DNA of 64,000 nucleotides from Octopus vulgaris. Taxonomy: Eukaryota. Of the stretch, positions 1 through 64,000 are shown in pieces. The first letter of the stretch is position 1; every line of letters starts with the position of its first letter. The stretch is taken from assembly GCA_951406725.2 (NCBI GenBank), contig OX597816.1, positions 69,998,001 through 70,062,000 on the forward strand, in the 5' to 3' direction. Below the pieces are notes generated by a model, which was not told where the DNA came from, made no database searches, and saw only the letters and a program-made list of their open reading frames with translations. A program made the position numbers and the translations under genes.

Positions 1-163
1 GTCGATTATATCGACCCAGTGCACAACTGGTACTTATTTAATCGACCCCGAAAGGGATAAAAGCAAAGTCGACCTCGGCGGAATTTGAACTCAGAACGTA
101 ACGACAGACGAAACAGCTACGCATTTCGCCCGGCGTACTAACGTTTCTGCCAGCTCACCGCCT
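1..163 (-). mobile_element. tRNA-derived SINE (family A), partial
   Basis: Reverse complement of GGCGGTGAGCTGGCAGAAACGTTAG..GAGTTCAAATTCCG..GGGGTCGAT; A/B-box-like head; many copies in window. Confidence 0.85.
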
Positions 164-999
164 TACAACTCGGAATATATTGGGAAGTTTTATGTAGTGG
201 AAACGACGCCATGCAGTCGTTGTTGCAGAATATAAAAGAATGGATAGAATTATACGTAACGAGGAAATTAGTTTTAGTTTAGTTTTGTTTAGAAAACAAA
301 TGGGTTAAGAAAAATATATCTGGAAGACTTTGTTCTAGCATGGCCTTAGTTGAATTGGCTATAGGAAACAAAGAAACAAAAAACCACATAAAGAAACAGA
401 TATAGTGACTGGTATAGGGCAGCATGTATTTTGGTCCTTTCTTATAAGGAAACAATAAAGCATAAACGAGACGTTCATTAGTTAAATACATTAGGCAAAG
501 ATAAATCAATAAATGGTTAAAAGGAAATATAAAAATCACAGCGATTCTTCAAAAAATATACAAGACAAAATGGGTAAAAGAAAAAAAAAGAGCGATATAT
601 CTATGAAGAGTATCCTACAAGAACTAACAAGAAAAGTGATACACCACGAAAGATACGAATGACGTTTAATCTATGTAATACATAGCTAGAAAGGAAAAAT
701 CTAATTTTCGCTGTAAAATATCAATACATAAGCACCATACAGCTAACGAAATAAAACAAAGGAACAAGACGCTAATAACACCCTGTAGCGGACAGTGCAA
801 TCAACATAACTGAATATTCAAGTATCTAATTTGTATTTGCCTAATTCTTGCACAAACAGATACAATATGTCATGTAGTTAGTTACATTTATTACAAAATA
901 TGCAGTTACTTCAACGTAGATACTGAATATAAGTGATATATGTATGTTTCAAATTCAGCATGTTATAAGTAGGTTGCTATAGCATTCTGGAACATTTCG

Positions 1000-1535
1000 T
1001 ATTTCTTTACAACCCACAAGGTGCTAAACAGAGAGGACAAACAAGGACAGACAAACGGATTATGTCGATTATATCGACCCCATTGCGTAACTGGTACTTA
1101 ATTTATTGACCCCGAAAGGATGAACGTCAAAGTCGACCTCGGCAGAATTTGAACTCACAACGTAGCGGCAGACGAAATACCTATTTCTTTACTACCCACA
1201 AGGGACTAAACAGAGGGAGGACAAACAAGGACAGACAACCGCATTAAGTCGATTACATCGACCCCAGTGCGTAACTGGTACTTAATTTATCGACCCCGAA
1301 AGGATGAAAGGCAAAGTATACCTCGGCGGAATTTGAACTCAGAACGTAACGGCAGACGAAATACTGCTGAGCATTTCGCCCGGCGTGCTAACGATTCTGC
1401 CAACTCGCCGCCTTCCTAAGGAAGGATGAAAGGCAAAGTCGACTTGGGCAGAATTTGAACTCAGAACGAAGCGACAGGCGAAATAGCGCTACGCATATCG
1501 TCCGGTGTGCTAACGTTTCTGCCAGCTCGCCACCT
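1000..1535 (-). mobile_element. Tandem cluster of three family A SINE units
   Basis: Repeated GACCCCGAAAGGATGAAAGGCAAAGTCGAC..TTTGAACTCAGAACG blocks; degenerate flanking duplication gaaat(c/g)ttccaga on the minus strand. Confidence 0.85.
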
Positions 1536-1789
1536 ACTCTGGAAGATTTCTGTCGAGAGTGCCATAGATTTCATTGTCAACTCCATCTAGTGATGGCTTG
1601 ATTATATAACAGAAAGGAAAGACTCTGTTCCATGTTACACATCGTAATCGATTCCGACCCAAGAAAGTCAAAATGTTATCAAAGTAGAACGACTTTGCAG
1701 AAAATCAGGAAGTATGTGAATGTGATCTTGAAGGGAAATAAACAAAAGCGGTGTGTAGTTCCTTATGTGGGCAGGAGAAAAGGGTAGTT

Positions 1790-2570
1790 GTGAGCGTGAG
1801 AATCTGCGCGTGTGAGCGTGTGCATATGCGTGTGTGGCGCGTGAGTGTAGGTCTAGTGCACGTGTCTGCACGATTGATTCAGTTCTGTGACTGAATGGAA
1901 TTGTTCGTATGCGCGTGTGAATATGTGAATGCTTGCTTATGTGAGTGTATTCCATTATTTCTGTAAGCATGTCTGTGTGTGAGTGTGTGGTATGGTGCAT
2001 TTTAGAATAGGTAGGTGTATGATCGCATGTTTGTGCGATGGCATTTGGGAGTGTGTGTGTGTACGCGCGGGGCTGGGGTTCTGCCTACGTGTGTATACAC
2101 CTGTACCTGTGCATATCTGTGTGTATGCGTGTGTGTGCACGTGTACCCGTACATATCTGTGTGTGTGTGTGTGTGTATGGAGAGTGTATGTGTAATTTGA
2201 ATGTATATGGTTGTCTGTTCTCATGTTCCGCTGCATGCCTGTAATTATGTGCTTGAATGTGTGTGTATATGCGTATGTGCATGCGTGCGTGTATGTATGT
2301 CTGTCTGTATGTATGTATGTATGTATGTGTGCGTGTCTCTGCTTACGTGTGTTTGCACCTGTGCGTGTGCATATTTGTGTGTATGTGCGTGTATGCCCGT
2401 GCATTATCTGTGTGTGTGTGTATAAGGAGTGTATGCGTAGTGTATATGTATGTGTTTGTATGTTCTTGCGTTCCTCTGTGTGTGTGATTCTGTTTATGTG
2501 TGTATATGTGTGTGAGTGTGCGCGCGCGGAGGTGCCGATCCTCGCCTGTGCATAGATGTGCATGATTGTA
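1790..2570. repeat. Degenerate (TG)n/(TATG)n low-complexity tract
   Basis: Direct inspection; source of spurious C/V/Y- and H/T-rich ORFs. Confidence 0.85.
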
Positions 2571-3053
2571 TACCGGAATAAACTCTCCACTACTTGCCTT
2601 ATAATTTCTACTGTTAATTCATTGGTATGTCTTAAATTAGGACGCTAATCCGGTCCCCGCAGACTTTCCGACAGCACAAATGTCGCGTTCGACTTCGATT
2701 GATGGAAAAAATTAGGAACGTATTGTAGTGGAACACCTCAAACTACGCTTAATTTCCGCAATTCCTATCCAATGTCCTAATAGATATCTATCTAGTTACG
2801 ATTTGGAAATCCATCTGCATTGTTAGAATACTTCAGACAGCTCTTTCCAATATTCTGTCTCAGAGGTATTGAAAGACGCTGATGGCTTTCCAGCAATAAG
2901 CAAAGTAAGATCGATTTCAACTTTGGTATAGTATATTTTTTCATAAGTCAAATTAGTCTCTATATATTTCAGGATATTCCTTGTGGATCGCTAAATGAAT
3001 ACAGGTCTTGCACTGGAGTGAATTAGAGAATTGCTGTGCTTCGCTCTCCTTCG

Positions 3054-3084
<31 letters not shown>

Positions 3085-3552
3085 CATCCCTCTTTTCCCC
3101 TCTCTCTCTCTCTCCTCTCTGTCTGCCTGTTTCTCTCTCTCTATTCATCTATCTATCTATCTCAGTCTCTCAGTGTCTCTTGTTCGGTCAAAAGTATTCC
3201 GCACTGAGATCTGGAAAGAGATGACCTCCATCACACAAAATTCTAATATAATTGTATGCTTTCCTATGACCATATTCCTGGAGTTCTGGCCCGAAGTAAT
3301 GCAAGGGAAAATATATCTTTAATATCCTATTAGTAATCACTGGTGAATGCATATTTTAGAAAATGAGAGTATTATGATTTGCAAATATTTTCATTTCATT
3401 TCGGCACATCGTTGTTTGTTGAAGATGAGTATATTACTAATTCATGCGTATATTACTAATGAGTATATTACTAAGTTTTTGTTAAATTCAAAGTATGTGT
3501 TAACTCTTAACTGTTTTAAGAACACATTCAAAAGTTCATCTAGTCATCTAAT

Positions 3553-5033
3553 TATGGAGATATGAAAAAATAGAAAATATGATTGAAGCTCCTTCGCTTA
3601 ATAATTGAAAACAGTATAAGCTTTCCAGAGTCTACCCCGTAAATAATTAGTATTCATGTGTCCTCCTTTTGCTCTTATAACCATGTCTATGCAGTTTTAC
3701 ATACTTGAGACTAAGTTGGCGCAAGTGGCTGGTTTAATTTTCTGCCACTGTTCATGAATTTTGGTTTCTACTTCGCCTTTTGAAGAACATTTGTGCATCG
3801 TCACTCTTGTACTTAAGTGTCACCACAAATGTTCAAATAGAGTGAGGTCTGAAGATTGAGGGAGCCATTTTATTACCCTCATCCCTTTCTCCACATTGAG
3901 ATTCTGAATATGTGGCATGGAACATTGTCTTGTTGAAAGATTACGCTGTCTGGGATGTTATCGTAGAAAGTTTCAGCTAAGGAAGTTTGATGAACATGAA
4001 GTAACAAGCTGGTGTGATTGTTGGTATTCATTCTACCCTCACAAGTGAAAAATATTCTTGGGATTGAAGCCCCAAACCATTACAATTCCTCCTCTACATT
4101 TGACTGTTCGGATCACGCATTCAGAATGATATGCCTCTCCACCTCTAGGGCGAGCGTAAACAGCTCCAGAGGTTCCAAAGATCTGAGGAGGAAGGAAAAT
4201 TTACAGATCATTTTTGGTATCCAAGGAAAAAATTTGGACAAGTGTAAGAATTTCAATGATGTCTAGTAAAGTGATGGAAATGAATGTGGAGAACCTACAT
4301 CAAAGTTATTTTCATCAGTCCAAACAACTTTACCCCAATCATCAGTCCAATCTCCGTGCTCTTTTGCCCAAGACAATCGCTTCTTCATATTCACCTCAGA
4401 CGGCAACGGCTTTTTTGTAGTCTTACATCCTTTGAGCCTAGATTCTTATAAACTTATCACTGTGCAGTTTCATATACCCTTGCTTGTTGTCACCCAAAAC
4501 GCAGAAGATACGTCAAAAGAGGTCTTTTTTTCTATCTGCCACAGATGTCCTCTTCAACAAACTGTCTTCCCTCGTGGATCTACACTTCGCAACCTCGTCC
4601 TTTACAGTTTTTGAAAGAATTGGTCTCATTGTACCTTTTGATGGACACCTTTTCATGAGCATTTCAATTATCTTGGGAGAATCCTCTACTGGGTAATGAA
4701 ATGTTTGGAGCCCTTTGAGCTTTAGAAATCTGTTGTTTGGAGACATTTTTAATAGATTTTAACCACTGATAAGTTATTAATAAGATATTCACAGAAGAAA
4801 AATAAGAAAAAACTTTCGTGTCACATAATGAGTATCAGAAAATTTACCCAGACACTTGTGTCCACTTAGTCTCAAGTATGCAAAAATGCATAAAATTGGT
4901 TATAAAAACAAATATTAATTATTGATGGAATAGACTCTAAATGTTTATTACACTGTTTTTAATTATCAAGTACAAGAGTGTCAAACATATTCTCTAGTTA
5001 TTCACACCTGCTCCATATTTTTGGCCAAGGCTG
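3553..5033 (-). mobile_element. Decayed Tc1-like DNA transposon with long (~200 bp) TIRs
   Basis: Minus-strand motifs KKRLSWAKEHGDWTDDWGKVVWTDE, IFQQDNVPCH, WLPQSSDLTLFEHLW; 3553-3745 is an imperfect inverted copy of ~4835-5020; right end reads TA-CAG. Confidence 0.85.
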
Positions 5034-5090
<57 letters not shown>

Positions 5091-5228
5091 TTATATATAT
5101 ATAATTATATACTATTTATATACTATTTCTTTATTATTTAGTACTTCATTAGTTTTAGGTAAATGTTCTGTATGGTATGATTTAAGTATATCATTGTTGA
5201 ATTGCTTCATGGTGGTTCTTCTCTAATT

Positions 5229-5303
<75 letters not shown>

Positions 5304-5384
5304 GCTGCTGTTATTATCGACAGCATTATAAATAGTTGATAGTAATAGAAACATTAATATAAGTTGTTCATATAAAAATCTTAC

Positions 5385-5462
5385 CTTCTTCAGCACCTAT
5401 TGAAATACTATCCGAATCTGCCATGTTGAAATCTGCTGGTGTCTTTCGGTTCACATATGTAC
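5385..5462 (-). CDS. Candidate isolated 78-nt host exon (TYVNRKTPADFNMADSDSISIGAEE)
   Basis: Minus strand cag|GTACAT...GAAGAAG|gtaag; open frame; symmetric phase 1-1; non-repetitive. No product can be assigned. Confidence 0.35.
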
Positions 5463-6199
5463 CTGTACCATTAGGTATATAGCTTTATTCTATATTGGTA
5501 TGTGAAATATTTTTTCAATCTCCTAATATACTGTTCAATCTGTTGTTTTCGGTCTTAATTTTTGGGTGATTCAAATAAGGGTTTTGACTCTTATTTCTAG
5601 CAGCTAGACACTTTAATGTGTCCTTATGATTAATTTCATTTATATGTGTATATATATATATATATATGGCTGTGCGTGTGTGTGTATATGTGTGTCTGTG
5701 TACGTGTGTAACCTTGCTATATTTATCTAATTGATTTATGAAATAACGCAGTGATACCTAAACCATTTGAATATACCCCATAGTAGATTTTGGTGTGAAT
5801 AATAATCACAGCTCGCACATAACTGAATTAACAGCTGAAAAGGTGTTTAATAATTTAAATTAGTCTACAGGATTTGGTTACAAACGTAACAGCATTTGCT
5901 TTAAATGCAATATAGTAGTAGCTTTAAAAGACGGTACATCCGATATTTGAAAACAGCTTTAACTGATGAATTTAAAGTAAATAAAAGTATAACGAACGCC
6001 ATCGTACTAGATAACCTCCTTTGACTGATGATGGTGAAGATAAATAATGAACCAGACAGTTGCTTAAGATTGTTTCGTGTATCTAGTAATTATATAAAAT
6101 ACTTACTGTGAAGCACAGTGTAGAATATATTGCATAAAGTTTGTGGGTAAGGCCAAAACAATGCGAAGTAAATCCAAGGTAAATAACAAGAAAACAAAT

Positions 6200-6955
6200 A
6201 CGTGAATTAATGCAGACTTACCTTGAATTCAATATTTCGGGGTGATGACACCATTTTCAAGAAATTGACGAATGTTGCCGATTTGCGTGTGTGGAGTGGA
6301 CATGTGCGGAAGGGTGTCGCTATGTCAACCAGCTGGCTTCCTGTAACTCCCTTCTATTATTGATTTTGGGTTTCTTTTGGTGTATGAGGATAGTCTCAGA
6401 GATTGTAAGATTACCCCTGTTCCGCTGTGTTGCCTTGATGTGCTCTGTGAACTCCTGAGTCTGGCATTTCCGTAGATGTTTCTTCACGGAAGTGTCTGCC
6501 TGCATGTGTTCCTTAATGCGTACGTGCAGTTTTCTTCTCGTGCTTCCGATGTAGGATGCGCCACAGATGATCTCATATACAACATAGGTCCTCTGGCACA
6601 ATTCAGTGTCATTGGTGGGACAGTTCGACAATGTGCACTGCTCAGAGTAGTGAGAGTTGTTGTACTTCGATAGAGCTTTTCTCAGGGAAGGGCCGGTGTG
6701 CACTATCTGTATGTAAAGTCCTTCCCTGCGGATTGCGTCTTGTATCGCTGCAGTAGTTCTCCCGACAAAGTAGTTCTTCCGTTAGGAAGCACGAGTCAGA
6801 CTTGCGAGTATGCTGGTTTTCCCAGGGCTTATTGACCTTGATCTTCTTGCGCCGTTGTTTAAGATGGTGGGTAACCATTCAGGGTTAGATCTTTGGTGTA
6901 GACGGCTTTGTCGGTCACGTTGCTGCAGTTCTTGGTTATACGTGCAATCTCGTTT
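6200..6955 (-). mobile_element. Penelope-like element 3' fragment (RT thumb, GIY-YIG endonuclease, 3' tail)
   Basis: LTLNGYP thumb motif; ORF 6320-6703 contains VVYEIICGASYIGSTRRKLHVRIKEH..ISETILIHQKKPKIN. Confidence 0.85.
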
Positions 6956-8470
6956 CTCACGATTAGGAGGGGTGAAAAAGACTGCAGACCACTCAGTCTC
7001 GTTTCAGTACTAACTACTAAATCCATTCTATGTGACCTGATGTTGTCAAGGAGGCTGCTTTGCTTCCACTCCGACCCTAGGCCACGTATATTTATGCAAC
7101 CTACGTTGAACAAGATATTACGGATGGGAGATGGTAATCTCGCCTCGTCCAGTTCTTCAGATGGTGTGCTTTGTGTGGCATTCTTTAAGAGATGCAAAAT
7201 TCTTTTGTAAGGGTCCAACGTCCGCGGGAAATGATTCTTTAATTACACTGCAAATTATATTGTCAATGATGTAAAAATAAAGATGAGGAGTGATACTTGT
7301 GTTTGGGAGTTTGTTAAATTGTTTTACTGTTATGATTTTTCTATTTGTTTTTTTTTTTTTTAATCTCATGTTCTAACGTTAATGGCTGTAATGTTTATAG
7401 ATGATTTGCTCCTGTCTGTCTGTATTTTCTCCGCTTCAGAAGTAGTTTTCGTGGGTGGTGGAGGTACAGAAGATATTGCGACTGGTGGAGGTACCGAGGT
7501 TTTCGCGGGTAGTGGAAGCACAGATAATTTTTCGGCTGGTGGCGGTACAGACATTTTCGCGCGTGATATGGGTAGAAGTGGTGGAGGGCACTCTGCTCTT
7601 ATGTGGCATTTTTGGCTATACTTATAAGAACGAGGTTTCCATTCCTTCACCATAACCCTTACATTTATTTTTTCTCCAATTAATATTGAATTTGGAATTT
7701 CTTCCAGATCGGCAGTTCTGTTGTTGAAAATTGGTGGCTTCAAAGATAGTGATTTTGGCCCCTAAGCCTAACACCAATGCTGCTACGAACCAGGCAACAT
7801 CATTCTCCGGTGGTATTTCTCCTACCTTTACCCTGGGAGTACTCTTTTCAAGATATGCTGACAGGAGAATCAAGATATGCTGACTTGAGAGAAGTTGTTG
7901 AATATTGGCTGGCTTTTACCTCGCTGTAAAAACGTAGTATATCTCCCCCCCTTGGCTATATATATGATGACTTGCCATATGTGGTGTCACCATTTTTCTA
8001 TGGCTACTTTGAGGGCCAAGTTAATTGTTTTGCTTTTGATGGCATACGTTTTCAATATTATAGTATTCCTTTTAGTGGTGTGAGTGACTTCGCTGGCATG
8101 GACTAATTTTACGTTGTGCCCCTCTTTTAAAGGAGACCATTGTACTTTCCTAGTTCGCTTTGTTCAACTTTTAAGTCGTCTTTGCTTACTCCAGATAAAG
8201 CTGCGAAATTAGTCGTTTTTGTCCTTATTTTTCTCAGAGTTGTCGGTTCTCTTTGTCGTATTTTCCATTTGGTCTGCTGGCGCATGCATGGTCATTATCA
8301 TTGCTTCTAATAATTGGTCAAAATGTAAGTCTTCCTCGTCGGAGGATACACTCATCTTGAGAATAAAATGAGATACAAAAATATTAAGTTTCCCCCTTCA
8401 AACAAGGGGGAAATGTAAAAGAAATCTGCTACAACGCAGACCAGAAAGTGGCTCGAAAACACACACAAAA
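6956..8470 (-). mobile_element. 5' half of a decayed Tx1/L1-clade LINE (ORF1 remnant plus start of APE endonuclease)
   Basis: Degenerate knuckle KPRSYKYSQKCHIRAEC; VGCINIRGLGSEWKQSSLLDNIRSHRMDLVVSTETRLS parallels the ORF2 N-terminus at 18154. Confidence 0.8.
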
Positions 8471-8489
8471 AGTAGAGTTCAACAAAAAA

Positions 8490-10750
8490 GATTTCCGATA
8501 ACTCCGAATATAAAATATAAACCGTAAATACTCTTTAAATATATATATAAAGGATATATAAAAGAATATATAAAAGAATATATTTTTAAAAATTGTAAGG
8601 AATATAAAATATGGAAATGCATATCAAATACAAAAATAAAATAATGAATATAAAAATTTAAGTAAAGATGCAGAAAAATATTAAAAAATATAAAATTAAT
8701 ATAAATGATGCATAAAAAATTTAACGTTATAAATATATAGAAAAAAATTATAACATGATCATTATTATTAATAAAGAAATACAAAACAATATAAAAATAA
8801 TATTTAAAATATATAAGAAATTTTTTAACAAGATCTTTATTTTGAATAAAGAGATAGAGACAAAAATACATATACCAGACTTTAATGTAAATAAAGCTAA
8901 AAGTGAAAAATGTTTTACAAATATTTGTAAAGAATACAATTAAAATACATAAAAATATAAAAGTAATAATACATCTGAGATAGATATATTTTGCACTTAA
9001 GGGAGGTGCGAAATATAAAACCAGTAGGAGTAAAGATAAAAACATTTTTTATCACCATACATGAAAGTAATTGATTTAGGAAATGGGTAGATACATATTG
9101 TAATACTTACTAAGGTGTAAATTTTCTGGGTTATAACATTTTAAATTATTAAGTAATTATTTTCTAGTTTAAGCCATAGAATAATTATTTTTAACTCAAA
9201 GCTTCTATTAGGTCAAATCACGAGAGTGCTATAAGTATGATCTGCTGAAAGAATACCAGATCTAGTTAATCATGTAAGTATCATTAAGGGTATACTGCAA
9301 TGTGAATGATGAGGTGTTAAAAAGAATATTTTAAAAATCTGGTATGTAAAGAGTGTCAAACAATTGTCAAAATTTATGATGGGTTACAATGGTTTCAACA
9401 AGTAATAAACTATGAAGTGGAAGAGATAAAATTAGGAAGAAAAATAATGTAATTAAGAATTAATAATAGATTAATGAAGTTGTACAAATTCTATTGCTAC
9501 TGTCCCCTTAGAATTAGCACTACTTCATCATTGATTTATTATTAATTCTTAATTTGCTTTTTTTTCCTTTTCCTAATTTTATCTATCCTTTATAGTTGAA
9601 CCTATCGTAAATTTCGACAATTTTTTGACACACTGTAAATACCGTATTTTCAAATATTTTTTTTAACATATCAGCATACACATTGCCGAATACCTTTAAT
9701 AATACTTATATGAGCAACTAGGTATAGTATTCCTTTAGTGCATCATACTTATAGTAACCTCTCGTGATTTGACCTAATATAATCTTTGAGTTGCAATGAT
9801 GATCCTATGACTTAAAGTAGGAAATAATTATTTATAATTTAAAGTGTTACAACCCAGAATATTTACATCCAAGTATTACAATATATGTCTAACCATTTCC
9901 TAAATCAATTACTTTCACATATGTTGATAAAAAATGATTTTCATCTCTACTAGTGGTTTTTATATTTAGCACTTCCCGTAAGTTCAAAATATATCCATCT
10001 TAGATGAATTATTACTTTTTATCTTTATGTATTTTTATTGTATACCTTACAAACATTTCTAAATTCTTTTTCACTTTTAGCTTTATTTATATTAAATTCG
10101 GGTTGATTTATTTTTATCTCTATCTCTTTATCTCTCTATATATAAACGGCAAAATATCTGTGTGTGTGTCCTTTATACAAATCCACAATGTTTCAGTTAG
10201 AGGGCTCGCACTTTCTATCGGCATTCAAAACTTTCCAGGGATGGTCGCGCACATCTTTACATTTCCCCAGTCACCCCACAAAGCCATTAAAAAATCAATA
10301 GAAGTGACTTTTTGTGAAATTTTCTATCCAAAACCCAATCAAAATGCCCGAAACTTGATACGCCAATTGAATGCCAGCTAGCTGTATGTGATTGGTTGGA
10401 GATTTGTACAGTACTCGTGTGTATGTGCGCACGCACGCAGCTGTATATGCATGCACTAGCTAGTTTGTTTTAAATAGTGCTAGTTTTAAATAAAGATCTT
10501 GTTAAATTTTGTCTTTACATATATACCTTTATAATTTCTTATATTTTTTGTATTCCTAATTTTTATATTAATTTATATCTATTTATAATAGAGATCTTGT
10601 TATAATTTTTCTATACATATATACCTATAAAGTATTTTTATATATCTTTCAATATTAATCTTATATATTTTTTTAATATTTTTCGTATATATTTATATTC
10701 TTTTATTTAGGTTTTATAATTTTATATATTTCATATTCTATATAAACAAT
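8490..10750. repeat. Large AT-rich inverted repeat (fold-back), arms ~1 kb, centre ~9500
   Basis: 8850-9493 aligns by eye with the reverse complement of 9508-10130; similarity continues past the 10131-10483 insertion. Confidence 0.8.
10131..10483 (+). mobile_element. Non-autonomous Helitron-like insertion
   Basis: Starts TC, ends CTAG, inserted between A and T with no TSD; the empty site is visible in the opposite arm of the inverted repeat (8830-8860). Confidence 0.75.
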
Positions 10751-10989
10751 TAAAAAGCTAGACGATCGGAGCCGTTAGAAGTTTAGATAACTGGTTCACT
10801 CGGGTCAATTATCTCCTCCCCCAACTATAAATTCTAATAATCCCCAAATGCTTCCTTGTTCTGCGCAAATATACACCATTCTGATATGTTCATTGTGCCA
10901 ACTGAATGGTAGCAGGATCACTGTAGGTATTTTTCCTCCGTGAATTTGTTAATTAAACTGAATAAGTTGAACTCTCCTTTACGTTTCTT

Positions 10990-11496
10990 TGAAATGTTCT
11001 CATTGATCAATTAAAGGAGTCGTTAGAAAAGGGCCGTAACGAATTCACAACTGTACCTCTTTGTTATTGATTTATATTTTGTTCACCTATCTTGTGTGTG
11101 TGCTTTTGTATTTGGAACGAGTGCTAAAGAAAAAGAGGGCAAGGGAGAGGGAAGAAGAAGAAAGTAATTTTTTTGCTCTGCTGGACAGCATGCTTACTCC
11201 AAGATCTTTGGGAAATAGAATTTCAGTTTTGACCATTTCATAGTGTTATTGAGTGTGTGTGGGCGGGGAGGTAGACCATAAATTATATTTCCTTTTTATC
11301 GTTGTGAGAGAGTGTGTGTGTGTGTTTAATGGGAGATGGTCAAATGTTTTTTTGGGTTTAGAGAAGAAGAATTATTTTTATTATTGTTTTGTGGAGGTGT
11401 GTGAATGTGTACGTGTGGGTGTCTGTGAGTTTGGAGAAGAGAAGAAAGGAGAAGAGGAAAAAAAGGAAGGAGAACTAATTGTGTTGATATTTATAC

Positions 11497-11544
<48 letters not shown>

Positions 11545-11611
11545 ACTAAATGCTCCACTATATTAAATTGTAAATTGAAAGATTTGTCCTTCAATGTATG
11601 ATGAGTACATA

Positions 11612-11612
<1 letters not shown>
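10990..11612 (-). mobile_element. Solo 3' terminal region of the Penelope-like family at 43.5-45.5 kb
   Basis: Shares CTGCTGGACAG..AGAATTTCAGTTTTGACCA.. and AAAGATTTGTCCTTCAATGTATGATGAGTA blocks with 43740-44850. Confidence 0.65.
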
Positions 11613-11657
<45 letters not shown>

Positions 11658-11967
11658 TGTATGTTCTCTTCTGTTTTTAGTTATCCAAATTCTTCGTCTA
11701 AGGAAGGAGCTGGTTTCAAACGAGGTTATAAAGCTCAATCATTGGAATATAGATAGAAAAAAGTCGAGAACAGTCTTGCACATTTTCACAGTTCCTCGTA
11801 CAGATTGTATTTGTAACGTACGAGTTAGTAGGTTGATTTCTTTATCTGAAACCGCTAGCTTATCCACTTGTCCCTTGCGGACAATCTCTAGCGTCACTGT
11901 CTCTCTTGTTCACCAGGTACTTTGTGACAATCTCCTGTTCAGGAACTTTTCAGTACCCCTCTGTTAT

Positions 11968-12059
<92 letters not shown>

Positions 12060-12494
12060 CATACATGTACATGCCTACATATATATGTATGTATACATGC
12101 ATATATAGGTACAGGGCATCAAAAAAACCTTGAACATAATGAGAACCGAAAACAAAAACAAAAACATAGAAAACGAAGTTTTTCGAACAACGAAAAAAAA
12201 CAAACAGAGAAACGAGACATGCAACATAATGAATATTCCCCTTCATCAGTTGTCCCTGTTTCATCTCCTCCGCGGATCGAATGCAAGGACAATGCACGCT
12301 TGGGATTTTTTGCGGAGGGTGAAAGTGGTAACAAGAACAGGACAGTGAGAACAAGACAGTAAAAACAAACGGTGAGGGCTGTTAATCCAAGACGATAGAA
12401 AAATTATTATGAACGCTAGGAGAACGAGTTTATGAGAGGAGACAGGTATAAGCACGTGTTTTCTTTGGGAAGGAAATGGGCAGCGTTCATAGCA

Positions 12495-12539
<45 letters not shown>

Positions 12540-13439
12540 CAAATGCATAACACTCAATTGTATGGTACAATATCAACCACAGACACGCACCACTCTTTGT
12601 TCTTCTATTATATTTTATACCAGTAAAACTATGGTTTGATTATCTCAGACACAGATGGTCAGTCATCACTTTTTCCCATAACTCCCGACTCATTGTTATT
12701 CTACACATTATGTCCAACTTTCATCTCCACAGTTAGTACTACGCGTAGGTGTTTCGTTCTCAGATTGCAGTTTCATGGAACTTTCAACTTTACTAATATT
12801 TTTCCCTGCAGTTATCGAATTTCAAAAGTTTAAACAGAACGTCTAACGATATCACTCTTCTGTGTCATTGATGTCCAGCGAATGCCGTAGGTACAGAAAT
12901 TTCAATCAGAATAACTAGGTAAAAAAGCATGGCGAATAGTGGTACACCTCGATGAATATCAGCTAATAAAGTAGATAAATGCGGTTAAGTTCCTGTGCCA
13001 CGAGGAGAAAATATTTCTCACATATCAAGCAAACCAAAAACCACTCAGATACGAAGATATTAGTATAGTACAAAACAATCTTTATCCTACCCTGCAGACA
13101 CTAAAATATTGCACATTCAAAAACATCAGACACTGAAATTATAATTGAAATAAGCAAACAAAGACACACTTTTCAAAAAGATATTGTTTTGTAAAGAGTT
13201 AAATTCTTTGTCTAGTTTACTTTGTTATGTTTTTGTCACTCACGATAATCGTTTGTAAATATGAACAAACGTTGGTGAATAGAATATAGCTCAAGTCTTA
13301 ACAGGTGGTACAACAAAACAACATTGTGAGTCAATAGTTTGTCAAGATTGTCTCCTCGATAAATAATTCATAACTTAGCCATTTTGTGACGTACAAAGAA
13401 GAAATTTCGATGGCAGATGTGAATGTGTGTATATATGTG

Positions 13440-13540
<101 letters not shown>

Positions 13541-13548
13541 GTTGTGCA

Positions 13549-13585
<37 letters not shown>

Positions 13586-14254
13586 GTGTGTGTGTGTGGT
13601 GGTTGTGTGTGTGTGTGTGCATGTGTATCTGGTATTTATATATATATATATGTATATATTTGTGTCTTTGTGTGTGAGTGTGTATGTCTGAGTGTGTATG
13701 TGTGTGTGCCTAGGACTGTAAATGTATGCGCTGGAAGTGTGTGGATATGCACACATCGATGTGCGTGGACAAATATGCTAAAAAACATACGTGTGCATGC
13801 GTGTGCGTCTGAATCTCTATGTATGTGCCCAAGTATGTTTCTGACTATGATTTAAATACACTCACAAACACATACACACACACAAATGCACAAACACACG
13901 CATACACACACACACACACACAAATAATCATACACACAGACACAGATACACACATATATATATGTATATACATACATATATATATATATATATATAGCTG
14001 CATTACGTGCTAATGTACACAAGGACAAATCACACATTCATATTGAAATTTCCTTTTACTGTCAGAAATACATCAAACACCTCTGTTACTTTTGATTTTG
14101 ACCGTCAATGAAGATTATTTTCAAGAAATTGAGAATTAATATCTTTGTTTTTAGGCAATGTGCATTGAAGAAATATCTACGATGTCTCTCTCCTACACAA
14201 ACACACAGGCTGTCCTTCTCTCTCTCAATCTCACTCTCTATAAACATCTATCTA

Positions 14255-14508
<254 letters not shown>

Positions 14509-14704
14509 AAAAAAAACGTTTGATCAATAGGGATCTGTGGGTTGTGTGGTGTATAAAAAAGCAATATATATATATATATATATAAGGTTCACAGTTTAGG
14601 TGTAGCCTTGGAAAGAAAAACCTACAAAAAAGACCAAGGTCACCTCAGACAATTCGAAAAAGAACACATGAGTAAGTCGCCTTACTTCTCGTTGTCTCTT
14701 TTGG

Positions 14705-15508
14705 TTACAGATTTATGCTTAAAATAGTGTCGTCTTTCATACTGACCATTTTTGCCACTTTTACCCACTTTTTATTAAAACATTCGTTCGACAAAGCCTT
14801 CCTCTCTATTCTCATCCTCCTTTTCAAGTGGTACTTGAAAAAGTTGACGAGAGACTGACCAGAGAGGAAGGTGTTTGTTTGCAGTCCTTTCAAACGCGTC
14901 CACCACACACATTCTTTCGCCATAGCCATCAGCGTAACGAAAACCGTTTTCCCTTCCCGTTTAAAGGAAGGTGGTGGAACTATATTAACGATAGACTCGG
15001 CCGATAGGCGAGCCTGACCTACACGTGACAACAGCTGTTCGACGAAGGACCACAGCTCTGAAATATCTGGACACTGCACGAGTGCGTGCAGAACGGTTTC
15101 GTCGCTCTGACCGCATCTCGGGCAGGTCGGTCCGGTGATAGTTTTCGAACCGTGTCTGTAGCTCTTCTCTCGAACAGGTAGTGCGTCTCGATAGCACTGC
15201 CAAGCCAGGGATTTCTGGTAGTTATCCATAGGCCCCGGCCCGAACGTCGTCCTGAACAGGCGGGTTAGGAATTCCTCGTCGACGCCCAGGTATGCCCCGA
15301 GTGTGTCGTCGGACCTCCCCTCCACTAGTCCTCTATAGAACGCTTTAGTCGTTTGTAAGTTGCACAAGTTTGACCCCGGTCGGCAGAGCTGCTGTAGAGC
15401 TTGGCGACACTCTCGGTGCCAATCGCCCAGTTTCGGTCTCTTTTTGATCCACGTTTGCAGTTCGGTCAGTGAGACGAGCTGCGGGAAGTCGCGCCTCACA
15501 AACGGCGC
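14705..15508 (-). pseudogene. ORF2 C-terminal domain, in frame after a single TGA
   Basis: Same frame as 15509-18154; contains CPRCGQSDETVLHALVQC, the L1-type C-terminal CCHC motif. Confidence 0.9.
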
Positions 15509-18154
15509 TCACACCTGTTCACCGTCGTCGATGAATTTCCAGAGATGTCGCAGTCTCAGCGCATGCCTGCGCATCATCAACCACGGCATGCCCAGTCCTC
15601 CATTCAACGGATGTTGACAGCAAATGGACTTCCTCACCATCGGAACGCCACCCTTCCACAGGAAGCGGAAGAGTATGCGTTCCAGTTTGGTGATGGTGGC
15701 GTCGGGACAAGGTACGACGGTCAGGCGGTAATCGATGACGGATGCGATGTACGCGTTCCCCACCTCCGCCCGGCCTTTTAGAGACAGATTTCTCTCGGCC
15801 CATGTTTGGCTGAGAGCGACCACTCTACTCATGATCTCGTCCCAGTTCTTATCCATTTGGAGGTCCGGACTGAACCAGACCCCGAGCAATTTAACCGGTC
15901 CGTCCGTCCAGCGTCCCACTACTGAGCCGCAGTCGGACGGCATGGGCTTGCTTCTCCAGGTGCCGAGTAGCAAACCCACTGACTTTTCCGGGTTAATCTT
16001 TGCTCCCGTCACCGTTTCGTATTTTCTTAGTGTCTCGCCTATGATCTTGATGTGTTTGTCGCTCGACACTATGACGGTGACATCGTCCGCATATGCCGAC
16101 ACGCTCGTCCCGCAACCCAGTTCCCGTGGGATGCCCCTCAGTGTCGCCAGCTTCCGCAGTAGCGGCTCGAGAGTCAATACATACAGAAGCGCCGACAGGG
16201 GACACCCCTGACGGACCGAACGCGTGATGTCAAACGGTTTCGACAGGTGACCGTTCACCCGAATCACCGATCGGATGCCGCTATACAAGGCAGCGATCCA
16301 ACCGCGGAAGACGGGACCGAAGCCAGCCGCCCTGAGGACGGCCGCCAAGTACCGATTGTCGACCCTATCGAAGGCTTTAGACTGATCCAAATTTATCAGC
16401 GCCCCACCCATGCCAGGATCCTTAACTACCCTGTCCACAATATAGCGCATCAGATGGAGGTTGTCATGTATGGTTCTGCCCGGCACGGCGCATGTTTGCG
16501 CCCTGTCGACCAGTTTACCAATGACTAGCGCCAACCTCTCGGCTATTACTTTGGCCAAAATTTTCAAATCTGTGTTGAGCAGAGTGATGGGCCTGAAATT
16601 ATCTATAAAATTCCCCTTGTTTGAGTCTTTCTTCAGCAACGTCACTGCACCTCGGCTCACGAAACCGGGGATTCTCCCGTTTTGTTGCCAGTTGCAGTAG
16701 ACTGATGCCAAGAGGTCGCCAAACAAGTCTGGCATTCGACAATACAGCTCGTAGGGTAAACCATCCAATCCAGGCGACTTATCCCTCGCGCAGCCCGCCA
16801 TCGCATCCCACACGTCAGCGGCTGTGATAGGACTTTCACAACACTCCGCTTCTCTTGCTGAGAGCCGCGGCAGGTCGGTCAGGTAGGCACTGAAATTCAT
16901 CCCTCGTTCCGACCCACCACTCGCACCAAACAGTCGAGCAAAGTGCTGTTGAAAGGCCTCACACATCCTTTCGGGTTCGAGTAAACTGCATCCCTGTTGA
17001 TCTATTAGAGACCGAATGGTTGATCTGTTGCCACGCTGCGCCTCCGCTACCCGGGCCTCTCGCGCAGCTTCAATCCCTTCGTTCCTTAAGGCACGCATTT
17101 TAGCTCTGACGACGCAACCTTCGTGCTTGGCGTTGAGGTGTTGGTCGAGGGCCATCCTCGCAGCCAGCACGTTGGTTGCGCTGCCAGTGGTAAGTGCCTC
17201 TTCTAGTTTCTTAACTAAGTCTCCCTCTACTCTATTTCGTTCTATCGCTAATTCCTTGCTAAACCTAATTGATTCCGATTTTATTGCCATTTTCAGGGCG
17301 TACCACCAGCGGTTGTTAACGACCGCTCCCGTCAGCGCCCTCTTAATTAACTCGCTAATCCGGTTCCTGTAAACCTGTCGCGCTAACAGCGACGTGTTCA
17401 GTTTCCAGTAACCGGGACCCTGCCTATGTGTTTTATCTAAGTCGAGCGTACACGTAACAAATTTGTGATCTGTGTAGCTGACTATTTTAAATTGTGGACA
17501 TCCTACACTATCCCTATCCGCTGTCCTGCATAGAATTCTATCTAGATAAGATCTCGACGATCCGACGCGGTTTGTCCAAGTCCACGTTGGCACGTTCGGA
17601 TGGTCGAGTCGGAACCTGTCAGACAAATGGAAACGTCTGAGCAGGTCTTTGAGGCTCTTACACCCCCTTCTATTCCTATCCCTTCCCACATAATCTAGAT
17701 GCGTGTCCAAGGTAGCGTTCCAATCCCCTACTGACAGTAAAGGTCTAGACGTACCCAGGAAAACCTCTAGACGTCTGAAGAAATCCGCCCGACCCGTTAA
17801 GGACGGTGCATAAACTGCCATCAGACGGAATGCACACCCATTTCTGCCATCCACGTCCAAGACAACCAGCCTACCCTCCGGGTCTAGGAATATTGCTCTT
17901 ACTTTTACCTTTAGACTCTTTCGAAAAAGCACCGCAGTACCTCCACCACCCATGTTCGGCAGACAGGGAGAAAAATAAATGTCAAATTGATTGCCAAACA
18001 TGGACTCGAGGGCCCGCGGCTTACTGAGTCTGGTTTCACTGATAGCTACTATATCCACGTCCAGTGACTTGATGTCGTTTAGAAGGTAACCTTGCTTCCA
18101 AGCCGACGCCAAGCCACGCGCATTCACACAACCTAATTTAAGCATACTTGACAT
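15509..18154 (-). CDS. LINE ORF2: apurinic-like endonuclease plus reverse transcriptase
   Basis: NARGL, ISET, GDWN, YLDR, TDH (APE); KSPGLDG, FRPITLLN, LDQSKAFDRV, VRQGCPLS, YADD (RT). Confidence 0.97.
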   Translation of the reverse strand: MSSMLKLGCVNARGLASAWKQGYLLNDIKSLDVDIVAISETRLSKPRALESMFGNQFDIYFSPCLPNMGGGGTAVLFRKSLKVKVRAIFLDPEGRLVVLDVDGRNGCAFRLMAVYAPSLTGRADFFRRLEVFLGTSRPLLSVGDWNATLDTHLDYVGRDRNRRGCKSLKDLLRRFHLSDRFRLDHPNVPTWTWTNRVGSSRSYLDRILCRTADRDSVGCPQFKIVSYTDHKFVTCTLDLDKTHRQGPGYWKLNTSLLARQVYRNRISELIKRALTGAVVNNRWWYALKMAIKSESIRFSKELAIERNRVEGDLVKKLEEALTTGSATNVLAARMALDQHLNAKHEGCVVRAKMRALRNEGIEAAREARVAEAQRGNRSTIRSLIDQQGCSLLEPERMCEAFQQHFARLFGASGGSERGMNFSAYLTDLPRLSAREAECCESPITAADVWDAMAGCARDKSPGLDGLPYELYCRMPDLFGDLLASVYCNWQQNGRIPGFVSRGAVTLLKKDSNKGNFIDNFRPITLLNTDLKILAKVIAERLALVIGKLVDRAQTCAVPGRTIHDNLHLMRYIVDRVVKDPGMGGALINLDQSKAFDRVDNRYLAAVLRAAGFGPVFRGWIAALYSGIRSVIRVNGHLSKPFDITRSVRQGCPLSALLYVLTLEPLLRKLATLRGIPRELGCGTSVSAYADDVTVIVSSDKHIKIIGETLRKYETVTGAKINPEKSVGLLLGTWRSKPMPSDCGSVVGRWTDGPVKLLGVWFSPDLQMDKNWDEIMSRVVALSQTWAERNLSLKGRAEVGNAYIASVIDYRLTVVPCPDATITKLERILFRFLWKGGVPMVRKSICCQHPLNGGLGMPWLMMRRHALRLRHLWKFIDDGEQV

Positions 18155-18210
18155 TTACGAAAATTGTGTTTTACACACTATATTAGAAGAGACAAGAGGC
18201 AAGAAGGAGG

Positions 18211-19038
18211 TCACTTACTCATTTTAAAAGTTTCATTTTTTTCTTCTTCTTCTTCTTTTGTATCGTTTTTGATGAGGTGTTTGTATAGTTTTTTCGAGAG
18301 GTATCGTTGATACCCGCCTACCGCATTCGGAAATATTGTTTTCAGTATGTGGTGTTGTGCTTGTGTTATGTGTAAAATTCTGATGTGTTTCGGTGGTGTG
18401 GTGTGCGGATGATTGTTTGTCTTAAAGTCATCTTCACAGATGACCATATTAGATTTGATGTAGTCCATTAATTCTTTATTGTCTGTGTCTATTGCAGTTA
18501 GTTGTGTATGTGGTTTTACGGGTTCATTACTTTTTTGATTGTCAAGGGGGATGTTGTCCTGAGTTAGATATCTCCCTGCTTTACTTCCTTGTTTGGTGGA
18601 TTTTTTGGATCTTTTTCTTTTACCCCCTGTGGCTATTTGCCATTCCGTCGAACTTTCGTCGTCCGACGAATCAGTATGGGGTAGAGGCAAAACATTTGCA
18701 TTACTATGTATGCTTGTATAAATTGTTGATGTTTTGTGCGGTGTTTGTGTTGTGGTGGTGTTAGGGGTAGCATTTGTCTTCTCGTCAGTGTTTTCTGTCT
18801 TTTTAATTGTCGTCCTGGGTGTGGGTGTGGGTCTATTTTTTGGTTGTGACGTCAACGGTGATTGTGTTGGTACTGTTTTTCTTGGTGATGTTGTTGGGGT
18901 TTGTTTGCTGGTTTGTTGTTTTTCGTGGCATTGTTCCATAATTGAGTGTGTTGGTGTTGGTGTTGGCAACAAAGGGATTTTATTTGTTTTCTGATTTGTT
19001 CTTTCTTGTTTTTTTCTGTACCAGATCGCACTTGGCAA
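18211..19038 (-). pseudogene. Frameshifted C-terminal continuation of ORF1 (T/P/K-rich)
   Basis: Overlaps the ORF1 end in the +1 frame at an A7 run; EWQIATGGKRKR resembles the W+basic motif of L1/Tx1 ORF1 tails. Confidence 0.7.
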
Positions 19039-20080
19039 TCAAATGTTCGGGGCTGCCACATTTGTAGCATCTAGGCTTTTTGCCTTCTGCCATAACATAT
19101 AGGCATTGCCCATTCTCCAAGTGTATCTTGTCGGGTAGGCTCTCGATAGAGGCCCCCTCAATCTGGATGGTCACTACTACTGTTTTTCCACCCCAATTGT
19201 CGTTTAGGTACACGGCTGTTTCTAAAATATTGATCTTTTTCAAGTGGTAACAGATTGCCCCTGTTATCCATTTGTTCGGCATATCGGGGGGTACATTTCT
19301 GATAGTAATTCTACTCACCCTCTGGTTTTTATAATAAGGGACCATGATGATTTCATCATTTCCCAGAGACTCAGTAGAGTGAGCTTTTGCCACTTCCTGG
19401 TTAGGGAAGCGGACCACTACTGTGTTAAACTGGGGACTCCAGTTTATATACTTTTTTTCTTTCATTATGTTTTTTAAACATTTCTCCACATCAGTTTTTG
19501 TAATCTGTTCATTTGGTTTTTTGTTTTTTCTAATAATTTTATATACAATTGTCTTATTTTCAATTTCTTGTTTTATATGTTGAGGTGTATGCAGCACTAA
19601 ATCTTGTCCACGGGTTGTAAAGAGAGCTCTTGTTTCTATGAGCTCTTCATTTGTGAAAGTTACTATTTCTTTCTTCTGGCGAAGAATGTCTGCGAAATTT
19701 ACTGATGTTGTTGATTTTTTTGTATTAACATCTTCACTATTAGATAGTTCATTTTTATTGTTGTTCTTGTTGTTGCTGTTGTTTTTGTCAATAGTTTTCG
19801 TTTCAGTTTTATTTTTATCATTTATGTTGGTCGTGGTAGTGGTGGTGGTGGTGGTGGTGGTGGTGGTAGCAGTTGTTGTCTCGTGGTTGCTGTTGTTAGT
19901 GGTGGTGGTGGCGGTGGTGACAGGGCCGTTACCGCACGTGGTTGCAGCGTTCATTTCACCGATATTTATGTTTGCATTTTCCGTGCGAACGTTCTTTTTT
20001 TTCTCTATCGTTTCCAGACTAGGAAAATGTTGTTCCATAAAAGAACGCGACCAGCGTTCCACAATAAAATTTCTAGACAT
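18980..20080 (-). CDS. LINE ORF1 (nucleic-acid-binding, CCHC zinc knuckle)
   Basis: 366 aa; CYKCGSPEHLIAKC; RITIRNVPPDM region typical of Tx1 ORF1. Confidence 0.85.
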   Translation of the reverse strand: MSRNFIVERWSRSFMEQHFPSLETIEKKKNVRTENANINIGEMNAATTCGNGPVTTATTTTNNSNHETTTATTTTTTTTTTTTTNINDKNKTETKTIDKNNSNNKNNNKNELSNSEDVNTKKSTTSVNFADILRQKKEIVTFTNEELIETRALFTTRGQDLVLHTPQHIKQEIENKTIVYKIIRKNKKPNEQITKTDVEKCLKNIMKEKKYINWSPQFNTVVVRFPNQEVAKAHSTESLGNDEIIMVPYYKNQRVSRITIRNVPPDMPNKWITGAICYHLKKINILETAVYLNDNWGGKTVVVTIQIEGASIESLPDKIHLENGQCLYVMAEGKKPRCYKCGSPEHLIAKCDLVQKKTRKNKSENK

Positions 20081-20280
20081 TTTCTAATGTCGAGAAGAAA
20101 ATTACAGAAATGAAATGGGGTCGAAACTGCCCCTAGGGGCGAATTCCTCCCTTGGAAAAGCACTCAAACGAAAGTTGGTTGCCTTACACACCTTATTTGC
20201 AGAAATGTACAAAAAAATTGGGCTATAAATAGTCAAAATAGACAATTACCTTCGGAGCTGAACTGATATCACATCCGTCA

Positions 20281-20382
<102 letters not shown>

Positions 20383-20535
20383 GAAAGGCAAATTCGAACT
20401 GGTCGGAATTTGAACTCAGAAAGTAACGGCAGACGAAATACCGCTAGTCATTTCGCCCGGCGTATTGGCGCTACGCATTTTGCCCGGCGTATTGGCGCTA
20501 CGCATTTTGCCCGGCGTGCAAACGACTCTGCAGAC
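20383..20535 (-). mobile_element. Family A SINE head with a short internal tandem triplication
   Basis: TTTGAACTCAGAA..GACGAAATACC; CATTT(C/T)GCCCGGCGT repeated three times. Confidence 0.75.
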
Positions 20536-21185
20536 CTCAACGCCTTCTGTCTGAAATATAAACTAAGGAGAAACTTTAATGGGAGGTTTTAATTTAAATA
20601 ACTTTTAAACGGAAACTTTTTATCATAGAAACAAGGGCAGTTTCAGGAGTGATCGTATCAAAAGAAGTGAGGGAATATTAATAGAGACAGTGAATAATTT
20701 GGTTCAGATAGACATGGACGGAACACCTTCGATCATAAATCTGCTTCATCAAGGCTAATCTGAAGATAAACAGCAGCAATGTATATTCATATATTATATA
20801 TTCTATTGTGCATCACGATGGCTAGGTGGGTCGGTTGGGTACGATTCATTAGAGACAATGCGGTATTAATTTTTCCCTGTCGGTTCTGTATTTAAATTGA
20901 GCTAGGGTCACTTTGCCCTTCGTCCATCTAAACAGAGTTGACATTATAATTAATGAATATTGTTTGATTAATTTAATGAACTATAATTGCTTGCCTTAAG
21001 CAAATCGATCTACGAGCGCAGATACACATAAACACACTCACACACACACACAGACACGCACAAAAACACACACATATACACTGATATATGGACATACAGA
21101 GGTACGTACAACCATACATACGCTTATATGTGCTTACATAATATATTATATATATATAAGTATATATTCCTAAGTGTGTATATGT

Positions 21186-21216
<31 letters not shown>

Positions 21217-21248
21217 CATACATATATATGTGTGTGTATGTGTCTGTA

Positions 21249-21300
<52 letters not shown>

Positions 21301-21307
21301 TATATAC

Positions 21308-21370
<63 letters not shown>

Positions 21371-22628
21371 TGCATGTATACAACGCATGAACCGATATGC
21401 AATCATTTGTATGATTGATATGCATTATGCATTTGTATCCACATATATGTAGAATGTGTATATTCCTTATTTGGTTTATGTGTGTATGTTGCTGCGTTTA
21501 TTTCTGTTCCTTTAGAGATATGTATGTATGCGTTTGTTTGCATATACGTGCCTGTCGGTGTAAGTGCAAATTTGATGTGTGAATTTTATTTGTGCATCGA
21601 CATTCATATGTATGGATATGAAGTATATGCGTGTATATGTGTATGTGTGTGAAAATGTGCATGTAAATATGTTTATACTATCATGCCGGATTCACATTTA
21701 ACTACTAATGGCTTCTGGTTACAATTCTCACAGTACATCATTATTAAATTCTCAGATTAAGGTAGTAATTATATAACATCTTTGGCAAGGAGGAAGAGTC
21801 TATTAGCAACGCGTATATTTAGGCGATAATGTCATTAGTAAGATACTGACGTCGGTTTGTTTGCTTTAGATTACATATTAAAATGGTCGTTACAGCTCCA
21901 ACATGTCACGTGATATGCAGCAAAATCGATATAAATTAGGTACCTCCAGACGTAAGTTTTCAGATGGACTATCAATTGCGCTCCCGGGCGGGAAGAATTG
22001 ATAACTTGTCGAGCAGAATTTGATATGATTTTGATCTGAAGATAAAGTTGTCTTGTTACGAATGTTCCATGCCTTCATTATAAATCTTCGATATTATATT
22101 TACTGTAAATAACTATTTCTAGGATATTTACATGTTCAACCAACTGCTCAAATGAATGACTCGTTAAAATTTCCATGCTTGCGTCACCGACGTTTTGGGC
22201 TTTGAATCCGCTTATTTCACATTCCTGTTTGTAAAACCTATTCACTTCCTTCCATATCTTTCTTAATTACATATCATAGACAAAATTGTATGTAAACATT
22301 TATGAATTCTTATATGTATTTTGGTTATTTTAAGTAAATTCTGGTATTGCTCGTGGACAACCATATAGTTATTAATTTTATAAATTTTTATCTCCCACGG
22401 TCTTTTGGAAAAATCAATTTCAACTGAATTACAAACTCTTAAAGATTTAATTCACTTTTACAGAAATAGATACCCCAAGACAGTCATTAAGACTCACACT
22501 AGAATGCAGAAACATTCAGCCACACATATACACACACATACACATGTATGTGTATATTATTTAATTCTTCTAGTAGTTTATATGTTTCTGCGTTGGGAGT
22601 GCGGCCGTGCTGATATATATGTATATAC

Positions 22629-22742
<114 letters not shown>

Positions 22743-22844
22743 GTATATGCATATATACATGCGTATATGTGCATACTTACATCTTTATGCATATATATGC
22801 ATATGTGGGCACAAAGCGTCCTGAAATATGTACAGCCAAAAATA

Positions 22845-23325
22845 CGCGTAGTGGTTAAGAGATACTAACCCTAAGATTTCGATTTCGATTCCAGGCATTG
22901 GCTTGCATAATAATAATAATAATAACATCGAAAAATCCTTAGGAATGAAAACTCAGGTTCGAAATTTCCCCAAGACACCTGATGAAGGCTGGAGGGTATA
23001 TCGGGTAAAAAAAAAAAAGGCGGTGAGCTGGCAGAAACGTTAGCACGCCGGGCGAAATGCTTAGCGGTATTTCGTCTGCGTTACGTTGTGAGTTCAAATT
23101 CCGCCGAAGTCGACTTTGCCTTTCATCCTTTCGGGGTCGATAAATTAAGTACCAATTACGCACTGGGGTCGATATAATCGACTTAATACCTATGTCTGTC
23201 CTTGTTTGTCCCCTCTGTGTTTAGCCCCGTGTGGGTAATAAAGAAATAGGTATATCAGACAAAACATGTTGACAACTAACTAGATGAGGACAAATATCCG
23301 TCAAATGTAAATAATGTAAATAATG
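22845..23325 (+). mobile_element. PLE terminal repeat with tRNA-like segment and hammerhead motif, interrupted by a SINE
   Basis: GCGTAGTGGTTAAG..TTCGATTCC head; GACAC-CTGATGA-AGGCTG at 22974; homologous to 37815-38025. Confidence 0.75.
23019..23248 (+). mobile_element. Family A SINE, full length
   Basis: Complete head to AAAGAAATA tail; GGTATATC duplicated at 22995-23002 and 23249-23256. Confidence 0.9.
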
Positions 23326-23490
23326 TCGAATAAGGGTGTTCATCATTTTTTCAATCTGCGGAGAAATGTGTAAAATTTACCCTGTTAATAATTATACCTT
23401 ATGTTACGTATATATATTTATATATATTATATGTGTGTGTGTGTGTGTGCGTATCTCACTATCTATCTATCTATCTCTTTATCTCTCTCG

Positions 23491-23584
<94 letters not shown>

Positions 23585-24727
23585 TATATAATCATGTGTA
23601 CAACATGTCCTGTGAAATATGTCCCAAGCGTAGATGAGTTACCATACTAATACCATAAAAGCTCGATAAGGATTACTCTTACGTCTACCATTCAAAGCGG
23701 AGGCGCTGATCCTGGATTAAGCTCTTGGCTTTCAAACTCGTATCCTTTGCAGCACTACTCGGCATTATCTGTGGTGAGCTAATTTGCTTTTCACTCACTA
23801 ACTGTTTTTATTTCTACCCCTCGCACTCTCCCCCTCTTTGTCTCTATATACCTCTCTCTCCCTCTATATATGTCTCTATATAATTAACTCTGACAAAGTA
23901 GTTAGGAATCACTTCGAAGTCGCTGAAAACTTTTTGCATGTAAAAGATAATAAATATAAAACATTAGTTGTGAGTGATCCTTCAGTTTAATGTAAATTTG
24001 TTTTTATGTAGAAATTCACAAAACCAAAAGCAAACATTTATATGTGTGCGTGGCGAGTGTTTGTATATGCGTACGTACGGTTTTCGTGTACCCGACATGT
24101 GGTCGTGTGAAAGTTTTTGTTGATCAATAATTGACAGTTAAAGATTTATGTACGGTTGAATATATGGAATTATTTTTCGTTCGTGATTATTCTTGCCACC
24201 TGTATCCTATATATGTACGTTTGTAAACGAATTGTGCGTATAGTTGTGAGTATGTCTGTGTATAAATGCACATGTTCTTGTCTACTTCTGTATGCATTCA
24301 TATATAATATATTTGACAGAGCAGGATCAAATCATATTAACTATTCATTTCTCTGGTTTGTATTTCAAGATTGTAAATCAGCTACTAAAAGAACACATTG
24401 CGTTAAAATATTTATTAGAACATTCATCATAGTAACATGTCAGACAGGAAACTAATGTCACTTTACCTGCCGATCTTGTCAGTTCCGAATAACAAATTGC
24501 TTTTTTTTTATACCAATAATCTGTTTGTGTTGTACGTTTAGCTACGTTAAAATAGTTAATCACGCAATGTATTTTCCAATACGTCAAAATCTAGGAAGAA
24601 ATTCATACGGTCAGGGAACACACACACATGCGTACGTACATACGCACACGTTCGCACACGTTCGCACACGTTCGCACACGTTCGCACACTACAAACGTAT
24701 ATTCATATACATCCATCTAACCATCAA

Positions 24728-24836
<109 letters not shown>

Positions 24837-25487
24837 CGCGCGAAACGTATGCAATTATATATTTTCTTGGATTTATAATTTCGCACTTTCCTTCATGTTG
24901 TTATTTGTTTCATGTCGTTTCGTGAAGTTGTGGAAAAAAGAACAGCAACATTTGTATTTATAAATGAGCATATGTGTAAACAGGCATATATACCTTCACA
25001 CACAGACACACAGATATACACAAACGCACATATGTCCGTATGTATGCATACACGTATGTATGCACGTAGGTATGTATGTATGTATGAAAGTACATATGTT
25101 ATTAAGTCAATGTGGTAAACTGAAACTTTGTCAGCTTTACTTAAATTCAATTCTCTAAAACTTAAAAGATTTATCTTACATGAAAAACATAAATAAACCT
25201 TCTGGGATATGAAAGAACATTATTCTTTATTACCGACATGACAACAAACTTTTTAAGGTTCATTTCAGAATCATCTGAATTTTTCATAGATTTAACATTT
25301 TCATTTGAATCTCATACTTCCCCGAATTTCTATAGTTTTCTTTAGAATATAAATTAAATTCTTTGTATTCGTATCAAGAGAGTATCAATGAAAGGTAACG
25401 AAGTTATTCAAGTCCTTGAGGATGTTACTCCATTTTTATCTGTGTATGAGTGTATGTATATGCATATATGTAGATATTCATGCACAC

Positions 25488-25543
<56 letters not shown>

Positions 25544-25771
25544 GTATAAATATATAGATATGTATGTATGAATATGTATGCGTGTTTATGTATTTGTTAT
25601 GTCACACGGAAACGGCATTTGTGCAGAAAAGCATCTCGTGTATCTTAGCAGTCATCCATATACTTTAGAAAGCCAGAAATTCTAGGTATTTTTCCTGAGA
25701 AAGCATCCCGCATACATGCAGAGTGTTAAAAAGCGAAGGCGTTTATAAGAATCAAGCGAAAAGCAACCAGC

Positions 25772-26170
25772 AGCGGTAGCATTGTTGCTACATCGCTATG
25801 TGTTTGTGTGTGCTTGCGTGCGTGTGTGTATGTGTGCGTGCCCGTGTGTGTGTGTGTATGCATACATATGTATATATATATGTATGTGTGTACATATATA
25901 GATAGATGGATAGATAAATATAGATATACGTATATATATGTATATATGTATATATATATATATATGCGGTAGCATTGTTGCTACATCGCTATGTGTTTGT
26001 GTGTGCTTGCGTGCGTGTGTGTATGTGTGCGTGCCCGTGTGTGTGTGTGTATGCATACATATGCATATATATATGTGTGTGTACATATATAGATAGATGG
26101 ATAGATAAATATAGATATACGTATATATATGTATATATGCATATATATATATATATTTATATATGCATAT
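25772..26170. repeat. ~195-bp tandem duplication of a microsatellite-rich block
   Basis: GCGGTAGCATTGTTGCTACATCGCTATGTG at ~25772 and ~25966. Confidence 0.8.
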
Positions 26171-26672
26171 ATATATATATATATATATTATGTAAATGTT
26201 TATTTGTGTATATATGTATGTATATATATGAGATAAGGGAACGCAAGAAAGACGTAGAAAGAGTATAGTTAACGATGCAAACACAATTTCGACAAGAGTG
26301 TAAAAGAAGGTCTCTCACGATGTAAGTTCCAATGTTCTAATTTCTTTCATTGAATCCTGTTGTGTTGCTTTGATATGATTCAAAATTTAAATCGATATCG
26401 ATTTTTGTTATACATCCAGTCAGTGTTAAAGTTGAAGTCAAGATTATTGCTGTTATGTTATAAGTGCTTCTTTTATTTTTTTTCATTTTTTAAAATTCTG
26501 AGTTATAATTTCCTTGTATGCTTATACGTATACATATATGTTCACAACTGTATGTATATAAATATATGGCTATGTACACATTCATATGTGTATGCGTGTA
26601 TGTGTGGGAGTATATATATATGTATATATGTGTGTGTGTGTGTGCGTGTGTGTGTGTATGTGTATATATGTA

Positions 26673-26722
<50 letters not shown>

Positions 26723-27761
26723 GTGTGCGTGTGTATGATGCGTGTACGTGTGTGTGTATGTGTGTGTGTACGTGTGTATGTGTGTGTGTATGTGTAAGGT
26801 TTGTTTCAATGTTTGTTTATTCATGTGTAAGGTAATGAAGGATTACATTTCCGAACCACGGTTTCGCTCAATCGGGCTTTTTCGGTTGGAAGCACATAGT
26901 AACAGATTGTGAAGACGAAGAAAAAATAAAATGAAATTCTTTCTACTTTCTAATTGGGTGCGTTTAAGTAGACTTAACCTGTGTGCACTGGAAAGTTTTA
27001 CAGCGACTAACTTACGTCTATTCACTCTATTGTTTGCCTTCTGTGTTCATATATAATGTTAGTAGTATACTGTCGACAACTCTTAACTCTTACGAGAGTT
27101 ATTACATGGTGTTTTTGTATATGTTCTGGTATAAATCATAAGGAAACTTTACATAAGTACAACGTAGCAACTACTTAAAAATCTGCGCTATTCTTAGGTA
27201 GCTATGGCTTACATCATGACAGCCATGTGAGGGTAGGTAATAATTTTACCGTATCCCGTAAAAAGTTTATGGACGTTTATTTTAAGAGTTTATGTGTTAG
27301 ATCCTATTTGTTTAATCTGTATTGCTATCAACCGATAGCTGCGAGGTTAATCTCGCGTGAACGAGGTTTTCTTATCTCCCCATTTTTTTTTTCTCTGATT
27401 TATGCTATACTTTAAAATGCCACATATCGTTAATCTTTTAGCTTTGATTTTGTGTTTCACTCGTTGGACTGCGGCCATCCTGGGGCACAGGTTTAGAGGG
27501 TTAAGTGAAACACATACTGATTCTATTGCTTCTTTGACTGAACCGCTAGTTTACGGAGACATGTCTGCATATATGTGTACATATATACTTGTTTTCACTC
27601 ATTAGACTACAGCCATCCTAGTGCACCACCTTCAAGGGTTGAGTGGTACTGATTATTATTCTATCGATTGCCTTCAAGAGGTTGCGGAAACAAGCACAAA
27701 CACAAAAACACATCACTTAAATGTGAACAATTTATTTATGCTTGATTTATTTTTTAATCCT

Positions 27762-27826
<65 letters not shown>

Positions 27827-28159
27827 GATTATTTTCTCTTATTCCTTTCTTTTGAAGAGCGTAGGCTCGAAACGTAGAAGACTTTCTCACTTTCCCGAGT
27901 GTCAAACTAGTACACCTCCTTGTTGTTCACACGCCTGTCTTCGTCTTTTATTTATGTTAAAGTCATTATATGATGAGCTATCAGTGGCCAACATACTAAA
28001 ATACTATAATGATTAATTTATATTCTTTTCTATTCTAGGGAGAGGGGGGCAGTCGATTAGATCGACGTCAGTGCGCAACTGGTACTTAATTTATCAACCT
28101 GGAAATGATGAAAGACACAGTCGACCTCGGCGGAATATAATGGCTAATTTATATTAAAA

Positions 28160-28502
28160 TTATAAGGGTGTTGATTGATTACAACACAAATTTGTTAGAA
28201 ATAGTCCCGAAACGGTCTAGGAACCACTTAGATTATTACTCGACTACACAATGCTATAAGCGATGATAATAGACAGTGAGAGTTTATAAAACAATTTGGA
28301 TAGTACCATATCTATACATTTCATTGTTTGAGTTATTAAAAGCCCTTTCCGATCATCAGCGGTAACATACCGAACCATAAGCGCAAATAATGTACATGTA
28401 TTTCGCACGTATAGTGTAGTGGAGTAATAATCTAAGTTGTTCCTAGAACATTTGGGACCTATTTCTCGCAGACTGGTGTTGTAATCTTTCAACACCCTTA
28501 TA
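28160..28502. repeat. Inverted repeat, ~90-bp arms
   Basis: TATAAGGGTGTTGA..CTAGGAAC..TTAGATTATTAC versus its reverse complement at 28410-28502. Confidence 0.7.
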
Positions 28503-28554
28503 TAGTATATAAGATGTATATATTAGATAGATAGATAGATAGATAGATAGATAC

Positions 28555-28664
<110 letters not shown>

Positions 28665-29584
28665 TCGGGTCGATTAGATCGATTAAAATTACCCAAGGGG
28701 TGCCCCAGCATAGCTTCAGTCAATGACAGAAATTAGTAAAAGATATAAAGATAATAGATATGTGATGAGATTCCACACGCTTTCTGTCAACTTAATTCAC
28801 TGAGGGGATATTTGTTGACACGGAGCTATATTGGAAATCAGCTGCCCAATGCGCCGCACAATGTGACTGAACCCAAATTACGGGGTGGCAAACTGAGCTT
28901 ATCAAATCTACACCTATTCACGTTTAAGTAACAACAAATTTACAAGCTACGGAGTGGGCAGTGTCGTTCCAACATCCGACAGAACATCTCAAGGGACACA
29001 TTCCGAAATATCTTAGAACTTTGTGCCAAAATAAACATTATTTTTGTTTGTTTTTGGATCGCTAAATAGATTATTAATCCAAGGATGTTGATAGTCTGCA
29101 TTCTTAATTCGTTGCGTGAGAAGCCTTGTGGTGCCAATTACGTCTCCTTGGGTCATGAAGGAAGCGCTAACAGCATGACCCGTAAGAACTTGTACCGACT
29201 CTTACCTCTTCTTTGCACAACTCGTTGGCGTGAATAGAACAAATTCGTATCTAAGGATAATTCATGGCTGTACATATGATAAAAAACAGGACAACCTATC
29301 CTGTAACGAACATGGAATTGAACGATCTGCGTACTTCTGTTTAAATACTTATGACATTCTCCAGTAAAAACTAATAAAACATGAGGTTAAAAAATGATGA
29401 ATTGTCTTACCGAGGTAGATGTTTGCAAAAGCCATTTTTGGCAGATTAAATTGTTCACAGTAAATATTATATAACAAGATCACCTGCTTTATGTCAAGCA
29501 CTATTTACTCTGCATTTATATTTAACATATATAGATCCAATATTGGATTTCTGGTTTGCACATACACATATACAAATATGTATG

Positions 29585-29625
<41 letters not shown>

Positions 29626-29628
<3 letters not shown>

Positions 29629-30083
29629 CTAGGACGAATTCTGCCGTTGATTAGCTCCAAGAGGCCATCGCCTCTAGCTAGCTATGTGACACACAAATCT
29701 ATGTCCATTATAACCTTCGAATAGGAGACGTCAGCAGCTTCCCCTTGCTGGTTTGGCACCCACAGACTAGTTTCGTGGTAGTTGCCTCTTATCAATGTGG
29801 AGTAGCCGAACCCAGCAGGCGTCGCTGCTGACCGACTGTTCGAAGGATTATTTACCTAAATTCACTGGAATGCATCCACTGGTTTGCGAAAATAGAAATA
29901 TTATTTCTAATACTCTCTAAAGGAGACTATGGTAGCGGTACTGGATATTAATAGTTATCGCCAAGCTAATATGGCAGTCCAGAAAAAACGGCAGCATTCA
30001 TCCTATTTATCTGGACTGCCATGTTACCTTGGCGATAACTACTAATATCCAGTACCGCTGCTATAGTTTGTTTTAGAAAATAC
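29626..30083 (+). mobile_element. ~360-bp circularly permuted structured repeat with fold-back tail
   Basis: Starts mid-motif (AGGACGAATTCTGCCG), runs one unit, then inverts at ~29985; long hairpin 29711-29850. Confidence 0.7.
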
Positions 30084-30387
30084 TGCTGCCGCTACTGAGT
30101 TCTACCCAAACAAACTGTTGAGAAAAACATCTCATTGTAGAAAGTCATTGTTTACTACTACTACTACTACTACCAAAACTAATTTAAAATAATAGTGAAG
30201 GTGAATTCCTCTTCAAAAAATGTCATATATTCCCTAAAGAAATCGTACTAATAATTCATAAATTGCTGTATATGAATATACAACAATATGCAATTGGTGC
30301 GATCCAATTCTACATCTTCCTTATTCTCCTTACTATACATACATGCATACATACATACATACATACATACATACATACATACATACA

Positions 30388-30419
<32 letters not shown>

Positions 30420-30420
<1 letters not shown>

Positions 30421-30580
30421 TAGAAAAAAACATCTTTTATCAATTTAAAATGAACAATTGAATTACACCATCTAGAAAATTACATATAATAGAAATAATT
30501 TTAATATTTCTATTATATGTAAATTTTCTACATGTTGTAATTTAATTGGGCATTTTGAATTGATAAAATGTGTTTTTTTT
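30420..30580. repeat. Palindrome derived from the Penelope 3' repeat
   Basis: AAAATGAACAA..AATTACACCATCT shared with 44290 and 44585; mirrored around ~30500. Confidence 0.7.
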
Positions 30581-30581
30581 C

Positions 30582-30633
<52 letters not shown>

Positions 30634-30744
30634 TTTGTTAAATTTGATTTATTATTTCTAAATTGTTTTTTTCCCTGTAAGTTAGGAATAATATTCCTTC
30701 AAATAATAATTATATATATATATATATATGTATATATCAATAAT

Positions 30745-30905
30745 CGTGATGATCCTATATGTGATGAATGTGGAAAGATTTGTCTTAATAAGCCTGGGCC
30801 AAAGAGCCATATGACATCACTCATTGCACAACCGCACATTGATGGACAGATACATTCCAATGCATACTCTGTCATAAAGTATGCCGATCAAAAAGTGGCT
30901 TGAAA
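30745..30905 (+). mobile_element. C2H2-type zinc-finger remnant, probably the 3' end of an RTE-like LINE
   Basis: CDECGKICLNKPGPKSH followed in another frame by [17 protein letters not shown]. Confidence 0.5.
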
Positions 30906-30941
30906 ATATATATACACACACATATATATACACATACATTC

Positions 30942-31050
<109 letters not shown>

Positions 31051-31100
31051 ATTATAAATGTGTGTGTGTCTATATATATGTTAATCTATCTATCTATCTA

Positions 31101-31170
<70 letters not shown>

Positions 31171-31432
31171 TGTGTGTGTCTGTGTGTATGTATATGCATA
31201 CGTTTATGCATCTATAATTATGTAGATGTATATTCAAATACACACTGGTTAATCGCTTGTATTATAAAGTAAAGTTATCTGAAGGGAATGGATATTCTCC
31301 GAGGAGGTCAAACAACAACGGCCAGATAATCACGCTGGAATCAGTTAGAACGTATTATGTGTAATCAGATATGTTGTCGTTTTGTTTTTTGCTATTCTGC
31401 GAGTACTCTATAATTTACTTTTTATTGAACAC

Positions 31433-31612
31433 ACATCGGTGCACATTAGCAAAATATTTTTACCTTTACTGGTTTTTACAATCCAGTGCTCATGAGTTTT
31501 CTTATATCCGTCGGTCTGGCGGAGTATGTTTGACTAAGAAGACACTCAACGAAATGGAAACACCACGGTGCTTCAAAGTCCCAGAATCGCATGTGCTATG
31601 AAAACATATCGT
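31433..31612 (+). repeat. 180-bp interspersed element, copy 1
   Basis: Almost identical to the reverse complement of 36382-36560. Confidence 0.85.
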
Positions 31613-32354
31613 AAATAGTTTGGAAGTGTTTTTCTTTGATTACAAAAAAAATAAAGGTCTGATATTAACGTTCGAATTTACAAGAACATATTAAGAATGA
31701 ATAAACGCGTCGTTATACACCTGCATACATCCAAAATGTGTCTTAACAAACTGGACTACATCCTTTGTTTTCAATGAGTGATTGGGTGACATGTTAATTT
31801 GAAAGTGTAAATCAGAAACGTTAACTATTAGTCATAAGTTCACAAAGATAGTGAGCTCAACCAGCAGAAAGTCGTTCTGTGCAGTAGTAAATATGGTCGG
31901 TCATTCCATTTGTCTGTCAATATGAGCAGACGTATGAAGTTTGAGAGAGGAAAAGACAAACTACCAGACTGAATCGTGGGCCATTAACTGTTATGTGTAA
32001 GAAGAAATGTGCACAGACGTAGTGGTTGGAAAATGATTAAGCATTCAGAAGTTTAAAATTAAATTGTTGGACATATAATTTCCATTGTCTGGCGTTTGTG
32101 AATACATACACACTCACACATACATATACACTTATATGTGTTTATATATATGCACACATATGCATACATATATACATACCTACATACATATATACAGGCT
32201 CATAGATACACGAGCTACATAACAAGCTTAGAAGACATTACGTCATATGATGCTGAAAACGATTGATATTAAGTTATATATGTAACTCCTGCCGAATGCG
32301 CTGAGTGGAAATTTCGTCTGCACACTCACTCATGTATGTATGTATGTATGTATG

Positions 32355-32385
<31 letters not shown>

Positions 32386-33303
32386 TGTATGTATGTATGT
32401 ATGCATGTATGCATGTATGTATGTATGTATGCATGTATGTATGTATGTATGTATGTATGTATGTATGTATGTATCGTAGCCAGAGAGAGATCGATAATAT
32501 GATAAGTCAAAGGTGACTGGGAAAGACAGATAAATGAGAGAATTTTGTAAGCGAGCAAAAATGAGACCAAATAGGCCCCTTTATTCATTTTTATTCATTT
32601 TCCTATATCTCTTTCTGCCAAAAGACACGCCAATTTATTTACCGGATATATTCTTCCTTATTCATGAATTTGTCTTTGTTTATTTGTGTCTCTTTCTTTT
32701 TACAAACAAGCCACTCTGTGTATTAATTTCTCTTTCATTCCTCCCCACTTCCTTTCTCACTCCCTGTTACACACACAACGCCTACCAAGACCATATTTCA
32801 TTCATTCATATATATAGATTCCTTTTCACAATATGTCTACTTATCTGGAACTTTTCGTTAGTTCAGTTTCATGATGTTTTCTCACATTTTTATTATTATA
32901 TGTATGTATATTGTTGACTCATGGTTTTATTTCAGCTCTCTAAACCTGCTTACGCAAAGTGCCACTCCTACCATTTTACTATTTCTTATCTCTTCTACCA
33001 TCTTGTTTTTTCTTCTTTGCCCAAACACGTTATATTGCTTTTTGTACGACACCCTAAAAAGCTATGCTTATGACCAATGATACTGCCATTCTATTCAGCC
33101 GCGCACATTACATTTGCCCAGTTATCGAATTTATACTCTCAACTGCATTTAACCGGTCTTTGAAAAGTGTTCTGCCGAGAATGAAGCCAGTTATTAAAGT
33201 ACAATTGAACTCTTTTGTTGTACATGCACATGCATACACACTCACACATAGGTATGTATAATATTAATATACACATACACTCACACACACATATATATAT
33301 ATG

Positions 33304-33374
<71 letters not shown>

Positions 33375-33420
33375 AGGTAGGTAGGCAGGTAGGTAGATAG
33401 ATAGATAGATAGATAGATAC

Positions 33421-33466
<46 letters not shown>

Positions 33467-33777
33467 TACTTCTTAAGCAGTACACTTCTTTCCATCCAAG
33501 CTAGATATTTAATTATTGAATATGTTCAAGGATGTAATACGCGCAATCGATGGTAAACACACGCGCACACAAGCACACACAAACACGCGTATATGTGAAC
33601 AGAAGAAACAGGAATAGAAAAAAATGAAATACATAATACTTGTTTGCGTCATTTCTATTAGTTTATTGTTATTATTATATTTCTAGTATTTTGGGGTCCT
33701 AATCTCCCAGTTCTTTGCTATAGTGAACATGAGCTGTTTTTATTTAATGTCATTGTACGTGGTATTATACGAGATAA

Positions 33778-34191
33778 GGCGGCGAGCTGGCAGAAACGTT
33801 AGCACGCCGGGCGAAATGCTCAACGGTATTTCGTCTGCCGCTACGTTCTAAGTTCAAATTCCGCCGAGGTCGACTTTGCCTTTATTCCTTTCGGGGTCGA
33901 TTAAATAAGTACCGATTACACACTGGGGTCGATATAATCGACTTAATCCGTTTGTCTGTCCTTGTTTGTTCTCTCTGTGCTTAGCCCCTTGTGGGTAGTA
34001 AAGAAATAGGTATTTCGTCTGCTGCTACGTTGTGAGTTCAAATTCCGCCGAGGTCGACTTTGCCTTTCATCCTTTCGGGGTCGATTAGATAAGTACCAGC
34101 TACACAGTGGGGTCGATGTAATCAACTTAATCCGTTTGTCTGTCCTTGTTTGTCCTCTCTGTGTTTAGCCCCTTGTGGGTAGTAAAGAAAT
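33778..34191 (+). mobile_element. Family A SINE head-to-tail dimer
   Basis: 17-bp TSD GGTATTATACGAGATAA at 33761-33777 and 34192-34208; second unit starts at the internal GGTATTTCG. Confidence 0.9.
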
Positions 34192-34399
34192 AGGTATTAT
34201 ACGAGATAACAAATGAAGGCAGAATTTTCGGCCAGTAGAGGAGAGATCCGCTTGTTCTGTCTGCTAATTATTTCCCTTATTGTTTTTTTTTTATTATTAA
34301 TTTATCGTCTGAGCCCATTTCTTACATTTATGATTATGGAACGCCTTCACCGAAATAGTTTCATACGCTGCATTTCATTTATTCAAACGCTATTCCAAT

Positions 34400-34455
<56 letters not shown>

Positions 34456-34604
34456 AACCCTCTCAATCTCAAATTCTTTCTCTCACTTTCTCCCCTGTAT
34501 ACAGTTTTCAACTAGCTTATATACTCTGCATTCTTGCGCTCCCGGCTTATCACCACATAACTCTATGCAATCTTTCAACTTCCAACAATCAGACGCATTC
34601 CATA

Positions 34605-34900
34605 TCGCTGTGATCACCGTGACCGACCAGGCTGTCAGATGTTGTTACACATCGCTGGTCACAATGCGCTTCGCATTGTTTTAGCCTTCAAATGACGCCA
34701 CCCCGCAGGCCAACAGAAGAAAGAATGAGAGAAAGTTGTGGCGAAAGAGTACGACAGGGATCGCCACCACCCCCTGCCGGAGCCTCGTAGAGCTTTAGGT
34801 GTTTTTCGCTCAGTAAACACTCACAATGCCCGGTCTGAGAATCGAAACCGCGATCCTACGACCGCGAATCCGCTGCCCTAACCACTGAGACATTGCGTCT
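34605..34900 (-). mobile_element. tRNA-derived SINE (family C)
   Basis: Reverse complement of 38459-38767. Confidence 0.85.
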
Positions 34901-35306
34901 CCACGCATTCCATATATTCTCTGTAACGTGTCGTGCAAGATTTTACCGCACTTTTCCTTACGCGTTATACTTGTACTATTGTACTGATATTTCACTTTCA
35001 TTTTTATTCTCATCATAATTGGAAAAAACGCTACATTGTATCAAAAATATGCTTATGTTTCCTTCAATTACATCCGACGTAGATCTGCGTCTTTCGTTTA
35101 TAACTTCCAAATTTCTGAGGAACTTCTATTTGTTTCATATGTAGTTGAGCATTGGATCGAAACAAAATATATTTTGTCGGACTCGTGTATTTTGATGCAT
35201 ACGTGTGTATATGCATGTATATCTTTTTAACTCGTCGTCTCTTTCCACACCCACACGCACATGCATACACATAAACGCACACAAATACGCACACATATAT
35301 ATACGT

Positions 35307-35348
<42 letters not shown>

Positions 35349-35538
35349 GTACACCCGCACTGATATACATGGTCATGAATAGACCATGACATACAAATGT
35401 TAACACAAGCTCTTTTATTAACCTGGACAACAAAAGAGAGATATGTGCGTGCTGCTGTATATTTTTGCTCTTTCTGCCTTTGTGCGTGTATGTATATATA
35501 TATATATATGCACGTGTGTAGGTATGTATGTGTACACT

Positions 35539-35570
<32 letters not shown>

Positions 35571-36381
35571 CACACACACGAATACAAACCTATATAGACA
35601 CATACATACATACATACATACATACATACATACATACATACATACATACATACATACATACATACATACATACATACATACATGATTGTGTGTGTGCTTG
35701 TGTAAGCTATTCACTCATCACAGTAGATCCATATATATTTATAAGGCAAAATGAAAATTCTAGTTTCATTAGATTAAGTATCATATTCCTTACTTGTACG
35801 TGCTGTGCGACTCTTTGATATGATCAATCAGGATTTCATCGATCTCAATGTAAGGATTATTGTGTCAATACCTTTTTGTAGACGTCCACGTCACTATTTG
35901 ACATCCGAGGATAAAGTACTATGTGGGTGGTACTATTGTGCGCATGTATATATGTTGATATGAGAATGAACATTGTGCAGATATACTGTAAAAACTTGTT
36001 GCTAGAGTAATATTATTGCTTACTCACGTATTGTTAGTATTTGCTATATTTTATATAGAATTATCGTTTCTGATAAGATTGAATCTGTCGAAATGAATGA
36101 AAAACACGTCGCTTGACTACTGAAGCACTGTGATAAGTTACAGCCATGAGAAAGACATCAGGGCTGAATAAATAACATTGTTAAAATTATATCACAAAAG
36201 CTAGTTCTCTTCTGGTTGCAAAATATCCGTGCCCTTATCAGTTGGTGATGCTTTTGAAAGTGCTAATGCTGCAAATTTTTCAGTGCGTGCTGATTCCATA
36301 CAAACAAACTTGACTGCATTCATTTACTCAAAATAAACTAATAATATTAGGTCTTGTCACCAACAGATCATCTAACCTTTG

Positions 36382-36560
36382 ACGATATGTTTTCATAACA
36401 CATGCGATTCTGGGACTTTGAAGCACCGTGGTGTTTCCATTTCGTTGAGTGTCTTCTTAGTCAAACATACTCCGCCAGACCGACGGATATAAGAAAACTC
36501 ATGAGCACTGGATTGTAAAAACCAGTAAAGGTAAAAATATTTTGCTAATGTGCACCGATG
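36382..36560 (-). repeat. 180-bp interspersed element, copy 2
   Basis: See 31433-31612; both copies give the same ORF text. Confidence 0.85.
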
Positions 36561-37467
36561 CACAACTGCCAAGAGTAGCAGCCAAACTCTCCCTAAATCA
36601 AACCATACTCTCTTAAAATGGAGAACAATGTACAATGTAGACTGAGATATACTCTGAACGAAATCACGACGAGGCAATCATACTGTTGGTCGTTAAATCT
36701 TTTCTGTCAAGTCTCCCCTGGACTAAACCAACTGAGTGACAAAGACTCAGCTGAGTGAGGAAGATTCAGCCGAGTGACGCAGATTTACTCAGCAGTACAC
36801 TTCATTTAGTCACTCTTAACAAACTTGTTTTCCTTCTCTTTAACTGTCGTATCACCATTATGACATTTCTTGCCCTCTGGCCTAGAAAACTATCGATTCC
36901 TCTGATGTTCTCTTGATACTTTCTCATCAGAACCTGTCTCTTTCTACACTATATCTCTGTTTCCTAACGCTTCTTATCCAGAACTGTAATACTCTAATTC
37001 TGACCCCTATTCATGTCTTTTCTCTTGATACTAACATACATATTACAAAGTGAATTCACTTGATTCCTTTGGGTGGTGTTGCAAAGATCCACGGTATCTC
37101 TCTTTTTGCCTGAAACTGGTAGCTTCGTCAGAAATCTCAATGGAAACCAGGGATCACACAGCATGTGTTACATGATAAAACTTATTGAAAACTTAGACAA
37201 TGAACAAGGTCGGTAAACAACTTCATGTCTAAATATCAGTATTTACATACAATTTGAAATCCAGATTTGTTATCTCTGAATAAACGCTGTTATTAAGAGA
37301 TGTTCTATGATTGTATGATACTATGTATCTCGCTATCATAAGAATAATATACGCGGAGGCTGTTACTGTGTTTGGCATAGAAGAATTGCAAATATAGCTT
37401 TAATTCATGTTATGTATGTATTTATGTATGTAATTGCGTGTATGTGCATATATATATATATATATTT

Positions 37468-37812
37468 AGGCGCAGGAATGGATGTGTGGTAAGTAGCGTG
37501 CTTACCAACCGGGTTCAGTTCCGCTGCGTGGCACCTTGTGTAAGTGTCTTCTACGATAGCCCCGGGCCAACCAAAGCCTTGCGAGTGGATTTGGTAGACG
37601 GAAACTGAAAGAAACCCGTTGTATATATGTACGTGTGTGTATGTGTGTGTGTGTGTGTGTGTATATGTTTGTGTGTCTGTGTTTGTCCCACCAACATTGC
37701 TTGACAACCGATACTGGTGTGCTTACATCCCCGTAACTTAGCAGTTCGGCTAAACAGACCGATAGAATAAGTACTAGGCTTACAAAAATATGTCCTGGGG
37801 TCGATTTGCTCG
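37468..37812 (+). mobile_element. CORE-type tRNA SINE (family B) with internal microsatellite
   Basis: GGCGCAGGA.TGG.TGTGTGGTAAG head, GCACCTTG.GCAAGTGTCTT CORE-like motif, shared 3' half; further decayed copies at ~27.5k, 28.8k, 42.4k, 47.1k, 54.9k. Confidence 0.8.
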
Positions 37813-37814
37813 AC

Positions 37815-38270
37815 ATATATTTGTCCTCATCTTGTTTGTTGCTAACAAAACGTTTCGGCTGATATACCCTCCAGCCTTCATCAGGTATCTTGGGGAAATT
37901 TCGAACCTGACTTCTCATTCCCAAGGTATTTTTCGATGTTATTATTAATAATTAAGGTCATTGCCTGGAACCAAACTCGGAATCGTTGGATTAGAAGCCC
38001 GCACTATTAACCACTACGCCATATGCCCGTGAGCAATTATGGAGTGAATTTTAGGACTTATAAGTCTAATATTTCCTTCCTTAATACTGGTTCCCATATG
38101 TTACTCATATCAGCACTTGGTTGTGTCCTGGCATATACGCTGCTTCTTTTAGTTTTGCATTTTCCAGTGGTGTTCTCTGTTATCTTAACTTTATCTCACA
38201 GCCGAAACGTTGTGTTATCAACAAACAAGATGAGGACAAACATCCGTCAAATGTAAATAATGTAAATAAT
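37815..38270 (-). mobile_element. Penelope/Poseidon-like 3' end with an inverted partial terminal repeat
   Basis: Frameshifted endonuclease C-terminus ([35 protein letters not shown]) at 38190-38055; tRNA-like segment 37955-38025; 38198-38270 is the element tail in opposite orientation. Confidence 0.7.
37844..37889 (-). ncRNA. Minimal type I hammerhead ribozyme motif
   Basis: CUGAUGA-A-GGCUG[10 nt]CAGCC-GAAAC-GUU; family consensus stem I GACAC/GUGUU; palindromic AACGUU stem III. Confidence 0.7.
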
Positions 38271-38335
38271 TTATGTATGCATATATTATATATATTGTAT
38301 GTATATAATTTTGTGTGTGTCTGTGTATATATGTA

Positions 38336-38430
<95 letters not shown>

Positions 38431-38458
38431 GTATGTATGTGTGTATGTATGTATGTGA

Positions 38459-38767
38459 AGGCGCAATGGCCCAGTGGTTAGGGTAGCGGACTCGCGGTTG
38501 TAGGATTACAGTTTCGATTCCCAGACCGGGCGTTGTGAGTGTTTATTGAGCGAAAACACCTAAAGCTCCACGATCTCCGGCAGGGGGCGGTGGCGAACCC
38601 TGCCGTATTCTTTCACCACAACTGTCTCTCACTCTTTCTTCTGTTGGTCTGGTCGCTTAGCCAGCGGGGTGGCGTTATTTGAAGGCTAAAACAATGCGAA
38701 GCGCATTGTGACCAGCGATGTGTAGCAACATCTGATAGCCTGGTCGGTCACAGTGATCACGGTGATG
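38459..38767 (+). mobile_element. tRNA-derived SINE (family C)
   Basis: TGGCCCAGTGGTTAG A box, TTCGATTCC B box. Confidence 0.85.
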
Positions 38768-39039
38768 TATGTATGTATGTATGTATGTATGTATGTATGT
38801 ATGTATGTATGTATGTATGTATGTATGTGTGTGTGTATGTATGTATCAGTTTATGTTTATATAGTTATGTGTACTTGTATGAATATTTTTATATTGTAGT
38901 TGTAACATATTTACAAGTAGTGTACAATATTATCAGAAATTAACTTTACGAATAAAGAAAAATCAATCATTTAGTTTGAGATTCAATTGATCTGTTCGGT
39001 TATTTTCATGAATATATACTTTCCTATCCATCGTAGTAG

Positions 39040-39825
<786 letters not shown>

Positions 39826-40945
39826 AGGGTATCCTTTACATGGTATGTTCGATGCTGGTAAACCCTTCAAACCTAGGAAACATTTTATGGAAAATGAGTC
39901 AAGTCACATTTTTGAATTATCAGCTTCGTCAGAAGAATGTTTTTGGATTGACACTGAAAGAGTAATGGTGTCATTGTGGTGTATTTGACACTTTCAAACG
40001 TAAATGTATGAGGAGGGTTTCAGAAATCATGTGTGTGTTTGTGTGTTCTCTACATGCACTAAATGACTTTGACGCATGTAAAAAAAAAAATCAGTTGGCA
40101 TGTATGAAAGATCTTTTAAGAGACTTTATATGAATCAAAATTATACTTTCAAATATGTTAGAAATAGGAACGTTGCAGCTTTGTTTCGGAAAATATTATA
40201 ATTGAAAGAGAGTCGCTCAACCTTTCAAATATTATCGTCAATTTTAGAATTTAGAATTCATAATAAAAATATTAATAGCATTCTTCTGTGTAACTTGTAT
40301 AACGCGCAAAACCTCATGCTTCAAAATCGCTGCTGGTCTTTCCCTTGAAAAAGCAAATAAAAATATACTCCTCCAGTTTTATATTCCTTTCATATACATA
40401 TATATCCAATTAAACATATGCACATAAGCATGCGCGCGCATGTGCGTGTTTGTGTGTGCCTGCGTTAGCGGGGAGCAGATTTGAAAAGTTTTACCTGTCA
40501 TCACGACTGCTTATTTGTATTGATTTTTTGTTTCTATAGTTTTCGAAGTTGAAATAATCTCACATTGATTACGATCATTTCTGCAGCAATGAATTATAAT
40601 ATGGAATGTTTTGTAGTATGTTTGAGAGAATTATGCTATGATCATAGATGCTATAATCATACGTGCTTTTCGAAATATTTTTATTAATTACCTTTATTAA
40701 TTTCTATGATCATACAAACTATACATTTATTTTTTTCTTATTTTTGAAAGTTAGGTTATAGAAGTTATTTTTTTCTGTGTTATGTTCTATTTTCAGTTAC
40801 GCATTTCTGTATGCTGTCTTTTATTTACTCTAAAATTATACACATTCGGCGTACCTATATATCTGTGTGTACACACACACACACACATACACACATATAT
40901 ATATACATATATATATATATTCGTGTGTGGGTTCATGTATATGTG

Positions 40946-41005
<60 letters not shown>

Positions 41006-42265
41006 CAGGGGTTGGACAAAATAATAGAAACACCTTACAATTTCAAACAATTTTTTTTTAATACCGGGTAGGACCGCCTCTGGCAGTAACTGCGGCGTGA
41101 ATTCAATGAGGTATGGACTTGTACAAAGTTTCAATTGTTTCCAAAGGTTTTCTTTTGTCCATTTTTCAGCTAAAACAGTCTCCAGTTCTTGTAGCGATGA
41201 TGGTGGAGGATATCGACATTTTTTCTAAAATGCACCATAAATGTTCATTAATATTGAGACCTGGAGACGGTGGTGGCCAGATAAGATGTTCAAATTCCCT
41301 AGAAATTTCCTCGTGCCATTCAGTATCTAGCTTAGCTGTGTGAATTGGTGTATAATCTTCCTGAAAGATTGCGTTTTCCTCCGGAAACCGTTCCGCAATT
41401 ATAGGATGAATTTGATCAGATAAAATTCTTAAATAGTCTTGACTATTCTGTCATAAAGGGAAACTATTGGGCTGGTGGATTTCCAAGATATATCCCCCCA
41501 GATCATAACAGATCCTCCTCCATGTTTAACAGTTGGAAGAAGGCAGTCTGAACCAAATGCTTTTTTTGGCTGTCTCCACACGTATACTCGGCCGGTGGTC
41601 GGAAATAAGGTAAAGGGTGACTCGTACGAGAAAATAACATTCTTCCACTGCTCTAGAGACCAATTCTGTAGGTTTTTACTCCACTCAAAACGCTTTGCAA
41701 CGTTTGTTTTTCAATGTAATGGTTTTCTGATTGCAACCCTCCCCCCTCCCATGAAATCTGGCTTTGTGCAGCTCTCGGAAAACAGTTTTTGTGGAAACTG
41801 AGTTCTTGAGGTAATCATTAAGATCTGCAGTAATTTTGGGTGCTGTACTTTTGTGATCCTTTCTAACAATTCGCGTAAGAGTCCGACGATCCCTATCTGA
41901 AAGTTTTGGATTTCTTCCGGAGTTTTGTTTCGACGAGGAGGCTTTTTCTTCTTTCTCAACGGCTGTCATTACTTTCGAGAGAGTACTTCTTCACACACCA
42001 AACATTTTCGTTACGCTAGCGCCTGCCATACGAGCACCAACAATTTGATCTCTTTGAAAGTCCGATAGATCTGTTATTTCAATGAATTTTAATTACCTTT
42101 TTCTGATGTCTGAAAAGAAAAAACGATTTTAGCATAGGATATTAAGGAACACTAATAATAGCTAAAAAAAAGCATAAAAATAAACAAGCTTCTGGCGGTC
42201 TTAGAGATATTTCAAAATGATGATGCTATGATGCTAGGTGTTTCCCTTATGTTGCCAAAACCCTG
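41006..42265 (-). mobile_element. Tc1-like DNA transposon, decayed transposase
   Basis: TA-flanked TIRs CAGGGGTTGGACAAAATAATAGAAACACC / GGTGTTTCCCTTATGTTGCCAAAACCCTG; SGRNPKLSDRDRRTL, IFQED, WPPPSPGLNINEHLW. Confidence 0.92.
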
Positions 42266-42298
<33 letters not shown>

Positions 42299-43312
42299 AT
42301 CTTATCTTCTTCTTATCTTATCTAGTTTCAGCTCACGAGCTGTGGCCATGCTGGGGCACCGCCATTTCGTGTTGGTGCATAATCTTACTTCAACAATGCT
42401 ATTTAGGAATTGACATTTGCTGCATGAGAGAGTTTGATGCTGCTGCCCTCATCCGCACCTCTCTCTCTATATATATATATACACGCATGTATATGTACAT
42501 ATATACATGCATACTCATATATATGTGTGTGTGTGTAACTATTGCAGAAGAAATTTCTCCAAGGTGCAGCGCAGTGTGACTGGTTGAAATGCGAACTTCA
42601 TAACCACAGTGTTGTGTCCGCGCATGTATCTATAATAAAAAAAAGGTATTTCTAAAACTCTATAATTAATTCATATACTTAATGATTTGTTACACAGATG
42701 CAAATACAGAGATTTTAGAGTAAGTGCTTGTCGTTGCTTGGTACTCATTTTACCAACTATTGGTTAACGCCACTTAAACACATCTGTTCCGTGGGAACCA
42801 ACGTTACTGCCATTTTAACACTAAGAGGACGCCTCCTCTAACTGGTTGTTCGATGCGATCTCTTCCATATATATATTGCAAGCAGGGGAGTAAACCCCTC
42901 CCATCTTCCAGCCATGAGAACACCACACCGTACGGCTTCGATGTCTTTGTGTTCATCTTCGATGGTGGATACTATTTTGTAAGTTAGGTCAATCTTCATG
43001 GGATTTCAATAAATACAGAAGTACTTATTGGAAAAACCGAGGAGTATTAAACGACTGAATATTAATATTATTTGCAAAATAACTTGTTGTACCATTAAGT
43101 AGTTTAATTCTGTTCAACCCATTTAGTTTTACCTCACTTCGTTTCAGCCACAGGCTGTGGAGATTTTGAGGCACCATTCGTTTCAAAATTAAAGGTAATT
43201 CGTAAATTTCCACTTATGGAATTCTCATATACCTCTGAAGTGAGATCTGAACTATCTTTAAGATAATTTACAGTTCAATGACATTTCTATACTGTGAAAG
43301 AAATCACTTACA

Positions 43313-43387
<75 letters not shown>

Positions 43388-43479
43388 TAGAAGAAATGAG
43401 GTAATCAGAAGATCGGATGGTTTGTATTTACAGATATTTATTTATATATTACATTTTTTACATATATATCATATCACTT

Positions 43480-44081
43480 AATTCATTAGCGCTTTCTCCC
43501 ATTCTAGTGGGGTTTTCAAATGAAAATAAGTTCCTTTGCTGGGGATTTTAATCATTTTATGGTTTCTCGTTGTGATGGGGAGGAATATAAGACAGTACAA
43601 GAGGGTGAGGTGGATGAGGAGAAAGTGAGAGGGAGAACATGTGTGTATGTGTGTATGTGTGTGTGTGTGCGTGTGCGTGTGTGTGTGTGTGTTTGTATCT
43701 GAGGTGATTGCTAAAGAGAAAGAGGGGAAGGGAGAGGGAAGAAGAAGGAAATAAGTTTTTTGGTCTGCTGGACAGGATATTGACTCCAAGGGGGTTCTAA
43801 GAATTTCAGTTTTGACCACTTCACAGTGTCATTGAGTGTGTGGTGGTGGGGAGGTAGGCCATAATATTGACTCCAAGGGGGTTCTAAGAATTTCAGCTTT
43901 GACCACTTCACAATGTCACTGAGTGGTGTGATGGCGGGGAGGTAAGCCATAAATTATATTTCCTTTTAACATTATGGGGATAGTCACATGTCTTTTTGTG
44001 TTTTTAAGAATTCTTATCACTTTGTATGATCGTTTTGTGGAGGTGTGTGTGTGTGTCTATGTGTGTGTGTGTGTGTGTGTC

Positions 44082-44126
<45 letters not shown>

Positions 44127-44728
44127 GTGCATGTGCGTGTGTCTGTGTGTTTGGAGAAGGGGAGAGAGACAAAAAAAGAAAAAGAAAAATAAGGGAGGAA
44201 GGGGAAAAAATTGTGTTGATCTTTATACCACTATATACATATATAGACGCGTATACATGAAATATTTGAAAAAAAACTTTTTATCGGTTCAAAATGAACA
44301 ACTAAATTACACCATCTTGAAAATTGTATATCATAGGAAAGTTAAAATTGAAGTGACAGTTAAAAAGTACAGATGAAGTAAATTATAAAAATAATATAAT
44401 GTATATAACAGACAATATATATAGATATATATACACACACATATATATACATATATAGACGTATACTAAATGTTCTACTATATTAGATTGTAAATCGAAA
44501 GATGTGTCCTTCAATGTCACTATATATATATACATATGCTTATACATGAAATATTAGAAAGAGAAAAAAAAACCTTCTATCGATTCAAAATGAACAATCA
44601 AATTACACCATCTTGAAAATTGCATATAGGAAGGTTAGAATTAGAATGACAATTGGCAAGTAAAGATCAAGTAAATTACAAAAATAATATAATGTATATA
44701 ACAGGTAATATATGTATATACACTCACA

Positions 44729-44789
<61 letters not shown>

Positions 44790-45500
44790 TAAATGTTCTA
44801 CTATATTATATTGTAAATCGAAAGATTTGTCCTTCAATGTATGATGAGTAAAGTTTCAGCCATTTAATTTGGGGGAGAACTTAGCTGTGAAATATTTTTC
44901 TATATTCCTCCTGAAAGAGGTGTCGTTCTTCGGACATTTGTAGAAGGGAAAGATCTTAAATTTTCCTTCTCCACACGTAGCTAGGTGTGTACTTAGTGGT
45001 TTTTTGCGTAGTTCTTCCTGCCGAATATGTTGTTGGTGAATCCTGGCTCGCTGGCACAAAGAATTACCAGTTTCACCTACGTAATTCTCCTTGCACGTGG
45101 GGCAGGTTATGCAGTATATAACGTTCTGCGTCTGCATTTATTTTGAATATGTCACCACTTTTAAATCTTATCTCTCTGTTTCCCTCTATGTATTTGTAGG
45201 TGGGGTTTATGCAGATCCCACATCTACCATCTCCGCACTCTTTTGCAAAGAATTCCGTTTATGTTTCTGAAGAGAATTTCGCTCTTGTTAGGTGTTTCTT
45301 TAGGTTTTTGTCTTGTCGTCTACTGTTTTTTATGCTATATTTGTTTAATATGTTCTTCATTTTGGGGCTTTGTAAGGCTATTGGTAGGTTTGAATGTATG
45401 GTTTGGAAGATGTTGGTAACTCCAGGGTTGTACGTGTTTATAAAAGGGATAATGTTTTCTTTGTTTTTTGTTTTGGGTGTCCTGAGTTGTGCGATGTCTA
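43480..45500 (-). mobile_element. Penelope-like element 3' part with partially tandem terminal repeats
   Basis: PFINTYNP linker, CGDGRCGIC zinc motif and GIY-YIG domain; repeated blocks at 44280-44520 and 44575-44850. Confidence 0.85.
44856..45137 (-). pseudogene. GIY-YIG endonuclease domain of a PLE
   Basis: NVIYCITCPTCKENYVGETGNSLCQRARIH..HLATC..IEKYFTAKFSPKLN. Confidence 0.9.
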
Positions 45501-45787
45501 GTTTTAATGTATATATATATACATAACATAGACAAGCACACGTGTTCAGAAAAAAACAGTTCATCTTTACGTTGAACAAACTATTTTGTCTATATATATT
45601 AAAATTCATGTTAGACTAACAGTCTCGTAACACATTTTTCCTTCTCTTTACAATGGCTCTAATGTCATTGACCTGGTGATAAATCTAATTCTACATTTTT
45701 GACCCGCATCCGCTATTTAGAAAGCAATCTATATCTAAACATTTCTCTCTCTCTTCCTCTCTCTCTCTCTTCCCCCCTCTCTCTCTC

Positions 45788-45848
<61 letters not shown>

Positions 45849-46564
45849 ATCTTCCTCTTAAGCATTCACCGTTTCTCCTTCATATGCTTATATGCATTTT
45901 CCTCATTATCTTCGGATTAATTTTTATTATTTTTCTTTCTATAGACAACTTTGATTATTATTTTATTCTGCTTGTCCCCTATAATCATTCGGTATTTAAA
46001 AACTAGTTTTATAGACATTTCTTACAAAATTCCTATTTTGTTTTTGCACATTAAATTGTGTAGGTTGAACTACGTAGAGAAAGAATCATAGTTATTTTTT
46101 GCGATACACACATAAAACAAATTTTTTTCAGGGTTCTCAAAAAAGTGTTGTGGATCCACAGTTTACTAATTTGTTATGTGGACTACAAAAACTTTTATAT
46201 GAACTTTCAGGGTCCATATGCGTCCCGGTTCAGAACCAGTAACAATGCGGTTACATCATCAAAGCACACAAGTTATATAACCAAAGATTTTATCCTTGAT
46301 ATCTTTCACAAAATGAAAGTTAATTTCATGAAAAATCGTGCTTTCGATCCCCAGACAAGTATTACATTACGTTCTTGAACAAGACATTTGGTCTTACGTT
46401 GCTCCAGTTCATCCAAATATAAATAGGTGAAAGTAACTATAAAAATCTCTAATGAAAATTTTCTTATGTGCAATGGTCACAAGAACGTCTTTATTCCGAA
46501 GTGTTACAATTACATTATGGTAAGCGAAGTGTGTGATTTTTGCAAAGGTCAAAGAGTGAACATT

Positions 46565-46795
46565 GACAACTAAATCTATCCTATATGGTTTTGGGTCTGG
46601 TTTGCAAGAGTTTTTATGTGAATACGCGTGTTGAAATACATTTTGCTGTGTTTGGGAGAGTCATATTACCTTAATATATTTAACACGGGTAGTATGAGTC
46701 TCCCAGACACAACAAAATGTATTTCAACACAAGCATTCACAAAAAAGCTCTTGCAAACCAGACACAAAGCCCTATAGGATAGATCTAGTCGTTAC
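46565..46795. repeat. Imperfect palindrome, ~105-bp arms (MITE-like or fold-back)
   Basis: TCTGGTTTGCAAGAG..GTGTTGAAATACATTTTG mirrored around ~46678. Confidence 0.8.
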
Positions 46796-47899
46796 TAATT
46801 GTGACTTTGGGAGCAAAAATAGCAGTTATTGCTAGAAATAAGAGTTAAAACCCTTGTAACTGCATGAAAAGCGCATTTGTATATAATGACTGGATAGATA
46901 ACTGCCTCATGAGTAAAGCCAGAACACTAGACCACGTTTTCGTCCTGTAATATGTGACTATTGCTTCGATGGAACAGCTAAAATCTCTCCGTTACTATAT
47001 AGTTTGTCATACACACGTGCGCACACGCGCACAAATACACAGGCACGTACACACGACAAACTTCCACACAGTTTTCGCCCACCAAATATACTCACATAGC
47101 CCTGTTTGGCCCGGAGTTTTCGTAGAACATACTTTCCCATAGTGCAGCACAGTTGGACTGAACTCGAAATTACATGGTTGCAAAGAGAGCTTCTTAAATT
47201 CAATGCCATACCAGCGCTTATGTAAGAAATCTTCCTAAATATCTTTCAACTTATACGCTACCCTTAACTCTTACCCACACATAACTCCAATTATTTGTTT
47301 CCCCAAAATTCAGAATGTTACTTTCCACAAAACAGCAGCTACTAGTCAGTTACTGCAACCTATGACCTGATGGTTTAGAGTCATTACTAACGTCTACTAC
47401 AACGAATATACCCACACTATAATTCTTTGAATATATGGCACGGAACCAACAATTTTGAAGGAGGAGAAAGTCGATTACATCGACCCCAGTATGCAACTAT
47501 TTCTTGTTTTATAAACCCTGAAAGAATTAAGGCATTAAACTTTGACAAAATCTGAACTCAGATCTAAGAAATATTACTAAACGTTTTGTCCGCCGTGGTA
47601 TCGATTCTGCCAACTGGCTGCCTTTATTTCCTCCTAGTATAAGGAATCTTAGAGTCGAACGAATCTTTGAGTTAGCTGTCAAATCTTTTAATATGTTTGT
47701 TGTTATGCCGTTCTGTATTGTTTATTATCCTAGTATTACAATGATTTGTGTGGAAGTTATATTTTTATCGTTATTTGCCCCGTGTACAGCGAGATCTGAA
47801 ACGATTGTATACTTGTTTATTCTTAATACGTCCCGGTATGTTCGAACGGAAAATATGCTAGTCACTGCAGTGTATATCATAGGATAATAACTTCTCCCT

Positions 47900-48105
47900 T
47901 ATACACCGACATGGCGTTGAACAATTCAACGACCAGTAAATTTGGCGACCGCACTTGCCTGGAGCAAGGAAAATGTTCCCAATGCGAGCCACGCAAGAGG
48001 TTCACAGACAATCTTAAAGACACAATTGGAAAGATCATCTGGGATGATCTTGCATCAGATAAAGAGATGTGGAGTAATCGAATGGCTATTGGTGCTGAAA
48101 CGTGA
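47900..48105 (+). mobile_element. RTE-clade LINE C-terminal remnant
   Basis: LEQGKCSQCEPRKRFTDNLKD..WDDLASDKEMW resembles the RTE GxRxxGxPxKRxxDxLK..WxxLAxDRxxW motif. Confidence 0.65.
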
Positions 48106-48765
48106 TGGATGATGTGACGTCTCTAAATGCAAAGAATTGTATTTTCTAGTAGTTTTAAGAATATACACTTACGTTATACAAGCTATAAATCATTTTCGAT
48201 TCTAATTTAAACAATGGTCAGGAGAGTCATAGTGTACAATAGATACTAATTTGTTTCTTAATGTATTTGCTTATTTGATTGTCAATTTCGTTTTGCCTGT
48301 ATATCAATGGATTTATTGAATGTCATCACATCTGAAATTATTCTTCCATTATATGCAAATATAATTTCGAACTGAGTTTATGGTTCAGTATATGGTTAAA
48401 CTAGTTTTCTGCTACGAATATATAATAAATATACAGTATAGGACTAAAGAACTACCGAATATGGATGTAATTCGCAATATAATGAATGAGTTGTATGAGT
48501 AAATAGTTTTTCTTCGCAAAACCTTTCTTACTTCATTCTATAACAGACAGATATCTTTTCTATAATTGACAAGTTTTCAAGCGTGAAATTTATAATTATA
48601 CGAAAGTGAAAAGACATTGGTAAGGTACGTATCCATAGCATTGTACAAACCATACACACACGTAGCTTCATATACAAACAAACACACACACACACACACA
48701 CATAAAGCAATATTGCTTCGATTCTAAATGATCAAGGTATTATCTCACATGTTTGATACCCGCTT

Positions 48766-48857
48766 AAAATTTTACCTGAAGATAGTGCATTTTATGTTAT
48801 GATGTAATCTATGAATACATGAGTAAAATTCTACCGAAACAGCTGTCGTAAATTTTA
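48766..48857 (+). ncRNA. Type I hammerhead ribozyme motif
   Basis: Stem I UUUAC/GUAAA (extendable); CUGAAGA 48776-82; long imperfect stem II; GAAA-CAGCUG-UC; predicted cut after GUC at 48847. Confidence 0.7.
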
Positions 48858-49631
48858 CACCCATTTGTGTTCTTTTTTATACCTATGTCTCACGTAGGAC
48901 CAAACTTGAGTCGAACCTATGGCTTGAATTGGATTTCGTAGTTATCTGCAATACCCCACTAACACTCGATACCGTCGTGGGTGCTTACCTCACTGAGAAC
49001 CTTAATCTATTGTACCTAGCGATTTCTGGCGTCCTACTTGTTCCTGTGCCTAGATTCTATTAAATCCTTTAACTAATCTCTCTCCTCTGTCACTCTCTTT
49101 CTCTCTATATATCTCTCTTTATATATATATATATATATATATGCATATACATATATATAAATATATGTATACATGTATGTATGTATGGATAGATGGATGT
49201 GTGTATGTATGCATGCATGTATGTATGCATACATGCATGTATGTATGTATGTATGTATGTATGTATGTATGTATGTATGTATGTATGTATGTATGTATGA
49301 ACGTATCTATAGATGTATGTATGCATGTACCCGAACGCATAAATACTCGGGTTGGTGATCGAGGGTGCCGTAATCCTACTGGGCATGAACGACCCCTGGT
49401 CAATGTCAAGATGTCTCTCTAGAAAAATGCTAACTCGTATTTAAAAGTTGGAGCCCCACTTGAGCGGGATATGTTGCGCTTTGCTTGTCTCTAGGCTTCT
49501 ACATATTGCTAGTGAGAGCCATCGTGGTGTTGTGCAAGGTGCACCTGGATTAGGAACCCTTGCATGTACAGTGTTGACAATTGATACTTGCCAGCGATGA
49601 TCATACTTGTCTCGCGAGCAGAAAACTCGCC

Positions 49632-49745
<114 letters not shown>

Positions 49746-50535
49746 GTATGTGTATATGTATTATTTTGTAACTTTTATTTGTTTAGTCCAACTTCGTATT
49801 CTCATTTGTCTGTGTAGAGATATTGTCCGCAGCTATCAAAGTGTCAAATCTCAGTATTTTATATTGCTGCGTCCTTGATCCTTCTTGATAGCAGTGTTCT
49901 CCCAGTTTTTGTGTGTCCTCTGTCCATTTTATTATTTAGTACAAATCCCTTTATTTTCACTAAATTAATTGACTTCTCTCTTATTGGGTTCCTTGCTATT
50001 GTCAGGTTGTGGCCTTTAAAAGATTAAGTGTATATGTGGACCACACCAGACACTAATACATCAGGTATTAACTATTTATCTGCAAAGCACATGCTTTGTT
50101 ATTTACGCAGGTATAGAGTTACTAGATACATAAATATGTCCATGAAACAGAAACATGAAAAGTTGCATGAAAATATCACAAACCGATTATATTCCTGATT
50201 GCTTTTTCATTTGGAATGGTAATATAGCTCGACCCATTATTTGCCGTACTTTGTTTGATGTGTTTTCGTAAATTATTCACATTTTCCTGACAGTAAATCT
50301 ATTCCTGTGTATTAGGAAGCCATTTACAAACCCAGTTTACAGAAGAAGTAATCGCCCTCGCTCAACTCGGATTTTACTGCATGTTGATCAGGTCTGCTTT
50401 CGTTATTAATATTAACACTAAACGAAATGCCGATCGACTTTGATATATGCGTGATATAAAAAGATGCCTTATGATATATATAATCATACATACATACATA
50501 TATGTGTGTGTGTATGTATATGTATATGTATATGT

Positions 50536-50568
<33 letters not shown>

Positions 50569-50599
50569 GTATATATATATATATATATATATATATAGG

Positions 50600-51250
50600 T
50601 TACGAGAGGTAATGGTGTCAAGAATACCCAAAGGTGTCAGGTAATGCTGACTAAGTGCTACGGAAAGACTATAGTTAAGCTCCAAGTTTGGTGATTATGC
50701 GAATGAGGAGTCCAACGTAGGTAATATATCAGCATGGGTGTATGTGAAAATTAACAGAATGAGATAAAAATCCAAGGCTTGAAAGATTTCAGAACATTTA
50801 TAAAGGGAATGTCTTACAGCTGTTTTCGGGATATATTTTATATATCCCGTCATCGGAGACGGAGTGAGGAAATGTTTAAGCAATAGTTATTCCAGAGAAG
50901 ATATGAAATAGAGAGTGAAGTGGGGGAATGAAAACAGACGTGAGATATGCAGGGGTATTGTATCTGCAGATCCATTATTTAAGCAGAATGGTATACATAT
51001 AAGTTTCCTGTACCTTGTGTTTAAGTTTCAATAGTATCTAAATACTGTTTTGTCTAAATAATGAAACTGCAGATACAATATCCCTGCATATTGCACGTCT
51101 GTTTTCATTCCTCCACTTCACTCTCTATTTCATATCTTCTCTAGAATAAATATTGCTTAACCATCTTCTCACACCTTCTCCGATGAAGAGATATATAAAA
51201 TGTCCTAGAAACAGCTGTAAGACCTTCTCTTTGTAAATATTCTGAAATCC
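50600..51250. mobile_element. Inverted pair of hammerhead-bearing PLE-type repeats
   Basis: 50790-50972 is the reverse complement of 51067-51250; third copy at 58008-58605. Confidence 0.75.
50811..50860 (-). ncRNA. Hammerhead motif with variant CCGAUGA core
   Basis: GUCU-CCGAUGA-C-GGGAUAUAU-AAA-AUAUAUCCC-GAAA-ACAGCUGU-A-AGAC. Confidence 0.6.
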
Positions 51251-51292
51251 TTCATAGCCTTTCATCTTCATCCCATTCAGTTAATTTCATAC

Positions 51293-51361
<69 letters not shown>

Positions 51362-51422
51362 TAAAGAGATAGATAGATATGTATACATATATATGTATAT
51401 ATGTGTGTATATACATATACAT

Positions 51423-51475
<53 letters not shown>

Positions 51476-51483
51476 TAAACTCA

Positions 51484-51520
<37 letters not shown>

Positions 51521-51534
51521 ACATATTCTTTCAT

Positions 51535-51915
51535 TCTTTTATTTGTTTCATTCATTTGACTGCAGCCATTTCTGGAGCACCGCATCTAGTCGAACAAATC
51601 GACCCCAAGACTTATTCTTAGTAAGCCTAGTACTTATTCTATCGGTCTACCTTTTGTCGAACCGCTAAGTTACGAGGCCGTAAACATACCAGCATCGGTT
51701 CTCAAACGATGGTGGTCGGGACAGACACAGACACACAAACATATACACATATGTAGACATATATACAACAGGCTTCTTTCAGTTTCCGTCTACCAAATCC
51801 ACTCACAAGGCTTTGGTCGGCTCGAGGCTATAGCAGAAGCCACTTGCCCAATGTGCCACGCACTGGGACAGAACGCGGAACATATCGTTGAGAAGCAAAC
51901 TTCTTACAACACAGC
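51535..51915 (-). mobile_element. Family B SINE
   Basis: TTTCAGTTTCCGTCTACCAAATCCACTCACAAGGCTTTGGTCGG signature. Confidence 0.85.
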
Positions 51916-51939
51916 GATGTCAAATACATACACACACAC

Positions 51940-51974
<35 letters not shown>

Positions 51975-53024
51975 GCACCTACATGCATACACACACGCAC
52001 ATATGTATGTATGCATGTATGTATGTATGTATGTATGTATGTATGGTATGTATGTGGGCATGTATGTATGTACGTAAGTATCTATAATATATACATGTTT
52101 CAGACGTGGGATATCTCGACTGCTTATTTCTGTTTATATATATTTCCCTTCAATTTTGTTGTTCAGCCTTAAAAGAAGAAATAAGAATTGTCAATAACAT
52201 TTCCACAATAATTTATAATGCAGACCTTTTTGTAGTGACTTTACGTAATTTAAGCTGTGATGTAGAAACATTAATTTTTGGCGAAATAATGTTTTGTTTC
52301 ATGCGGAAATAAGTATATACCTACTTCACAACTTTAATAAGATATATGTATGGTTTATACACATAAACTATAAATTTGTCTTATTTAAGTTGTATCATAT
52401 TTCAATTTTGTTATTTCTGCTACTTTCGTTATTTTACTATCTTTTGTTATGCATTTCTTTATGTTGCCTATCAATTACTTCAGCTCTAAATGAATTATAA
52501 GTATACTTCCATTTCTGTTGGTTAAATAATATACTTAAATACTAAAGAAACTATTTCGGCATCAAATTTAATTAGTATTCGAAAGAATAATTGTACTTAT
52601 TTCTGTATTTGTTTATTTAATTATTTTTCATTTTCATTTTATTGCAGTTATTGATCATCATATTTGGTATTACTCTTCGATAATTATCTGAAACTTCTTT
52701 TCAATAAATTGATATACTGATATATGAATTAAGTAATATTTTTTTTTAATTCTGCTATGAAAAAATAAGGAAATAAACAACTGCTAAACATTCATGTTAT
52801 TTGTTATATAATGCATCATGCTACTCTATTATATTTAATTCTTTTAATAATTAAAAACATTTTTAATAACAAAGTGAGATTTAAACTTACTTGAAGAGCA
52901 TTTTCTGTTCTGTTATGTGAGAATAACGTTTCTTATAATGCTGCTTGTCACTGCGTTACTTAGCCCGCCTTTTTCTCTAATCACACTTTCAAGTGATTAG
53001 AAAAAAAGAGGACGGAAGAAAAAC

Positions 53025-53300
53025 GGAGAGAGAAAAAGAGAGAGGGAAGAGCGTCCATGATGCGAGTTAGAGGGAACGTAACTGTAACGTTTTTCACGTG
53101 ATTAGTTGAAGGTAAAAATTGTTCAGCATTGTGTTAATATACGTTCTCGCTGGTCTTGAGAAATTTGTGTCGTGCTGTGGTTCAGCATTTTTGTCCAAAC
53201 TGTACTCTGGCTTCTCTTTACCTTCAATTAATCCCGTGAAGCGTTACAGTTACATTCCCTCTACCTCGCATCATGGACGCTCTTCTCTCCCTCTTTTGTT
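53025..53300. mobile_element. MITE-like element, ~90-bp inverted arms with ~100-bp spacer
   Basis: GAAGAGCGTCCATGATGCGAG..GTAACTGTAACG versus CGTTACAGTTAC..CTCGCATCATGGACGCTCTTC. Confidence 0.75.
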
Positions 53301-53604
53301 TGTTCTTCCCATTTTTTTTTTTTTTTGTGGAGAGTATAATTTTCTCTTGGTTCCTTTCTTTTGTTTCCTGCTGTAATCTTACTGTTTCACTGGAAAGAAT
53401 TTTGTTTTGTTCGTTCATGTTTCGACTTTCATTGAATATAATAAATATGAACAGGAACTGCAATAGAGTGCAAGAGAAAATTTATGATGTCTGACTAAAC
53501 TCCTTACAATGAATATAACATTAACACGAATGTAATGTTAATGCAGTTCTTTTCTCATATTATTTCATAAATAGCAAATTGTTTATATTTTAACTTTTTA
53601 TATT

Positions 53605-53799
53605 TTACTTGTTTCAGTAATTAGACCCGGCCATGCTAGAGCAGCACCTTGAAATTTTAGTCGAATGAATCGACCACAGGACTTATTTTATAAGGCGGGT
53701 ACATATCTGTCGATCTCTTTTGCCGAACTGCTAATATTACGGGGACGCAAGCACACCAACACCGGTTTCAAGCGGTGGTTGAGGTAAAGAACAACACAG

Positions 53800-53837
<38 letters not shown>

Positions 53838-53859
53838 GGAACTGCAGATACAATATCCC

Positions 53860-53896
<37 letters not shown>

Positions 53897-54040
53897 GACG
53901 GGCTTCTTCCAGTTTCTGTCTACCAAATCCACTGACAAGGGTTTTGCCGACCCCAAGCTATAGTAGAAGACACTTGCCTGAGGTAACACACAGTGGGACT
54001 GAACCCGGAACAATGTGATTGGGAGGGGAGCTGTTTACCA
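53605..54040 (-). mobile_element. Family B SINE
   Basis: Same signature as above; 22-nt piece of the 51067 repeat inside its (TA)n. Confidence 0.8.
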
Positions 54041-54992
54041 AACTTAATCTTTTACTACATACATAAAATTTAACTAACAGAATATTGATTATTTTCTCAT
54101 TACAATATTGTAAAAATGGAAATATATTCAGCTCTAATATTCAGTATATGCTCTATAAAGAATTATTCCGCTTTACTAGTTCGGATTTTTTTTTCTGTAC
54201 ATGTCATAAACATTATTTTATATTTTATTTCTTTATACATATATCGTTGAATAAAATGTGCTTCAACAGACTACTGTTGCTATATAGGAGAATTGAAAAA
54301 TTATAAAATTCAAGTAAACCCTCTCTTTATATGTTTTGGTTGCATATGTATGTATGTATAAAAGAGAAAATTTTGTTTCAAAAAATAAGTTTTCGACAAA
54401 CACTTAATAAACTGAATATTGATTTAATTTTACATTGTGTTATTCTAAAAACTGAAATATTTTAAACTAAATTAATATATATTATATGTACAATAAACGT
54501 TTTTGATATTATACATATGACAAAAATTTTCCTGTTATTTTATTTCATCATTCCTATTCATATATACTCATCAATTATAAAAATATGTCGAATACTTTAT
54601 ATAGTTGTTCTTTATATAGCCGCGGTTCTACTTTAATTATTACGTTGCTTTGTAGCTATTGTGAATGGGACTTGGTACGTATTTCTAGCAAAGTGACTAT
54701 CCTTATACAAGCATTCCCTCTCGTGAATATGCGCGTACACATATTAATAACATTTGTGACATATGGTAACTATGAAACAGAATTTGTTACATGATAATTT
54801 CGTCCACAATAGGTACAGGTATGTATGTGTTGTATAAAAATTACTTCCCAGTCACATCGCTCCAGATTCAGTCCCACTGTGTGACAAATAAGGCAAGTGC
54901 TTTCTACTATATCCTCGAGCCAACTAAAGCCTTCTGAGTAGATTTGATAAGCCGAAACTGAAGGAAGCACGTCGTATATATGTATATATATA

Positions 54993-55600
54993 ATCGTATG
55001 TGATCTACTTCTAGCATAAGACTGTCCACATAGTGTTTTTAGCCCTAAATATACACATGTATTGGAATTTTCTCTGATTTTTCAGATTTCTATATGTTAG
55101 ACTACTGGTTTTAAATTGATATCAATTAAACTAATATTCAATTTATCTACCTCATTATTTAAATGTTAAAATAATTATGTTCTCTAATAGGCAGCATTAA
55201 CTGCAGTACATTATTTGTTGCAGAATTTGTTTCTGGAATTTAGCGCGCCAGAACTCAGACATTTGAAATTAACCCCAATGTAATCGGTAGAACTAAGCAC
55301 GTGTCTGGTTTTATACAGAAAACTGGTGGCTAGTTTTACAAATTATATTGTTTTTGGAACGATCGTACTGATGAATCTACGGACGAAGGATTACGTAAGT
55401 AATTTATTCGGTGATAGACGAAACCGGTATACGATTAATTCTTGATTTTTATATAATTTTCATCTGTCTTGCCCGCCTATGTTCTGGTGTTCGCTGAATT
55501 TTCTCTGGAGAACATTTTTTCTTTGTAGTTTGATCGTATGTGATCTAATTCTAGCATATCGCTGCCCATATAGTGGTTTTTACCCCTAAATATACACACA
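54993..55600 (+). mobile_element. ~540-bp hammerhead-containing unit with ~65-bp terminal direct repeat (retrozyme/pLTR-like)
   Basis: ATCGTATGTGATCTA.TTCTAGCATA..CCCTAAATATACACA at 54993 and 55533. Confidence 0.7.
55362..55435 (+). ncRNA. Type I hammerhead ribozyme motif
   Basis: AUCGUA-CUGAUGA-AUCUA..UAGAC-GAAA-CCGG-UA-UACGAU: perfect 6-bp stem I, palindromic ACCGGU stem III, GUA cut site; A instead of G at position 10.1. Confidence 0.8.
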
Positions 55601-55610
55601 CACGTATATA

Positions 55611-55686
<76 letters not shown>

Positions 55687-55720
55687 TACGTACATACATA
55701 CATATATGTATATGTATATA

Positions 55721-55775
55721 CGAGAGACGTTCAATAAGTAATGCCCCTGACCCACTTGCAGTTGTTTGATGTAGT
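55721..55775 (+). repeat. Extra left TIR of the adjacent mariner
   Basis: TA-CGAGAGACGTTCAATAAGTAATGCCCCTGACCCACTTGCAGTTG. Confidence 0.85.
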
Positions 55776-55882
55776 AACCATCAGTAACCATCAGAGCATC
55801 ACAAATCACAGCACATACCCAAGGCACACAGAGCTGCGCTCGGTAGTGAAATGAAAGCACGTTATAAAAATAAAACTACTGA

Positions 55883-55885
55883 ATG

Positions 55886-55976
<91 letters not shown>

Positions 55977-56005
55977 CAACAACAACAACAATAACAATAA
56001 TAATA
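55883..56005. repeat. (AAT)n/(AAC)n microsatellite
   Basis: Direct inspection. Confidence 0.95.
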
Positions 56006-56084
56006 AATCATTTCTACAACACACCTTTATATTTACTAGTGAATAACATGCGTAGTTTCAAACTTCACAAATGTTACAAACGTA

Positions 56085-57343
56085 CGAGGGACGATCAATA
56101 AGTAATGCCCCTGACCCACTTGCAGTTGTGTGATCTAGCTGAAATTTTGCATGTGAAATCATTTCTATCTCTATAGATTAAGTGGCAAATTACAGCTCTG
56201 AACTAATTGTGGTTTCTGATTTACAGGTGTTTGAACTGAGTCAAGTGTGAAATGGAGCCTGTTGAGTGTCGAGCAGTGATCCGGTTTTTGTATTTGAAAG
56301 GACGCACACCACGGGAGACTTTTGATGAAATGAAAGTAACTTATGGTAATGATGCCCCATCATATGGCCTTGTAAAACGCTGGCATCGTGAATTCAAACA
56401 TGGTCGGACCTCTGTGGAAACAGCTCCCAGATTGGTCGCCCCACTTCTGCCATTGATGAGGCATCTGTCCGTCAAGTTGAGGCTGCCGTTTTGGAAGATC
56501 GACGCATAACTATTCGCCAAATAGCCCATGAGGTCAAGATTAGTACCTGGTCTGTGGAAACTATCATTCATGACCATTTGCATATGCAAAAGGTGTCTGC
56601 CAGATGGATTCCCAGGTTGCTCACGCCTTACCAGAAGCAAGAACGTGTCGAGTGCTCGAGGGTGAATTTGGAGATGTGCCAAGAAGATGAGACAAAATTT
56701 TTCAAAAGACTGATTACACAGGATGAAACCTGGGTCCATCACTATGATCCAGAGACCAATGCCCAGTCAATGCAGTGGAAGCACCGTGACTCACCTCCTC
56801 CAAAGAAGGCAAGGGTGCAGCCCTCCGCTAGCAAGGTCATGCTTACAGTCTTCTGGGACCAGGACGGAGTAGTGATGGCAAAGGGTACCAGAATTACGGG
56901 AGCCTATTATGCTTCACTTTTGAGGAAATTAAGAGAAGCTATCAAAATCAAGAGGCGGAGCAAGATCAGCAAAGGCATCCTCCTCCTGCAGGACACACCT
57001 CGCGTGTCGCCAGATCAGAAGCACAGGCGTGTGGCTATGAACTCCTCCCCCCTACTCTCCTGACCTTGCACCCTCTGATTTTCACCTCTTCCCAGCTATG
57101 AAGTTGTTTTTGAAAGGAAAGCGTTTCCCAGATGATGCAGCCTTGATTTCTGAAGTCACGTCATGGTTGGAGGACCAAGCTGGGTTCCTCTACAAAAACG
57201 GTCTCCAGAGCTGCATCAAACGATGGGAGAAATGCGTAACTCTGGGTGGTCCTATGTAGAAAAAGACTAATAACTGTGGCAAGTTTCGTTGCTCTACTAC
57301 TATGGGAAGTGGGTCAGGGGCATTACCTATTGAACGCCCCTCG
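56085..57343 (+). mobile_element. mariner (DD34D) transposon with frameshifted transposase (56252-~57258)
   Basis: TA-flanked ~37-bp TIRs; WIPRLL, TQDETWVHHYDPE, YSPDLAPSDFHLF motifs. Confidence 0.95.
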
Positions 57344-57404
57344 TATATATACATACATACATACATACATACATACATACATAAATACATACATACATAT
57401 ATAC

Positions 57405-57463
<59 letters not shown>

Positions 57464-64000: not shown

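What the first reader, a model, noticed from the sequence alone, without database searches (positions are those of the whole stretch)
29626..30083. Circularly permuted one-unit copy (~360 nt) with inverted tail
Seen: the element starts in the middle of the junction domain, passes through the later domains, restarts the junction domain at 29931, then flips; the flipped arm supplies the AGGATGAATGCTGCCGTT that matches the start. Its unit length is about that of the 62-64 kb array despite low sequence identity. Inference: it was copied from a circular or concatemeric RNA template, which supports a retrozyme-like life cycle.
Basis: partly seen in the sequence, partly recalled or inferred. Interest (0 to 1): 0.7.

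Follow-up and report, generated by a model that had tools for sequence, protein, structure and literature searches.

The report
Octopus retrozyme inserted Penelope-style
This is an old single copy of a small jumping RNA element that carries a self-cutting hammerhead motif, and its back-to-back layout looks like the work of Penelope-type transposons; such elements are known in other animals, and a circular RNA step is plausible here but not shown.

Summary
A 358-nt unit (29630-29987) is split inside one structured domain and joined head-to-head to a 96-nt inverted arm (29987-30082) that spans the split point. The finding did not mention a canonical type I hammerhead on the minus strand (29759-29801; U3-A8 core, palindromic helix III; descriptor written after seeing it, 0 of 3000 shuffles match; Rfam misses it). 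The 360-nt array at 62-64 kb is a collinear homolog with a hammerhead at the same offset. So this is a decayed solo copy of a metazoan non-LTR retrozyme, in what is probably an octopod genome. The head-to-head arms, staggered 3' ends, (TA)n flank and lack of a TSD match Penelope-like element (PLE) insertions. The long arm crosses the cleavage site intact, so the template was a circle or an uncleaved multimer. Which one is open: the exactly one-unit arm (about 1-2% by chance, n=1) favours a circle; mixed units in the array argue against a single circle there. Of most interest: a conserved ~97-nt domain that holds nearly all the insertion ends, a candidate PLE recognition signal.

The parts
29568..29624 (.). 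(TA)n microsatellite at the left outer end; likely target site
   Evidence: period 2, 28.5 copies; PLE bias for (TA)n in PMC8557442
29625..29629 (.). 5 unassigned bases between (TA)n and the element
   Evidence: do not match the expected upstream unit sequence
29630..29987 (-). Long arm: exactly one 358-nt retrozyme unit, RNA sense on the minus strand, 3' end at the (TA)n
   Evidence: linear fold z = -5.6, 0 of 100 shuffles
29630..29648 (-). First part of the conserved multibranch domain (closing-helix 5' strand); duplicated in the short arm
   Evidence: (17 of 19)
29652..29684 (-). Hairpin with a CGATG loop motif shared with the array and the 57.8-kb copy
   Evidence: alignment and consensus fold
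29714..29846 (-). Long irregular stem that carries the hammerhead at its tip (extension of helix I)
   Evidence: (I14)
29759..29801 (-). Type I hammerhead: helix I 6 bp, U3-A8 core, helix II 3 of 4 pairs with a 6-nt loop, helix III 1-2 bp with a palindromic loop; predicted cut after 29765 (GUC)
   Evidence: no Rfam hit
29893..29928 (-). Two small hairpins downstream of the domain, also present in the 57.8-kb copy
29911..29987 (-). Second part of the multibranch domain (GCCA-N8-TGGC hairpin, closing-helix 3' strand); left arm of the inverted repeat
29987..30082 (+). Short arm: whole domain in sense orientation (-31 to +64 from the GCCA hairpin); reads through the unit junction
57460..57557 (-). 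Related solo domain (-29 to +68) with (TA)n on both sides
   Evidence: E 7e-8, not in the training set; best hit on the reversed window E 1.2
57830..58007 (-). Related domain copy, 3' end at a TA run, 5' end fused to another repeat family that carries a PLE-type minimal hammerhead
62062..64000 (+). Sister retrozyme array: about 500-nt inverted arm, flip near 62560, then at least 4 units of 360 nt, each with a U4C hammerhead

Best explanation
The locus is an old, decayed solo insertion of a non-autonomous non-LTR retrozyme, put in place by Penelope-like element (PLE) machinery. Shown in the sequence: a 358-nt unit with one type I hammerhead; two arms joined at their 5' ends with 3' ends pointing outward; a (TA)n flank on the left; no TSD; ends in or next to a conserved ~97-nt domain; the cleavage site crossed intact. 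Inferred: a PLE protein bound the domain, cut AT-rich DNA and primed cDNA from both DNA ends at internal RNA sites (-13 and +64). One cDNA ran a full unit, the other ran 95 nt to the base of the domain's closing helix, and the two were joined with about 1 nt of microhomology (or by fold-back). The RNA was not a released linear monomer. It was a religated circle or an uncleaved more-than-unit transcript; I put these at about even odds.
For: Hammerhead geometry equals the canonical metazoan type I motif (helix I 6 bp, II 4 bp, III 1-2 bp palindromic; U3-A8 occurs naturally: PMC4209133; PMC3088659); 0 of 3000 unit shuffles match; window shuffles give a mean of 0.1 hits against 6 observed. Independent support: the array has a hammerhead with a different core at offset 327 against 328. 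Unit size, 44% GC and 64% paired circular fold fit retrozymes (mussel 350-390 bp; PMC7229834). Head-to-head inverted copy, small overlap, staggered ends and microsatellite targets are PLE hallmarks (PMC8557442; PMC3846280). A PLE protein extends both strands and starts internally (PMC11167929). A GIY-YIG fragment lies at 6320-6745 (Pfam E 1e-3, below the curated cut-off).
Against: No Rfam hammerhead hit in any of 5 searches (top 150 of 349 rows seen, 28, 29, 34). The descriptor was written after I saw the motif. Helix II has an A-A mismatch, and the hammerhead fold is 2.7 kcal/mol above the minimum, so this copy may be dead. The right end has no (TA)n. The stagger between the two 3' ends (77 nt) is longer than the 30-40 nt PLE tail. 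No homology to an autonomous PLE was shown, and the GIY-YIG fragment found no longer relatives. Only 4 related loci were available, all in this window.
Confidence: 0.75

Rival explanations
1. Narrow form A: the template was a monomeric circular RNA; reverse transcriptase went once round and stopped at its own start.
For: The long arm ends 0-5 nt short of one full unit; chance is about 1.7% under uniform truncation and about 1% when ends are confined to the observed zones. Retrozyme circles are abundant in coral, mussel and axolotl (PMC7229834). Array units R2-R4 are near-identical.
Against: One locus, noticed after the fact. The array's inverted arm is about 1.4 units, so the enzyme does not generally stop at one turn. 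The array's two innermost units share 5 variants in their first 44 nt that the other 4 units lack; one circle read round cannot give that without a template switch.
Confidence: 0.4
2. Narrow form B: the template was a linear, uncleaved more-than-unit transcript of a tandem source locus; the one-unit length is coincidence.
For: A 1-bp helix III cleaves poorly as a monomer (6% in 1 h for the axolotl motif). Unprocessed RNA was the main substrate for a PLE in vitro. Mixed units in the array fit a heterogeneous source array.
Against: Needs a 1-2% coincidence at this locus. The array variants could also come from a template jump or from conversion between the arms.
Confidence: 0.35
3. A piece of the pseudo-LTR of an autonomous PLE, or a remnant of a tandem satellite rearranged at the DNA level, with no retrozyme life cycle of its own.
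For: Retrozymes and pLTRs are related (10.64898/2026.07.22.740005). The 57.8-kb domain copy is fused to a family with a PLE-type minimal hammerhead.
Against: The motif is canonical, not the PLE minimal type (no bulged base after A9, short helix II). The unit closes on itself at 358 nt with no ORF of 120 aa or more, and a sister family forms a pure tandem array.
Confidence: 0.15
4. A DNA MITE or fold-back element.
For: It has an inverted repeat of 77 nt.
Against: The repeat is internal and head-to-head, not terminal; no shared flank word of 6 nt or more (2-5 nt TSDs were not tested); ends differ among related loci.
Confidence: 0.03
5. An assembly or read fold-back artefact.
For: Fold-backs are frequent in the window.
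Against: The arms differ at 11 of 77 positions, mostly transitions, which a chimeric read would not give.
Confidence: 0.02

Closest known systems
Metazoan non-LTR retrozymes (Cervera and de la Pena 2020, PMC7229834; Li et al. 2026, 10.64898/2026.07.22.740005)
   Same: Unit of about 360 nt, GC under 50%, one canonical type I hammerhead per unit, no ORF, self-paired circular fold, tandem sister family. Helix III matches the axolotl HHR_Amex1 description; the array's motif matches HHR_Amex2 (2-bp helix III, U-U at the base of helix II).
   Different: Solo, decayed copy; U3-A8 core (array: U4C); probable octopod host, which my searches did not find reported; head-to-head insertion not described in the retrozyme texts I read; a conserved domain is shared across four loci, whereas PMC7761336 says animal retrozymes show no conserved motif pointing to their helper.
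EN+ Penelope-like elements (Neptune, Poseidon, Naiad) and their non-autonomous derivatives (PMC8557442, PMC3846280, PMC11167929)
   Same: Inverted 5'-truncated copy joined head-to-head, short overlap at the junction, staggered 3' ends, (TA)n target, no clear TSD, internal start sites.
   Different: No RT-EN ORF; canonical rather than minimal hammerhead; 77-nt stagger rather than a 30-40 nt tail; no homology to a named PLE shown.
MITEs / fold-back DNA elements (own knowledge)
   Same: Short, non-coding, contains an inverted repeat.
   Different: Repeat is internal; no TSD of 6 nt or more; carries a ribozyme motif; variable ends.

Membership tests
Non-LTR retrozyme | Canonical type I hammerhead in the unit | tested here: met
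   (descriptor written after seeing the motif); homologous position in the array. Rfam models did not hit. One mismatch in helix II.
Non-LTR retrozyme | Unit of about 150-450 bp, GC under 50%, no coding region | tested here: met
   358 nt, 44% GC, no ORF of 120 aa or more overlaps it, no tRNA in the window.
Non-LTR retrozyme | Tandem organisation (Li et al. call a locus active only with two or more units that each hold a hammerhead; solo monomers are a recognised class) | tested here: inconclusive
   This locus has one hammerhead and about 1.27 units, so it is a monomer-class copy. The head-to-tail junction is present in the short arm, and a 64%-identical sister family is tandem. Tandems of this exact family were not seen in the window.
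Non-LTR retrozyme | Highly self-paired circular structure | tested here: met
   Circular fold -112.8 kcal/mol, 64% paired; linear fold of the + strand z -5.6. The antisense circle folds as well (-116.3), so this does not give the strand.
Non-LTR retrozyme | Self-cleavage and expression as circular RNA | not testable with these tools
   Needs in vitro transcription and RNA data.
Non-LTR retrozyme | Tertiary contact between loops 1 and 2 of the hammerhead | not tested
   The figures and supplement that define it could not be read.
Penelope-like element (autonomous) | ORF with RT and GIY-YIG endonuclease | tested here: not met
   No ORF in the element.
Penelope-like element (insertion signature) | Head-to-head inverted 5'-truncated copy with 3' ends outward | tested here: met
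   strand set by the hammerhead; same polarity as the minimal-hammerhead family at 50598-51293.
Penelope-like element (insertion signature) | Microsatellite target, TSD often not visible | tested here: met
   (TA)n on the left only; no shared flank word of 6 nt or more.
Penelope-like element (insertion signature) | 30-40 nt tail at one end | tested here: inconclusive
   Ends are staggered, but by 77 nt (-13 and +64).
Penelope-like element (pLTR) | Sequence homology to the pLTR of a named PLE | not testable with these tools
   No eukaryotic repeat library or host genome was available.
MITE | Terminal inverted repeats and TSD | tested here: not met

The most novel reading that the evidence does not exclude
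The locus is a fossil of a PLE reverse transcriptase copying once round a circular retrozyme RNA, and the ~97-nt multibranch domain shared by four divergent loci is the cis signal by which PLE enzymes bind, start on and stop on retrozyme RNA. That would identify both the helper and the recognition element that animal retrozymes were thought to lack, in a cephalopod.
Probability: 0.28. Interest if true: 0.68.

Novelty: new member of a known kind. Interest (0 to 1): 0.42.

Why it matters
How animal retrozymes move is open. PLEs are the proposed helpers, on grounds of co-occurrence and pLTR homology (PMC7229834; 10.64898/2026.07.22.740005), and a circular template is a model, not a result. A retrozyme copy with the PLE head-to-head signature is direct anatomical support for the helper. 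The end positions give a cheap genome-wide test of circle against multimer, and the conserved domain is a concrete substrate for the existing in vitro PLE assay. The locus itself is an old repeat copy with no sign of a host function.

Tried and rejected
Rfam gave no ribozyme hit at gathering level, in the top 150 of 349 E-value rows shown for the window, or in local searches. An antisense CCGATGA...GAAAC look-alike in the array (62210) was dropped: it has no helix II or III and fails the descriptor. HDV-like, twister and pistol readings of the domain were considered by eye from recalled consensus features and dropped; no formal test was run. I tried to explain the exact one-unit arm by both ends being confined to the domain; the simulation gave about 1%, no higher than the uniform 1.7%, so this did not explain it. 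Simple snap-back from the right end was rejected because the long arm is longer than the short cDNA could template. L1-style twin priming fits this locus but not the array (outer end +29, inner starts near -105 to -113). The consensus fold of three sequences recovered four hairpins but not the closing helix; automatic alignments were poor (the array piece was cut too far downstream). The short arm alone does not fold better than shuffles (z -0.25). A scan of prokaryotic genomes for stray copies gave 3 matches against 2.2 expected by chance, each limited to the pattern. The GIY-YIG fragment found no longer relatives (0 of 70 candidates). Viral and metagenome contig collections and the host genome stayed unchecked.

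Full report
Setting. The window is AT-rich animal DNA full of microsatellites and repeat fragments. The best named relative of a LINE protein in it is from Argonauta hians (55% identity over 58% of the query). That points to an octopod; one hit does not fix the species.

Observation. The described anatomy is real. Two arms, 29911-29987 and 30006-30082, are 86% complementary with 18 nt between them. The first 19 nt of the element (29630-29648) match the reverse complement of 29987-30005 at 17 of 19. The short arm carries that 19-mer joined to the sequence that ends the long arm, so the unit closes on itself at 358 nt, and the long arm covers one unit to within 0-5 nt. The element starts at 29630, five bases after a (TA)n run. 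The arms differ at 11 of 77 positions, 8 of them transitions, which suggests an old insertion and excludes a read artefact. No word of 6 nt or more is shared between the flanks.

The ribozyme. On the minus strand, at the tip of a long stem, lies a type I hammerhead (29759-29801): helix I of 6 bp, a core with U3-A8 in place of C3-G8, helix II with 3 of 4 pairs, helix III of 1-2 bp with a palindromic loop, and a GUC cut triplet. I wrote the descriptor after seeing the motif, so its statistics are generous: 0 of 3000 shuffles of the unit match, and 100 block-shuffled windows give a mean of 0.1 hits, at most 1, against 6 in the real window (4 in the array, this one, and one probable chance hit at 43487-43519). 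The stronger check is independent. The array unit has a hammerhead with a different core (U4C), and when both units are cut at their predicted sites the landmarks line up: core at 328 and 327, GCCA hairpin at 148 and 145, last hairpin at 201 and 202. The geometry is that of canonical metazoan type I motifs, and U3-A8 is a natural variant (PMC4209133; PMC3088659, which also notes U4C). Against: no Rfam search found it, helix II is mismatched, and the active fold is 2.7 kcal/mol above the minimum. Activity is untested and this copy may be dead.

What it is. A 358-nt, 44% GC, non-coding unit with one type I hammerhead, a 64% paired circular fold and a tandem sister family fits the non-LTR retrozymes of PMC7229834 and 10.64898/2026.07.22.740005. 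In the latter's terms it is a monomer-class copy. Its helix III matches the axolotl motif that cleaves well only as a dimer.

How it got there. With the strand set by the hammerhead, the arms meet at their 5' ends and both 3' ends point outward. This head-to-head layout, with a short overlap, staggered ends and a microsatellite target, is the known PLE signature (PMC8557442; PMC3846280). A purified PLE protein extends both DNA strands and starts at internal RNA sites, mainly on unprocessed RNA (PMC11167929). The array has the same layout (flip near 62560, 7-nt spacer), and so does a repeat family with a PLE-type minimal hammerhead at 50598-51293. I measured 10 local fold-backs picked from the 18 inverted rows; spacers run from 2 to 158 nt, and not all need be PLEs. 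So inversion and an internal start do not by themselves point to a circle. That a PLE enzyme did the work is inference; no helper was identified, and the GIY-YIG fragment at 6320-6745 is only a weak Pfam match.

Circle or multimer. The long arm crosses the cut site (+210 from the GCCA hairpin) and the short arm crosses the unit junction, so a released linear monomer cannot have been the template. For a circle: the long arm is one unit long, with a chance of about 1.7% under uniform truncation; my attempt to explain this away failed (about 1%). It remains one locus, chosen for this feature. Against a single circle: in the array, the two innermost units share 5 variants in their first 44 nt, and differ from the rest at a sixth site, while the other 4 units agree there. 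That needs a mixed multimer, a template jump or conversion between arms. The array's inverted arm is about 1.4 units. If the 18-nt spacer was flipped later by recombination between the arms, the long cDNA was 376 nt and folded back at the unit boundary; the sequence cannot exclude this. I leave circle and uncleaved multimer at about even odds.

The shared domain. A profile built from the finding's two arms, the array and the 57.8-kb copy found a fourth locus at 57460-57558 (E 7e-8; reversed-window control E 1.2), with (TA)n on both sides. All four loci show a hairpin related to GCCA-N8-TGGC (3 of 4 with all four pairs) and a closing helix whose sequence differs among them. With search windows set after inspection, the helix beats shuffles clearly in 2 of 4 (9 and 2 of 2000) and weakly in the other two (116 and 152 of 2000); in the finding's long arm it is broken. 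The five outer ends lie at -13, +29, +64, +68 and +99, none near the cut site; two of these loci were found through the domain, so this is biased. The short arm (-31 to +64) and the solo copy (-29 to +68) share both boundaries though they belong to different families. I read the domain as a candidate binding and start signal for the helper enzyme; this is inference from four loci.

Novelty. Retrozymes, their proposed PLE link, PLE inversions and the core variants are all in print. Eight library searches listed no report of cephalopod retrozymes or of head-to-head retrozyme insertions; I saw these as listings and opened eight papers. The library lacks most subscription papers, and the supplement of PMC7229834, which lists further invertebrate examples, could not be read, nor could the preprint's. 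A review states that animal retrozymes show no conserved motif pointing to their helper (PMC7761336). What I saw of each paper: 10.64898/2026.07.22.740005, parts 1-3 of 5 and passages; PMC7229834, parts 2-4 of 6; PMC4209133 and PMC11167929, parts 1-2 of 4; PMC8557442, PMC3088659, PMC3846280 and PMC7761336, passages. MITE and twin-priming features are from my own knowledge.

Verdict. A real, decayed solo retrozyme with a PLE-type insertion signature: a new member of a known kind. Interest 0.42, mostly because it offers a direct test of how animal retrozymes move.

Noticed in passing
window 62062-64000: Young retrozyme array with a U4C hammerhead in each unit; the two innermost units share 5 variants that the other 4 lack. 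A better candidate than this locus for activity tests.
   Followed up: partly
window 57460-57557 (-): Solo copy of the conserved domain between two (TA)n runs; same two boundaries as the finding's short arm.
   Followed up: partly
window 57830-58606: Domain copy fused at its 5' end to the inverted arm of a family with a PLE-type minimal hammerhead; possibly one chimeric insertion, possibly nested insertions.
   Followed up: partly
window 50598-51293: Head-to-head insertion between TA runs with a minimal hammerhead at 51180-51219; its two 3' ends differ by about 140 nt.
   Followed up: partly
window 6320-6745 (-): Fragment of a GIY-YIG endonuclease frame with upstream cysteines, probably a broken PLE; weak Pfam match, no longer relatives found.
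   Followed up: partly
window 14705-20083 (-): Tx1/L1-like LINE with a zinc-knuckle ORF1 and an endonuclease-RT frame of 881 aa followed by a 267-aa frame.
   Followed up: partly
window 56392-57063 (+): Mariner-type transposase fragment (Pfam Transposase_1, E 5e-20).
   Followed up: no
window 61641-61824: Near-perfect 91-bp palindrome (2-nt spacer, 99%) directly after a (TA)n run; probably another young fold-back insertion.
   Followed up: no
window 28309-28359 (-), 37884 (-), 43487-43519 (-): Further hammerhead-like cores; the first lies inside a fold-back at 28161-28502, the last is probably chance.
   Followed up: no
window 8846-10131, 30419-30585, 46566-46792, 53034-53297: Other fold-back structures of unknown family, one directly downstream of the finding.
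   Followed up: no
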